Below are positions 1 to 64,000 of a DNA stretch of 64,000 nucleotides, piece by piece. A program made the translations under genes and the position numbers. The notes under the pieces are model-generated. The model was not told where the DNA came from. It ran no database searches and saw only the letters and a list, made by a program, of their open reading frames with translations. The stretch covers positions 4,650,001-4,714,000 of the forward strand of contig CATNEN010000007.1 in the NCBI GenBank assembly GCA_950097015.1, written 5' to 3'. Source of the stretch: Macrostomum hystrix (lineage: Eukaryota > Animalia > Platyhelminthes). The first letter of the stretch is position 1. The number at the start of each line of letters is the position of its first letter.

Positions 1-287
1 TAGAATTTTGTTTGAATTCTTGCACTGAATTTCAGTGGTGATGCTGGTTTTCAGTTTATTTTGCAGCATGCAAAATAGACAGTTATCAGAGTTTAATCGG
101 TGCTGAACCCAGCAAGCAACTAATTACACAAATCCATGCACAATGTGAATTTGTCTCCAAATCTTCTACGCGCTAAAATATCAAGTTTTGTTTATTTCGA
201 CGCAGGAAATAAATGCTCTCTAGCAGGTTGTAAATCTGCATAACATTGTAGCCACTAAAGCATTGATTCAGCAGTTTAGATCTCGCT

Positions 288-1159
288 ATGGTCCACATCA
301 ATACTCACCTTTTGCTGCTAGTGTCTGCAGTGCTCGTGCACTCAATGGACTCAGTAAGCTATTGGGCAAGCAAGTGCACACCGTTTCAGAAGGCCTCTAA
401 AAATGAAATAATTTGTGTCGACTGTCCGCATCAGGGCCTGGCCTTGCCGAGGGGCGAGAGCTGCTACGGTGAGCGGGGTGTCTGCCTGTCCGTTCGGGGT
501 GTCTGCCCGTCCGTTTTTGGTGTCTGCCTGTCCGTTCAAGGTGTCTGTCTGCCTGCCTGTCTTTTCAGGGTGTCTACAATTTAAAGGTGTCTGTTTGTCT
601 GTTCTAGGTTTTCTGAGTGTGTCTGCCTCTCCGTACAGTCTGTTCTGGATATTATTCAGTCTGTGACTGCTGACGGTCCGGATGCCGAGGCTCACACTAT
701 CTGGCTGTTTCAGACTGGCTGCATATCAAGCGCTCGCTGTTCTGCCGGAGGGAGTATTTTGCCTGCCACCAGCGCTCCGACCTGGCCAGGTCGCATGACG
801 GCCAGCGATTCGAGCTGGCAAACAACTCTAGCGACACCGCGTTGGGCAGCTGGAATATGATGTTTATCTTCTCTAGCGCTGACAGGCCCCTGCAGGCAGA
901 ATACTTTCTGGTCTGGAAGAAGCAGGACTGCGCATTCAACGCCAGCGACTACGAGTTTGGCACGTTCAGCGGGCCGCGGACCAGCTTCAACTCGGAATGC
1001 TATCCGACAGACGAGGGCGAGTACGTCAGCGTGGTGTGCAAGTTTATGAACGGCCACGCATTCGGCATGGCGCCGAGGTCGAGAACATCGAAGCTGATCA
1101 GGGACTGCGACATCCCGGCTGAGGTGGAGGCGTTCGGCGAGAGGAAAGTCCCAGTCTAG
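288..1159 (+). CDS. Orphan secreted Cys-containing protein (~195-208 aa), 2-3 exons
   Basis: The ATG at 288 is followed by a hydrophobic signal-like stretch (HLLLLVSAVLVHS). A phase-1 donor TACG|GTGAGC (468/469) pairs with the acceptor TTTCAG|AC (713/714), joining ESCY to DWLHIKRSLFCRREYFACHQ..., which stays open to TAG at 1159. A possible extra in-frame 36-nt intron lies at 354-389. I recognise no family. Confidence 0.6.
476..630 (+). repeat. Degenerate ~21-bp intronic minisatellite (ggggtgtctgcctgtccgttc)
   Basis: About six diverged copies directly after the donor at 469. Confidence 0.8.
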
Positions 1160-1261
1160 CTGGGTGGGAAGGCTAAATTTTTCTCGGTGATTATATGCAA
1201 ACCGATTGCCAATTGATTTATTATGTGCTATCAAATCTAATAACCAAACTGAATTACTAAA

Positions 1262-1415
1262 CATTGGGTAAGGGTAAGGGAAATCAAGTTGGCGCGAGTC
1301 AATGCCCGCATGTACATTGGGTAAGAAAAATCAAAGTTGGTATGAGTCAGCGCGCGTATGTACATTGGGTAAGGAAAATCAAGTTGTGTGAGTGAGTGCC
1401 TGGATGTACAATAGT
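1262..1415. repeat. Degenerate copies of the gcatgtacattgggtaaggaaatc repeat family
   Basis: Three to four diverged units share the atgtacattgggtaagg core with the 46-bp array at 7430-7775. Confidence 0.65.
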
Positions 1416-1759
1416 AAGGAAACAAAGGGGATTGCGTTGACCTAATGTTAAATCGCACTTTCGGAAACTGAATTGTTTCATAAATTAAGTAGAAAAAATT
1501 TAAGCCCATCTTTGCAACCAAACATGATAATTTCAGTACCCATCATTCTGAAAGAATATGCTTTGCCTTAGTTTTAGTTCTTAATAAAATGAGAACACGG
1601 ATTTTTGTTATGCGCTAATAAAACGTTAAGTTGTCTCCTTATTAAAGCGCAAAGAAAGGATTCATTTTTAACTTTAATCACTATCTTTTCAGGAATCAAA
1701 ATATTTTGATTCTATGGCGCAAACAGAGGAGTGGCTGTGCCACTGGCTTTACATCAAGC

Positions 1760-1846
1760 CAAGGACTTCTATATAATAGCATAATATATATATAGTATAA
1801 TATAATATATAATCATATAATAGATGCTATTATATAGAAGTCCTTG
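1760..1846. mobile_element. 87-bp micro-MITE with 23-bp perfect TIRs and 7-bp TSD (P-superfamily-like ends)
   Basis: CAAGGACTTCTATATAATAGCAT (1760-1782) and its exact reverse complement (1824-1846) are flanked on both sides by ATCAAGC (1753-1759 and 1847-1853). The interior is AT-only apart from a few bases. Confidence 0.85.
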
Positions 1847-2133
1847 ATCAAGCCCTTTGGTGTCATTTCTTTGCTTTGGCATTTTTCGCCATAGACAAAA
1901 CCCTGACAGCCCCCGCATAGATAAGAAGTGATGCTTGCCAACTCTGAGTGAAAAGTCTGAGTTTTATGTTTTCATTTTTATTAATGGCTGGTAAAATATC
2001 TGAAATACATAGCCAATTACGGAGCTTTTGAAACTGCAATGTGACTAAGCTACAGCAGCAGCTACTACACCAGACAGAGATAGGAAAATACTTCAAACAG
2101 AAACTACGGCGGCGGCCATCAATTTAGAAACAC

Positions 2134-2550
2134 ATGGAAGCCACAGAGATTGCTCTGATTGCAGTCACGGCTGCATTCTTGATCACCCTGATACTCACTA
2201 CCGTGCTTACTATAGGAGTGCTGCACCAACACGTTTGGCCGAAGCAGGACCACGGGACCTCATGCGATAAGCGCAAGCCGCTGCAGCGATTCTCCACGAG
2301 GATGTCGATAGAAGACTTCCAGAGCCGGAGCGCCAACAACCCCAGCAAGGTGCCGTCAGACAACTCTACGGCTGAACAAGATGACCAAGCGAGACAGCAG
2401 GGCGTCCCAAGAGACGGATTTAAGTTCTTAGATGAGACTGTGAGTTTGCAACATTCAAGCGGACCTGAGCAGCAACAGCAGCAGCAGGCGCAGCAGCCGG
2501 GGCCAAGCGCCGAAGTTGACTGCGGAGGTCTGTCAGCGGCTGCCAAGTGA
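2134..2550 (+). CDS. Small single-pass membrane protein (138 aa), unknown family
   Basis: ATG-initiated ORF with an N-terminal hydrophobic helix (IALIAVTAAFLITLILTTVLTIGVL) and a polar, Q-rich tail. It is GC-rich relative to its flanks, and the acceptor-like AATTTAG ends 6 nt upstream of the ATG. Confidence 0.6.
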   Translation: MEATEIALIAVTAAFLITLILTTVLTIGVLHQHVWPKQDHGTSCDKRKPLQRFSTRMSIEDFQSRSANNPSKVPSDNSTAEQDDQARQQGVPRDGFKFLDETVSLQHSSGPEQQQQQQAQQPGPSAEVDCGGLSAAAK

Positions 2551-3781
2551 CTGTCTGCTTTCCGGCCCGAACAAAAGTTTCTAATTTGTTCATTCGTTAA
2601 CATTTATCATTTGTTATTCTTCCATCTTAGTGAATGCGGTTCGCTTGAGAACGCCAGCTGTTTCCTCCTAATTGCCAATTTGGGTAGCTGAGAACCGACG
2701 CCTTGTTTTATTGTCCAGAGTCCGACAGTTCCTCGCGACTCGAATTTTGTTAACTCGGTTTCTAGTTTTTCATTGGCCTACAAGTTCTGTGCAAAAGCAA
2801 AACAAAAGGAGTGTGTTTTGCCACTCCTTTTGTTGGGCATATTCTTGGTTTTAAAGTGCTTTTCTCTACGTCACTTTATTGAAAGAAGCGATTGCCAAGC
2901 AATCGATCGATAATCTGTCAGTAAACCCATCGATGTACTGAAAGAGTAATAGAGAATGGATCAATAAACTGAGTATGTCAAGCGACACTCCCTCACACAA
3001 AATCCTTAGCCCGAACTAACGAATCTTCAGACATACTGAAGATGGGATAACTGTTTTGCTTGATGTTTGCTGTTTAAAAAAATTTCAAATTTTGTCAGAC
3101 AAGGGCTGTGACAAAAAACTTTGTTTCGCTTAAATTTTTTAAAGTGCAAAACTAGTTTTTTCAGTGCTTATAATTAATAATTAAGCCAAATGAGTTTGTC
3201 CACTTTGAGTCTATCGATTCAGCTAGGTTGCCATGTGAGCCTATTTGAAGAATATCTACTCAAGCGCCCAGCAGGAGCAACCATTATCTGCAACCATTGG
3301 CCAAGCCGGGTGTCAAGTGGTTTGCCTGCCTGGTCGTTGTGCATGGCAAAAGTTTAAGTTGCGAAAATCCTGTAATATCCTGGAATAGGTATTATAAGTC
3401 CCTCAAAATAAAAATATGCGTCAATTAACCTTCTGAAAACTGGCTTTAAAGTGGTCTAACCTACTAAAATCAACTAATGGCGGGTTTAACGTGGCTTTTC
3501 TTCTCAGTAGGATGTCCTCATTTTGAAAGTCTATGGCCAAACTTCATATAACTGGTATATAATTATACGATATAACTGGCTTCATAACGAGGCCAATTAT
3601 ACGAATCAGTTGTATTTCAGGCTTTTTCAGCAGAATTTAACGATGTCCATAGCAGACTTGATTTCTTGATCAAAGCTCTTCTCTTCTCTCTTCTCTTCGC
3701 CTCGCGCCATAATTGCTTTCATTAGGTTAAATTCCTATAATTTATGATTTAAACGCAGATAATTTAAACGCTAAATTGAGG

Positions 3782-4088
3782 GAACGAAGCAAAAAATGCA
3801 CACCATATTTGCAACGGTCAGCTTTTTTTACCATAGACTTAAGATCCGTAGTACTTTTACAAAACAGGGTATACTAAGTATATTATAATACCCGCCAAAA
3901 TTTTGTCTGTGGTCGAAAGTCCTCAGCCACAGTTATCAGGCCACAGAACTTTCTTTTCCACAGACTAAATTTTGGCGGGTATTATAATATACTTAGTATA
4001 CCCTGTTTTGTAAAAGTACTACGGATCTTAATTCTATGGTAAAAAAAGCTGACCGTTGCAAATATGGTGTGCATTTTTTGCTTCGTTC
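3782..4088. mobile_element. Foldback / MITE-like long inverted repeat
   Basis: Arms of 131 bp (3782-3912 and 3958-4088) are near-perfect reverse complements with only a few mismatches seen, around a 45-bp spacer. No convincing TSD. Confidence 0.8.
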
Positions 4089-4089
4089 G

Positions 4090-5608
4090 AGTCCTAGGTG
4101 CTTACATGCGGCCCTGAAGAGTCCTGGGTGCTTACATGCGGCCCTGAAGAGTCCTGGGTGCTTACATGCGGCCCTGAAGAGTCCTAGGTGCTTACATGCG
4201 GTCCTGAAGAGTCCTGGGTGCTTACATGCGGCCCTGAAGAGTCCTGGGTGCTTACATGCGGCCCTGAAGAGTCCTGGGTGCTTACATGCGGTCCTGAAGA
4301 GTCCTGGGTGCTTACATGCGGCCCTGAAGAGTCCTGGGTGCTTACATGCGGCCCTGAAGAGTCCTGGGTGCTTACATGCGGCCCTGAAGAGTCCTGGGTG
4401 CTTACATGCGGCCCTGAAGAGTCCTGGGTGCTTACATGCGGCCCTGAAGAGTCATGGGTAGCAGCCCTGAAGCGTCATGGGTAGCAGCCCTGAAGAGTCG
4501 TGGGTAGCAGCCCTGAAGAGTCGTGGGTAGCAGCCCTGAAGAGTCGTGGGTAGCAGCCCTGAAGAGTCTTAGGTAGCAGCCCTGAAGAGTCGTGGATAGC
4601 GGCCCTGAAGAGTCGTGGGTAGCTGCCCTGAAGAGTCGTGGATAGCGGCCCTGAAGAGTCGTGGGTAGCTGCCCTGAAGAGTCGTGGGTAGCGGCCCTGA
4701 AGAGTCGTGGGTAGCAGCCCTGAAGAGTCGTGGGTAGCAGCCCTGAAGAGTCGTGGGTAGCTGCCCTGAAGAGTCGTGGGTAGCGGCCCTGAAGAGTCGT
4801 GGGTAGCGGCCCTGAAGAGTCATGGGTAGCAGCCCTGAAGAGTCATGGGTAGCGGCCCTGAAGAGTCGTGGGTAGCAGCCCTGAAGAGTCATGGGTAGCG
4901 GCCCTGAAGAGTCGTGGGTAGCAGCCCTGAAGAGTCGTGGATAGCGGCCCTGAAGAGTCCTAGGTGCTTACATGCGGCCCTGAAGAGTCGTGGATAGCGG
5001 CCCTGAAGAGTCGTGGGTAGCTGCCCTGAAGAGTCGTGGATAGCGGCCCTGAAGAGTCGTGGGTAGCTGCCCTGAAGAGTCGTGGGTAGCGGCCCTGAAG
5101 AGTCGTGGGTAGCAGCCCTGAAGAGTCGTGGGTAGCAGCCCTGAAGAGTCGTGGGTAGCAGCCCTGAAGAGTCGTGGGTAGCAGCCCTGAAGAGTCATGG
5201 GTAGCTGCCCTGAAGAGTCGTGGGTAGCAGCCCTGAAGAGTCATGGGTAGCGGCCCTGAAGAGTCGTGGGTAGCAGCCCTGAAGAGTCATGGGTAGCGGC
5301 CCTGAAGAGTCGTGGGTAGCAGCCCTGAAGAGTCATGGGTAGCTGCCCTGAAGAGTCATGGGTAGCAGCCCTGAAGAGTCATGGGTAGCGGCCCTGAAGA
5401 GTCGTGGGTAGCAGCCCTGAAGAGTCGTGGGTAGCGGCCCTGAAGAGTCGTGGGTAGCAGCCCTGAAGAGTCGTGGGTAGCAGCCCTGAAGAGTCGTGGG
5501 TAGCAGCCCTGAAGAGTCGTGGGTAGCAGCCCTGAAGAGTCGTGGGTAGCGGCCCTGAAGAGTCGTGGGTAGCGGCCCTGAAGAGTCATGGGTAGCAGCC
5601 CTGAAGAG
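4090..5608. repeat. Compound minisatellite: 30-bp units (4090-4455) then 23-bp units (4456-5608)
   Basis: About 12 copies of gggtgcttacatgcggccctgaagagtcct, then about 50 copies of gggtagcagccctgaagagtcgt. Both share the gccctgaagagtc core. Confidence 0.95.
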
Positions 5609-5683
5609 CGGTGAGAGCAAGGCAATTTACAGATTTGTAGATAACATTTTGTTCTATCATTTGTTCTTGCGTTAGTTAAAATA

Positions 5684-5815
5684 TAAAATGGGTACCAGCA
5701 TTAGCTAGGGTAATTAAGAGAGGATGTGGCGTCCAACCAGTCCATGGACTGAACAACCGTAAGCAGCCTTCGGATGCGCCGCGCAATAGCTGCTGGCTGT
5801 ACATCTGGCCCAACT
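5684..5815 (+). mobile_element. SINE family 1, 5'-truncated copy
   Basis: aaatgggtaccagcattagct...cagtccatggactgaac...gatgcgccgcgcaatagctgc matches the copies at 17.4, 43.1 and 52.3 kb. Confidence 0.8.
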
Positions 5816-6600
5816 GGAGTGGGTGTAGTTAATCATCCTTTTTTTATTGAATGAAGCAAACATTTTGCTGGAATATTTTATTAGAAACGTTAACATTGCG
5901 CAATTTTCATTTAACACATTGTTACGGTAAATGTCTACGTTCTTGCATTAGCTGTTCGCTAAATGGATAAATGAAGAATCAATAACTTCTACTTTTCTAA
6001 CGAGGGTACTAATAACGGAAAGAAAGCAAGAAACATAAGCTAGTAAAAATACTTTGGCGATAATTGAGGCGGCTCAGCGATCAATTTGCCCCATTGGCTA
6101 CAGAAGTAACGTATATAATATCAGTGTGCCGTGTGTACATTTTCGAATAAAATAATCGAAGAAAGCAGAACTAAAATGAAACATCTGAGTACAATCCTGA
6201 TATTTGTGAGTATGGTCTCAATTTATAAAAAAAAATAATGGACATAGAAGGTTTAAAACAGATTCATAAAACAATGTCCAAGCAAAAAGAATAGCAGGAT
6301 CTAAAAGTACATCAAGAAAAGGCTTTTTGGATTAGAGCTATGTTATTATTAGTGTCTAGTGAGCTACCGCATAATTTTTTATTTAAAAAATTTCTTTAAA
6401 ACATTTCTGCAAATAACACTCATAATGTAGGAATTATTATGGGCTTGGATGTTAAATATTAAGGAATAATTAGGGAATAATTGGAGAGCAGATTAAAAAA
6501 CAAATAAAGGGAGAAATTTTTGTGTTTTAATCACTTAAGCTTTTTAAATATGCGAACTGTTAAGCTTCATTCTTAGAGATGTTTTCTGAGCCAATCAGAA

Positions 6601-9600
6601 TCACTTCCTTCGAGAGGCGCCGGCGCCAACAGCAGCTCCACCTGTCGCAGGTCGACTAGCGGAGGCGGCGCGCGGCTTCGAAGGCGGCGCCGCTGTCTTT
6701 GATCTCGCGCCGCCGCTGCCGCGACTCCGACTGCGCGTTTTTTTACTTGCCGCGGTCTTCGGTGACGCGGCCGGTTCTGAAAATTGTGAATTTGGTGCGT
6801 AAGTACTACTGATGCGGGCGTCTTGTGAGTAGTATAATTAGAATGAGACACACCATATGGAGAGGCAACTGGCGGCTTTCCAGTTGACCTGGCGGGAATT
6901 CCACGAGTTCCACCGCCTGCGGCAGCCTGCGGAAAGGTTAGGGAGTCCGGTTTCGTACACAGCGAGTATAACTGTGCTCTAGCCTTCTCCTTAAATATAT
7001 TAAAGCTTAATTTTCATTCTTCTTTTTCACTTTAATCGTAAATTAATTATTGAGACGATGGTTAATTAATAAAGGGATCAAATGACACCCATACCATTTT
7101 TATTAAGTTAATACCATTTACCATTTTTTTATTGAAGCAATAGACAGATAAATAAGATGTTCAAGGAATGTGGCCAAGTTTTAGTGTTTAGGTGAGTGGT
7201 AAGTATCTTCATTAACAGTGCTCATTTTAACATCTGGTTAGTTTGGAAATTTTATTGCGCTGGATAAATTGCATGAAAAATTCGTATGGAAAATCTGGGT
7301 GGCGTGCGATTGGTGCATGCATGTAGATTGGGTAAGAGAAATCAGCATTGCTTTGCTGAAGGTCTGGATCAGGGGCTACTAAATACTCTAGTAGTATGTA
7401 AATTAATGTAATAAATGTAAATATTTACCCGCATGTAAATTGGGAAATGAAACCAGGGGGTGAGCGCCTAGTGCCTGCATGTACATGGGGTAAGGAAACC
7501 ACGGGGTGTGTGCCTAGTGCCCGCATGTACATGGGGTAAGGAAATCAGGGGGTGAGCACCTAGTGCTCGCATGTACATGGGGTAAGGAAACCAGGGGGTG
7601 AGCACCTAGTGCTCGCATGTACATGGGGTAAGGAAACCAGGGGGTGAGCACCTAGTGCTCGCATGTACATGGGGTAAGGAAACCACGGGGTGTGCGCCAA
7701 GTGCCCGCATGTACATTGGGTATCGAAACCAGGGGGTGAGCGCCAGTGCCGGCATGTACATTGGGAAAGGAAAACCAGGTTGGCCTAATTTTCTATGCAG
7801 AATCACTTTTTACGAAAAGAAATCATTTGTACACAACAAACCGAAAAGTTAACTTCTTCTTTCCATCGGATTGCACAAAAAGGAAAATGCTAGCACTGAC
7901 AAAACAAAAAACCACAATTAGTACTCAACCAAGGCCCACTGACCAAACAAAATTACAGACAACAAAACTAATATGTGAAGAAATACATCATAGATTAGTA
8001 ATTTTTGGGTTTAGTAGCCAGTGCTTCGGAGCCAGAGCTGTTAAAATAAAAAAGAATAAATAAACTGGGAGGTGATCATGCAGTACATTTAAAGCAGATC
8101 AGATCAGCGCGTGAGCAGAGGAACCGTGAGAGCTGTGCACGGAGCTTTGGATACCTCACGCCATGCATGACATCCTCAACACGAAGGATTCATTTCTGCA
8201 GCTTGGCGATGGCTCATTCAGGTGTTGCACCTAGCGTTTTTCCTGCCTGGGACAAGTACAAATAGCGAAATATGGGTGATTATAATGGCTTTTTCCGAAT
8301 AAGTGCACGAATTTTATTCGATGTTGCGATCCAATCATGAGGTCCTGATTTTACAAAGTGATTTATTTGCAGTCCAGTTGGCAGTCATGCCAAATGCATT
8401 TTAGGTGTGCTTGACGGCTGGCGAAATCACCATACATACCTTTTTGATGCATTCCATAAAGAAGTTGTTAGAATCGAAAGCGCAGAGAAATACGAGTATA
8501 ATACATAATAATAATAATAGTATTTGCAGGGCGACTGCGGGCCATGGTAAATAGTTTGGTGACACTAGACCCGCAGCCAGCGAGGAGGCAATTCTGCCCA
8601 TTCCGCTGACTCCTGAGCACACACGCACACAGACACCGTACGCAGGCACACACACACAGGTGTGTACATCTGCCCTGACTTTATCATCGTCAGACAGTGT
8701 ACACTTCACTGTGCCTTGGAGGTTGGCCCTGAAGGGTGTAAATTGCTTGACAATTCCATAAGCCTTCCCTCCTCGGCTGCGCCCGAAATTAATGTGGCCT
8801 CGCCGCGGAATCGAGCTCAGGGACCTTGGTGCGAAGCTGAGACCTAGGAACAAAGAAAACGCTTTAAACCGCTCACCCCAACTCATTATAGATGTATGTA
8901 GCAACCAAAACGTTGATTTCTTTATTTCAAAATCTAATTTCGAAAACATTTTAACACAATTTTTTAGATTTCTTCCCTCAGAGAAGCTTCTTTAAATCTA
9001 CAAAATTACCAATTCGTACGCTGAAAACTTTATTTCTACTTCGTATAATGACAAATCGGTTTGACACTCACGAGACCCCTGCGAGTGCAGGCCTCGCCCT
9101 TCATCAGCAGCCCGGAGCCCTGCATCAGCGCCGGCCAGATGTGATGCGACACATTGCTGGCTGAGAACTCCGAGTCGTGACTCCGACGATACCTGTTAGC
9201 CAGAGGTGGGTTCAACGAAGATTGCCAATCAGCAGATCTATCGCAAATTCACTGTATGGACTTGAGTTCGCCCAAACCTGTAGTCATCAAACAGCTCGCC
9301 ATCGTATCCAACAGCCACATCGAGAGGATGCGCCAGGCTTGTCATCTCCCAGGCGATGCGGCAGCACTCGGTCACGAACGGAGCGATGACGTCATAGGAG
9401 ATGCCGGGCGGCAGGTAGAGCCGCGAATTGCGGCTCAGGCAGAGAAGAACATCCTTGAATGTGTTCAAGGCGTTTTTCGGTTTCGATTCAACGCAAGTTC
9501 TAACAATCCCACGGGCCTCACCTGCACCAAAGCTTGCAACTCGTTCATGTCTGTGTGGCAGTTGATGAAGTCCTGCACAGCCTCCTCCAGGGTGTCTGGG

Positions 9601-11781
9601 CCAACCCGACGGGCGAGCAGGTGCGACCGAACGCGGGCCTTGAAGGCGCGGATGGCCACTTTGGCAGCGTTGAATGACTCCTGGGGAGGGAAGAGTGGTC
9701 TGAATGCAGCGGGATACGCTTAGTACTTTTAATGTTTCGATTAGATTACTCACAACAACAGCAGCATAGACGATTCTCTGATTATTCTCGTGGTCGTCAT
9801 AGCAACAGCGCAGGGCCTCCATTGCCTCGGCTCGATTCGAGGTAAAGGCCTCGTTGAATCGAGCGATCAGGTGTTGCTGGCGCGACTGTTGCCACGGATG
9901 GCTCAATGCGAGGGGCGACTGTTCACCAAGGAAGGGTCCTCGCTGGGCTAGGTGCTGGTCCACTGTGACCAATAAAGCCCTGCGAAGGGGTTTCCCGAGT
10001 CTATTTTTAGGCTTCTTCGTGACCTTGAAAAATATCTAGTCGCGTAAGTGACCATAAAAATAAGTCAGAGTTTCCGCTTACTCATACCCCCAGGTGTGTT
10101 TTCCTTTTTTCTTTCTTGAACAGCAATTTTCTGTTCACTTTTACGTACATGAGAAATATAAACTTGAATTTCACAATGCCTTCGAGCCAAAATCTCAGTC
10201 ACAAGTATGTAGCTTATACAGCTCACCCATCCGTGATTGGTGCCTGTCGTTGAACGCCACCACTCGTCGTTCTAACGCGTGACCTTGACTGCTGTGGCTG
10301 CTGCTGCTGCTGCTGTTGTTGTTGCTGTTGCAGCTTTTCTTGTTTCTGCTGCTCTTGCCGCTGTTTCTGCTGCAAAGCTGTGACATCCTCCCGAAGGCGC
10401 TGAACCTGCCTGTCATAGCCATCAAGCAGTCGAACTCGAGCCCTCAGACGATCATTCTCGGCCTCCGAGTTCGTCAACCTGAACCAAGGAAAGTAAATGT
10501 TAAAATTGTACGCGCTGATATATTTTCTAGATTAAATATTCCCAGGATTTTTTACAGTCCGAAAAAAGTTTTACCTGGCGGTAAGCTCCCTGATCTCGGT
10601 GTCGGCAAGCATCTTCTCCCCGACCGACACCCTCGCCTGCCTTTCCAACTCTGCTCTGGCCTCCAGGAGTCTGGAAAAAAACTAGAAATATTTGCACTCC
10701 TTTCTACTATTAGTAGACGAAGCTGCGCGGCACTCACTGAGCCCGAATGCCATCGTTGGCGCGTCGCATCAGTCGTAGATCGTGCTCGAGGTCGTCCAAC
10801 GCCGGCCCGCAACTTTCATCTTCGTCTCCAGAGAAAGCCTCAACGACTGGTCGTCGGCGCTGCTTGCCCGCGTTGGCGATGACGCTCAAAGCCGCATTGG
10901 CACTGAGGCAGCCACCGGTGACGTCAACATCTTCGTCGGCTGCAGAGTTAGGATCAAAGAAATCGCGACCAAGCAGGGGCTGCAGTCGAGCCCGAATGGC
11001 AGCTGGGTGGGCGCCCAGCAGATCACCTTTGATACCAACAAATTTTTTTGCATTAAACAAGTTGTGTCCCTCTTAACGTGTTTTTTGGACGCTAAACCTA
11101 AATGTTTACATATAATTTTTAACAGCTTCTCACCTTCGGCTGCGCATAAGCTCAGCAGTTTGAAAAGCTGGCTCTGTACCCGCGCATTTAGCTCAATCAG
11201 CTCGCAGGCATTCGCCAGATTTTCTTCGTTCGAATTTCGCTGAGGAAAATTTGTTGAAGTTGCATAGGCTTTTTGTTCTTGTAATTAAACATAGTTGATA
11301 CAAAAAATTAACGATTTACAAAATATCGAATAACAACGCAGAACGGAATAAAAAATTCTACACAACACTTTTTTACGAATAAATTATAGAGAAGAAATAT
11401 TGTCTTAATTTAATAAACATTTCGCTCACAGAATCGTTCGTCGTTAGTTTATTATTTTAATGATTTTTACAATAGACTTTATTGCTAAGATCGTTATGTG
11501 TTGTCATAAAAATATCTTGCTTCTCTTGCTATGTTGTCAATACTCTGCCAAGTATATATTGTTATAAAATTATGCTATACCAAGTTTCTTTGGTCATACC
11601 TCTACCTTTGTAAATTATAGACTGGTTTAAACTGTAGGATTTCTTTACTTTAAGTTTTTATTGTTAATTATTAATAAATCGTCTTCGCAATTACCTTGTA
11701 TATCTGATTCCACCTTTCCAACCGATCTTGCAGCAGTGAAAACGAACCAATCGTTGCTAGCTTTCGTAAATATTCAGCCAT
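6601..11781 (-). CDS. SPATA18: Mitochondria-eating protein (MIEAP) orthologue, 11 exons, ~586 aa
   Basis: Exons 11695-11781, 11134-11239, 10738-11026, 10575-10670, 10227-10478, 9754-9979, 9522-9680, 9278-9453, 9072-9192, 6854-6926 and 6601-6776 are all GT-AG with consistent phases. The N-terminus MAEYLRKLATIGSFSLLQDRLERW...ELIELNARVQSQLFKLL and the C-terminal domain ESFNAAKVAIRAFK...ECCRIAWEM...YRRSHDSEFSA...HIWPALM...KGEACTRRG match MIEAP as I recall it. Confidence 0.92.
7430..7775. repeat. 46-bp minisatellite in SPATA18 intron 9
   Basis: About seven copies of gcatgtacatggggtaaggaaaccagggggtgagcacctagtgctc. Confidence 0.9.
8505..8885 (-). mobile_element. tRNA-derived SINE family 2 (in SPATA18 intron 9)
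   Basis: The minus strand has a tRNA-like head (TGGGGTGAGCGG A-box-like, GCTCGATTCC B-box-like) and a body closely similar to 46245-46593. It ends in CGCCCTGCAAATA plus an (ATT)n tail. Confidence 0.75.
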
Positions 11782-13689
11782 CGTTTTCGGCAAGGGCATT
11801 AGGATATAGTGAGATTTCAATCGCTATCACTCTCAACGACTGCTAAAATAGAACTTCGTTAAGAAGTTAAAAACTGTAGTTAAAACATCGATGCGTGGAT
11901 TAACAAATCCATGCTGAGAATTCTTGCCATGTAGCAGATCTAGGAATCTAAACAGCTCGAATTTAAACTTTATTAAATATTTTATGACTTTGCTTACACA
12001 AATTATTGTTTTGAACAAATGCAATTCTAGAGTGTTTTTGCTTTTCAAGCGGTGATAATTTTTTGGATTCAAATACAGTGTCCTTATCAGGACAAAATGT
12101 AGATTTACTCTATGCCCATACTGTTTCGACCAGTACAATAACATTAATGTTTCTTTCAAAATGCTATCAAACAAGGCCAAAGGACAATATTGTACATTAT
12201 CTTTTAGTAGGCCTAGCCACTTTTTAATCATACAAAAAAACCAAGTCGTCACTTGTCTGATGGCACTGTTGAACTGTCAAATGCCCTTGTATTAATTCGG
12301 CTTTATTTTCACATTTACTTATTTTTACAGGATACTACATCCTGCTGTGGATTTTTAGTTTCTAATTAATTCACCCGAAAACTAATGTCTGGCCAAGACT
12401 GTCTAGTCTCTAAGCTCTCACAAAGTCACAATAAATATAATTTTAATATATTAGTGTGTAGCCTGTTTCTGTGTTTATGTCATTAAAAATATAATTTATG
12501 TATATCAAATGTACTAAACAATGAATAAACTTGCTTGCTTGCTTACTTACCATACTATCAATTGTATAAAAAATACTATATTTTGTGACAATTATGCTAT
12601 TAGGGGCCTATGCCTTAGGCCTACCATTTTTTCACTTATTTTTATTTTTGCCAAACATTTTGGTGAGGTCATAAGTTAGGTATATTTAGAATAACTGACG
12701 ATAGGGGCCAAATTCAATTTAGTAACAATCATTTCATGATAAATTGGTATCATAAACCATCTGGTTGGCCACTAGGGCCTAATATTGGTAACAAAAATGT
12801 TTGTGAGAAGTGGAAGTAAAACAGTATAGTACATCTACCCTTAGGCCTTGGTCTAGCCAAACTATATTTATATGTTCTTGTGCAGTAGGTTGGCTCTAAT
12901 ATTTTATGATTCATTTTAAAACCACAGGTAAATAAAAAAAATGCTACAAATAAGCTGTCTTGAGATTTCTGTTGTCCAAACTTCATCCAACTGGCTATGA
13001 AAGTAGTCAACTACAATGTGTTTAATAAAATTATAGTTTTAAGCACAAGACATAAAGCAATTCTAGTTTATTTAAATTATTAATTTTCATATTCTCAATG
13101 GTGGGACAAGACCTCTTGATGTTAGGACACTTTGCTCTTGATGTCTGGACAGGAACTGTCTAGTTAACTGATTAATTGTACAGATAAACTGGTATAAGGT
13201 TATAACAAATAGAACAAAGAATTCAGATGCATAGTTCCCTTGTACACTTCTACATGATTCAGTTAGCAATTAAAAACTGTACCTAAACAATTTTGTGTTG
13301 TAATTATTCGCAATCAAGAATGCGTACACAAAGTAGTTTGGCAAAAGATGGCAACACACTCAATACAAAATGCAGAAATATATGTAGTTATACAAACATT
13401 GGAAGGCAAAAAAGTGTTTCAATGTGCAACATTGGCAAAAGATGGCAAAACACTCTATAAAATGAAGAAATATATGTAGTTACACAAACATTGAAATTGC
13501 AACAGAAGCAAAAATAACTAACATCAGTATATAACAATATAAAGTAACAAGTTAAGGAAAGGAAAGGCTTGTTGAAAAGTTCATTTGAATTTTGGCAAAA
13601 GCCTTGAAATGATATGCATTTATAATCACTGTCCCTCAGCAGCCGCCATTTGTTTGTAGCTTGACTCAATGCGCTCGAAGTCCCTTTTT

Positions 13690-15470
13690 ATTAAGTCAAA
13701 TCACAGAGTAGCGATTAATCCCACGCAGCAGTTCTGGTGGCGCCTGGCATACTGCCAGCACGGATGATGCCTTAATCTCGTCTGTGTCTTCCATTGCTGG
13801 CCATGTGAAATGGTCACTCTTGCCTAACTGGTGCATGAAATTTACGTTGATCATTTCGCCAGTCACGGCCATTACCTGGCCGAGGAACCAGGCTGTGTCG
13901 TAGACAACTGCCACAAATTCGTTCAATTGTGGTGTCTTCAGTAACTCAGTAGTTCAATGACATTGACAAAAATGGTCCATGAATTCTCAGCAGCTTCAGG
14001 CATGTCCAACTGATCTGCGGCATTCGGCAATTCCCAAACCTTGGCGTCATAGCATAGGCAGTTAGCACTGCAATTGCCGGCAAGCTCGAGGTAAAAAATG
14101 GCCAAGCCCTCGGACTTGCGAACATGGTGCGTTTGGCTGATGCCCACCATAGGCAGAATGCCATCACACTCCGACTCCAGCATGTTCAAATATATGCTGA
14201 TGTCATTAGTTGTCACCTGTGGGATGATCACATATGTACAAAACAAAATAAATTTAGGTACTTTCAGAATAATGCCTTGCGAAGGGAAGCAAAGAGCTCT
14301 TTAGGCATTAATTTCATATATTGTATTTTTTTGGATTACCTCAATAAGCAGAATGATTGACTCTACACTCTGTCTTCCATTCATTGCTGCCTGGAGCTCA
14401 GGGATGCTGTTGACAGTTGCGCCAGTTGCAACGGCGCAATCAGAGGTGCGCTTTATAGCAGCTCCGACACCATCAGGGGCTCCCTTGCCGTGACCGGCTT
14501 CTGAATAGAGCCACTGCCAGTTGGAAATTCCTCGGCCAGCCATGTCCCATTGGAACAGAAAAAGAGTGCCCTTATTTCTGTACTGTGATGATGGTGAGTC
14601 AAATGATTGTGACTTCTTGTAGGTTCGGCACAACAACCTGGCAGTGGTCTAAAATGGGCTGTAGGTGAGCCAAAATGGCCGCGGATGTTTTAATCTTGTC
14701 CATCAACACAGTAGCAAAGGATGTTGGCTCACAGCCTTGAATGAAAAATGAAAATATGTAATTTAATTTTGTTTTGATAAACATGCGAGCACTTGGTTTA
14801 TTCACTTAAGCTCTAGCAACAATACTTAAATTTAAAAAATCATCTCAGTTACATCAATAGGTAAGTGCTCACCGCAAGGTACAAGATCCCTTGGTGGATC
14901 ACAATTTCTGGCCAGAAACCAAAGTGCAACACTTGCAACTTGGCACTGTATTTCCCGGAGTAATTTTCCGAGAAGTTGATGTGCAAGATGGTGTGCCCAG
15001 GAGCCAAATTTTCTCGCATGTCATGGATGGCCCTTAGCTGATGCTTGATGCACAGAACTTGCCTAGAAGTTCATTAAAGTGCCGATCGAATCCTGCAGAC
15101 TTGCAGTCCTCTGTCAGAAGGGAGAAATTAGGAGTTACATAAATTCATTTGTTTAGAGCCCAGGACACTCCCCTTAGCATTTCATGCAGTGTTAAAGGAA
15201 TAAAAAAATCATCGAGCTAAAACTCATGCTGTGCGCCTTTATCAGCTGCGTTGATTTGAACTTCGTTCTCTCGCACGTTGTTAGCTCCCACTGCTGGTAT
15301 GTCAGAGTCTCCGGCGCTGCATCAGCAAGTTGTTGAAGGACCGAGTTGTTGCGACAATCGTTGCACTCTAGATACATGCAAGCCTTGGCATCGCTGTTAC
15401 ACACTAGCTGTTGTACAAGGTGAATACTTCTCACGAGTATTTGCCATTTGCTTTAGGATGGACACTTAGT
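13690..15470 (-). pseudogene. Decayed intron-containing DDD-type DNA transposase (Sola-like, possibly Sola2)
   Basis: Fragments in order: LVCNSDAKACMYLECNDC...TYQQW, IKHQLRAIHDMRENL...LHINFSENY, a frameshifted DSPSSQYRNK, WLYSEAGHGKGAPDGVGAAIKR, and a C-terminal VVYDTAWFLGQV...FTWP. There are several frameshifts, and the first catalytic D (DFSENY motif) reads N. The family assignment is from motif memory. Confidence 0.75.
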
Positions 15471-16334
15471 GTGGACACTCTTGCTGAATATATGAACTTG
15501 TTGCTAGGCCTACTTTTTTTATTTTTTCTTAGTAGCTATATAGCTATATTAGCCATAACTATCATCAAATTTTTAATTAGTTTCTTAAAGGTGTTGCAAA
15601 AGACTTAAGAGGTGTTAAAAAACTAAAAAAAGCATTGTTAATTAAGGAAACTATTAGTACTATAAATAACTAGCTAAGAGAATTAGAAAAATATAGCTTG
15701 TATAATTTGATTCAATTTTAGGGTTTTAGAAGACTTTAGATTATAGTTTAAGGCTATAACTAGCCATTACCTTAAGTGTAGTATTATACACTGAAAGAGC
15801 TTTGCATTGTATTCATAAATTTTATTATAGGAAATACATTATAAGACATGTTAAGTGTTGACAAGCTGCTTTACAGATAGGTGTGCTGAGCCTCTGAAAC
15901 AATGACAATGCAGTCCTGCTCTAGTGAGTAAAATCAGAAAATTTGGAACTTTAAGATAAGGGTTTAAAAGTTATGATTTTTAGAATACTGTTGTGGAAAC
16001 ATGTATGTTCATTTCATAAATTTCTAACCTTTTGGTATGTTCTAAAATAACAGTGAAAATCCTATAAATGGTTTTAGCAGTGATCAGTTAAAGCAATCAC
16101 TACAGGGTCTATACTCTATAGTAATGCATTAACTTTTGCTAGTTTGTGTGAAAGTTCTGCTAGCTCTGATCAGATAAGAGAAGAGCAAAGCGTCTGTCTT
16201 CTCTGGGGTGTCTTTTGCATGCCTTATAGTGTTCAGGTGGGCCTTGAGGCCTAGATCCTATATCCTTTATGGATAATATATGTATGGATTGGATATAGGA
16301 TATCCATATTCCCATATCCACCCACAGCCCACCC

Positions 16335-18181
16335 ATGGCCTCCAGTAACGATGGTCAGCCGCCCAGCAAGCAGGCAAAGATAAGTTCCTATGCGCAGCAC
16401 AGCACGGCCATTTCTCAGGGCATGGGAATGAGCCCCCATCGCAGCTCTGAGGACTGGCGCCCCGATGACTGCACCGGTGCCCTTCCACCAGCCTGCCTGT
16501 CCCGTGTGACCCGGGAGCTGCTGGACCTCGCCACCAACCCGCTGCCGGGCATCGCTGCAGTCCAGGACGAAGACGATCTTGGCCGGGTTCACGCGCTGCT
16601 CACCGGACCAGCCGGGACGCCGTATCAGGGCGGCTTCTTTTATCTGGTGCTGCGCGTCACCGATCGGTATCCGATGCTGCCGCCTAAGGCGCGACTTATG
16701 ACAACAGGCAATGGCGAGGTAAGGTCTTTATCCCTATATTCTCAATTTCCTCAATCTAGATCTTTGTCCCTATCCCCAATGTCCTAAATGTAGGTCTTTG
16801 TCCCTATCCCCAATGTCCTCAATGTAGGTCTTTGTCCCTATCCTCAATCTTCTCAATTTAGTTCTTTATCCCTATCCCCAATGTCCTCATTGTAGGTCTT
16901 TATCTCCATCCTCATTGGTTCCGTATCCCCTTGCAACCGTCCTTCATACAGGTGCGGTTCAACCCCAACCTGTACAAGAACGGCAAGGTGTGTCTGAGCA
17001 TCCTGGGCACCTGGGACGGGCCCTGCTGGACACCCGCCATGGGCTTTCGCTCCGTGCTGCTCTCCGTACAGTCGCTAATGAACGAGTCTCCTTATCGCAA
17101 CGAGCCCGGCTACTCTTCCGCCGGCGTCAAGAAATGCGAGGCCTACAATGAAGTGATCCAGCACGAGACTCTGCGCGTAGCCGTCTGCGAAATGATGGAA
17201 GGCCGCGTGCCGATGCCCCAGCCGCTCAGACAGGTTTGGTGGGGAGCTGCGTTGTGTTTATCCTTTAGTGTGTATGTGAGATCACATCTCCAAGTTGACA
17301 AATCGACCCTAAGTTGGTAAATTATCCACCAGTACTAGAATTTTATACCCTGTAGCGTGTCGCCGAGTTGGCTGTGCTAGCGTTAGCGCATATTGCTAGA
17401 GTGTCTTTGGTTAAGGAGCTTGTAGCCTTGTGGTTAGAGCGTTGGACTCGCGACTTGAGGTCGGGGGTTCTATTCTCAACTCCACTGGAACAACTTATAT
17501 CCTTTTGCTAGACACTTAAACCTGCATGCTTCAGTTCACCCAGCTGTTAAATCGGTACCAGCATTAGCTGGGGTAATTGAGGTGGGTGTAGTGTCTTCCA
17601 GTCCATGGACTGAACAGCTGAATGCAGCCTTCAGATGCGCCGCGCAATAGCTGCGCCTGTGGTGTCGGCTGCAGCACATCAAAAATAATCAATTATTATT
17701 GTTATTATTATTAGGTTACCAAAAAGTTAGGGCTCTGCCTCTGTGCCCTAGACAAAGTGCCTTAAGAGCACTGCCTAGGTGTGATGTCTGGGGGGGCAGA
17801 ATGTACTCTCCGCCACACCCCACAGTAGTAAAATATCCCACAGTTGGCAAATTATCCCCTAAGTTCGTAAAATTATCCTCGTAGTTTGCGATCCCTACTA
17901 AAAAAAGCCTGCTGCTGAATCGCAAGCTGTCCGCAGTGATTAGAGCTGTCCAACTCATTATCCCGAAACCTCGGCAGGAGATGCGGGCTCTCTTCGGCCA
18001 GCACTACCAGTACTACATCGATGTGTGCAGGAAGCAGCGCAGTCGTGACGGCAAGCCGCTGACGGATCCGTTCAATCCGCGCAACGCCAAGTACAATTAT
18101 GAAGCGCTGGCGAAACGGCTGGCAGCCATCAACCAGCAGCTGGCCGCCGGGGTTGGCGCGGGCTCCAGCTCCAGGCGCTGA
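16335..18181 (+). CDS. UBE2Z: Ubiquitin-conjugating enzyme E2 Z (USE1)-like, 3 exons, 289 aa
   Basis: Exons 16335-16718, 16952-17233 and 17978-18181, all phase 0. Motifs [51 protein letters not shown] (active-site Cys), ESPYRNEPG and [16 protein letters not shown] are characteristic of UBE2Z. Confidence 0.9.
16719..16915 (+). repeat. Degenerate ~34-bp minisatellite filling UBE2Z intron 1
   Basis: About five copies of aggtctttgtccctatccccaatgtcctcaatgt. Confidence 0.85.
17416..17712 (+). mobile_element. tRNA-derived SINE family 1, full length, with CORE-like central domain (in UBE2Z intron 2)
   Basis: The head has TAGCCTTGTGG (A-box-like) and GGTTCTATTC (B-box-like). The central agacacttaa...tcagttcacccagctgttaaatcgg resembles the MIR/CORE domain. 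The 3' end gctgcagcacatc is followed by an (ATT)n tail. Confidence 0.8.
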
Positions 18182-18389
18182 CCCACTGCAATGCTGGCAC
18201 TGGGTGTTTCTTTAGTCAGACTGCAAGTTGATTTTCAGATTTTTTTCTGTTTTGCTGTTTTTTTATCGCTTATGCCATTCAGTCTTGCTATCCTACTCAT
18301 TTTAGTTGAGAAAATCAGTTACAATGGACTCCACAGGAAACTTATTTGGCCCACACAGCAATTTGCGCCCGTTCCCCCGAAATCTTAAA

Positions 18390-18835
18390 CTCAGCTGGCC
18401 TCTAAATCCCCAAATCCTTCCTCCAATATCCCAACTGAGCTGGCCTCTAAATCCCCAAATCCTTCCTCCAATATCCCAACTGAGCTGGCCTCTAAATCCC
18501 CAAATCCTTCCTCCAATATCCCAACTGAGCTGGCCTCTAAATCCCCAAATCCTTCCTCCAATATCCCAACTGAGCTGGCCTCTAAATCCTCAAATCCTTC
18601 CTCCAATATCCCAACTGAGCTGGCCTCTTTAAATCTCTAATCCCTTCCTCCAATATCCCAACTGAGCTGGCCTCTTTAAATCTCTAATCCCTTCCTCCAA
18701 TATCCCAACTGAGCTGGCCTCTTTAAATCTCTAATCCCTTCCTCCAATATCCCAACTGAGCTGGCCTCTTTAAATCTCTAATCCCTTCCTCCAATATCCC
18801 AACTGAGCTGGCCTCTTTAAACCTCTAATCTCTTC
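18390..18835. repeat. 45/47-bp minisatellite
   Basis: About five copies of ctgagctggcctctaaatccccaaatccttcctccaatatcccaa, then about five copies of a 47-bp variant. Confidence 0.92.
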
Positions 18836-19544
18836 CTCCGAAAATGCCAAGTCAGCTGGCCTCTTTACATGCCCAATCGCTTCCCTCTAATATCCTCATT
18901 TTGGTATCTGCATGCCAGTTAAAACTATTTTGTTACATTTTCTTACGTGTTTATTTTTAACGCAGCTGCCTAAAAAAGCGTTTAAGTCAAATGCATTTTT
19001 CAGCGGTTTATTATATGCAGGCTACTGAGCTATTAGTACCTGTGTTTCTCATTCGATTCCAGCTTGTATTTCAGCGCTCAGCTTAAATGAGCTGTGCTGT
19101 GTAAGGCAACCAATAGTTACTGCAGGGCTATATTATGTAACCGTGGTTGAAAGTCAAGCGAGAGGTGCATTTAGTGACGGGCTCCGCAGTTTGTTGTAAA
19201 TCGCTCTTTAATTTTAAGTCCATCGGTATCAAATGCCTACCGATTTTGAACCAAAAAGACGCGAGCCTTGCCTCTCTACTGTCTGAATTAGCAGTATCAA
19301 CAGCCTATGCGCGGTGCTTCTGTTATTGCGAAAATATTGCGTAAAAAGACATTAAATTTATGAGCGGATATCCTATATTTTGTTTTGGATTTTTTAATAT
19401 GCAGATGTTTTCAGTGTGTTAGAGCTTTCTTGTGCTTTGATTCTATCCCGTCTCTGGAAACAGGAGAATTGAGGCTGAGAATAAATTATTTGATAAAAAA
19501 GATATGAGAGATGAAGCACAATAGGAATAAGCGATGAGAAACTA

Positions 19545-19895
19545 GATAAGATTAAAACACCAGATAGGTAAGAGATTAAAACACCAGATAGGTAAGAGAT
19601 TAAAACACCAGATAGGTAAGAGATTAAAACACCAGATAGGTAAGAGATTAAAACACCAGATAGGTAAGAGATTAAGACACCAGATAGGTAAGAGATTAAA
19701 ACACCAGATAGGTAAGAGATTAAGACACCAGATAGGTAAGAGATTAAGACACCAGATAGGTAAGAGATTAAAACACCAGATAGGTAAGAGATTAAGACAC
19801 CAGATAGGTAAGAGATTAAAACACCAGATAGGTAAGAGATTAAGACACCAGATAGGTAAGAGATTAAAACACCAGATAGGTAAGAGACTAAGACA
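19545..19895. repeat. 24-bp minisatellite
   Basis: About 14 copies of ttaa(a/g)acaccagataggtaagaga. Confidence 0.93.
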
Positions 19896-20256
19896 GATTA
19901 AGATGAAATACCAGAGAGACACCAGCGAGATTAGACACGGGAAAGATAAGACACGGAAGAGATGAGACGAGAATCGGTGTTGTTAGCTGTCAGCGACCGT
20001 GTTTTTTACCACCACACAAGGTACAGCATTTATCTGGCAACATTGCTGCATAGGGACACGCCACCCTTTCTGTAACTAAGTCGTGGGAGAAATGTAATTA
20101 ACTTTTTCGTCGGGTGGGTCGCTCTTAATTCTTAGCACACACACAGCAGCTGTAGCTTGTGTAACTAAGTCGTTAAAGCGAGAAGCAGAAGGATCGCATG
20201 AAGGTGAATATAGTTGCGAGGGGCTGGGCCTCCCGCACTTGTTAAGTGGGGTACAG

Positions 20257-21169
20257 AACAGTCTATGGCTGCTTAAGCAGCTGCATCGGTCAGAACAGTC
20301 TATGGCTGCTTAAGCAGCGGCATCGGTCAGAACAGTCTATGGCTGCTTAAGCAGCGGCATCGGTCAGAACAGTCTATGGCTGCTTAAGCAGCGGCATCGG
20401 TCAGAACAGTCTTTGGCTGCTTAAGCAGCGGCATCGGTCAGAACAGTCTATGTTAAGCAGCGGCATCGGTCAGAACAGTCTATGGCTGCTTAAGCAGCGG
20501 CATCGGTCAGAACAGTCTATGGCTGCTTAAGCAGCGGAATCGGTCAGAACAGTCTATGGCTGCTTAAGCAGCGGAATCGGTCAGAACAGTCTATGGCTGC
20601 TTAAGCAGCTGCATCGGTCAGAACAGTCTATGGCTGCTTAAGCAGCGGCATCGGTCAGAACAGTCTTTGGCTGCTTAAGCAGCGGCATCGGTCAGAACAG
20701 TCTATGTTAAGCAGCGGCATCGGTCAGAACAGTCTATGGCTGCTTAAGCAGCGGCATCGGTCAGAACAGTCTATGGCTGCTTAAGCAGCTGCATCGGTCA
20801 GAACAGTCTATGGCTGCTTAAGCAGCGGCATCGGTCAGAACAGTCTATGGCTGCTTAAGCAGCTGCATCGGTCAGAACAGTCTATGGCTGCTTAAGCAGC
20901 GGCATCGGTCAGAACAGTCTATGGCTGCTTAAGCAGCGGCATCGGTCAGAACAGTCTATGGCTGCTTAAGCAGCGGCATCGGTCAGAACAGTCTATGGCT
21001 GCTTAAGCAGCGGCGTCGGTCAGAACAGTCTATGGCTGCTTAAGCAGCGGCATCGGTCAGAACAGTCTATGGCTGTTTAAGCAGCGGAATCGGTCAGAAC
21101 AGTCTATGGCTGCTTAAGCAGCGGCATCGGTCAGAACAGTCTTTGGCTGCTTAAGCAGCGGCATCGGTC
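20257..21169. repeat. 37-bp minisatellite
   Basis: About 24 copies of cagaacagtctatggctgcttaagcagcggcatcggt, with a recurring deletion variant. Confidence 0.95.
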
Positions 21170-21529
21170 AACTAACAACAAAGATAGTTAAAGTACGAGT
21201 ACAACACTTTCTATTCGCCCAAGCAAGTGGCAGCAGCTTTGGTGGGACAACTCACAGTGAAAATGCACAAGACTAGTCTCTGAGGATCTCGCTTCAAATC
21301 TCCGAATGCCCCTATCTCTGATTTTCTGACGAACCGTTTCCCGAGTTCGCTGTCACATTTTGGAGGGTCTGAGATACTCTGACGCAAATCCTATCCTACG
21401 CTTGCGTGACCTGCTCATGACAGGGAAGCAGCGTGGAGTCCGGTGATCTGAGCTCGAAATTCGGCTGGTTGATTGTGAAATTATAAAAATGTCCACGCCT
21501 GTACTACTTCCTCCGATGATCTTCCACCT

Positions 21530-21715
21530 TGACATATGAGGTAACGACTCGAGACTCAAGACTCTCAGGTACTACTCACTGCGATGATCTTACACCTAGA
21601 CATATGAGGTAACGACTCAAGACTCTCAGGTACTACTCACTGCGATGATATTGCACCCAGACAGAGATAACGACTTCTCAGGTACTACTCACTGCGATGA
21701 TATTGCACCTAGGAC
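21530..21715. repeat. Three diverged ~50-65-bp direct repeats
   Basis: The core ctctcaggtactactcactgcgatgat occurs three times. Confidence 0.8.
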
Positions 21716-22234
21716 AGAAGTCCGCAAGATTTGCGCTATCAGATAAAAACACTGTCAGCAAACACCCCTGAAGTTACAGTTCGGCAGGATGCTCGCTCCC
21801 AAAGATTACCGTTCATTAGTGACATCGACTCAAAGTCTGTACTCAGTCCTTCTCCCCAAAGGAGTCACGTTCTAGCTGGCTCAGTTATAGAAACTCATCG
21901 AAGGGCTTCTCCGGCCCTTCAACTCCGAGCTCGCGGGAAGTCAACTGTAAAATGTGGCTTTTCTCTTCCCCACTTTGTGTTGTCGCTATTCGGCCATCGA
22001 CTTGGGAGGGAGCCTGTGGCGGTGGCCTGCACGAGTGTGGCACGCAGCAGGTGTTAGTTTTCCCTTGTGCTGTTGTGCATGAGGATAAAATAGATCTTCC
22101 CTGCGCAAAGCTTCAACTTGTGTGCGTCAAGCATCATTATCAGCTTTGTAACATCACGCTTAACGCTAATTACTAGGAGCAGATGTACTTTAAGTCTGAT
22201 AACCTACATATAGGTGTAGTACGAAACAAGTGAA

Positions 22235-23030
22235 CTGGGGAATAGATATAGAATGGGAAATAGATATAGAATGGGAAATATATATAGAATGGGAAATATA
22301 TATAGAATGGGGAATATATAGAATATGGGGAATAGAAATGGAATAGAGAATAGATATAGAATGGGGAATAGAAATGGAATAGGGAAAAGATATAGAAGGA
22401 GGAATAGAAATGGAATGGGGAATAGATATAGAATGGGGAATAGGTATGGAATAGGGAATAGAAATGGAATAGAGAATAGATATAGAAGGAGGAATAGAAA
22501 TGGAATGGGGAATAGATATAGAAGGAGGAATAGAAATGGAATGGGGAATAGATATAGAATGGGGAATAGAAATGGAATGGGGAATAGATATAGAATGGGG
22601 AATAGAAATGGAATGGGGAATAGAAATGGAATAGAGAATAGATATAGAAGGAGGAATAGAAATGGAATGGGGAATAGTTATAGAATGGGGAATAGAAATG
22701 GAATAGAGAATAGATATAGAAGGAGGAATATAAATGGAATAAGTAATAGATATAGAATGGGGAATAGAAATGGAATAGGGAATAGATATAGAATGGTGAA
22801 TAGATATAGAATGGGGAATAGATATAGAATGGGGAATAGATATAGAATGGGGAATAGATATAGAATGGGGAATATATATAGAATGGGGAATAGATATAGA
22901 ATGGGGAATATATATAGAATGGGGAATATGGAATATATATGGAATGGGGAATAGATATGGAATGGTGAATAGATATGGAATGGGGAATAGAGATGGAATC
23001 GGGAATAGAGAGGGAATGGGATAGAGGCGA
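22235..23030. repeat. Purine-rich low-complexity array (atatagaatggggaatag variants)
   Basis: Mixed 6-, 12- and 18-bp units. The ORF 22325-22954 is only a translation of this repeat. Confidence 0.9.
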
Positions 23031-23242
23031 AATTAGGGAATACGTCTCGGATGCAGGAATAGAGGTGAAGAATGGTGGGCTTTCGCCGCACCATTTGAAA
23101 ATATTCCCCCCATGCCCAGCTCGTGCCTGGCTTCTGATTGGCTGTCCCGGCTAGTACTTTTCTTAGAGCAGGAGAAGGGAAGCTTCGAGCTAAAAGTCGG
23201 TCCCATTGCCAGCAGCAGCAGCAGCCCAGCTCCCGGCCCGCC

Positions 23243-25030
23243 ATGCAGAGCCTGTCCCGCATCGCCCTGACCGTCTACAACTCGGCCCTGGCGCTGATCT
23301 TCGCCGTGGGTCTGATTGGCAACTGCCTGGTGATGGGGGTGATCTGCAGGCAGCAGCGGGCCAACCAGTCCGTCACCAGCCTTTACCTGATGCACCTGGC
23401 CCTAGCGGACAGCCTGCATCTGCTGTCCATCCCGCCGCTGATGTACACTGCCCTAGTGGGCCAGTGGAACTTCGGCTGGCTGCTGTGCAAGGTTTACTAC
23501 ATGCTGAACTACACCAATTGGACAGTGTCCATCTACATCATCACGGCGATGAGCTTCGACCGCTACAAAGCCATGGTGTCTCCGTCGGCCAGGCTGCGAA
23601 CTCGCAGCTTTGCCAGCGCAGTCCTGGCCGGCATCTGGCTGATCGGTGCCCTGCTGATTAGCCCGACCTACCTGTGCGCCAGGGTGCACTATTTCAACGG
23701 CTCCGTGCCGCACTGCGTCCACGTGTCGCCTGACACATCCGACGACGAGCGGGGCTTCAACGACACGCAGCCGATGGCCGGCGAGAGCGACGCCTACGGC
23801 GGTCCGGTCTACCGGTTCTTCTCACACCCCGCCTACTTCATGCGCTACATGTTCGTCACTGGCTGTGCCCTGCCCGGCCTCTTGCTGTGCCTGTTCTACT
23901 CGCTCATCGCCAGGCGGCTCTACCTGGCCAAGCGGGCTCAGCGAGGCGGCAGCGGCAACAATGGCGCCGAGGCGAACAACGCGGCTGGCGCCAGCTCATC
24001 CACGGGGACTCACTCGCAGGACCGGCTGGGCAAAGCCACCCTCCTGGTGGCTGCCGTGGTCGTGTTCTACCTGGCCTGCTCACTGCCGCACTGGGTGCAC
24101 GTGAATGCCAGCTTGGAGACAGACGCTCCCATCACCTACCTGACCATTGTCAGCTCTCACGTGACCTCCCTGCTGACCTACGCCAGCAGCGCCGGGAACC
24201 CCATCCTGTACGCGTTTCTGAGCGGCCCTTTCCGCTCTGCAATGCGCGACCTGATGGACATTGGCCAGCACAGGCCGCCCGCAGCTGCCGCCGCAGGTGC
24301 CGTAGTCGGCGACGTCGACGGGACCGCGCCGGATGCCAATGCCAACGCCGGCGCCGGGAGCCGAAGGCGACACGCCGACAACAACAACTACCATCACCAC
24401 AGACAGGTGCGTCAGGAGTGGCACCGCCGGGTTGGACGAGATGCGGATGGGACTGGACATGGGGATGGGACTCGAGATGGGGATGGGACTAGACATGGGG
24501 ATGGGACTGGAGATGGGGATGGGACTGGACATGGGGATGGGACTGGACATGGGGATGGGACTGGATATGGGGATGGGACTGGGGATGGGACTAAAGATGG
24601 GGATGGGACTCGAGATGGGGATGGGACTGGAGATGGGGATGGGACTGGAGATGGGGATGGGACTGGAGATGGGGATGGGACTGGACATAGGGATAGGACT
24701 GGAGATGGGGATGGGACTGGACATGGGGATGGGCCATTGTAGCATCAGTTCAAAGTTAATCGGATGTTTATTTCACACGCCCGCCAGCCTCTGCTCGGTG
24801 GACTGGACGGCGACACCGGCTCGCCCACGGTCGGCCTGACCACCTTCAACCACTCGGAGGAGCCGCTGTCCTCCTCTTCTGCCGGTGGCAGCGGCGGTGC
24901 CACAGGCGTAATCGGCGGCGCATCGGCCCAACGGCTGCTGACTGCGGGCGGGGCCTCCTCGGTCGGGGAGCCGGCGGCCTCGGTGTCCTCAGTAACCTCC
25001 GGGGTCGTCATGGAGACTCGGATCGACTGA
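23243..25030 (+). CDS. Class A peptide GPCR, somatostatin/allatostatin-C/opioid-like, 2 exons, ~468 aa
   Basis: GCCATG at 23243; GNCLV (TM1), LALAD (TM2), C..DRY (TM3), CSLP (TM6) and NPILY (TM7). Exon 23243-24406 splices in phase 0 (CAG|GTGCGT ... GCCAG|CCT) to 24788-25030. The N-terminus may be incomplete. Confidence 0.85.
24447..24735 (+). repeat. 18-bp G-rich minisatellite in the GPCR intron
   Basis: About 16 copies of ggggatgggactgga(g/c)at. Confidence 0.92.
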
Positions 25031-25285
25031 TTGGTTGCTTAACTGATTGATAAATTAAGCGATTGAATTTTCATTGATTGATTTATTGATTTGTTAATCC
25101 GATTTGGTAATCGATTGATTGATTTATTTACCGATTGATTCATTGATCGATTAATTGATTTGTATGTTGATCTATTGATTTCTAAACTAAAACGAACCGA
25201 TAAATTCCCTGATCACTGATCACTGAACGAATTAATTGATTGCTTTGTAAATTGAATGACTGACTTTAAATGATTACTTGATTGA
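25030..25285. repeat. ATTG-based low-complexity tract 3' of the GPCR
   Basis: Degenerate gattgattgatt repeats. Confidence 0.75.
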
Positions 25286-28200
25286 TAATCTTAGCAATTC
25301 GTTCGTTGGTCGGCCCCTCTGGCGCACTGGCTGATCCAATGAAAGTCCCACTGTTCTATTCAATTATGCTTTATCTATTCAGTAATCTCCCAGCTTAATT
25401 TGCACTTCCCGCTTTAGTGTCTGTCCCATTGTGTGCAACTCATTCGTTTTGGCTTCTTTTCATACCTATTTTATTCAATTGCATTCACTGTGCTATATTG
25501 TACATACAGTGCTGCCAGTGAGATGTACACTGTCTGTGGATGTGAAAGTCAGGCCAGATGTACACACAACACCTGTGAGTGTGTGTGTGCTAAGAGATTG
25601 GCGGAATAGGCAGAATTGGCTGCGGGTCGATAGTCGTTTCAGTTTTTTTTGTTCGTCGAAATTCTCACCCGAATGTCTCAAATGACTTCTCAGCTTCTCA
25701 GCGAAAATGGCTATAAATTGGCTCGTAGGCGGTGTTCCGTGCTGCAATCGTCTCCCATTGCGTTTAAATTAAATCCCAGCCGACTCGCCCGTCAACGGCG
25801 GGGAAAACGGGTCAGGATCTGATTAATTGCTGAAATTGCCAAAATCTGCTCCTGCAGGTCAGTCTGTTCCGTATAACCCAAGCCGTGTGTTGGCTTTTAT
25901 TAAGGATCTAAATAGCAGCTTCTAAGGCGATGGCCTCTTTAAGTTCCTGGCGTAGCGACCGTCTGCTAGAAACTGTCAAGGCTGCATCTTGAAAGTACTT
26001 CTTTGTCATCGGGTTTTCAAGCTGCTTCCTGCCCCATGGATTTTTGGCATGAAAATGTTTTTAAGTACTAAATGGCTTTTAGGAGTTAAAAGTACATTAT
26101 CAGCTCTCTGCCTGCACTATATTTGCAAACAAAATACGAGCGAAACGTCAGAAGTCTGTCTTTTAACACACAAAGGTTTTCATAAATTTCTCGTTGTGAA
26201 TTTGTTGCAAAAGCACATTTTTACACTTTTTTTGACCCGTCAAATACACACTGTTGCTAAGCAACCATCTGCTCTGACGCAAAGTCATGAATCGTTTGTG
26301 AAGCGATTCGATTCGATGATGAAAAATCATGTCTTTTTGCTTGTATATCTTCGAAAAATAGCTTCGCCAAGCCGGGGCTGGGGCAGCGAACTCTGGTCCC
26401 AGTGTTCAATCATTGCATTAACTGCCCGCTGATAACACAATCCACAGCTAGATAAATGTAATCCCTGCATTCCCCTGCTCTTACTGCTCCCAACAAAATG
26501 CTGCATTCGAATTTGTTCTCCCAAATGGGGAGACATTGCGACTAGACTTGGCTGAGCCTTCCGCATCCTGGTATCTCTCGTCTCCTCCCATCTCCCTCTC
26601 TCCTTCTCTCCCTTCCCTGGCGGGAGGTTTCGTTAAGAGGCCTGCAATTGACGGGCGGAGAGGGGAGGGCCGCAGTTTCCTCGATCCTTCATCACTCAGT
26701 CTCACGCTCTCCCTCCTCTGTCCGCTATGCGAAATCAGCGCTGTGCCGGTCGGGGCTTAATCCGATTTGGCAGCCCCCCCCCGGTTTCAGTGACTGCTCG
26801 GCCCTCTCATCCAGCCAGACTTTGCCGCAAGTCGGCGGCCGCCTCCTCTTCATCACCTCCGGGGGGCGCCTCGGCTGCACTTTATCTCCGTCGCTCCACT
26901 CGGCCTGCCAGAGCTGGGCGTCATGCCAATTAAAGGTCTCAGAACAGACAAGGCCGGCAGGGTCCCTGGCCGCAGGAATGTCTTCTCGTTCACTTTGCTG
27001 AAGAAGAAACTTGCCAAGCCGGCTTGGGGGAGTCGTTTGAGCATTCCTGTGACTTGGAGGGAAGATTCCTTGTCGGGCGGGGAGATGACTCGGCTAACCC
27101 GATTCCCTAGCTGGCTCATCATCAGCTGGGGAGGCGCCCAATTTAGTCGATTCCCAGATACAACAGCGCGGCAGCTCAAATACCTTGGGCCACATTGAGA
27201 CAGCAACTGAACCTATTTTAATTGCGAGCTCATCCCGCAGCACCTCTCAATCAATGTCCCCCCCATCTCATCTGCGGCCGCGCATTCATTCATCATTTGG
27301 ACTCGGCCGCATGCTGAGCTGCAGCGAGATGCCCCCCGCCAGCAGCAAACATTCTGCATGCTTTGAGGCTGAGCTCGGGGAGGGGGTGGGACCCTGCATG
27401 GGAGCGCAGATCCCAACCGCCTCCCTGTTCTCATCCTCCTCTGACCTTGACGTCCCACCCCGTTTCGCGGCAACTTTCTCATCTCCCCTCAGCCCCTGTC
27501 CGCCTCGCCCCCCCCCCTACGCTAGCCCGGCTGATGCGGGCCGACTTGAAATCCCCTTCCCAAAGCCTCGGAGACCGATACCCATGCCGCCCATGCTGCT
27601 CATCCTGCTCATTTTTGCGCCAGCTCCATTATCCGGAATCTTTTGACTTGAAGACCGCCGCCGCCCCCCGGCCCGCCCGCCTCTCGCGTACCGCTCGAGT
27701 GTGGGCTTCCGAAACTGGAAGGGATTTCAGTGAATTAGTGATCTTTCTGAGCAACGCAACTCGAGAGAAAAACTCGGGCTTCACAGCTTCTGTTCTGCTC
27801 AGTTTGGCTGCGCTGGAATGCTCGAAAATATTCCTCTATTCGTTTATAGCATAGAGATTCAGGTTTTTGCCATCTCTGAGCACTGGCTAGGGACAAGAGA
27901 AGACTCAGACCAGGCTCTTTGTAATTAGCTGCAGCATCAGCGGGGAGACGCGGGAGGCTGAGGAAAGATCAGCAGCCACTTCGGCGGTGCTCCCCCATCT
28001 CTCCCATGTGAGTTTCGCTTTCCCTAGCTGCGCCCGCAATTATCCCCTTTCCTCACCCGGCGACTGCTCCCGATCAGAGCAGCCGAGAGATGAAAATAAC
28101 TGCTCAAGCCATTGTGCGTCAAATTTTGCACGGCCCCCCTGTTTTTGCCCATTGAGTCAGTTTTTTTCTGTCAGACGCATTGCTTTGAGTCAGTCTGAGT

Positions 28201-28499
28201 CCTGTCCTGGTTTGTTAGCAGATGAGCAGGCCGTGTGAGAAGTTCGGCTGTTATTAGCATCAGCATGCTCAGGCCTAGTAAACAAAGCTAGCATCAACAG
28301 TACCGAGCTATTTTCCAGCCCGATTTTGTACCCGGGGCCCTGATGGCATCAGCCCTCACAGGAAAACGTCGTCATCAGCATCGGTACGTCGAGATATTCA
28401 ACGATTCTAGTCGGGATGTCTGGTGGCAAGAACCGCAAATGTAGGAATAAATTTTGTGTTCACAAAATTTCATTACAAATACAGTTACAAAAATTGTTT

Positions 28500-28740
28500 A
28501 ACCAATATGGTATCGCCATAGATGTTTATACGGAGCAATTCTAGTTGTCCTTGCCACCAAGGTCATCGACGAGAATCGATGAATATCTCGACGAAGCTGA
28601 CGTCGGACGGTTTTGAAAGTTGGTTCATCGTGGAGGGCAGTAAATTTTGATCCATATGGTGGACTTTCACGAAAATCAGTCATTTTTTTGGGAGCTGTAG
28701 TGAAGTGGGCAGCGGGTATTTGAAATACCTCAGTGGTCTC
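28500..28740. repeat. Dispersed repeat, copy 1 (unclassified, probably a transposon remnant)
   Basis: Clear alignment over about 230 bp with 42715-42945 (gaatatctcgacg...tttgaaagttggttc...atatggtggacttt...gcagcgggtatttgaaa). Confidence 0.8.
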
Positions 28741-29732
28741 TGCTTTTAAATGAAAATTACTTCTAATGTTTTCATTTGGGCAGAAGGACTTATTGAGCGC
28801 ACACGCATATGTACACCTGCCCTGTACATCTGATCAAAATACAGTGCACAAAGTCAAAGGTAAGTAAAAAGATTTGCTACCTAGGCCATTAATATAAAAA
28901 GCCAATTCAATAAGCAAGCAAACAAAATTTCGGTTTATTTAATAGGAAACAAGGACGTAGCATGTTTCTAGTCAGTTTTACCTGATTCAGGTAAGTTTTC
29001 AGTGCATACTAGTGTACCACATTATAAAACAGTTAATAAACAAGTAACAATTTTTTGTTTATTTTATAGGAAATAATTGTGAAAATATATAGAATTGTCT
29101 ACGATACTATCGAATAAACCCTCTGGAGATTTTGGGGGGAGAAACTGGGTTTGCTCAGATGATCAGGGTGCGGTCGTCAAGCATTTTTGTTTCATCCTCT
29201 CTCTACTAAGTTGACGGTTCGTGCCGCCTTTGCTTTTCTCTCGCTTTTTTCCGGATCGCTTTCTGTCCTGAAGCCACCCAGACTCCAAGACCCGGCAGTG
29301 TCAAAGGATTTGCTACAAAGCTGCATTGGCACAGATGCAAGCCATTTCCGATTTGCGTGGGAAAACACTCACAAAACTGACAGAGGCTAGCTCAATGGAT
29401 ACGGCGGCGCGTTTGAGACCGAATTCATCTTCTTCAGGGGGTTTAGGAGGGATTATGGAAGGTTTGGGAAGCATTTATTTAAAGACTTAATATTACATAT
29501 TAAAATCACCTGGCTTAAAATTAGTTCAACAGATCCCAAATAATAAATCTATTTTTAGAATGAGCTCTTAGATTCTTTTTGAAGGAGAGAAAGAGAGATG
29601 GCGAGAGAGGGTAAGACGGAGAGAGAGGGTGTGACGGCGATATGGCGAGAGAGGGTGGGACGACGAGACGGCGAGAGAGGGAGAGACGGCTATCGAGACA
29701 GCGAATAGAGCGTCAGTTCGGGGTCGAGTCCC

Positions 29733-32700
29733 CTAGGCCTGCATCTGCGAAGGCGCCCTGCTGCTCCGGCCGTCGGTATTCAAGAAGTCGCGCACGATGA
29801 TCCTCTTGTACTGCTTGGCCTCCAGCAGCAGTTCAACAAAGCTGACGTGCTTGATGAGGCGCGTGTATGGCAGGGGATCAAGGTCGTCGCTGCCGAGTTG
29901 GTGGTAGATGGCGCCCAGCATAGGCCGGGTCAGGCACTCCTGGGTGACCTCCGTGTCCACCAAGTCGGAGAAGTCGGTGGTGTCCTCGGTGATGTGGCGG
30001 CCGTAGCCCAGCACATAGTAAGCCGCATCGATCTTCACCAGGCTGTCGTCACAGTCGGTGGGAACCTGCGGGAAGGGATGGGGAGCAGTTTTTGTTGGGT
30101 TCATTGAGGACAACTGGTATGCTCCACAATGGTCATTTCATCTGAGCTTCCTCAATGGTCATTTCATCTGGTATGCTCCACAATGGTCATTTCATCTGAG
30201 CTTCCACAGTGGTCATTTCATCTGGTATGCTCCACAATGGTCATTTCATCTGAGCTTCCACAGTGGTCATTTCATCTGAGCTTCCACAATGGTCATTTCA
30301 TCTGAGCTTCCACAATAGTCATTTCATCTAAGCTTCCACAATGGTCATTTCATCTGAGCTTCCACAATGGTCATTTTATCTGAGCTTCCACAATGGTCAT
30401 TTCATCTGAGCTTCCACAATGGTCATTTCATCTGAGCTTCCACAATGGTCATTTCATCTGAGCTTCCACAATGGTCATTTCATCTGAGCTTCCACAATGG
30501 TCATTTCATCTGAGCTTCCACAATGGTCATTTCATCTGAGCTTCCACAATGGTCATTTCATCTGAGCTTCCACAATGGTCATTTCATCTGAGCTTCCACA
30601 ATGGTCATTTCATCTGAGCTTCCACAATAGTCATTTCATCTAAGCTTCCACAATGGTCATTTCATCTGAGCTTCCACAATGGTCATTTCATCTGAGTTTT
30701 CACAATCGTCATTTTATCATCCACGTTTCGATTTATCCGATCTGGGAAGAAACGGCCACCGACCTCCTCCGCCAGTGGATCCACGGCCGTGACCTCCTCG
30801 TAGCCGGCGATGGGGCAGTGCGGAATGTGCGAGTCGTTGGCAACGCTCAGCGCCTTAAGGAATCCAACGTACGGGCTGGTGGAAGCGGCACAGTGCAGCA
30901 GCAGGTCCAAGTACGGCATGCGGCCGTCCTCGTTAGCGAAGAAGTCAAACAGCAGGTGCTTGAAGCCCTCCAGCCTGTTGATCTGCTTCGGCTTCGTCGG
31001 CTCGTCCGGCGTCGGCGGCGGCGGCCCCGGGCTGAACCAGAGCTCGATGAAGTCGTACTGCTCCCGGGTAACGAAGCCGCTGTCACTCTGATCCAGGTCC
31101 TTGAACTTGGCCAGGGTGTCCAGCAGGTTCTGCTGGCTCGGCCAGGGCCAGGGCTGCGAGATGGCGAGCAGGAAGGCCCGCCAGGAGACGTACTCCTGGT
31201 CGGAGGACATGCCCTGTGCCAGCTCCAGTAGTTGCGCTGCGCTGCAGTGCTGCCACTGCTCCGGCAGCAGGTCCGGGTCCTGGTGGGAATTCACTTCCTC
31301 CTGGGAGAGGTTTGGTATGGGATTAACAATGTTAACAATCTTCTTAGAGTTGCCCAGTTAGTTTTTCTCATAATTATCCCTTATAAAATTGCCGTGCGGC
31401 CACTACTGGTCAGTAGTGACGGTGTGATATTGTCTCATAGAATAGTCTTCACACATTCGTACCATAAGTACATTCACGAACTCGTTGATAGCCAGCAGGC
31501 CGTCCGGCGCGATGCCCTTGAAGCGGCCTAGCAGATCCCGGATGGCCTTGAGCGAGAACCAATCAGGCTCCAGCTGCTCCACCGGGGCTGGCCGCACGGG
31601 CTTTGGCATATCCGGCACGACCTTGAATTCCTGGAATGAAGGAATCCAAACAAAAAAGGAACCTATTTAAAAACTTAAGCTTTACTACTATTTTAACAGT
31701 ATTTAAGGACGCCGATTAAGTGTTAGAAAACCTTATGCATGCTGTGTAACCATGGTAACGAAATATATATATTTTAAGAGATTTTTAGAATATTTTTACT
31801 TGAAAGTCTTTCCGATAATATGTAAAAAAGTATTTCAAATAGTTTTACTCGCAATAAAATTTGATTCAATGTGTTCTGAACGCATGTGCAGAAAGTGCTA
31901 ATAAAGTTTCGTGACTGACAGGTAGATGAGACAGTAAGGTTACAGCATGGTGCCGAATTATGCTGTACCAAACCAAGGTGTGTCGCTGCCTCTCCATTTA
32001 TTGTTGCAAAAGGTAGTAATAGATATTTGAGTGACTATCAGGCAACTGAGACTGTGACTGGTGTCATTTGTGCATTTAGGTCTCGGGTTGATAGAGAAAA
32101 TAAAATAAAAAGTGTTTTGCCAAAACGTATGCGTGTGAAGATGTACCTCGTCTAATACCGTCACTTCCTCCTGAAAGATAAAAGTCAAGCAAAGTATTTA
32201 AGCATGATAATTCTGTGGGAATAGCTAGTGCTTAATTCAGATTGTTCTAGCCAAATTTAGTTTTAACTGTATTTCTTGGTAGTTTGCAAATCAAATGAAG
32301 CGTCGATAAGCCTGTAAATTACGAATGGGTGATGGCAGAGGGCATGTAATGTACATTTGACTGTACAAAGGGATAGAGATTTAGATTAGACGTAGACGGC
32401 TCGCAGAATGTACATAGAAGGCCAAGAAGATCAAATAGGGGCAGGAAGGGAGATAAGAGGCAACGTACATAGCTGAGTCAAGCGAGGGTAGTTGTTAAGC
32501 GAGCGGACACTAAAGTATGAATCAACCCTCATGTTGCACACTGTGCCTTGGGGGTTGGCTCATCGGCGCAAAGCAGAGAGGGCGGGGGATGAAAGATGCA
32601 AGGGCTCTTGTACGTTAGTGCCTCATCATATTGGGCATTCAGATTCGTCTGCCAACATGTGAAGCACGTATCCCTTGTTTCTTATTATCCCCATTACTCA

Positions 32701-35700
32701 CTGAATTGAGCAGGAAGTCGCTAGCGGACAGCTCCAGTCGCTCCACAATGGGCCCGCGCGACTCGATGGCGTGCCGGATGAGCTCGCAGGCCTGGTCGAT
32801 GAGCTCGCTCTCGCGCAGCAGTCTAGCGCCGATCCAGTCCACTAGGTCCTTGCTGGCCAGCTCCCGCTTCTGCTTCAGGTCCTGCAGCACCCGGGCCGCC
32901 ACAGCCACGCACAGCTCCATGCGAGCGCGAACCGCCCGGGCCTCGTGCTCCAGCGAGAAGAAGTACTCCTCGCGCATCCGCTCCCGCGTCAGCCGCTTCG
33001 CACGCTCCTCTTCGGTCTCCAGCGGGTCGGCGGCTGGATCCGGCGTGCCAGCCGCGTCCGCCTCGCCCGCGGCAGCCGGTGCCGCAGCTCCTTTGCCGGC
33101 GTCCTTCTTGCCGCCCTTCTTGGGGCTCGGCGAACGGCTCTTGCCCTTCTTGCCGCCGCCAGCGCCACCGCCACCTTTCTTGCCAGCGCCTTTGGCGGCC
33201 TCCTTAACCGCCTTCTCGCGCTCGCGCTCCTTCTCAAGCAGCCGCTGCCTCTCGGCCTCCTCCTCGGCCTCCTTGGCCGCCAGCTCCTGGCTGACGAAGA
33301 AAGCGATTTGGCTGACGCCGGCCCAGAAGGCATCGAACACGATGCGAGCGTCCGGGTCCGAAGGCGCGGCGGGCGTCTCCAGCCTCTCCGCCTTTTTGTC
33401 TTTCTTGCCACCGGCTCCGCCGCCACCGCCGCCACCGCCGCCGGCACCTTTCTCTTTGCCGACTTTGAACTGCGCCTGTAGGGCCTCCTTGAACTCGGCT
33501 AGGGTTGGCGCCTGGCCGAGAACTGGGATCCTGAATGTGAAGCGAATGGAAGTGCGTTTTTGCTCTTTTATCAATGCTCAATTGTCTAGTGTGTTCGGGT
33601 TGTTCTACCGTGCATGGATCTGAACTGTCCCAGAAATTTAATAATAATTAACTAAAAAATGAACAAAGTGGGTTCTTTGTGTTCGCTTAAAAACAAAAAA
33701 GAAATACGAATATCTATAGGCAATTTCGCAGAAAAATTCCATAAAAACCTCAACCAAACGTTTAAAACGAAAATATGCACCATGTACTACTCGCTGACTC
33801 GCAAGTATAATATAGTAGTATATCATGATTAACAAAATGAATAAGGATTCTCGGGTAGGGAGTGACTAATAGGAAGGCCGACGTTTCTGTCTTCGCTGTC
33901 AGCCGCCTGCCGACCTGCTCGAGGCTTTTGAAGCTTCCTGCAAGCTGAGGCTAAGACTGCCTGCGGTACCACTGGCCTGCTGCTGCTGCTGCTGCCGTCG
34001 CTGTCGCCGACCCTTAGGCGGCGGTCGCCAACCGCCGGCCACAGCGGCCGCTGTTTTTAACGCTTCGGCTAGCGAGGCAGCCGACGGCCGCCGGCGGAGC
34101 AGCTCGACGGTGACAGAGTCGGCGGTGCGCAGGATCGAGTCGCGCCAGCTGGCCAGGTCCGCGGACTCGCCGCTGACACTGCTGCTGCTGCGATTGGTGA
34201 GAATGAGACTGCCTGCAACCTGCTGCTGCTGCTGCTGCTGCTGACGCTCCGTTGCGAGGCTGGACGCATTTTCGTCGTGCTGGGCTAGTAAGCGCTCATC
34301 TAGGTCAACGTCGGAGTCGATTGTCTCAGCGGACGGAATGAAAAACGTGAGTCTGTGCTCAGCATGCGAGGGGAAGAATGGGAGTCACGAGGCGAAATGG
34401 GTATGGCCGTGTAAAACCGGAGTTTCGTTAGTAAGAGCTCGGTTGTATTTGTTAAAATTTCTCTAGTCGCTTGAATTAAAAAAGGCTTTAACAGCATCTA
34501 GTTTAGCAAGTTTTGAGAGCAAAAAATCCGATTCAAATACGAGGGTATTCCCACACGGGAGCGAAGGTTAACTCACTTCGTCCGAAACATGGCCTCGATC
34601 TCCTCGTCCGTGAGCTCCCTGGCCTCGTCCACTGGCTCTTTGTTCTTGCCGCCGCCTCCGCCAGCCTTCTTGGCCACCGGGCTGGCAGCCTTGGCCGGCG
34701 ACTGGTGGCGCGAGGAGCCGCGCGAGGATCCGTCGCCGGAGCGCGCCGGGTCTCGCTCGTAGGGCAGCTCCAAAATCGGCAGCCGCAGGAAGTCCGGTTT
34801 GTAGGGCTCAGGGATTGGCGTGTCCATGCCTCTATAGTAGTCCTTCATGAACTTCACCGTGTCCTGGAATCTGTCCATCTCGCCCTGCAGCAGCTCGATG
34901 TACAAATTGGTGAGCAGGCCCAGGCGGTCCTCCACCCAGCCAAAGTGTTCAATGGCCTCCTTCTTGGCCTCCGCCTGCTCCTTGCGCTTGTCCGTGATGT
35001 CCACCAGCCGCTCGCGCAGCTCTTCAAGCCGCTGATGCAGGTCGGCCACCACCTCTTCATCCGAGCGTAGATCCTGCGGTATCTCGTTGAAGTCCTTCTG
35101 GAAAGCGGTCAACAGCACCTGGTGGTTGTCCGGCCGCTGCAGGTATTCCAGGAAGTCGCGGCGAACTTGGTAAAAGTACACCACAGCCGAGTCCTTCACT
35201 TGACGAAGGCGACGAAACACTGACTTGGTGGTGGAGACGTAGCCGTGCTCGATGGCGTCCCATAGTGGCGACAGCGCCTTCGCCAAGTCCTCGGGAATCG
35301 CAAGGTCGACAAATTCCCATTCCGGGTCGCTTGGCTTCGGCGGAGGTGGTGGCGGCTCCGGAACCGCTTCGCCGGCCGCCTCTGTCGAAGTCGCCTCCGG
35401 CGCAACGCTGTCGCCTGGCTTCGAGCCAGTGGCCTCCTTGGAGGTCTTCGGCGAACCGCTGCGGGAGCCCTTCCTGGCCTTGCCTGCGCCGGCGCCCTTC
35501 TTCTCGGCGCTGCTGGCCCGGCTGCTCTTACGGCTACCCGCCTTCTCCTTGGACTTGGAGCGGCCGGGACTGCCGCCGGCCTTCCCTTTGCGCTTCCCTG
35601 ACGCTGGCCGGGAGGCGCTAGCCGCAGCCGCGGCCGCGGCCTCCGCCTCCGAGGCGGCCTTAGATGCCCGAGCAGCCTCCTCGGCAGCTTCGGCAGCCGC

Positions 35701-38700
35701 AGCAGCCGAGGCCGCCTCCAACTCCAGTCGGCGTTGCTCGGCTAGCAGCGCTTCCGCGGCGGCGCGTGCCTCGGCTTCCTTCCGCTCCTCCTCCTGGCGC
35801 TCGGCCTCAAGCCTGCGAGCGACAAATTCGTCCAAGATTCGCTCGGTCTCTAGGTAGACCGCCTCCGGCTCCATCGATGCGTCCACGCGGACCACGTTGC
35901 CAAAGCGGCGGTAGAACTTTTCCAGCTTCGGCCAGGCCTCGGCGTAGGCGCTGAGACGCTTTTGCACCTGCGATTGGCGGCCAAAGGTTGAGGATTGTTG
36001 CTTTTGTTGGGAACAATGATTCCAAGGTTGTAATCGAGAATCCAGATGCTCACCTGGTCAAGGTCGAAGGCCGGATCCTTCACTGGTTGAACCTTCTCCT
36101 CGCCCTGTACACCTGTGGTGCTGCCCTCGGGCGGCTGCTTGGCCTCCAAGTGGAACTCCTTGCCAGTGCCGGGCTGCTCAACCCGACCGAGGGCTCGCTT
36201 CAGGCACCAGGCGTCGTCCACCGCGAAGTCGATGATCAAGTCCAGTCCGCTGGCCGGCTCCGGTGGCGGTGGCGCGGGCTTCGGATTGGAGGCCAGACCG
36301 CCGGCCTTCTTCCTACCGCGCGCGCCGGCCTTGGCGGGCTCCTCGAAGCCGGTCAGGGCCTTCTCGAACAGCTTGGCCTGGGTGTAGTTGGACGGGAAGC
36401 CGTCCAGGATCCACCCGGTGCCGCCGGGCACGCGGTGGATGGCCTCGATCTGGTGGTCAAAAATATTTTTTTACAATACTTATAAACATAAATCGCATCC
36501 CTTCCCTCTGACATTTCCGTCATCCACATTGTATGACGTATATCGCTCGTATGACGTATGACGTATACATCAGCAGGAATGTACATTCCATTATTTTTTC
36601 CGGTTTCTATTTCCTATTTCCTATCCCCATTCCCTGTTTCGCTCACCAGCAGTTCAACCAGCAGCTCATCGGTGACCGGCTTTCCGCGCCGCAGCAAGGT
36701 CGTCAGCTTCTCGCCAATCTTCGCCCTCTGCGTCAGCTGCGGCTTCGGCGGCTCCGGAGGCGTGGTCTTCGCCGGCTGCTGCTGCGACTGCGGCGTTCCA
36801 CCGCCACCATCGGCTGCCGTGGCTGACGAGCCGGCGGCCAGGTTCGTCTGGGAGACGGCTGCAGATTGATCAGCGACCGCGGTGGAGCCGGAGGCAGCCA
36901 GCTGGGCCGCGGAGCTGGTCTCGGGCGCGGCGCTGGCCGACGCCTCCCCAGACAGCGCCTCCGGCTCCGGCTCTGGCGGCGGCGTTGGCGGCGGAGTCGG
37001 CAGCGGCTCGAGCTCGTTCAGCTTGAAGGCATCCATCGCCTCCTCGACCAAGGTGTTCACGTCGAACGATACGCAGCGATTGTCTGCAGGTGTAAGGATT
37101 TTTATCAGCTAATCTTGTACTTCCAGTGACTTTTGCCGACGATTACAATTTTATCCGAATTTCAGAAAATTATCCCACTGACGCCACTCACTTTCGATCA
37201 GGCGCCGCACCACGCTGGATTTGCCTGAGAACAGCTTGCCGCAGATGGTGGCTCGCACTGGAAACGGTGGAAACTGTGGCGCATCCGGCGGAGGCTGGAA
37301 TCGGGGGAAATTTGGCAAAGATTTTTACATCTAGTCACGGTAGGGATAGAAAACTAAAACTACTCACGGTGGGCGGGTTGGCAATGGCGTGCACCCGGTC
37401 CACAATCCAGCCAACCACTGGGTTGGATACTGGTGCAGACTGTACATCACAGTCCTCTGGCGGCTGCCACTCGCCCAGCATGTCCTTGTACTCCAGCAGC
37501 TCCGCTTCGTCTTGTACCGCCTCCTTCTCCTCAAGCACCAGCCCGGGGTCCGCGTCGACCTCCGCCACGGCCGCCGCTTCCTCCGCTTCCAAGTCATCGA
37601 TGGCCAGGGGCGCTGCCGGTGACGCTGTGGAGGCGTAGATCGGCTGCCCGCTGCTGAAAAGCGCCTTGAGGTCGCGGTATTTCCGGTGCGGCACCCGGCC
37701 ACCCGGGCCTTCAAGTTCGCGCAGTTCGGCCAGTTTGCAGGCGACGTCGACAATGTCGGACACGGCCAGCCAGCAGTGGCCGTAGTGCCGCTCGTATTTC
37801 TGCTGCCGACGATGATTCGCTCCCTCTTCGCGCAGCAGGCGCTCTTGCTGTAGCTCCTCCTGTTTCGTGAGCAGACGGTGAGCAGACGGTGAGCAGACGG
37901 TGAGCAGATGGTGAGCAGATGGTGAGCAGACGGTGAGCAGACGGTGAGCAGACGGTGAGCAGACGGTGAATAGACGGTGAGCAGACGGTGAGCAGACGGT
38001 GAGCAGACGGTGAGCAGATGGTGAGCAGATGGTGAGCAGACGGTGAGCAGACGGTGAGCAGACGGTGAGCAGATGGTGAGCAGATGGTGAGCAGACGGTG
38101 AGCAGACGGTGAGCAGACGGTGAGCAGATGGTGAGCAGATGGTGAGCAGATGGTGAGCAGATGGTGAGCAGAGTGTTGAGAGGAGAAGGTTCCTTGGAAC
38201 TAGCTGGCCAGCGCTTTTAGGCCGACATTCGGACAAGACAAAGAAAATTCGCCTGAGATATTGTGGGAGACTAAGAGAATTAGAAAGGCGGTATGAGACA
38301 GTAGGACACGGAGTCAATCAAAGCAAAAGGACGGGTGAAACAATGCTGCAGATTACCTCATACTCCGCCCGAGCCCTCTGAGCCATGATCTTCTCCCGGT
38401 CCAGCGCCTCCTGAAACTCGATCTCGCGACGCTCCTGATATTGGCGCTCGCGTTCGCGCCGATTCCGCTTCAGGACGTCCTTCTCGCGACGCGCCTGCAA
38501 TAGCTGGACGGCGATTCGGCGCTCCATCTGGGACTGGCGCATCAGCTTGCCGGCCAGCGTGGCCTCCCTCTGCCGCTCTTCCTGCTGTTCGTGTGCTCTC
38601 AGACAGTCGACCAGCACCTTGCGACGGCGTCGTTCGCGGGCCGCTCGCGCCTCTGCGTCCTCCGCCAAGCGGCGACGAATCTTGGCAATGTAGGCGTCAT

Positions 38701-40679
38701 TCGAGGCCGGCTTGATGTAGTCGGTCGGGTCGGTGGCCTGCGGCTGCTGGGACTGCAGCAGCTGCTGCTGCTGCTGCTGCCGCTGCCGGGCCTGGCCCGG
38801 GTCGTAGTCGTCGCTTGCGCCGCTGGCCGAGGACTCCGGCCGGTCGAAGGCGCCACCGGCGGCGGACTCGCCCGTCGGCTGCAGGGTGCGGCTCAGCCGC
38901 TCTTCAAATCCATCGAGAGCCTGCATCGTGGCGTTGGCCTCCAGGCGACGGCGCTGCTGACGACGGTGATCGATGGCGGCAGCCGTGCGGTTCGGCGGCG
39001 GCTTTGGAATGTGCACAATCGCCGCTCTATGGGTCGGGATTGTGTTGGGTTGGATAAGGGTTAGTCGACCCGCATGACCTCTGCGTCCAAACACATTCAC
39101 AATAACCCTCATTGGCGTAAATTGCACTGCATTCCCCCCTAGCATTCTCTTCACGGCTGCCACTACAAATTAATGAGACCACGACGAAGATTAGTGAGCT
39201 GAGAAAACCTTTTTGTTAGAGCTTAAAGAATTTCCAAAAAATCTCCTTTCTGGCAAACTAGCAGGACTCACTGGATCTTGGCCATCTGCTCTGTCTGCAT
39301 CAGCTGCACTTGCTTGCTCCTGTCCAGTTGCTTCTGCCGCTTGTCCTGGTTGTCCCGCCTGTGCGCCTCGGCGCTCTCGATGCGGCCCTTCAGCGCCCGC
39401 TCCTCCAGTCGCACCTGGTGCTGATGGAACCTGTCGATGAGCTCCTGCAGATTGAGATCCGTCTGGCGCGGCGTCACCTGTTTCAGCCGCTGGCGATAAA
39501 TCAGCGACTCCATGCTCTGAAGCTTGGCCGGCGCGGCCGGGCGCATCGTTTCCATGGCGACACCAGTCAGATTGGCCTTCTTTTTGTTCTCCAAAGCGAT
39601 GAAGATCTGGTACATGATGCGAGTGGCGGTTCCCGGCTCCTCGGTCATTATGGCACGGGCCGTGCTGGTGTCGAAGGGCACACCGAGCAGGTGCAGCACC
39701 GGCTCGATCCTGGTAAAGTTGTTAATCTTGGACTCGGACACCCTGGAGTTAAAGAGGCAAGCAGCTGATTGTTTTCCACGGAAACTACGAAGAATAGCAT
39801 TGTGGGCTGTTAAATAATTTGTGATTTGTACGATAAGGGACCCTATGCAAAATGTTGATGGCTAACCTGGACTTCGAGAAGCGGTCAAAGTCATCCTGCA
39901 ACTCGTATTTGTGCAGCACTTCGCCGATCAGGTAGCCGTTTGCGAATTCCTTCTCAAAATTCTCGGGATCTGTGCGGAAAAAATGTTTTTAATTTCAGAT
40001 CGCTAATTTCACTCTCTGAGTGGCTAACAAATGAACTTGAGACAGATTTAATTAAATTTAGAATTCTCAAAAAGGAGGTATTTCTAACTTAATTGCATTC
40101 GAGTGTTAAAAATTTTAACTTTATTAGAACGTTGAATAATTTTATTAAAACAAAAAAGGAATATACACTTGTATAATAAGTATACAATATGTTTCTTGTG
40201 AGAGTACATGTTTTCTTAGAAGTTTTTTGTGTTCGAGTAGTTTTTTTGCCGATTGTTTAAAATCTTCAATGCAAACTCTTGACTTAGTATTCATCATTAG
40301 GTAAAAAACTACATTCTCTAAAAATACAAACTGAATAGGAAACAAAATTGTATTATACACTTTATACTACAATAACTCCCTTTAATGTTAAATAAGGACC
40401 TACAATGAAATGCAGTGAAATTTTCATCAACAGAACATTTATGATTAAAAAATAATAATATACTAGTGTAAAGACTCTTAATTGGGTCTAAAAAGAAATA
40501 TAAGTTTCACATATTGTGCATTATATTGAGTGTATATAAAACAAAGCCTATCTGAACCAGTACAAAAAACGAATAACAAAAAATAATCGAATTTTTTAAA
40601 ATTTATAAAAATTGAACTTACTTATACAAGTCGAGAGCTCAAGGCTCTTATTTAACCAGTCACAAAGTATTTCGGTCAT
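29733..40679 (-). CDS. SPEF2: Sperm flagellar protein 2 (KPL2), 13 core exons, ~1995 aa
   Basis: Exons 40622-40679, 39867-39969, 39272-39742, 38357-39026, 37368-37859, 37192-37294, 36647-37083, 36054-36449, 34577-35967, 32702-33530, 31463-31630, 30764-31300 and 29733-30065 have consistent phases. Features: N-terminal CH domain MTEILCDWLN...FANGYLIGEVLHKYELQDDF, P-loop GKLFSGKS, adenylate-kinase-like GWILDGFP, and C-terminal EF-hand-like DLDQSDSGFVTREQY. Confidence 0.93.
30125..30715. repeat. 26-bp minisatellite filling the last SPEF2 intron
   Basis: About 21 copies of cacaatggtcatttcatctgagcttc. Confidence 0.95.
31746..31759. promoter_or_regulatory. RFX X-box-like palindrome inside a SPEF2 intron
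   Basis: GTAACCATGGTAAC is one mismatch from GTTACCATGGTAAC and lies ~115 bp before exon 31630. Confidence 0.4.
37870..38172. repeat. 11-bp minisatellite in SPEF2 intron 4
   Basis: About 27 copies of gagcaga(c/t)ggt, running up to the acceptor at 37860. Confidence 0.95.
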
Positions 40680-40771
40680 TTTCGCGCCCACAATCTATCG
40701 CTGCGATGTATGCAGACCATGAAATGGTTCGATTGCAAGTCATTTAAAATGCTGCCAATCGCATAGCTTTG

Positions 40772-40785
40772 GTTGCTATGGCCAA
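40772..40785. promoter_or_regulatory. RFX X-box-like motif upstream of SPEF2
   Basis: GTTGCTATGGCCAA lies ~93 bp upstream of the SPEF2 ATG, and a second site, GTTGCCATGGAGCC, is at 41342-41355. Ciliary genes are typically RFX targets. Confidence 0.5.
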
Positions 40786-42714
40786 AATAATCTTCGTTAT
40801 TCACGAGCGTTCGTTTATAAATAAAATCTATATATATAATATTTATAAATGTTTTTTCTTTATTAGCCTGTGCCTTTATTTGATTTTCATACATACACAC
40901 TCTTTTTATCGAGAATCAATTATGCATAGATGCAATAAACAGGGCTTGGCTTAATTTTAAATACAAATAATACCATTCTTTGAACACCATTCAGGTACAA
41001 GTCCAAGTGATATCGTCCAATTATGTTAAACTATAAAGTGAAATTGTTAATTCGCAGTTTTATATTGAATATTACTCGGGGTGCTGCAAAATTCTCTGGA
41101 ATGTGGTTGCTGTGCAGGAATGGACAATCATATGTTAATCGGGAATATCATGTATTTATTTAAAGCGTTTGAATACCGTAAGATTACTAACTATTAATGG
41201 TACATTAATATCAAATTAGATCCTTGTGAATAAGCGTCTAAGTTCTGTGAGTTGATACAAAACCAGTTGTTTAACACTTCAAAAAACACATGACTAGCTG
41301 AACTCTAGCGTAAATGTGATTTCATCATGAAGCATTGCGGGGTTGCCATGGAGCCCGGCCCCAGTTACCTAATTCATCGGGAAACTTATGCAGATTCAAC
41401 TGCTACTGCGGTCGCTGTTATTCAAAGATAATAAATCACAGTAGTTGTATTGGCCCGCCAATGCCAATGCATTTGCCGCTCAACAGCTTCGTCAGAGAGA
41501 GATTACAAGCAATGACACGCCATTGTTTGTGGCTCGCGCAATGACAACAAACTGTCAGCTGTGAGGCGAAAGCAAGGGCCGTGCGGTTTGTGGCATAGGA
41601 TGTCACCTTTTTAGACTACTTTTATGAAGTAGACAATAGGTCACTGTCCAAATGGGGGCAGAATGTATAACACACAAGGTCCCTGTGAGGACGAGGAGTC
41701 AAGAAAAATGTTTGTTTTACTTTTGAAATGAAATATTAGATCAAACGTATTTAAATTACAGCGATAAAGTATGGAATTACATAGTTCAAATAAAACAATT
41801 CGTTAAACGTAGCTCGTAAATACCTTATTAAAATAATTACAATATCAAATACTGGCCAACTATGCCCCAATGTTTTTACCCCAATATGACCCAAGCCATC
41901 CATTTTGTTTTATTTTTGCTTCTGCAGCTCATTAAATGAGTTCTCTCAATCTCTTCTAACAGTGGTGCAATGCCACATACCCCACAATGGGCTAGTCTGT
42001 TTTTTTCAACGTTAAATTATTTTTGCCGAATTCACAATGAAGTTTATTCTTAGATTCTGGCTCAATTAATGTCAGCATTTTTAACAGTATAGAAAGACAC
42101 GGGGTGCGTATTTCAAATACACACTTAATATAAATAAATGATTATTAATAACTTATTTACACACTTTTGGACCCAAATGGATTTCTCTATCTATTTGCAA
42201 TCGGGCCCGGGGCACTTGTCGCACAAGCGACGGAGCGGCACGCCCCCAGACCGGCGAACTTTAGCGCCCATCGCGCCGCCCCCCTGAGCAGGCACCACAT
42301 ACAGCAGCACAGACCAGCCGGGGAGGGCAGGAGGCACCCAGAATAGGCAGCAGTGCCCCCTGAGGACTGATTTCTTATCAGCTTTCCCCCCCGGCTTGGT
42401 CTGCTCTGTGCGTGTGTGGGGGGCCGGGTGATGAGTGTACACTTATCCAATCGCGCTGACGGAAGTCCAGAAAGCGCGCGGCAGAACACCCGCCCCCCAG
42501 CCACCCTCCAAGGCCTCACGCCCCAGCGCCAACGCACACAACGCAGAACAGGCACACAGAATTGCACGAAATATGGTGCACCTCCGCCGGTCGCTACTGT
42601 CCAAAACCCCCCAACAAGCCCCGAAATTAATCGTGACTTGAAGGGAGAATCGAGCTAGCGTCCATTGGAGTGCGAGGCAGCAACGCTAGCCGCTGACCCA
42701 CTCGCCCCCAACCC

Positions 42715-42945
42715 ATATGGATTCACCATGGAGGTTTATGCAGAGCAATGCTAGTTGTCCCTGTCACCGGGGTCTTCGACAAGAATCGCTGAATATCTCG
42801 ACGATGCTGGCCCGGACGGCTTTGAAAGTTGGTTCTTCGTGAAGTGTGGAAAGCTTGATCTATATGGTGGACTTTGACGAAAATCGGTCATTCGGATTGG
42901 GAGCTATCGTGAAGTTGGCAGCGGGTATTTGAAACACCCCGCTGT
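42715..42945. repeat. Dispersed repeat, copy 2 (same family as 28500-28740)
   Basis: Direct sequence similarity to copy 1. Confidence 0.8.
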
Positions 42946-43140
42946 CTTTCCCCCAGGGGGAAAATAGTGTGGTCGGTCTACTGTTCCCGATAAACTTTTA
43001 AAGGAATCAGTGTATAGCAGCTTTAGTGTTTTCTTTTTATAAAATAAAATATAGAAAATAGAGAAGAAAATTTTTTTCTTTCAAAATAAAGATTCGAGAA
43101 CTAACAAACTAATTTTTGTTTACACCTGCCCAAAATTGGG

Positions 43141-43412
43141 CCAGATGTGCAGCCGACAGCACAGCCGCAGCTATTGCGCGGCGCATCTGCAGGCAGCGTA
43201 CGGCTGTTCAGTCCATGGACTGGGGTGACGCTACACGCAGCCTCACTTACCCCAGCTAATGCTGGTACCCATTTTTAATCAGCTGGGTGAACTGAAGCAA
43301 TACAGAGTGATGTGTCTTGCTAAATGACACAAATTGTACCAGTGGAGTCGGGAATCGAACCCCGACCTTCAGGTTGTGAGTCCGACATCCTAAGCCAAGA
43401 AGCTACAACCTC
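43141..43412 (-). mobile_element. tRNA-derived SINE family 1, full length
   Basis: Minus strand reads GTAGCTTCTTGG...GGTTCGATTCCC head, agcaagacac...tcagttcacccagctg...aaatgggtacc CORE-like block, and gctgcacatctgg end. Confidence 0.85.
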
Positions 43413-44029
43413 TTTAAAAAAGATTATATACATCTAGTAGGTGAGCAACGATAGATGGAAATAAGAAGCATTTCTTTACTAGTATATAATTGTTATTACA
43501 GTAATAGAGGGCGCAATACTAATATTGCATTAGTATTAGATTGTTAGCTTTGTCGCTACTGTCTGCATGCCTACTGCACACGGCTATATGAACTGCCATT
43601 TCAGCCAGACTAATGAATGGTTCTTCCCCCTCTGTCTCTGGATTGAGAGAGGGCCTGGAATTTACAGGAATGCTCAAACTCAAAGCAAATGTCTGTTGTC
43701 CGTACCCATCTGTATCTCAGTCGCCTCTGCTTCTCTGTCCATTTCTCTCTCAGCTCTCAACTCTAACATTGCTCAAACAGTAGCAAAAGACCAAGAATGA
43801 CAAAAAAGAGGCCGACAAGCCGCTGAGAGTCACAGAGACGAAGGCGAGGGACAGAGTAGACAGCTGGGTCTGGTTTAAAAGCAGTCATAAATTAGTGTTT
43901 CACCTGCTGAGCACTTTATTGCCTCCAAATCTTTAATAATTTGTCCAAGTACTCAAAACTGAGCCGACTAGTCTGAGCACCCTACTCAATTCGACTCCGA
44001 TTTGGTGGAACTCAAACTCGGCGCCAGTC

Positions 44030-47000
44030 ATGATGCGCGATCAGATGCGGCGCATCGGTTCGTTTCTGAAGCGAGACTCGCACACCGAGGCCGGACAGAG
44101 GCGGAGGAAGAGGTGACAGAAATCAGGCACCAGCTGCACCCATGTATCACTGAGTCAGGACACAATGACCAGCTTTAACATTGTAACAGTCTTCTTTCAT
44201 TAGAGTCGCATTTTTCTATTTAACAACAGCTTTTTTCTGTATCTCCTAAAATATTTAACCAGAATATTTAGTCATGAAAATCCAGAATGCAAGCTGAAAT
44301 TTTCCGAAAGGTCGGGAGTTCGAACCTCAGCCGTGTTTTTGGGGGCCTCCCCAGTTCACGGTCTGAATAGCTGTAGACAGTCGTTGGAAGCATTGCGGCT
44401 GGGCCATTGGCTGCACATCATTTCTATTATTATAGCTCGTATTTTTTCAGTCACCATAAGTTAAATAAATAGAAGCACTTTTTCCGTTTAGAGCATGACT
44501 TAGGAGCTATATGAAGGCCGCACAGCGTGTATAACTGACCGATATTTGTTTTGAGGCACAGCTCGCGCCGTGATTGGAATGGAGAGAATTTCGCGACGTG
44601 CATAAAAACGCTAGCAAAACTCGGACTAGAACTCAGACTAGAACTCAGACTAGAACTCAGACTAGAACTCAGACTAGAACTCAGACTAGAACTCAGACTA
44701 GAACTCAGACTAGAACTCAGACTAGAACTCAGACTAGAACTCAGACTAGAACTCAGACTAGAACTCAGACTAGAACTCAGACTAGAACTCAGACTAGAAC
44801 TCAGACTAGAACTCAGACTAGAACTCAGACTAGAACTCAGACTAGAACTCAGACTAGAACTCAGACTAGAACTCAGACTAGAACTCAGACTAGAACTCAG
44901 ACTAGAACTCAGACTAGAACTCAGACTAGAACTCAGACTAGAACTCAGACTAGAACTCAGACTAGAACTCAGACTAGAACTCAGACTAGAACTCAGACTA
45001 GAACTCAGACTAGAACTCAGACTAGAACTCAGACTAGAACTCAGACTAGAACTCAGACTAGAACTCAGACTAGAACTCAGACTAGAACTCAGACTAGAAC
45101 TCAGACTAGAACTCAGACTAGAACTCAGACTAGAACTCAGACTAGAACTCAGACTAGAACTCAGACTAGAACTCAGACTAGAACTCAGACTCGAACTCAG
45201 ACTAGAACTCAGACTGGAACTCAGACTAGAACTCAGACTAGAACTCAGACTAGAACTCAGACTAGAACTCAGACTAGAACTCAGACTAGAACTCAGACTA
45301 GAACTCAGACTAGAACTCAGACTAGAACTCAGACTAGAACTCAGACTAGAACTCAGACTAGAACTCAGACTAGAACTCAGACTCGAACTCAGACTAGAAC
45401 TCAGACTGGAACTCAGACTAGAACTCAGACTAGAACTCAGACTAGAACTCAGACTAGAACTCAGACTAGAACTCAGACTAGAACTCAGACTAGAACTCAG
45501 ACTAGAACTCAGACTAGAACTCAGACTAGAACTCAGACTAGAACTCAGACTAGAACTCAGACTAGAACTCAGACTAGAACTCAGACTAGAACTCAGACTA
45601 GAACTCAGACTCGAACTCAGACTCGAACTCAGACTAGAACTCAGACTAGAACTCAGACTAGAACTCAGACTAGAACTCAGACTAGAACTCAGACTCGAAC
45701 TCAGACTCGAACTCAGACTAGAACTCGGACTAGAACTCAGACTAGAACTCAGACTAGAACTCAGACTAGAACTCAGACTAGAACTCAGACTAGAACTCAG
45801 ACTAGAACTCAGACTAGAACTCAGACTAGAACTCAGACTAGAACTCAGACTAGAACTCAGACTAGAACTCAGACTAGAACTCAGACTAGAACTCAGACTA
45901 GAACTCAGACTAGAACTCAGACTAGAACTCAGACTAGAACTCAGACTAGAACTCAGACTAGAACTCAGACTAGAACTCAGAGTCATAAGGCGGGAACTCA
46001 AGGCAATCGATAAGACATCGTCAACATCCTGCAGGCGCCCCAGCAACCTGGCATTCAAGGCCGACCACTCGGCCTCGCCCCTGAAGTCAATCCTGCAGTC
46101 GCTGCTGACTCTCTACGGCCTGATGGCACTGATGCTGGGCGTGGTCATCCCCATCAGCGACGCCCTGGCCAAGCCGGTGGAACACGCCGACTACAGACAG
46201 GTGCGAAATTGTCACAGCTGATTTATCAAATCAATCAAATATTAAATAATATTAGATTGGGCACTGGTATATCGTTTGGTGCCAGTAGACCAGCAGCCAG
46301 CGAGGAGGCAATTCTGCGCATTCCGCTGACTCCTGAGCACACACGCACACAGATACCGTACGCAGGCACACGCTCACACAGGTGTACATCTGCCCTGACT
46401 TTCTCATCGTCATGCAGTGTAAACTCTCATTGTGCCTTGGAGGCTGGCCCTCAAGGGCGAAAATTGTACAAGCCCCAAGCCTTCTCTCCGCGGCTGCGCC
46501 CCAAATAAATTTGGCCTCGCCGTGGAATCGAACCTAGGGATCTTGGTGCCTAACGCGGGACAACCGCGTTAACCGCTCTGCCAGTGACCCCCCTGCCGCA
46601 AGATTGATTATCCGGATTAAAAACTCTTATGGTGACAGTGAGTCCTATCCCCTGCAGATGTTCTACATCTACATGCACGGAGTCGGCATTGGCTGCGTCG
46701 TGTACCTCAACACGCTGATCTCCTGCCATCAGCACCATCGGGCGGCGGACTTCGTAACTGATGACCAACACACCGTCAGCTTCAACATGGAGCCCGGAGC
46801 CGCGCCTTCCACGTCTGCGTATCCGGCCGCGGCCGAGCAGCCTCAGGTGCCGTTTTACCTGTCCAATGACAACGACGACAACGGCACACCGCAGCCGGAC
46901 GATCATTCGAGAGCGCCGACACTCTGCGCAAGGAACGGAGGCCCGGCTGACTATGCCGACAGAGACGCGGTACAAATCGAGCTGGCTACTCAGCTGGTCG

Positions 47001-50000
47001 ATAATCCGATCTACGAGGAGTCCGGGCCACAGCGGGCCGAGGACGTCCCTATGGCGCCGGCTGAGCTGGAGGTGGAGTTCAGCAATGGCCCGGCCGCCGC
47101 CGGCGTCCCAAATCGGCGTCGTCGGCGTGTCTCGTCGCACAAGAAGCTCGTGACGAGCGTGCAGAAGAAGTTCTCAATGACCTGGCGGTCCCAGCTCGCT
47201 CAACTGGGCAAGTACCGGCAGTGGCTTTGAAACCCTGTTGAATTTTATTGCGGCGAAGGACACGAGAACAGTACTCAACTTTAGGCGAATGTATACCCTC
47301 AGATGGTTCAATGAAGCATGCCGTGAAACCAATCACCTGGTCTGCAGTCGGAGTCAATCTGTACCTGCGACTTGGAGCCATTGGTGAGATCATACACTGC
47401 TGACTTATCTCCAAGATAATCTCACATCCAAGATCATCCCATCTCCAGGATGATCCCATCTCCAGGATGATCCCATCTTCAGGGTGTGATCCCATCTCCA
47501 GGGTGTGATCCCATCTCCAGGGTGTGATCCCATCTCCAGTGTGTGATCCCATCTCCAGGGTGTGATCCCATCTCCAGGATGATCCCATCTCCCAATTTCC
47601 CACCCAGTGTTCGGTTTCGGCGTGATGGTGCACGACGGTTTTAAGATTGCCGACGTCCTGGAGAGGCCTGGTAGTGAGGCTTGCGTGGGCCCGTGGTTCC
47701 TGCCGAAGCACTGCATCCACCTGCTGTTCATCATGTGCCAGACCTACTACGTGTTCAAGCACCACAGGGTGACCATCAACACGCAGAAGGCCATGGTGCG
47801 CTTCGTATTCGTGCACCTGATTGTCACCAACCTGTGCATCTGGGTCAAGACTGTCATCTACGAGATCAAGGTAGGCCTGAGCCACGGACACGGCAGTGGC
47901 GGCGGCGGCCACTACCCGGCCTACGGTAAAAACACCAGCTATGCCAAGATACTGTTGCATAACAACGATTCGGATCACAGCAATGTCTCGAGCTGTGAGT
48001 AAATAGACTGTATTTAAACCCTCCAAATCCCCACATTTTAAATCCCAATTCTCAAATCCAGATCTAGAATCCTAATTCTCTAATCCAGATCTAGAATCCC
48101 AATTCTCTAATCCAGATCTAGAATCCTAATTCTCTAATCCAGATCTAGAATCCTAATTCTCAAATCCAGATCTAGAATCCTAATTCTCAAATCCAGATCT
48201 AGAATCCCAATTCTCAAATCCAGATCTAGAATCCCAATTCTCTAATCCAGATCTAGAATCCTAATTCTCTAATCCAGATCTAGAATCCTAATTCTCAAAT
48301 CCAGATCTAGAATCCCAATTCTCTAATCCAGATCTAGAATCCCAATTCTCTAATCCAGATCTAGAATCCCTAATTCTCTAATCCAGATTTATAATCTCAA
48401 TTCTCAAATCCAGATCTAGAATCCCAATTCTCTAATCCAGATCTAGAATCCTAATTCTCTAATCCAGATCTAGAATCCTAATTCTCAAATCCAGATCTAG
48501 AATCCTAATTCTCTAATCCAGATCTAGAATCCCAATTCTCTAATCCAGATCTAGAATCCTAATTCTCTAATCCAGATCTAGAATCCCAATTCTCTAATCC
48601 AGATCTAGAATCCCAATTCTCTAATCCAGATCTAGAATCCTAATTCTCAAATCCAGATCTAGAATCCCAATTCTCTAATCCAGATCTAGAATCCCAATTC
48701 TCTAATCCAGATCTAGAATCCCTAATTCTCTAATCCAGATCTAGAATCCCAATTCTCTAATCCAGATCTAGAATCCCAATACTCTAATCCAGATCTAGAA
48801 TCCCAATTCTCTAATCCAGATCTAGAATCCCTAATTCTCTAATCCAGATCTAGAATCCTAATTCTCTAATCCAGATCTAGAATCCCAATCCTCTAATCCA
48901 GATTTATAATCCCAATTCTCTAATCCAGATCTAGAATCCCAATCTAGAATCCCAATTCTCTAATCCAGATCTAGAATCCCAATCTAGAATCCTATTCCCC
49001 AATCAGTTTCATATATCCTATGACAAATGAAATGGTCAAACTTCATTCTAAGAAAAGTTTCGCCGTTCCGCATCCGCAGCAGACGACGGCTGCCACGGGC
49101 GGTACATAGAGGAGAACAGTCCGTCCTACAAGCTGGGTCCCTACCTGTACCCGTGCGCTGTGGAGTACGGCCTCATCTGCGCCGCCATCTGCTACAAGTT
49201 TTTTAGCCGAGTCGGCGACTGCGAGGTGGTGCCCTACGGCAGGAAGGAGCAGCCGGTGGGGCCCAGGTCCACCACCTGCCACAAGTCGCACAAGGGTTTG
49301 TTCCTGGGCCTCATCATCATGATCTGCGTGCTGGTGCCAATGATCAGCCTGATATTCCTGCAGAGGGCCGAGGCCTCAGCCTACAAGTGAGCTTTGGAGC
49401 TTGGGGAGTGAGATTTTGAAACTGAGGAATGAGGTTTTGAAACTGAGGAATGAGGTTTTGAAATTGAGGAATGAGATTTTGAAATTGAGGAATGAGATTT
49501 TGAAACTGAGGAATGAGGTTTTGAAACTGAGGAATGAGGTTTTGAAACTGAGGAATGAGATTTTAAAATTGAGGAATGAGATTTTGAAACTGAGGAATGA
49601 GATTTTGAAACTGAGGAATGAGATTTTGAAACTGAGGAATGAGATTTTGAAACTGAGGAATGAGATTTTGAAACTGAGGAATGAGATTTTGAAACTGAGG
49701 AATGAGAGTTTGAAACTGTGGAATGATAGTTTGAAACTGAGGAATGAGATTTTGATACTGATGAATGAGATTTTGAACCTGAGGAATGAGAGTTTGAAAC
49801 TGAGGCATAAGGTTTTGATACTGATGAATGAGATTTTGAAAATAAGGAACGAGATTTTGAAGCGGTGGATCAAGATTTTGAGCATGGGAGTTTCAAATTG
49901 AATTAACAAAATTTTCAGCTAGAGGAATGTAGCAATGAGATGTTCACTTAAGAATGAGAATTTGAAAACGATACGTCAAAGATTCACACTGAACCACGAT

Positions 50001-51363
50001 ATCTGAGAGGTTGGATATTTTTTTCTAGAAGCGATTCGACAGAAATAATAATAAAATTATTCATAAAATAATATGCATGTTGAGTGTAACTTAGGTAACG
50101 CAGTTAGAGTGTAACCACGACGCGGACTCTATAACTATATGTATTGATTTCGATTTGATTTGAATCGCCCAGGGATCTGTACATCCTGGCCGTGATCCTC
50201 ATCGAATGCTTTGTCTTGTGCTTCACCACCGGCATGGCCCTCTGCGGCACAGTGAAGGCCATTCGCAACCTCCAGCTGTACAAGGTGCGCGGCAACGAGG
50301 CGTTCGACGTCAACCTCCTGTTTGTGGGGCTGGCTGGCATTGTCTGCTACAACCTGTTCGTGGCCATCTCTGTGGGAGCCTGCCTCATGGACACCAGCGA
50401 AGGGGATCATTGCCGCTGGGGCGGGCAGGTGAGCTACTCCGCAGCTCGAAAACAAGTGAAACATTCCAATTCGAGGATTGGAGAATGGGGAGCTTAACGG
50501 ATTGGGACTCAAGATGAGGATTTAGGGCCCCTGGACTCAAGATGAGGATTTAGGGCATTGGGATTCAAGATGAGGATTTAGGGCATTGGGATTCAAGATG
50601 AGGATTTAGGGCATTGGGATTCAAGATGAGGATTTAGGGCATTGGGATTCAAGATGAGGATTTAGGGCATTGGGACTCAAAAATGAGGATTTAGTACTTT
50701 GGGATTCAAGATAAGTGGATTAAGGGCATCGGGATTCAAGATGAGGATTTAGTTCATTGGGATTTAAGATAACGGGATTAAGGGCATCGGGATTCAAGAT
50801 GGTAATTTAGGGGTGTCGGAATTCAAAATGAGGATTTTGGGCATTGTGATTCTCAAAGGAAAATTATCTGATAGGGATTAAAAATGAAGAAAATAGTATT
50901 GGGGACTTTAGATGAGTTTTAGACTTCGCTGAGCAGCAGGTAGCAGGATTTGAAAGGCATCTCAAGTCCCAATCATTTTGTCTCGCAGGCCGAGTTTCTC
51001 ACCACGAAGGCGAACGGCTTCAAGTCGCTCATAGAGGTCATGCAGTCGGTCATTCAGACGCTGTTTATCATGCAGGCCATCCAGCGGAAAGTCACAACGC
51101 GCCTCATCGAGCGGCTGCACAAGCCGGGCCGCGGCGTCACCATCGCCCTGCTGATCGCCAACCTGGCCATGTGGATCGCCTCGGTGTTCGAGGTTCAGCG
51201 CAATATCGCCGAGAACTTCCTGCTGAGCTACTTCGGCGAAATGCCCTGGAACATCATCAAGTACATCTTCCTGCCGCTCATCATCTTCTTCCGGTTCCAC
51301 TCCACAGTCTGCCTGTCCGAGATCTGGATCCAGAGCTACAAGCCGCCGAAGGGCCAACACTAG
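44030..51363 (+). CDS. OTOP: Otopetrin-family proton channel
   Basis: Proposed exons: 44030-44112, 45981-46200 (or starting at 44562), 46658-47207, 47303-47383, 47608-47994, 49080-49386, 50173-50428 and 50989-51363. Hallmarks: NLYLRLGAIVFGFG, FVHLIVTNLCIW, LGPYLYPCAVEYGLIC, CHKSHKGLFLG and IFFRFHSTVCL. The symbol is family-level only, and the first exon and the 47207 donor are less certain. Confidence 0.9.
44320..44435 (+). mobile_element. SINE fragment related to family 1
   Basis: B-box-like GAGTTCGAACC, cagttcac, and a 3' end ggctgcacatc plus (ATT)n as in family 1, but with a different body. Confidence 0.55.
44620..45980 (+). repeat. 12-bp minisatellite (ctagaactcaga) x ~113
   Basis: Very homogeneous array with nine variant units seen. 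Confidence 0.97.
46245..46593 (-). mobile_element. tRNA-derived SINE family 2 (in otopetrin intron)
   Basis: Minus-strand head with TGGCAGAGCGG (A box) and GGTTCGATTCC (B box). The body matches 8505-8885. Confidence 0.82.
47425..47592 (+). repeat. 17/19-bp minisatellite in otopetrin intron
   Basis: gatcccatctccagggtgt and gatcccatctccaggat units. Confidence 0.9.
48045..48995 (+). repeat. 26-bp minisatellite in otopetrin intron
   Basis: About 36 copies of tctaatccagatctagaatcc(c/t)aatt. Confidence 0.95.
49405..49880 (+). repeat. 21-bp minisatellite in otopetrin intron
   Basis: About 22 copies of gagattttgaaactgaggaat, degrading towards the 3' end. Confidence 0.93.
50500..50840 (+). repeat. 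28-bp minisatellite in the last otopetrin intron
   Basis: About 11 copies of gggattcaagatgaggatttagggcatt. Confidence 0.9.
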
Positions 51364-52329
51364 CTGCCAATGTCACGGCGTGTCACCTGCAGCCAAGAAA
51401 ATTTCTTGGAAATTTGTTCTCGCCGATTTCTAAGAAATCGCTTCTTTATTAAATCACTGTGGCGAAAATCCTGCTTAAAAATAGTCTTATCAGTCTGGTA
51501 CGGGAAATCTTTACCTGCACTTTCATTAAAGCCGTCTTGGTTTCTTAGAAACGTTGCACTACTGTTTCTTAGGGATCAACTAACTATTACTCCTAACAGT
51601 ATCTGCTTACATCGCATCGCCAGCAAATCAAAGTCAGCTTCATTCCTCATTTTCTTGTCATTTTGTAAAGCTTTTTTGTAATAATGGAAATTTGTCCCTT
51701 ACTAACTGCTTATATCCATGAAATAGTGTTCCGTTCAATTCTTTGTGTCAGTTGTTTATACACAATTGAAAGTAAGAAATATCAATTGTCATTGATAGTT
51801 GGCCATTTAGCAGTTTCAATATCAAGGCTGATGCATTTACTTATTTAACAGAATATTTATTAGACACTAGCTTGTGCACTACTCGCAGTAGTAAAAAAGC
51901 ATTTATTTGTTATGAATTGAAATAGCGCTAAAAGAAAATATCATTTCGGGTTTTGAAGGATCAAGAATGCGGCAGTTTTAGCAGAATTAGTCCATTGAAT
52001 TGAATAGTTATATAGGAGAGACACTGACAATCGAAAATACAGAATCAATGGATCATACTCCATAGTGATTGTTGGATTAGGAGACGGTTAAACAGGTGTT
52101 ATGTAACACCAGCGTGATCCCCTTCATTCTCGAATCTAACAAAATATTCCTAGTTGTTCAATTTACACTCGTAATTATGAGAAGACAAAAGTTCAGAAAT
52201 ATTCACAACATGTGTGTGGCACAGACACAACTAATTTACTAGCATAGAGCATTGGGAAATAAATGACTCCTGTTACGGGATTAGAAATATTTGATTTAAT
52301 GCAACATTTGGAACACTGTATTAAGAATT

Positions 52330-52582
52330 ATTTTTAATCAGATGTGCAGCCGACAGCACAGCCGCAGCTATTGCGCGGCGCATCTGCAGGCTGCGAACGG
52401 CCGTTCAGTCCATGGACTGGGGGACGCCACGCCCACCCTCAGTTACCCCAGCTGATGCTGGTACCCATTTAATAGCTGGGTGAACTGAAGCAATGCAGAG
52501 TGAAGTGTCTTGCTAAATTACATAAAGGAGTCGGGAATCGAACCCCTGACCTCCGAAGCTCTAACCACTAGGCTACAACCTG
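52330..52582 (-). mobile_element. tRNA-derived SINE family 1, near full length
   Basis: Minus-strand GTAGCCTAGTGG...GGTTCGATTCCC head with the same body and 3' end as the other copies. Confidence 0.85.
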
Positions 52583-52636
52583 CCAAAACAGTTGAGCAAT
52601 CTACCCCAGAGAAGAGCCAAGCCAATCAACCGTTGC

Positions 52637-55600
52637 CTAGGCAGTGGAGGGCTGCTCAAGCCGCAGGTGTCTGAGAATCAGCCGCCTCAGGCTCCTGTTT
52701 GGAATGAGCTGCTGCTGCAGCGGCTGACCGGTCATGGGGCTGAGCACTCGGCCTGTGGCAAACCAGGTCTCAATAGCCGACCGCTCATATGTATGACCGT
52801 CGGCAGCTATGACCGGATCGAGCATGACCTCCCGAGTCACCGGGCATATGAACTCCGCTGGCGGAACTGCGAAAGTTGCACGAGTTTTGGAAATTCCGAG
52901 AAAGTAAAGTGGCGGAGTAGGAAGGGGCGGAGTAGGAAGGGCGGAGTAGGAAGGGCGGAGTAGGAAGGGGCGGAGTAGGAAGGGACGGAGTAGGAAGGGG
53001 CGGAGTAGGAAGGGCGGAGTAGGAAGGGCGGAGTAGGAAGGGGCGGAGAAGGGGCAGAGTAGGAAGGGCGGAGAAGGGCGGAGAAGGGCGGAGTAGGAAG
53101 GGGCGGAGTAGGAAGGGGCGGAGTAGGAAGGGGCGGAGTAGGAAGGGCGGAGTAGGAAGGGCGGAGTAGGAAGGGCGGAGTAGGAAGGGCGGAGTAGGAA
53201 GGGCGGAGTAGGAAGGGGCGGAGAAGGGGTAGAGTAGGAAGGGCGGAGAAGGGCGGAGTAGGAAGGGCGGAGTAGGAAGGGCGGAGAAGGGCGGAGTAGG
53301 AAGGGCGGAGTAGGAAGGGCGGAGTAGGAAGGGCGGAGAATGAAGGGGCGGAGAAGGAAGGGGCGGAGAAAGAAGGGGCGGAGAAGGGTCGGAGTAGGAA
53401 GGGTGGAGAAGGAAGGGGCGGAGAAGGAAGGGGCGGAGAAGGGGCGGAGTAGAAAGGGCGGAGAAGGAAGGGGTGGAGAAAGGAAGGGGCGGAGTAGGAA
53501 GGGGCGGAGAAGGAAGGGGTGGAGTAGGAAGGGCGGAGAATGATGGGGCGGAGAAGGAAGGGGCGGAGAAGGAAGGGGCAGAGAAGGAAGGGACGGAGAA
53601 GGAAGGGCGGAGTAGGAAGGGGCGGAGAAGGAAGGGACGGAGAAGGAAGGGACGGAGAAGGAAGGGGCGGAGAAGGAAGGGACGGAGAAGGAAGGGACGG
53701 AGAAGGAAGGGGCGGAGAAGGAAGGGACGGAGAAGGAAGGGGCGGAGAAGGAAGGGACGGAGAAGGAAGGGGCGGAGAAGGAAGGGACGGAGAAGGAAGG
53801 GGCGGAGAAGGAAGGGACGGAGAAGGAAGGGGCGGAGAAGGAAGGGACGGAGAAGGAAGGGGCGGAGAAGGAAGGGACGGAGAAGGAAGGGGCGGAGAAG
53901 GAAGGGACGGAGAAGGAAGGGGCGGAGAAGGAAGGGACGGAGAAGGAAGGGGCGGAGAAGGAAGGGACGGAGAAGGAAGGGGTGGAGAAGGAGGGTTTTT
54001 AATGCATTTGCTTCGGCACGAAACACGAGTAAAATTTGTTTCCTCAAATTGGCCGGTTAGGAAAACTTTCAATTCCCAAATCCGCAGCCGCTCATGAATA
54101 ATTCAGGCGGCAGGCTGGTGAAAATGGGACTCAGCTAAGCTGTGTGGGAGCTCTGCTGCCCGTCTTGTGCGCATGGGCTCACAGAAACGCAAGGGAAAAG
54201 CAGGACAGAGTGGGTGTGGGGGTTGAAACACGCTCCTCGGCTGTGTTTAAAAGCAACAAAGTCCGCTGCCAGTGTCCGTGTCAATTTGGGAAAATTAACT
54301 CCACTAAAAGCGCCAACCGCGTCGGACTTGAAGACAAGTGCCCGAGACAAGACCATCACAGTAAATGAGAGCCTCACCTGCACGGCTTGGAGACAAGTGC
54401 CCGAGACAAGACCATCACAGTAAATGAGAGCCTCACCTGCACGGCTTGGAGCCACTGACTGCCGGCGCGAGGTGTCGCTTAGCAAGGCCACGGCGTCCAG
54501 AATCCTGCGACGGTCAGCCGGCTGATCTGGAAGTGCGGAGGGGATGGGATTAAAGGGCGGATCGGATGGGAATAGAGGGCGGTTGGCATTCGAATAGAGG
54601 GCGGATGGCATTCGAATGGAGGGCGGATGGGATTGGAACAGAGGGTGGATGGGATAAAAATGAGGGCGGATGGGATGGAATAGAGGGCGGATGGGATTGG
54701 AATAGAGGGCGGATGGGATAAAAATGAGGGCGGATGGGATGGAATAGAGGGCGGATGGGATTGGAATAGAGGGCGGATGGAATGGAATAGAGGGCGGATG
54801 GGGTTGGAATAGAGGGCGGATGGGATTGGAATAGAGGGCGCATGGGATAAAAATGAGGGCGGATGGGATGGAATAGAGGGCGGATGGGATTGGAATAGAG
54901 GGCGGATGGGATTGGAATAGAGGGCGGATGGGATTGGAATAGAGGGCGGATGGGATTGGAATAGAGGGCGGATGGGATTGGAATAGAGGGCGGATGGGAT
55001 TGGAATAGAGGGCGGATGGGATTGGAATAGAGGGCGGATGGGATTGGAATTTCCCTCTCAATTGGGGGATTTCAATCCCAAGGAAGGCCAGCTCATTTAG
55101 AGTTGGAGGAATTCGATAAAATCCAGGTTGGAAAAACCGCCAGTCCAGCTCAAGCTTTGAGAAGTTTGAGATGAAACCCTGGACCGCATGGTTCTCGCCA
55201 ATCCCAGAAAAATGGCCAATTTCTCGGTTTTTACAGCAAGCGAAAGAAACGCGAGCAGCCAGAGCTGGCTCCGGGGATAGTGTCGGATGCAGATGAGGAA
55301 AAATCCAACGAAAATTCTCCCCTTCCTTCGCTCCCTCAGTCCCCCTGCGGTGCGGCTGTCCCAGGGTTGGTAACAGGAGACCCGGTGCGCCGGGCCTTAG
55401 TGCTGTGAATTATTTAAACTGGAACGGCTGCATTGGCCTCCGTTTGAGACTAGACTCACAGCTGTTTTCGTTCTGTGAGTTGCGTGGGAGGAACCCAAGG
55501 CCTTGTACCATCGGCGGTGGGACAAATGATTCCGGAAGGCAGATGTGCAAAGTAACAATTGTTAAGGGATCTTGTAAACATGTGAATGGGAAAATGTCAC

Positions 55601-58600
55601 AGCATCACACAGTCACCAGCTGTCACAGCATCACACAGTCACCAGCTGTCACAGCATCACACAGTCACCAGCTGTCACAGCATCACGGAGCTTGTCCGAA
55701 GCTCTCACCGACACGGCTCGCACCGGCGGGACACAGCGCCTGTGAGGTATGAGTCAGACCAGGCCCACGGGCTAAGGTCTGCGATGCCTCACACCTGCAG
55801 TCGCTTTTTGAGCAGGCCTGGCAGGAAGGAGCCCTGTGCCTTCGGGTGCAGGAATCCCTCCACGCTGTCCCGTCAGCTGACCCATGGGTACACGTCCCGC
55901 GAGTGTTCAAGGCTGACCCTAGGGCTGCCGGACAGAATGGGCAACAGCGCTGGATGACCCATCCAGGGCCTCTGGCCAAACTGGGTACCTCTAGCCCCGG
56001 CTGGAGGGAAAGGTGTCACCCTCTGACCTTTACAGGGTATGCGGCCAGTCCGCAGCGTTCGTGCACCTGTGCGTGATCAGGTACCTCTGGCTACGGCTCT
56101 GAGGGAAAGGTGTCACCCTTCGACCTTAACAGGGTATGCGGCCAGTCCGCAGCGTTCGTGCACCTGTGCGTGATCAGGTACCTCTGGCTACGGCTCTGAG
56201 GGAAAGGTGTCACCCTTCGACCTTAACAGGGAATGCGGCCAGTCCGCAGCGTTCGTGCACCTGTGCGTGATCAGGTACCTCTGGCTACGGCTCTGAGGGA
56301 AAGGTGTCACCCTTCGACCTTAACAGGGTATGCGGCCAGCTCCGCAGGCCCCGGTTTCCGGCCATTTGGTGCCCTCTAATGTCCCCAGTGCATCCGTGCT
56401 GTTGGGCGTTTGCCGGACCTTGGTCCGCGCTTTGGCTGGGGAGTATTCCAGCCGCTAACGGTGTTTCACTCTCTCTGTTGCTCCCGGCTGGCTTGGGGTG
56501 TCGGCCAGTCGGGCTTTTCTCACTCGTTATCGAGCAGCCCCCCACCCGCTTTTCAGCCATGGCCTCGCCCATTTCTTCAATCGAAACCGAAAACTCGGCC
56601 GCTCCGGACGCTGCCACTGGCAGGTCCCACGTCCTCGGTGTAGCCGGTGGGTCTGAGAATCCCGCCACCGGAATCGTCGACCAAAATAAGCGCAACCCGA
56701 GCCGCAAACGCTCGGAGGAAGCGCGTGCTAGGCGCAACCAGAAGCGCAACGAACGCCGCCGCAATGCTGCGGCGGCTGCGACTGGTGGGCGCCCGACACC
56801 TGCACAGGAGGCGGGTGCGAAAAATGCGGCCGGGCCACCTGGATCCGCCGCCCCCACCGCCGCGCCGGCCATCACCATCTCCAAGGCCAGCACCGACGCC
56901 GACGGGAAGAGCGTGGAAGGCGCAGCAGGGCCTTCTGGAGCCGCCGCCCCCAGCGCCATCACGGCCACCACCACTCACAAGGCCGGCACGTCCAACGCCA
57001 GCAAGGCCAAGGAGACTTACGCCTCCAAAGCCAAGCGGGAGCCTGGCCAGCCGGCCATCATTGTGGTCGGCGAGGAACAGGACCTCTCGGACGAGCAGCT
57101 CAAGAGCATGCTCAAAACCATCGACGAGGGCCTCACGGACCTGGCACTGGCTGGGACACCAGTCAGCGTTGTCAGGTCTGAAGCGCAGGAGGGGGCTGTC
57201 CTCCTCTGGTGCAAATCGGCCGGGGATAGCCGTCTACTGCGCGATCGGATCAAAGATTTCAAGTGGAGCACCGATGTCGGAAGACTGAGGTGCACCACCG
57301 AGTCTGAGCGTCCACGGACCCGACGCCATCGCGTCTGGGTCCCCGACGCCTGCTCAATCCGGTCCGGGGACCAACTTCGGCAGCTGCTGCTGAAGATGAA
57401 CCCGGACCTCCCAGCCTCCGGGCTGATCTGCCACGAGACCGTCCGCAAAGGAGCGGAGGGTTTCACGGCGATCTACGGCTTCTCCGAAGCCTGGTCCAAA
57501 AGGATCCCTCACAAGAGCGTTATCAAACCGGGACTCTACCCGCTGACCATCCTGGATTGTCAGGAGAGGAAGGCCGGGGAGGGACCGGAAAACAAGCGGA
57601 CCGCTCCTGGCCCTGGGGCGAAAGCTCCGCCAGCTAAGCGGCATGCGACGTCCGTAGACCCCCGCCCTGGCAAAAATATCCGCGTCGCCGAATCCGGCCC
57701 CCGAGATCGTAGACCAGCCCGCAACAACCGCAAATCGGGCCTGGTCTTGCGGGCGCTCAGCGAAGCCCGGGCGCTCAAAGAGCACCTGGAGCGCTCCCGC
57801 GCTGCAAAAGCGCAAACCTCCTCCCCCCCTAGCCAGCCGCAGAGTGCCGGGACCCACGGAGCGGTGGCCACCGACTGGTCTGAGGATCTCCCTCACCGGA
57901 AGGAGGCCGCCATCCACACGGACCCGACCCCCGAGAGCGAGGCGTCGAGTGATGGCAGCGACTGCACCGTTGTTGGGTGGAGCGGCCGGGACACGCAGCG
58001 GTCAGAGCAGCAGCTCTCCGCAGCGATTCCCGCCGTTCCCTCCACAGCGGATGCGGGCGCGCCGCTACTCATGGAGGTCTGCAGCCCGACCCCGTCTGAG
58101 GAGGACGAGCTGCTCAAGGAGTCTCCCGCTGGACCATGATCGGCCAGACTGGGACTACCTGCCTGCAGGTCAACCTGCAACACTGCATAGCTGCATCCGT
58201 CAATCTGATGCGCTATGTCGAGCTCAACACGCCGGGTCTCATCCTCGTCCAGGAGCCGTGGACTCATAAAGGTAAGCCTCAAAATGTACCCAATGGGTAT
58301 CACTGCTTCTACAACAGCCGTCACCGGGAGAACCAAAATCCCAGGGCGTGCATCCTCGTGAGAGACTCCCTCAACGCCTGGTACAGACCCGACCTTTCTG
58401 ATCGGGACACCTGTGTCATCCAGACGGAGAGCATCCTCCCAGGCAAAACCGTCTTAATCGCCTCGGTTTATTTACCGGGCGACAGGCCGGCAGTCCCTGA
58501 GGAGCTGATCTCCCTGACTGAAACCTGCGCTACCAAAAACTATGAGCTCATGGTGGCTGGCGATATAAACGCCCACCACACCCACTGGGGGAGCTCTGAC

Positions 58601-61600
58601 ATTAACTCGAGAGGCGAGGACCTCCTTGCCTACATCCTAACCACGCCTCTGGAGTTCTGCAACACAGGGAGCACCCCGACATTTGACAATGGACGATGGT
58701 CTGAGGTCATCGACGCCACTCTAGCCACACCTGGGCTCTACCAGAGCCTTAGGGAGTGGCAGGTTCTGCCGGAGACCTCCCTCTCCGATCACAAATACAT
58801 CTCTTTCCAACTGGCGGGTGCACGCTGCACTAACCAGATCACTTGGAAAAGGAACGCTAGGAATACCGATTGGGAAGCCTTCAGGTATAGCCTCGAAGGA
58901 ACCCAACGGAACCTCAGCCCCCCCGCCAACACCTGCGATGAAGCGGATGAGCTAGCTGAGTTTCTCACCAACTCGCTGACCACCGCCTTCGAGGCCTCCT
59001 GCCCCCTCAAAGCTTACAGAGGCAAAACTTCGGCCCCATGGTGGAATCCGCAGCTCGGCGAGCTCCGTCGAACGGCGAAGCGGCTGCACCGCAGGGCCAC
59101 GAAGACCAAAAACCCGGCTGATCAGGCTGCGTATCTCGAAGCCATCCATAGCTTCAAGAAGGAAGTCAGAAACGCCAAAAACAGCAAGTGGCGGCAATAC
59201 TGTGAGGAGCTTGAGGGCACTCGCCCCACCTCCAGAATTGTCAAAGCCCTCACGCTGGACAAAATGTCCAAGCTTTCGACGGTGAGGAAGGCCGATGGCC
59301 GACCCACCGAGAACCCTGGGGAAACGCTCGACACTATGCTCACAGCCTTTTTCCCCAGCGTGCCAGCAGGGACAGACCCCCCGGATCACACCGAGGGAGG
59401 TCATATCCTTGCGACGTCCATCATTACTGAAGACCGGGTTACCAAGGCAGCCCAGTCTTTCAAACCCTTCAAATCCCCGGGGCCGGACGGCATTATACCA
59501 GCCTTCATCCGCGAGGCGGTAAAATGCCATGGCTTCCTCACTAATCTTTGCAAGCTCCTTAAGGCTTGCATTGTGCTTGGGTATGTTCCGAAGGCATGGA
59601 CCGAGGCGAGGGTGGTTTTTATCCCCAAGCCAGGCCGCCCGGACTACCATTCCATTAAATCGTTTCGGCCAATTAGCCTAACCTCCACCATGGTCAAACT
59701 GATGGAGAGATTGGTGCTCTGGTGCCTCCTCTCTGTGGAGCTGAAAAATATGCCACTAAGCGGCAATCAACACGCCTTTCGGTCGGGACGTTCCACCGAA
59801 AGCGCTCTCCACGCTCTGGTGGACGCTCTGGAAAAGGCCGTCCTCGGGAACGGCTTTGCCCTGAGCATCTTCCTGGATATTGACGGGGCCTTCGACAACG
59901 TTCTCTTCGAGGCGTTTGACAGGGCCCTACGTATGCGGCACACGCATTCGCATCTTAGGAGGTGGATCATGTACATGGTCCGCCACCGCACTGCTACGGC
60001 ACACCTTCTTGGACACCAGCGGACGGTCACTGTCTGCAAAGGTTGCCCACAAGGCGGCGTCCTCTCACCAGTTCTCTGGAACATGGTTATCGACGAGCTC
60101 TTACGAGACTCTCAGCCAGACCCCATCCTAAAGGTCGGCTATGCGGATGATGTTACGGCAGTGGCATCTGGCCCGGTACCAGAGGCCCTCCGAGACCTTC
60201 TGCAAAACTTTATCAACAACGCCGAAAGATGGGCAACTCGCTGCGGTCTGAAGCTCTCCGAGTCTAAGACAGCGGCGATCATGTTCACCAGCAAAAACAA
60301 ATGGCATATTCGCCCCCTGCAGCTTTATGGAAAGGACATCACCTTCCAGAAGCAAACTAAATGCCTGGGCATAACGCTCGATCACAGGCTCAGCTGGACT
60401 CCTCATGTCCATGCCAAAGCCAAAAAGGCCTTTGCGATCCTGGCGCAGCTGCGCAGGGCGGTGGGCAACACGTGGGGTCTCACCCCCAAACGTCTATGGT
60501 GGATCTACACTGCTATGGTCAGGCCGGCTGTCTCGTACGCCGGACTGATCTGGGCTAGTGCCCTGCAGCTTAAGACCTGCCATGAGACTCTTCGGAGAGT
60601 GCAAGGTCGCGCATGTCGAACGATCATGAGCGCCCCGCCATCCGCCCCCTTCGATGGCCTCAACGCCTTCTTGAACATCCTCCCGCTCGATATCTTTATC
60701 CGCGGGGAGGCGGCAAAAACCGCCCGGCGTCTCGTTGATGCCGGTGTGCGCTTCGTCCCCCAACGAGCGGCAGCGAAGCGAAAGCTCCTGCCGCACACGG
60801 ACCTTTGCCTGAGAGACTTGGGTGCGAGCAACGGAATCAATGTCCTTACGGACGGTGAACCGTGCTCGCTCAACCTCCTTCAGCGCTTTAAGGTTCTCAT
60901 CCCCACCAGGGACCAAGTTAGCGACCACTGGAACACCCAGGAGGTCCACTGCTACACGGACGGATCCATGAAGGATGGCTCCGCTGGCTTCGGGGTCTGT
61001 ATCCTTATCAACGGACGTGTTGTCGCCACACACGCCCAACACACTGGAAAATCCTCGAGCGTTTTCCAGAACGAGGTCCTGGCCATCAGCTCCTGCGCTG
61101 CGGAGTTGAATGAGAAAAACATCTCAGGCAGGACTATCATCTTTCACTCGGACAGTCAGGCTGCTCTGCAAGCCCTCTGTCACACCACCACAACCTCCCG
61201 GACAGTCTCCGACTGTGTCCGGCAGCTCAATAACCTGGCCGGTAAGAATACCGTCAGACTTCAGTGGATACCAGGGCACGCCGGTTTCCCTGGTAACGAG
61301 CTTGCTGACCACCTGGCCAAGCAGGGAGGAGCCAGCTCTGCGCCGGGCCCCTCCCCCCCGGCTCCGATTCCGAGCACCGTCATTTATCGTCAGATTAATG
61401 ATTGGACTGCCAACCTCCATCTTACCCGGTGGAGAAGCACCACTAACTGCCGCCAATCCAAAGCGGCAGTTCCAGTGCCATCCGCTCGGCTCCGGAAGGT
61501 CCTTCTGAACCAGACCCGGAAGGACATCCGGGCCCTCACCATGACCCTCACGGGCCATGGCTGCTACGCCAGACACTGTTTCCTCCGTGGAGACCTCCGG

Positions 61601-63459
61601 AGTGAGCTGTGCCCTTTCTGCAACCTTGAGGACGAGGATGCCCTGCACTTCGTCTGCCACTGCCCTTTCTTCACCAGAGAGAGGCTTAATCACCTCGGAC
61701 CAAACCCATCCATGGACGATGTTTGCAGATCCGAGAACATCCCGCGGCTCGTCCGGTTCCTAAGGGCTACCAGACGAGCCTCTTTCTTCCCCAGCGAGGA
61801 ACAAGCTGCAGGAAGGACCGAACACGGACCTCCCTGACTGGCCCCGCGCCATCGGCCGATTGCGGGTCTTTCAGGGATTAGCGGAATGGGCGACTCCCGC
61901 CTCCCCGCTGCGTCCGTCGGACCGCCCTGCAGATAAGTCAAGTCAAGTCTCACCGACACGCAGTCGATCGCGCAACCGCCGATCGGTCAGGGCGAGCAGC
62001 GCCGGTCCGTCAACGCCGCGCCGACGGAAGGCTGCAGCATGCCCGCCCAGCCCCAGACTGTCCAGCAGTTGCGTCACCTCGTCCATCGTCCAGGAGCTCA
62101 TCGGGGTCGACGAGGTTATCGTCGGCGTCGGTGGCATCGGGGGCGTCGGGGGCGTCGGCGTTTCTGGCGGTGGCGATGGCTCAGGCGGCGCTGGCAGAGT
62201 CTCGAAGCGCATCGTTGGCAGCGGCGTTGTCGGATCTGAGTCGGCAACATCGGGAGGTGGTTCAACTTCGGCTACGTCGGCGGAGCAGCCGTCGCAGCTG
62301 TCGCAACAGCTACTACTGCAGCAACAGCAGCAGCAGCAGGAGCCTGAGCAGGAGCAGAAGCTGCAGCTGTCGGATGCAGCGTCATTTACATTTTCTGCAT
62401 GTGTTGGAGGCGATGAGCGCAAATCATAACAGCAATGACCAAAATGAGAACCCTGAGCACACTCTCAGGGTACACGTTTAATCATATTGATTATCGACCA
62501 GGTGACAACTCGCCTAGATTCGCCCCGGAGTCGGCCAGCAGATCCGCCTGCCGGTTCTGGTCCTCGTCCTCGATGGCGAGGTCCCAGACTCGAACCAGCC
62601 GGTCGTTGGAGCCGCTGGCGAGTCGGCGACCGTCTGGAGAGAAGCAGCAGCTGGTCACATAGCTGCAATGGCGGGCCGATGGTAGATGCGAGATTCAACG
62701 GAATTGAATAAATGAAGATTTGTGAAATTTTGAATCTGCACCTGCAATAGATTCTCTAGGGGAGACACGGGACGAACAGGGAGAGATGGGACACGGGAGA
62801 GATGAGACAGGGAGAGATGAGACAGGGGAGAGATGAGACAGGGGAGGGATGAGACAGGGGAGAGATGAGACAGGGAGAGAGATGAGACAGGGGAGAGATG
62901 AGACAGGGAGAGAGATGAGACAGGGAGAGATGAGACAGGGAGAGAGATGAGACAGGGAGAGAGATGAGACAGGGAGAGAGATGAGACAGGGGAATATTCA
63001 GATTATGAGTTCACAAAGCCATCACTTTCTGTTCAAGTGTCTGCATAAATCACGGAGCAGTGTTCTGACCGTGCGTGAGCCTCCACAACGTGCAGAGAAG
63101 ATGCTGTTTCCTGGAAAGGTTGGGAAAGGTTCTTATTTAACTTTAATGCGCGGATGCACTTTTTGGTTTAAACCGAGAGCCTGACGGACGGGATCTCGCG
63201 AGACTCCGCTTACCGGCTTCCAGATCCTCACGGTGTGATCCCCGGAACTGGGCCGGGATGGGAGAGAAAAATTTTGGCAGCGTGAGTCAGTCAGTCAGGT
63301 GTGTGAAAGAGAAAATTGCTGCCTGGTCTTAACAATGGCCGGACTGGGCGACTCACCAGGAAATGAGCAGCTTCCCATTTGGGGAGAAGTGAACCGCCAT
63401 CACCGCCCGGCTGTGGCCCTTCAGTGAGAACAGCAGACTCAGGCTGCCATGCTGCTTTC
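52637..63459 (-). CDS. WDSUB1: WD repeat, SAM and U-box domain protein, 3' part (gene continues past the window end)
   Basis: Exons 63357-63459, 63214-63247, 63070-63110, 62514-62662, 61954-62394, 54437-54526 and 52637-52866 have consistent phases. They encode WD40 repeats ([32 protein letters not shown]; [28 protein letters not shown]), a SAM domain ([15 protein letters not shown]...[10 protein letters not shown]) and a U-box ([33 protein letters not shown]...SPMT...LIPNRSL). Confidence 0.9.
52908..53995. repeat. G-rich 15-18-bp minisatellite in the last WDSUB1 intron
   Basis: ggcggagtaggaaggg units grade into ggcggagaaggaaggg and gacggagaaggaaggg. Confidence 0.93.
54545..55050. repeat. ~22-bp G-rich minisatellite in WDSUB1 intron
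   Basis: About 22 copies of gggattggaatagagggcggat. Confidence 0.92.
55596..55687. repeat. 26-bp tandem repeat x3.5
   Basis: gtcacagcatcacacagtcaccagct, in host intron sequence next to the retrotransposon target site. Confidence 0.88.
56004..56345 (+). repeat. 97-bp tandem monomers in the retrotransposon 5' UTR
   Basis: Units start at 56004, 56101, 56198 and 56295 (the last is partial). Confidence 0.93.
56559..58139 (+). CDS. Retrotransposon ORF1 (526 aa)
   Basis: First plausible ATG (GCCATGG) in the 56304-58139 frame. It has a basic low-complexity N-terminus and a central region reminiscent of the DUF4780-type ORF1 of LOA-like elements (inference). No CCHC knuckle seen. The stop overlaps the ORF2 start (ATGA). 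Confidence 0.8.
   Translation: MASPISSIETENSAAPDAATGRSHVLGVAGGSENPATGIVDQNKRNPSRKRSEEARARRNQKRNERRRNAAAAATGGRPTPAQEAGAKNAAGPPGSAAPTAAPAITISKASTDADGKSVEGAAGPSGAAAPSAITATTTHKAGTSNASKAKETYASKAKREPGQPAIIVVGEEQDLSDEQLKSMLKTIDEGLTDLALAGTPVSVVRSEAQEGAVLLWCKSAGDSRLLRDRIKDFKWSTDVGRLRCTTESERPRTRRHRVWVPDACSIRSGDQLRQLLLKMNPDLPASGLICHETVRKGAEGFTAIYGFSEAWSKRIPHKSVIKPGLYPLTILDCQERKAGEGPENKRTAPGPGAKAPPAKRHATSVDPRPGKNIRVAESGPRDRRPARNNRKSGLVLRALSEARALKEHLERSRAAKAQTSSPPSQPQSAGTHGAVATDWSEDLPHRKEAAIHTDPTPESEASSDGSDCTVVGWSGRDTQRSEQQLSAAIPAVPSTADAGAPLLMEVCSPTPSEEDELLKESPAGP
58136..61837 (+). CDS. Retrotransposon ORF2 (1233 aa): AP endonuclease, reverse transcriptase, RNase H, CCHC finger
   Basis: APE motifs QEPW, GDINAHH and SDH; RT motifs [32 protein letters not shown] and YADD; RNase H motifs YTDGS, NEVLAI, SDSQAAL and WIPGH...GNELAD; C-terminal CPFC...HFVCHC. 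No stops or frameshifts. Confidence 0.97.
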   Translation: MIGQTGTTCLQVNLQHCIAASVNLMRYVELNTPGLILVQEPWTHKGKPQNVPNGYHCFYNSRHRENQNPRACILVRDSLNAWYRPDLSDRDTCVIQTESILPGKTVLIASVYLPGDRPAVPEELISLTETCATKNYELMVAGDINAHHTHWGSSDINSRGEDLLAYILTTPLEFCNTGSTPTFDNGRWSEVIDATLATPGLYQSLREWQVLPETSLSDHKYISFQLAGARCTNQITWKRNARNTDWEAFRYSLEGTQRNLSPPANTCDEADELAEFLTNSLTTAFEASCPLKAYRGKTSAPWWNPQLGELRRTAKRLHRRATKTKNPADQAAYLEAIHSFKKEVRNAKNSKWRQYCEELEGTRPTSRIVKALTLDKMSKLSTVRKADGRPTENPGETLDTMLTAFFPSVPAGTDPPDHTEGGHILATSIITEDRVTKAAQSFKPFKSPGPDGIIPAFIREAVKCHGFLTNLCKLLKACIVLGYVPKAWTEARVVFIPKPGRPDYHSIKSFRPISLTSTMVKLMERLVLWCLLSVELKNMPLSGNQHAFRSGRSTESALHALVDALEKAVLGNGFALSIFLDIDGAFDNVLFEAFDRALRMRHTHSHLRRWIMYMVRHRTATAHLLGHQRTVTVCKGCPQGGVLSPVLWNMVIDELLRDSQPDPILKVGYADDVTAVASGPVPEALRDLLQNFINNAERWATRCGLKLSESKTAAIMFTSKNKWHIRPLQLYGKDITFQKQTKCLGITLDHRLSWTPHVHAKAKKAFAILAQLRRAVGNTWGLTPKRLWWIYTAMVRPAVSYAGLIWASALQLKTCHETLRRVQGRACRTIMSAPPSAPFDGLNAFLNILPLDIFIRGEAAKTARRLVDAGVRFVPQRAAAKRKLLPHTDLCLRDLGASNGINVLTDGEPCSLNLLQRFKVLIPTRDQVSDHWNTQEVHCYTDGSMKDGSAGFGVCILINGRVVATHAQHTGKSSSVFQNEVLAISSCAAELNEKNISGRTIIFHSDSQAALQALCHTTTTSRTVSDCVRQLNNLAGKNTVRLQWIPGHAGFPGNELADHLAKQGGASSAPGPSPPAPIPSTVIYRQINDWTANLHLTRWRSTTNCRQSKAAVPVPSARLRKVLLNQTRKDIRALTMTLTGHGCYARHCFLRGDLRSELCPFCNLEDEDALHFVCHCPFFTRERLNHLGPNPSMDDVCRSENIPRLVRFLRATRRASFFPSEEQAAGRTEHGPP
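62780..62993. repeat. 15-17-bp minisatellite in WDSUB1 intron
   Basis: About 13 copies of gagatgagacaggg(a/g) variants. Confidence 0.9.
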
Positions 63460-63464
63460 CTGCG

Positions 63465-64000
63465 GGTGAGTGAGTGAGTGAGTGAGTGAGTGAGTGAGTG
63501 AGTGAGTGAGTGAGTGAGTGAGTGAGTGAGTGAGTGAGTGAGTGAGTGAGTGAGTGAGTGAGTGAGTGAGTGAGTGAGTGAGTGAGTGAGTGAGTGAGTG
63601 AGTGAGTGAGTGAGTGAGTGAGTGAGTGAGTGAGTGAGTGAGTGAGTGAGTGAGTGAGTGAGTGAGTGAGTGAGTGAGTGAGTGAGTGAGTGAGTGAGTG
63701 AGTGAGTGAGTGAGTGAGTGAGTGAGTGAGTGAGGGAGTGAGTGAGTGAGTGAGTGAGTGAGTGAGTGAGTGAGTGAGTGAGTGAGTGAGTGAGTGAGTG
63801 AGTGAGTGAGTGAGTGAGTGAGTGAGTGAGTGAGTGAGTGAGTGAGTGAGTGAGTGAGTGAGTGAGTGAGTGAGTGAGTGAGTGAGTGAGTGAGTGAGTG
63901 AGTGAGTGAGTGAGTGAGTGAGTGAGTGAGTGAGTGAGTGAGTGAGTGAGTGAGTGAGTGAGTGAGTGAGTGAGTGAGTGAGTGAGTGAGTGAGTGAGTG
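63465..64000. repeat. (GAGT)n microsatellite, more than 130 units, running off the window
   Basis: Near-perfect tetranucleotide array with one interruption near 63735. It abuts the WDSUB1 acceptor at 63460. Confidence 0.98.

Follow-up and report, generated by a model that had tools for sequence, protein, structure and literature searches.

A full-length LINE whose target-site duplication spans a splice donor in a WDSUB1-type gene of Macrostomum hystrix, probably placed there by coincidence

The window, a stretch of 64,000 nucleotides of Macrostomum hystrix DNA, contains a full-length LINE inserted into a gene of the WDSUB1 type, with a target-site duplication that covers the end of the SAM-coding exon and the beginning of the following intron (Table 1). 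This arrangement is very probably the result of an ordinary insertion that happened very recently, by an active LINE without sequence specificity, and the overlap with the splice donor would accordingly be coincidental and not a property of the endonuclease.

Table 1. Features of the LINE, its target-site duplication and the host gene (window positions).
Feature	Position	Strand	Remarks
Last coding exon, U-box	52637..52866	-	Pfam U-box E = 1.2e-17; stop codon 52639-52637
Next exon, 90 nt, end of SAM domain	54437..54526	-	Acceptor AG 54528-54527, following donor GT 54436-54435
Target-site duplication, intron-distal copy	55703..55715	.	Minus-strand decoy of exon end and donor, GT at 55708-55707
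Full-length LINE, 6,232 bp	55716..61947	+	Antisense to host gene; ends fixed by family matches and family tail
LINE 5' UTR	55716..56555	+	Three overlapping 142-nt copies, 97-bp spacing (56004-56339)
ORF1	56556..58139	+	527 aa from first ATG, open, weak DUF4780-like match
ORF2	58136..61837	+	1,233 aa, open; APE endonuclease, reverse transcriptase, RNase H, C-terminal Cys/His motif
LINE 3' UTR	61838..61947	+	Closes with tail AGATAAGTCAAGTCAAG
Target-site duplication, exon-adjacent copy	61948..61960	.	Minus strand: 61960-61954 last 7 exon bases, 61953-61948 donor GTGAGA
SAM-coding exon, 3' part	61954..62104	-	Pfam SAM_1 E = 2e-07; open frame extends to 62422
Upstream open frame, WD40 repeat	62491..62658	-	Pfam WD40 E = 5.2e-09; matches P0008

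An exact 13-bp direct repeat, TCTCACCGACACG, is located at 55703-55715 and again at 61948-61960, directly flanking the LINE at 55716-61947, and on the minus strand it reads CGTGTCG/GTGAGA (the slash marks the exon-intron boundary here and below), that is, 7 exon bases and 6 intron bases. The repeat adjoins LINE ends that were set independently, from other copies of the family. The duplication is real, since the identity of 13 bases at fixed positions is expected by chance with a probability of about 4^-13 = 1.5e-8 and the length is the norm for the family, falling within the range of 8-13 bp (mostly 11-13 bp) of 20 other copies. A preliminary description of the locus had reported this 13-bp repeat on both sides of an intact antisense LINE and had read it as the last 7 nucleotides of the exon plus the first 6 of the intron; the two copies are indeed exact, and the reading agrees with an exon end at 61954. 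The genome searched was the 220-Mb assembly of 42 contigs, in which both insertion flanks are single-copy, low-complexity matches aside, and in which no empty allele or paralogue was found with the two flanks as queries. A scan of the junction for promoters and terminators of the prokaryotic type, which is irrelevant to flatworm DNA, returned nothing. A 26-bp tandem repeat (window 55595-55686) is 17 nt away from the LINE copy.

The host gene encodes WD40, then SAM and then a C-terminal U-box in this order on one strand, as in WDSUB1, and the label WDSUB1-type rests on this domain order, the protein compared being a fragmentary 'SAM domain-containing protein' of Macrostomum lignano (P0008, UniRef100_A0A1I8FJ68), the nearest WDSUB1-like protein. 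Pfam searches were run exon by exon, each exon separately. The SAM_1 match spans profile positions 2-45 of 64 and halts at the exon end at 61954, and when the frame is continued past the donor, a stop closes it 2 codons further on at present and 8 codons further on in the sequence deduced for the empty site. A stop so soon after the donor even before the insertion indicates that the intron is older than the LINE. The next exon, 54526-54437, ends just before GTGAGG, and both splice junctions are in phase 1 so that the frame is kept. Searched alone, this exon of 29 aa gave no Pfam match, which is unsurprising for a domain remnant of 19 residues, and the exon was therefore compared pairwise with P0008. 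The M. lignano protein aligns to the SAM exon over residues 246-295 with 66% identity, and its residues 299-311 align to exon 54526-54437 by BLASTP with an offset that puts the first residue of the exon at 297; the split codon fills residue 296, and there is therefore no gap across the junction. An exon end at 61954 and a junction 61954/54526 are thus supported at the sequence level by the split SAM match, the stops past the donor, the acceptor with the frame, and the gap-free collinearity with P0008. No transcript-derived protein from the same species was found when the SAM-exon frame was searched against 1.84 billion representative proteins. The frame upstream of the SAM domain (62105-62422) encodes about 100 aa of low complexity rich in Cys, Ser and Pro that the M. 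lignano homologue does not have, and the introns of the gene (window 52785-55061, minus strand) contain kilobase arrays of short repeats.

The target before insertion is deduced as CGTGTCG/GTGAGAGCTTCGG, present once, and the intron has grown from about 1,182 to 7,427 nt through the LINE and the second 13-bp copy. The context of the donor is now GTCG/GTGAGAGA and was formerly GTCG/GTGAGAGC, identical from position -3 to +7. Target-primed reverse transcription begins with a nick in the strand that is complementary to the 3' end of the element, and the 3'-OH of that strand primes the cDNA. Following this standard model, the endonuclease should have nicked the sense strand of the gene after GTGAGA, between intron positions +6 and +7, and the freed 3' end of the sense strand would have primed cDNA synthesis on the LINE tail. 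A second nick would have followed at a distance of 13 bp, opposite exon position -7, with the second copy of the 13 bp arising by fill-in. The landing place would thus be the first bases of an existing intron of about 1.18 kb in a WD40-SAM-U-box gene. Since the exon and its donor lie upstream of the first nick and were not detached, the 5' splice site on the exon side is the original one. The preliminary description held that the duplication had rebuilt a perfect donor, and this goes too far: an intact donor does stand beside the exon, but under target-primed reverse transcription it is the original, never separated from it. The event is equivalent to an intronic insertion of the LINE and 13 bp between +6 and +7, and luck is confined to the position of the nick, as a nick a few bases nearer the exon would have truncated the donor. 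Mammalian L1 elements inserted in introns near splice sites are comparable, with an antisense element and an untouched sequence upstream of the duplication in both cases; in the window LINE the first nick is 6 nt from the exon end and the duplication spans the junction, a difference in position and not in mechanism. The locus is a textbook case of a target-site duplication that is unable to destroy the sequence upstream of the priming nick.

The 5' end of the LINE is located at 55716, which is query base 1 and the point where each of the 40 scored 5'-end matches in the genome starts, and the 3' end is at 61947, where the family tail ...AGATAAGTC(AAGTC)nAAG closes. ORF1 was examined for domains and has no zinc knuckle, and the start of ORF2 overlaps the stop of ORF1 by ATGA. 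In ORF2 a domain search identified Exo_endo_phos_2 (4.4e-21, residues 107-222), RVT_1 (2.1e-31, residues 496-747) and, downstream of the reverse transcriptase, RNase_H (1.8e-13, residues 935-1064). An N-terminal apurinic-like endonuclease followed by a reverse transcriptase characterizes the APE-type non-LTR retrotransposons, and an RNase H downstream of the reverse transcriptase places the element with the RNase H-bearing I-like LINE group. The family has no LTRs, its copies are truncated to different extents at the 5' end and share a defined 3' end, and its target-site duplications are 8-13 bp long, as in LINEs generally. The classification was based on the domain order of ORF2 together with the nearest Atlas clusters, which have the same three domains with scores of 0.98-0.99, and on PDB neighbours, where the best solved endonuclease relatives are TRAS1 (E = 7.5e-14) and R1Bm. 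The dispersed APE-type LINEs of the I / Jockey / R1 assemblage share with the window LINE the APE, RT and RNase H of ORF2; in both, the two ORFs overlap, the duplications are short and many copies are truncated at the 5' end. Elements with these three domains are often automatically named 'mobile element jockey'. The window LINE has as its tail a short repeat of the AAGTC type closed by AAG, whereas the assemblage has poly(A) or (TAA)n, and the tightly held duplication length of 11-13 bp is also unlike that of the assemblage. ORF1 is DUF4780-like, as in arthropod clusters with that domain. The LINE family is a conventional one that is probably undescribed.

In the assembly the family is represented by at least 589 3'-end candidates and at least 212 5'-end candidates, and an AAGTC-type tail ending in AAG is common to all family 3' ends. 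The family is young, with 99.3-99.5% identity between the window copy and most of the other 3' 2-kb regions. When compared to 22 other copies, the window copy shows 2 private differences in 1,960 aligned nt. So few private differences indicate that the window insertion is very recent, and the intact neighbouring exons are therefore uninformative on selection; likewise, the survival of a copy this young says nothing about spliceability. Both ends were paired for 20 full-length copies, 12 of the same family and 8 of a sister family. The same-family duplications are 8-13 bp long, mostly 12-13 bp, and unrelated in sequence; they include GGGGGATCATCAT, TCACTACTTGTTC, AGCTAGCTACCC, GAGGCATCAAAA, ATATAAATAACGA and TTGAGTTGGATA, with no common motif, and the sister-family duplications of 11-13 bp are likewise unrelated.

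The preliminary description had proposed that the insertion may reflect an APE endonuclease with a preference for 5' splice sites in the antisense orientation, so that intron starts would serve as dispersed safe harbours, and three circumstances speak for it: the duplication of the window copy contains G/GTGAGA, the closest solved endonucleases, TRAS1 and R1Bm, belong to the sequence-specific R1 clade, and the R1 (TRAS1, R1Bm) and Tx1 lineages of APE elements are target-specific (PMC4640811). The R1 clade (R1Bm, TRAS1) and the Tx1 clade (Keno and others) have the endonuclease fold family of the window LINE, but each of these elements is confined to a single target sequence, located in multicopy genes or in repeats, whereas the family of the window LINE occupies 64 unrelated sites. 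These sites were gathered by a pattern search for 3' junctions anchored on the exact last 18 unique bases of the LINE, which returned 69 junctions, 64 of them independent after 5 rows from segmental duplicates had been dropped; with an exact 18-nt anchor the older copies are under-sampled. The first 13 flank bases were read at each junction, where an antisense GTRAG appears as CTYAC on the element strand, and the nearness of the other copies to exon ends was judged by motif alone. An antisense GTRAG is present in the window copy only (1/64) and in 0/63 of the others; the sense orientation of the motif is found in 3 of the 64 junctions. Distal flanks, used to estimate the background, have the motif in about 1.6% of their 16-nt windows, which predicts about one match among 64 junctions, and the lone match is therefore at the chance level. 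The enrichment of G/GTRAG among the duplications, which the preliminary description had suggested should be looked for, is consequently absent, the one antisense match being the copy through which the family was ascertained. When this copy is left out, the count is 0/63, and with 95% confidence at most about 4.6% of insertions would have the motif.

The targets vary in composition between AT-rich DNA and GC-rich minisatellites, and no motif is common to the 20 mapped duplications. Neither the 64 3' flanks nor the 20 duplications show the shared target of an R1- or Tx1-type LINE, and a preference of the endonuclease for 5' splice sites is refuted at the family level; it is accordingly considered very improbable as an explanation of the locus. 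The base preceding the duplication is mostly T or G (16/19, by eye), and a nick preference, if there is any, should therefore be weak and unrelated to donors. A weak bias that would send less than about 5% of insertions to sequences resembling 5' splice sites or to intron starts would be compatible with these counts and is considered very improbable; if it did exist, donor-spanning duplications should recur above chance and would provide tolerated landing sites in a gene-dense flatworm genome. Another kind of association with donors is known from the LINEs of spliced-leader genes (NeSL, SLACS, CRE), whose target RNA gene bears a (trans-)splice donor. NeSL, SLACS and CRE have a restriction-like endonuclease and a single multicopy gene as target, and the window LINE has nothing comparable. 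The other reading in the preliminary description, that of one lucky survivor, is supported by the absence of an antisense GTRAG from the 63 other junctions together with a single match at the level of chance. The idea of splice donors as safe harbours for a LINE is thus without support, and the importance of the locus beyond annotation is small.

With an ordinary insertion as the preferred reading, it is plausible that the gene with the LINE can still be spliced, and correct splicing is predicted from the donor, which is unchanged from -3 to +7. The same anatomy would also be compatible with a harmful insertion, where the six-fold longer intron, the antisense LINE sequence and the decoy donor reduce or misdirect splicing and where youth, drift or inbreeding explain the persistence of the allele. 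Two private differences in 1,960 nt would leave little time for selection, the intron is indeed lengthened to the extent given above, and the intron-distal duplication is a full decoy donor with an AG (55741-55740) that follows pyrimidines 31 nt upstream of it on the minus strand, so that a frame-shifting cryptic exon of 31 nt is conceivable. However, besides the unchanged donor, the acceptor is intact, as are the downstream exons, which keep the frame, and antisense intronic LINEs are usually tolerated, and a harmful effect is therefore regarded as unlikely, though it deserves more weight than targeting. An artefact, in which the assembly has misplaced a LINE copy into the gene, might be suspected from the hundreds of near-identical copies of the family, which are able to mislead assemblers, but a misjoin would create no target-site duplication, and here 13 bp of a flank that is single-copy in the genome are precisely duplicated at exactly the two ends of the family, leaving this possibility close to nil. 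The locus documents a LINE family of a Macrostomum genome that is active, has a high copy number and makes a constant duplication of about 13 bp. The insertion itself could serve as a polymorphic marker and is possibly a splicing-affecting allele of the WDSUB1-type gene.

The sister LINE family (L061-L068, e.g. L063:301-6675) also has an AAGTC-type tail and a 13-bp duplication, and its ORF2 is 63% identical to that of the window LINE at the protein level. The first approximately 635 nt of the 5' UTR (window 55716-56350), the repeats spaced by 97 bp included, show about 95% nucleotide identity between the two families, and it looks, from these identity values, as if a promoter/UTR module has recently been swapped between them. 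Two full-length copies (L037/L002 and L034/L009) have extra bases between the duplication and the first base of the element, a run of C in one copy and about 26 nt of unrelated sequence in the other. Such filler at 5' junctions is typical of end joining or template switching. Exactly the same flanks recur around LINE copies at C39:15762849, 16122962, 16137729 and 16158501, at C38:22400333/22442541 and at C15:1123062/1265540, and, to judge from these flanks, the segments containing the LINE were duplicated after insertion. Twelve of 30 sampled insertions are located within 40 nt of a minisatellite with a period of at least 7 (L003, L005, L010, L012, L015, L019, L021, L023, L024, L027, L028 and L030), and minisatellite coverage is about 19-21% both in the window and in the distal flanks; the proximity could be due to a slight regional preference or simply to a genome very rich in minisatellites.
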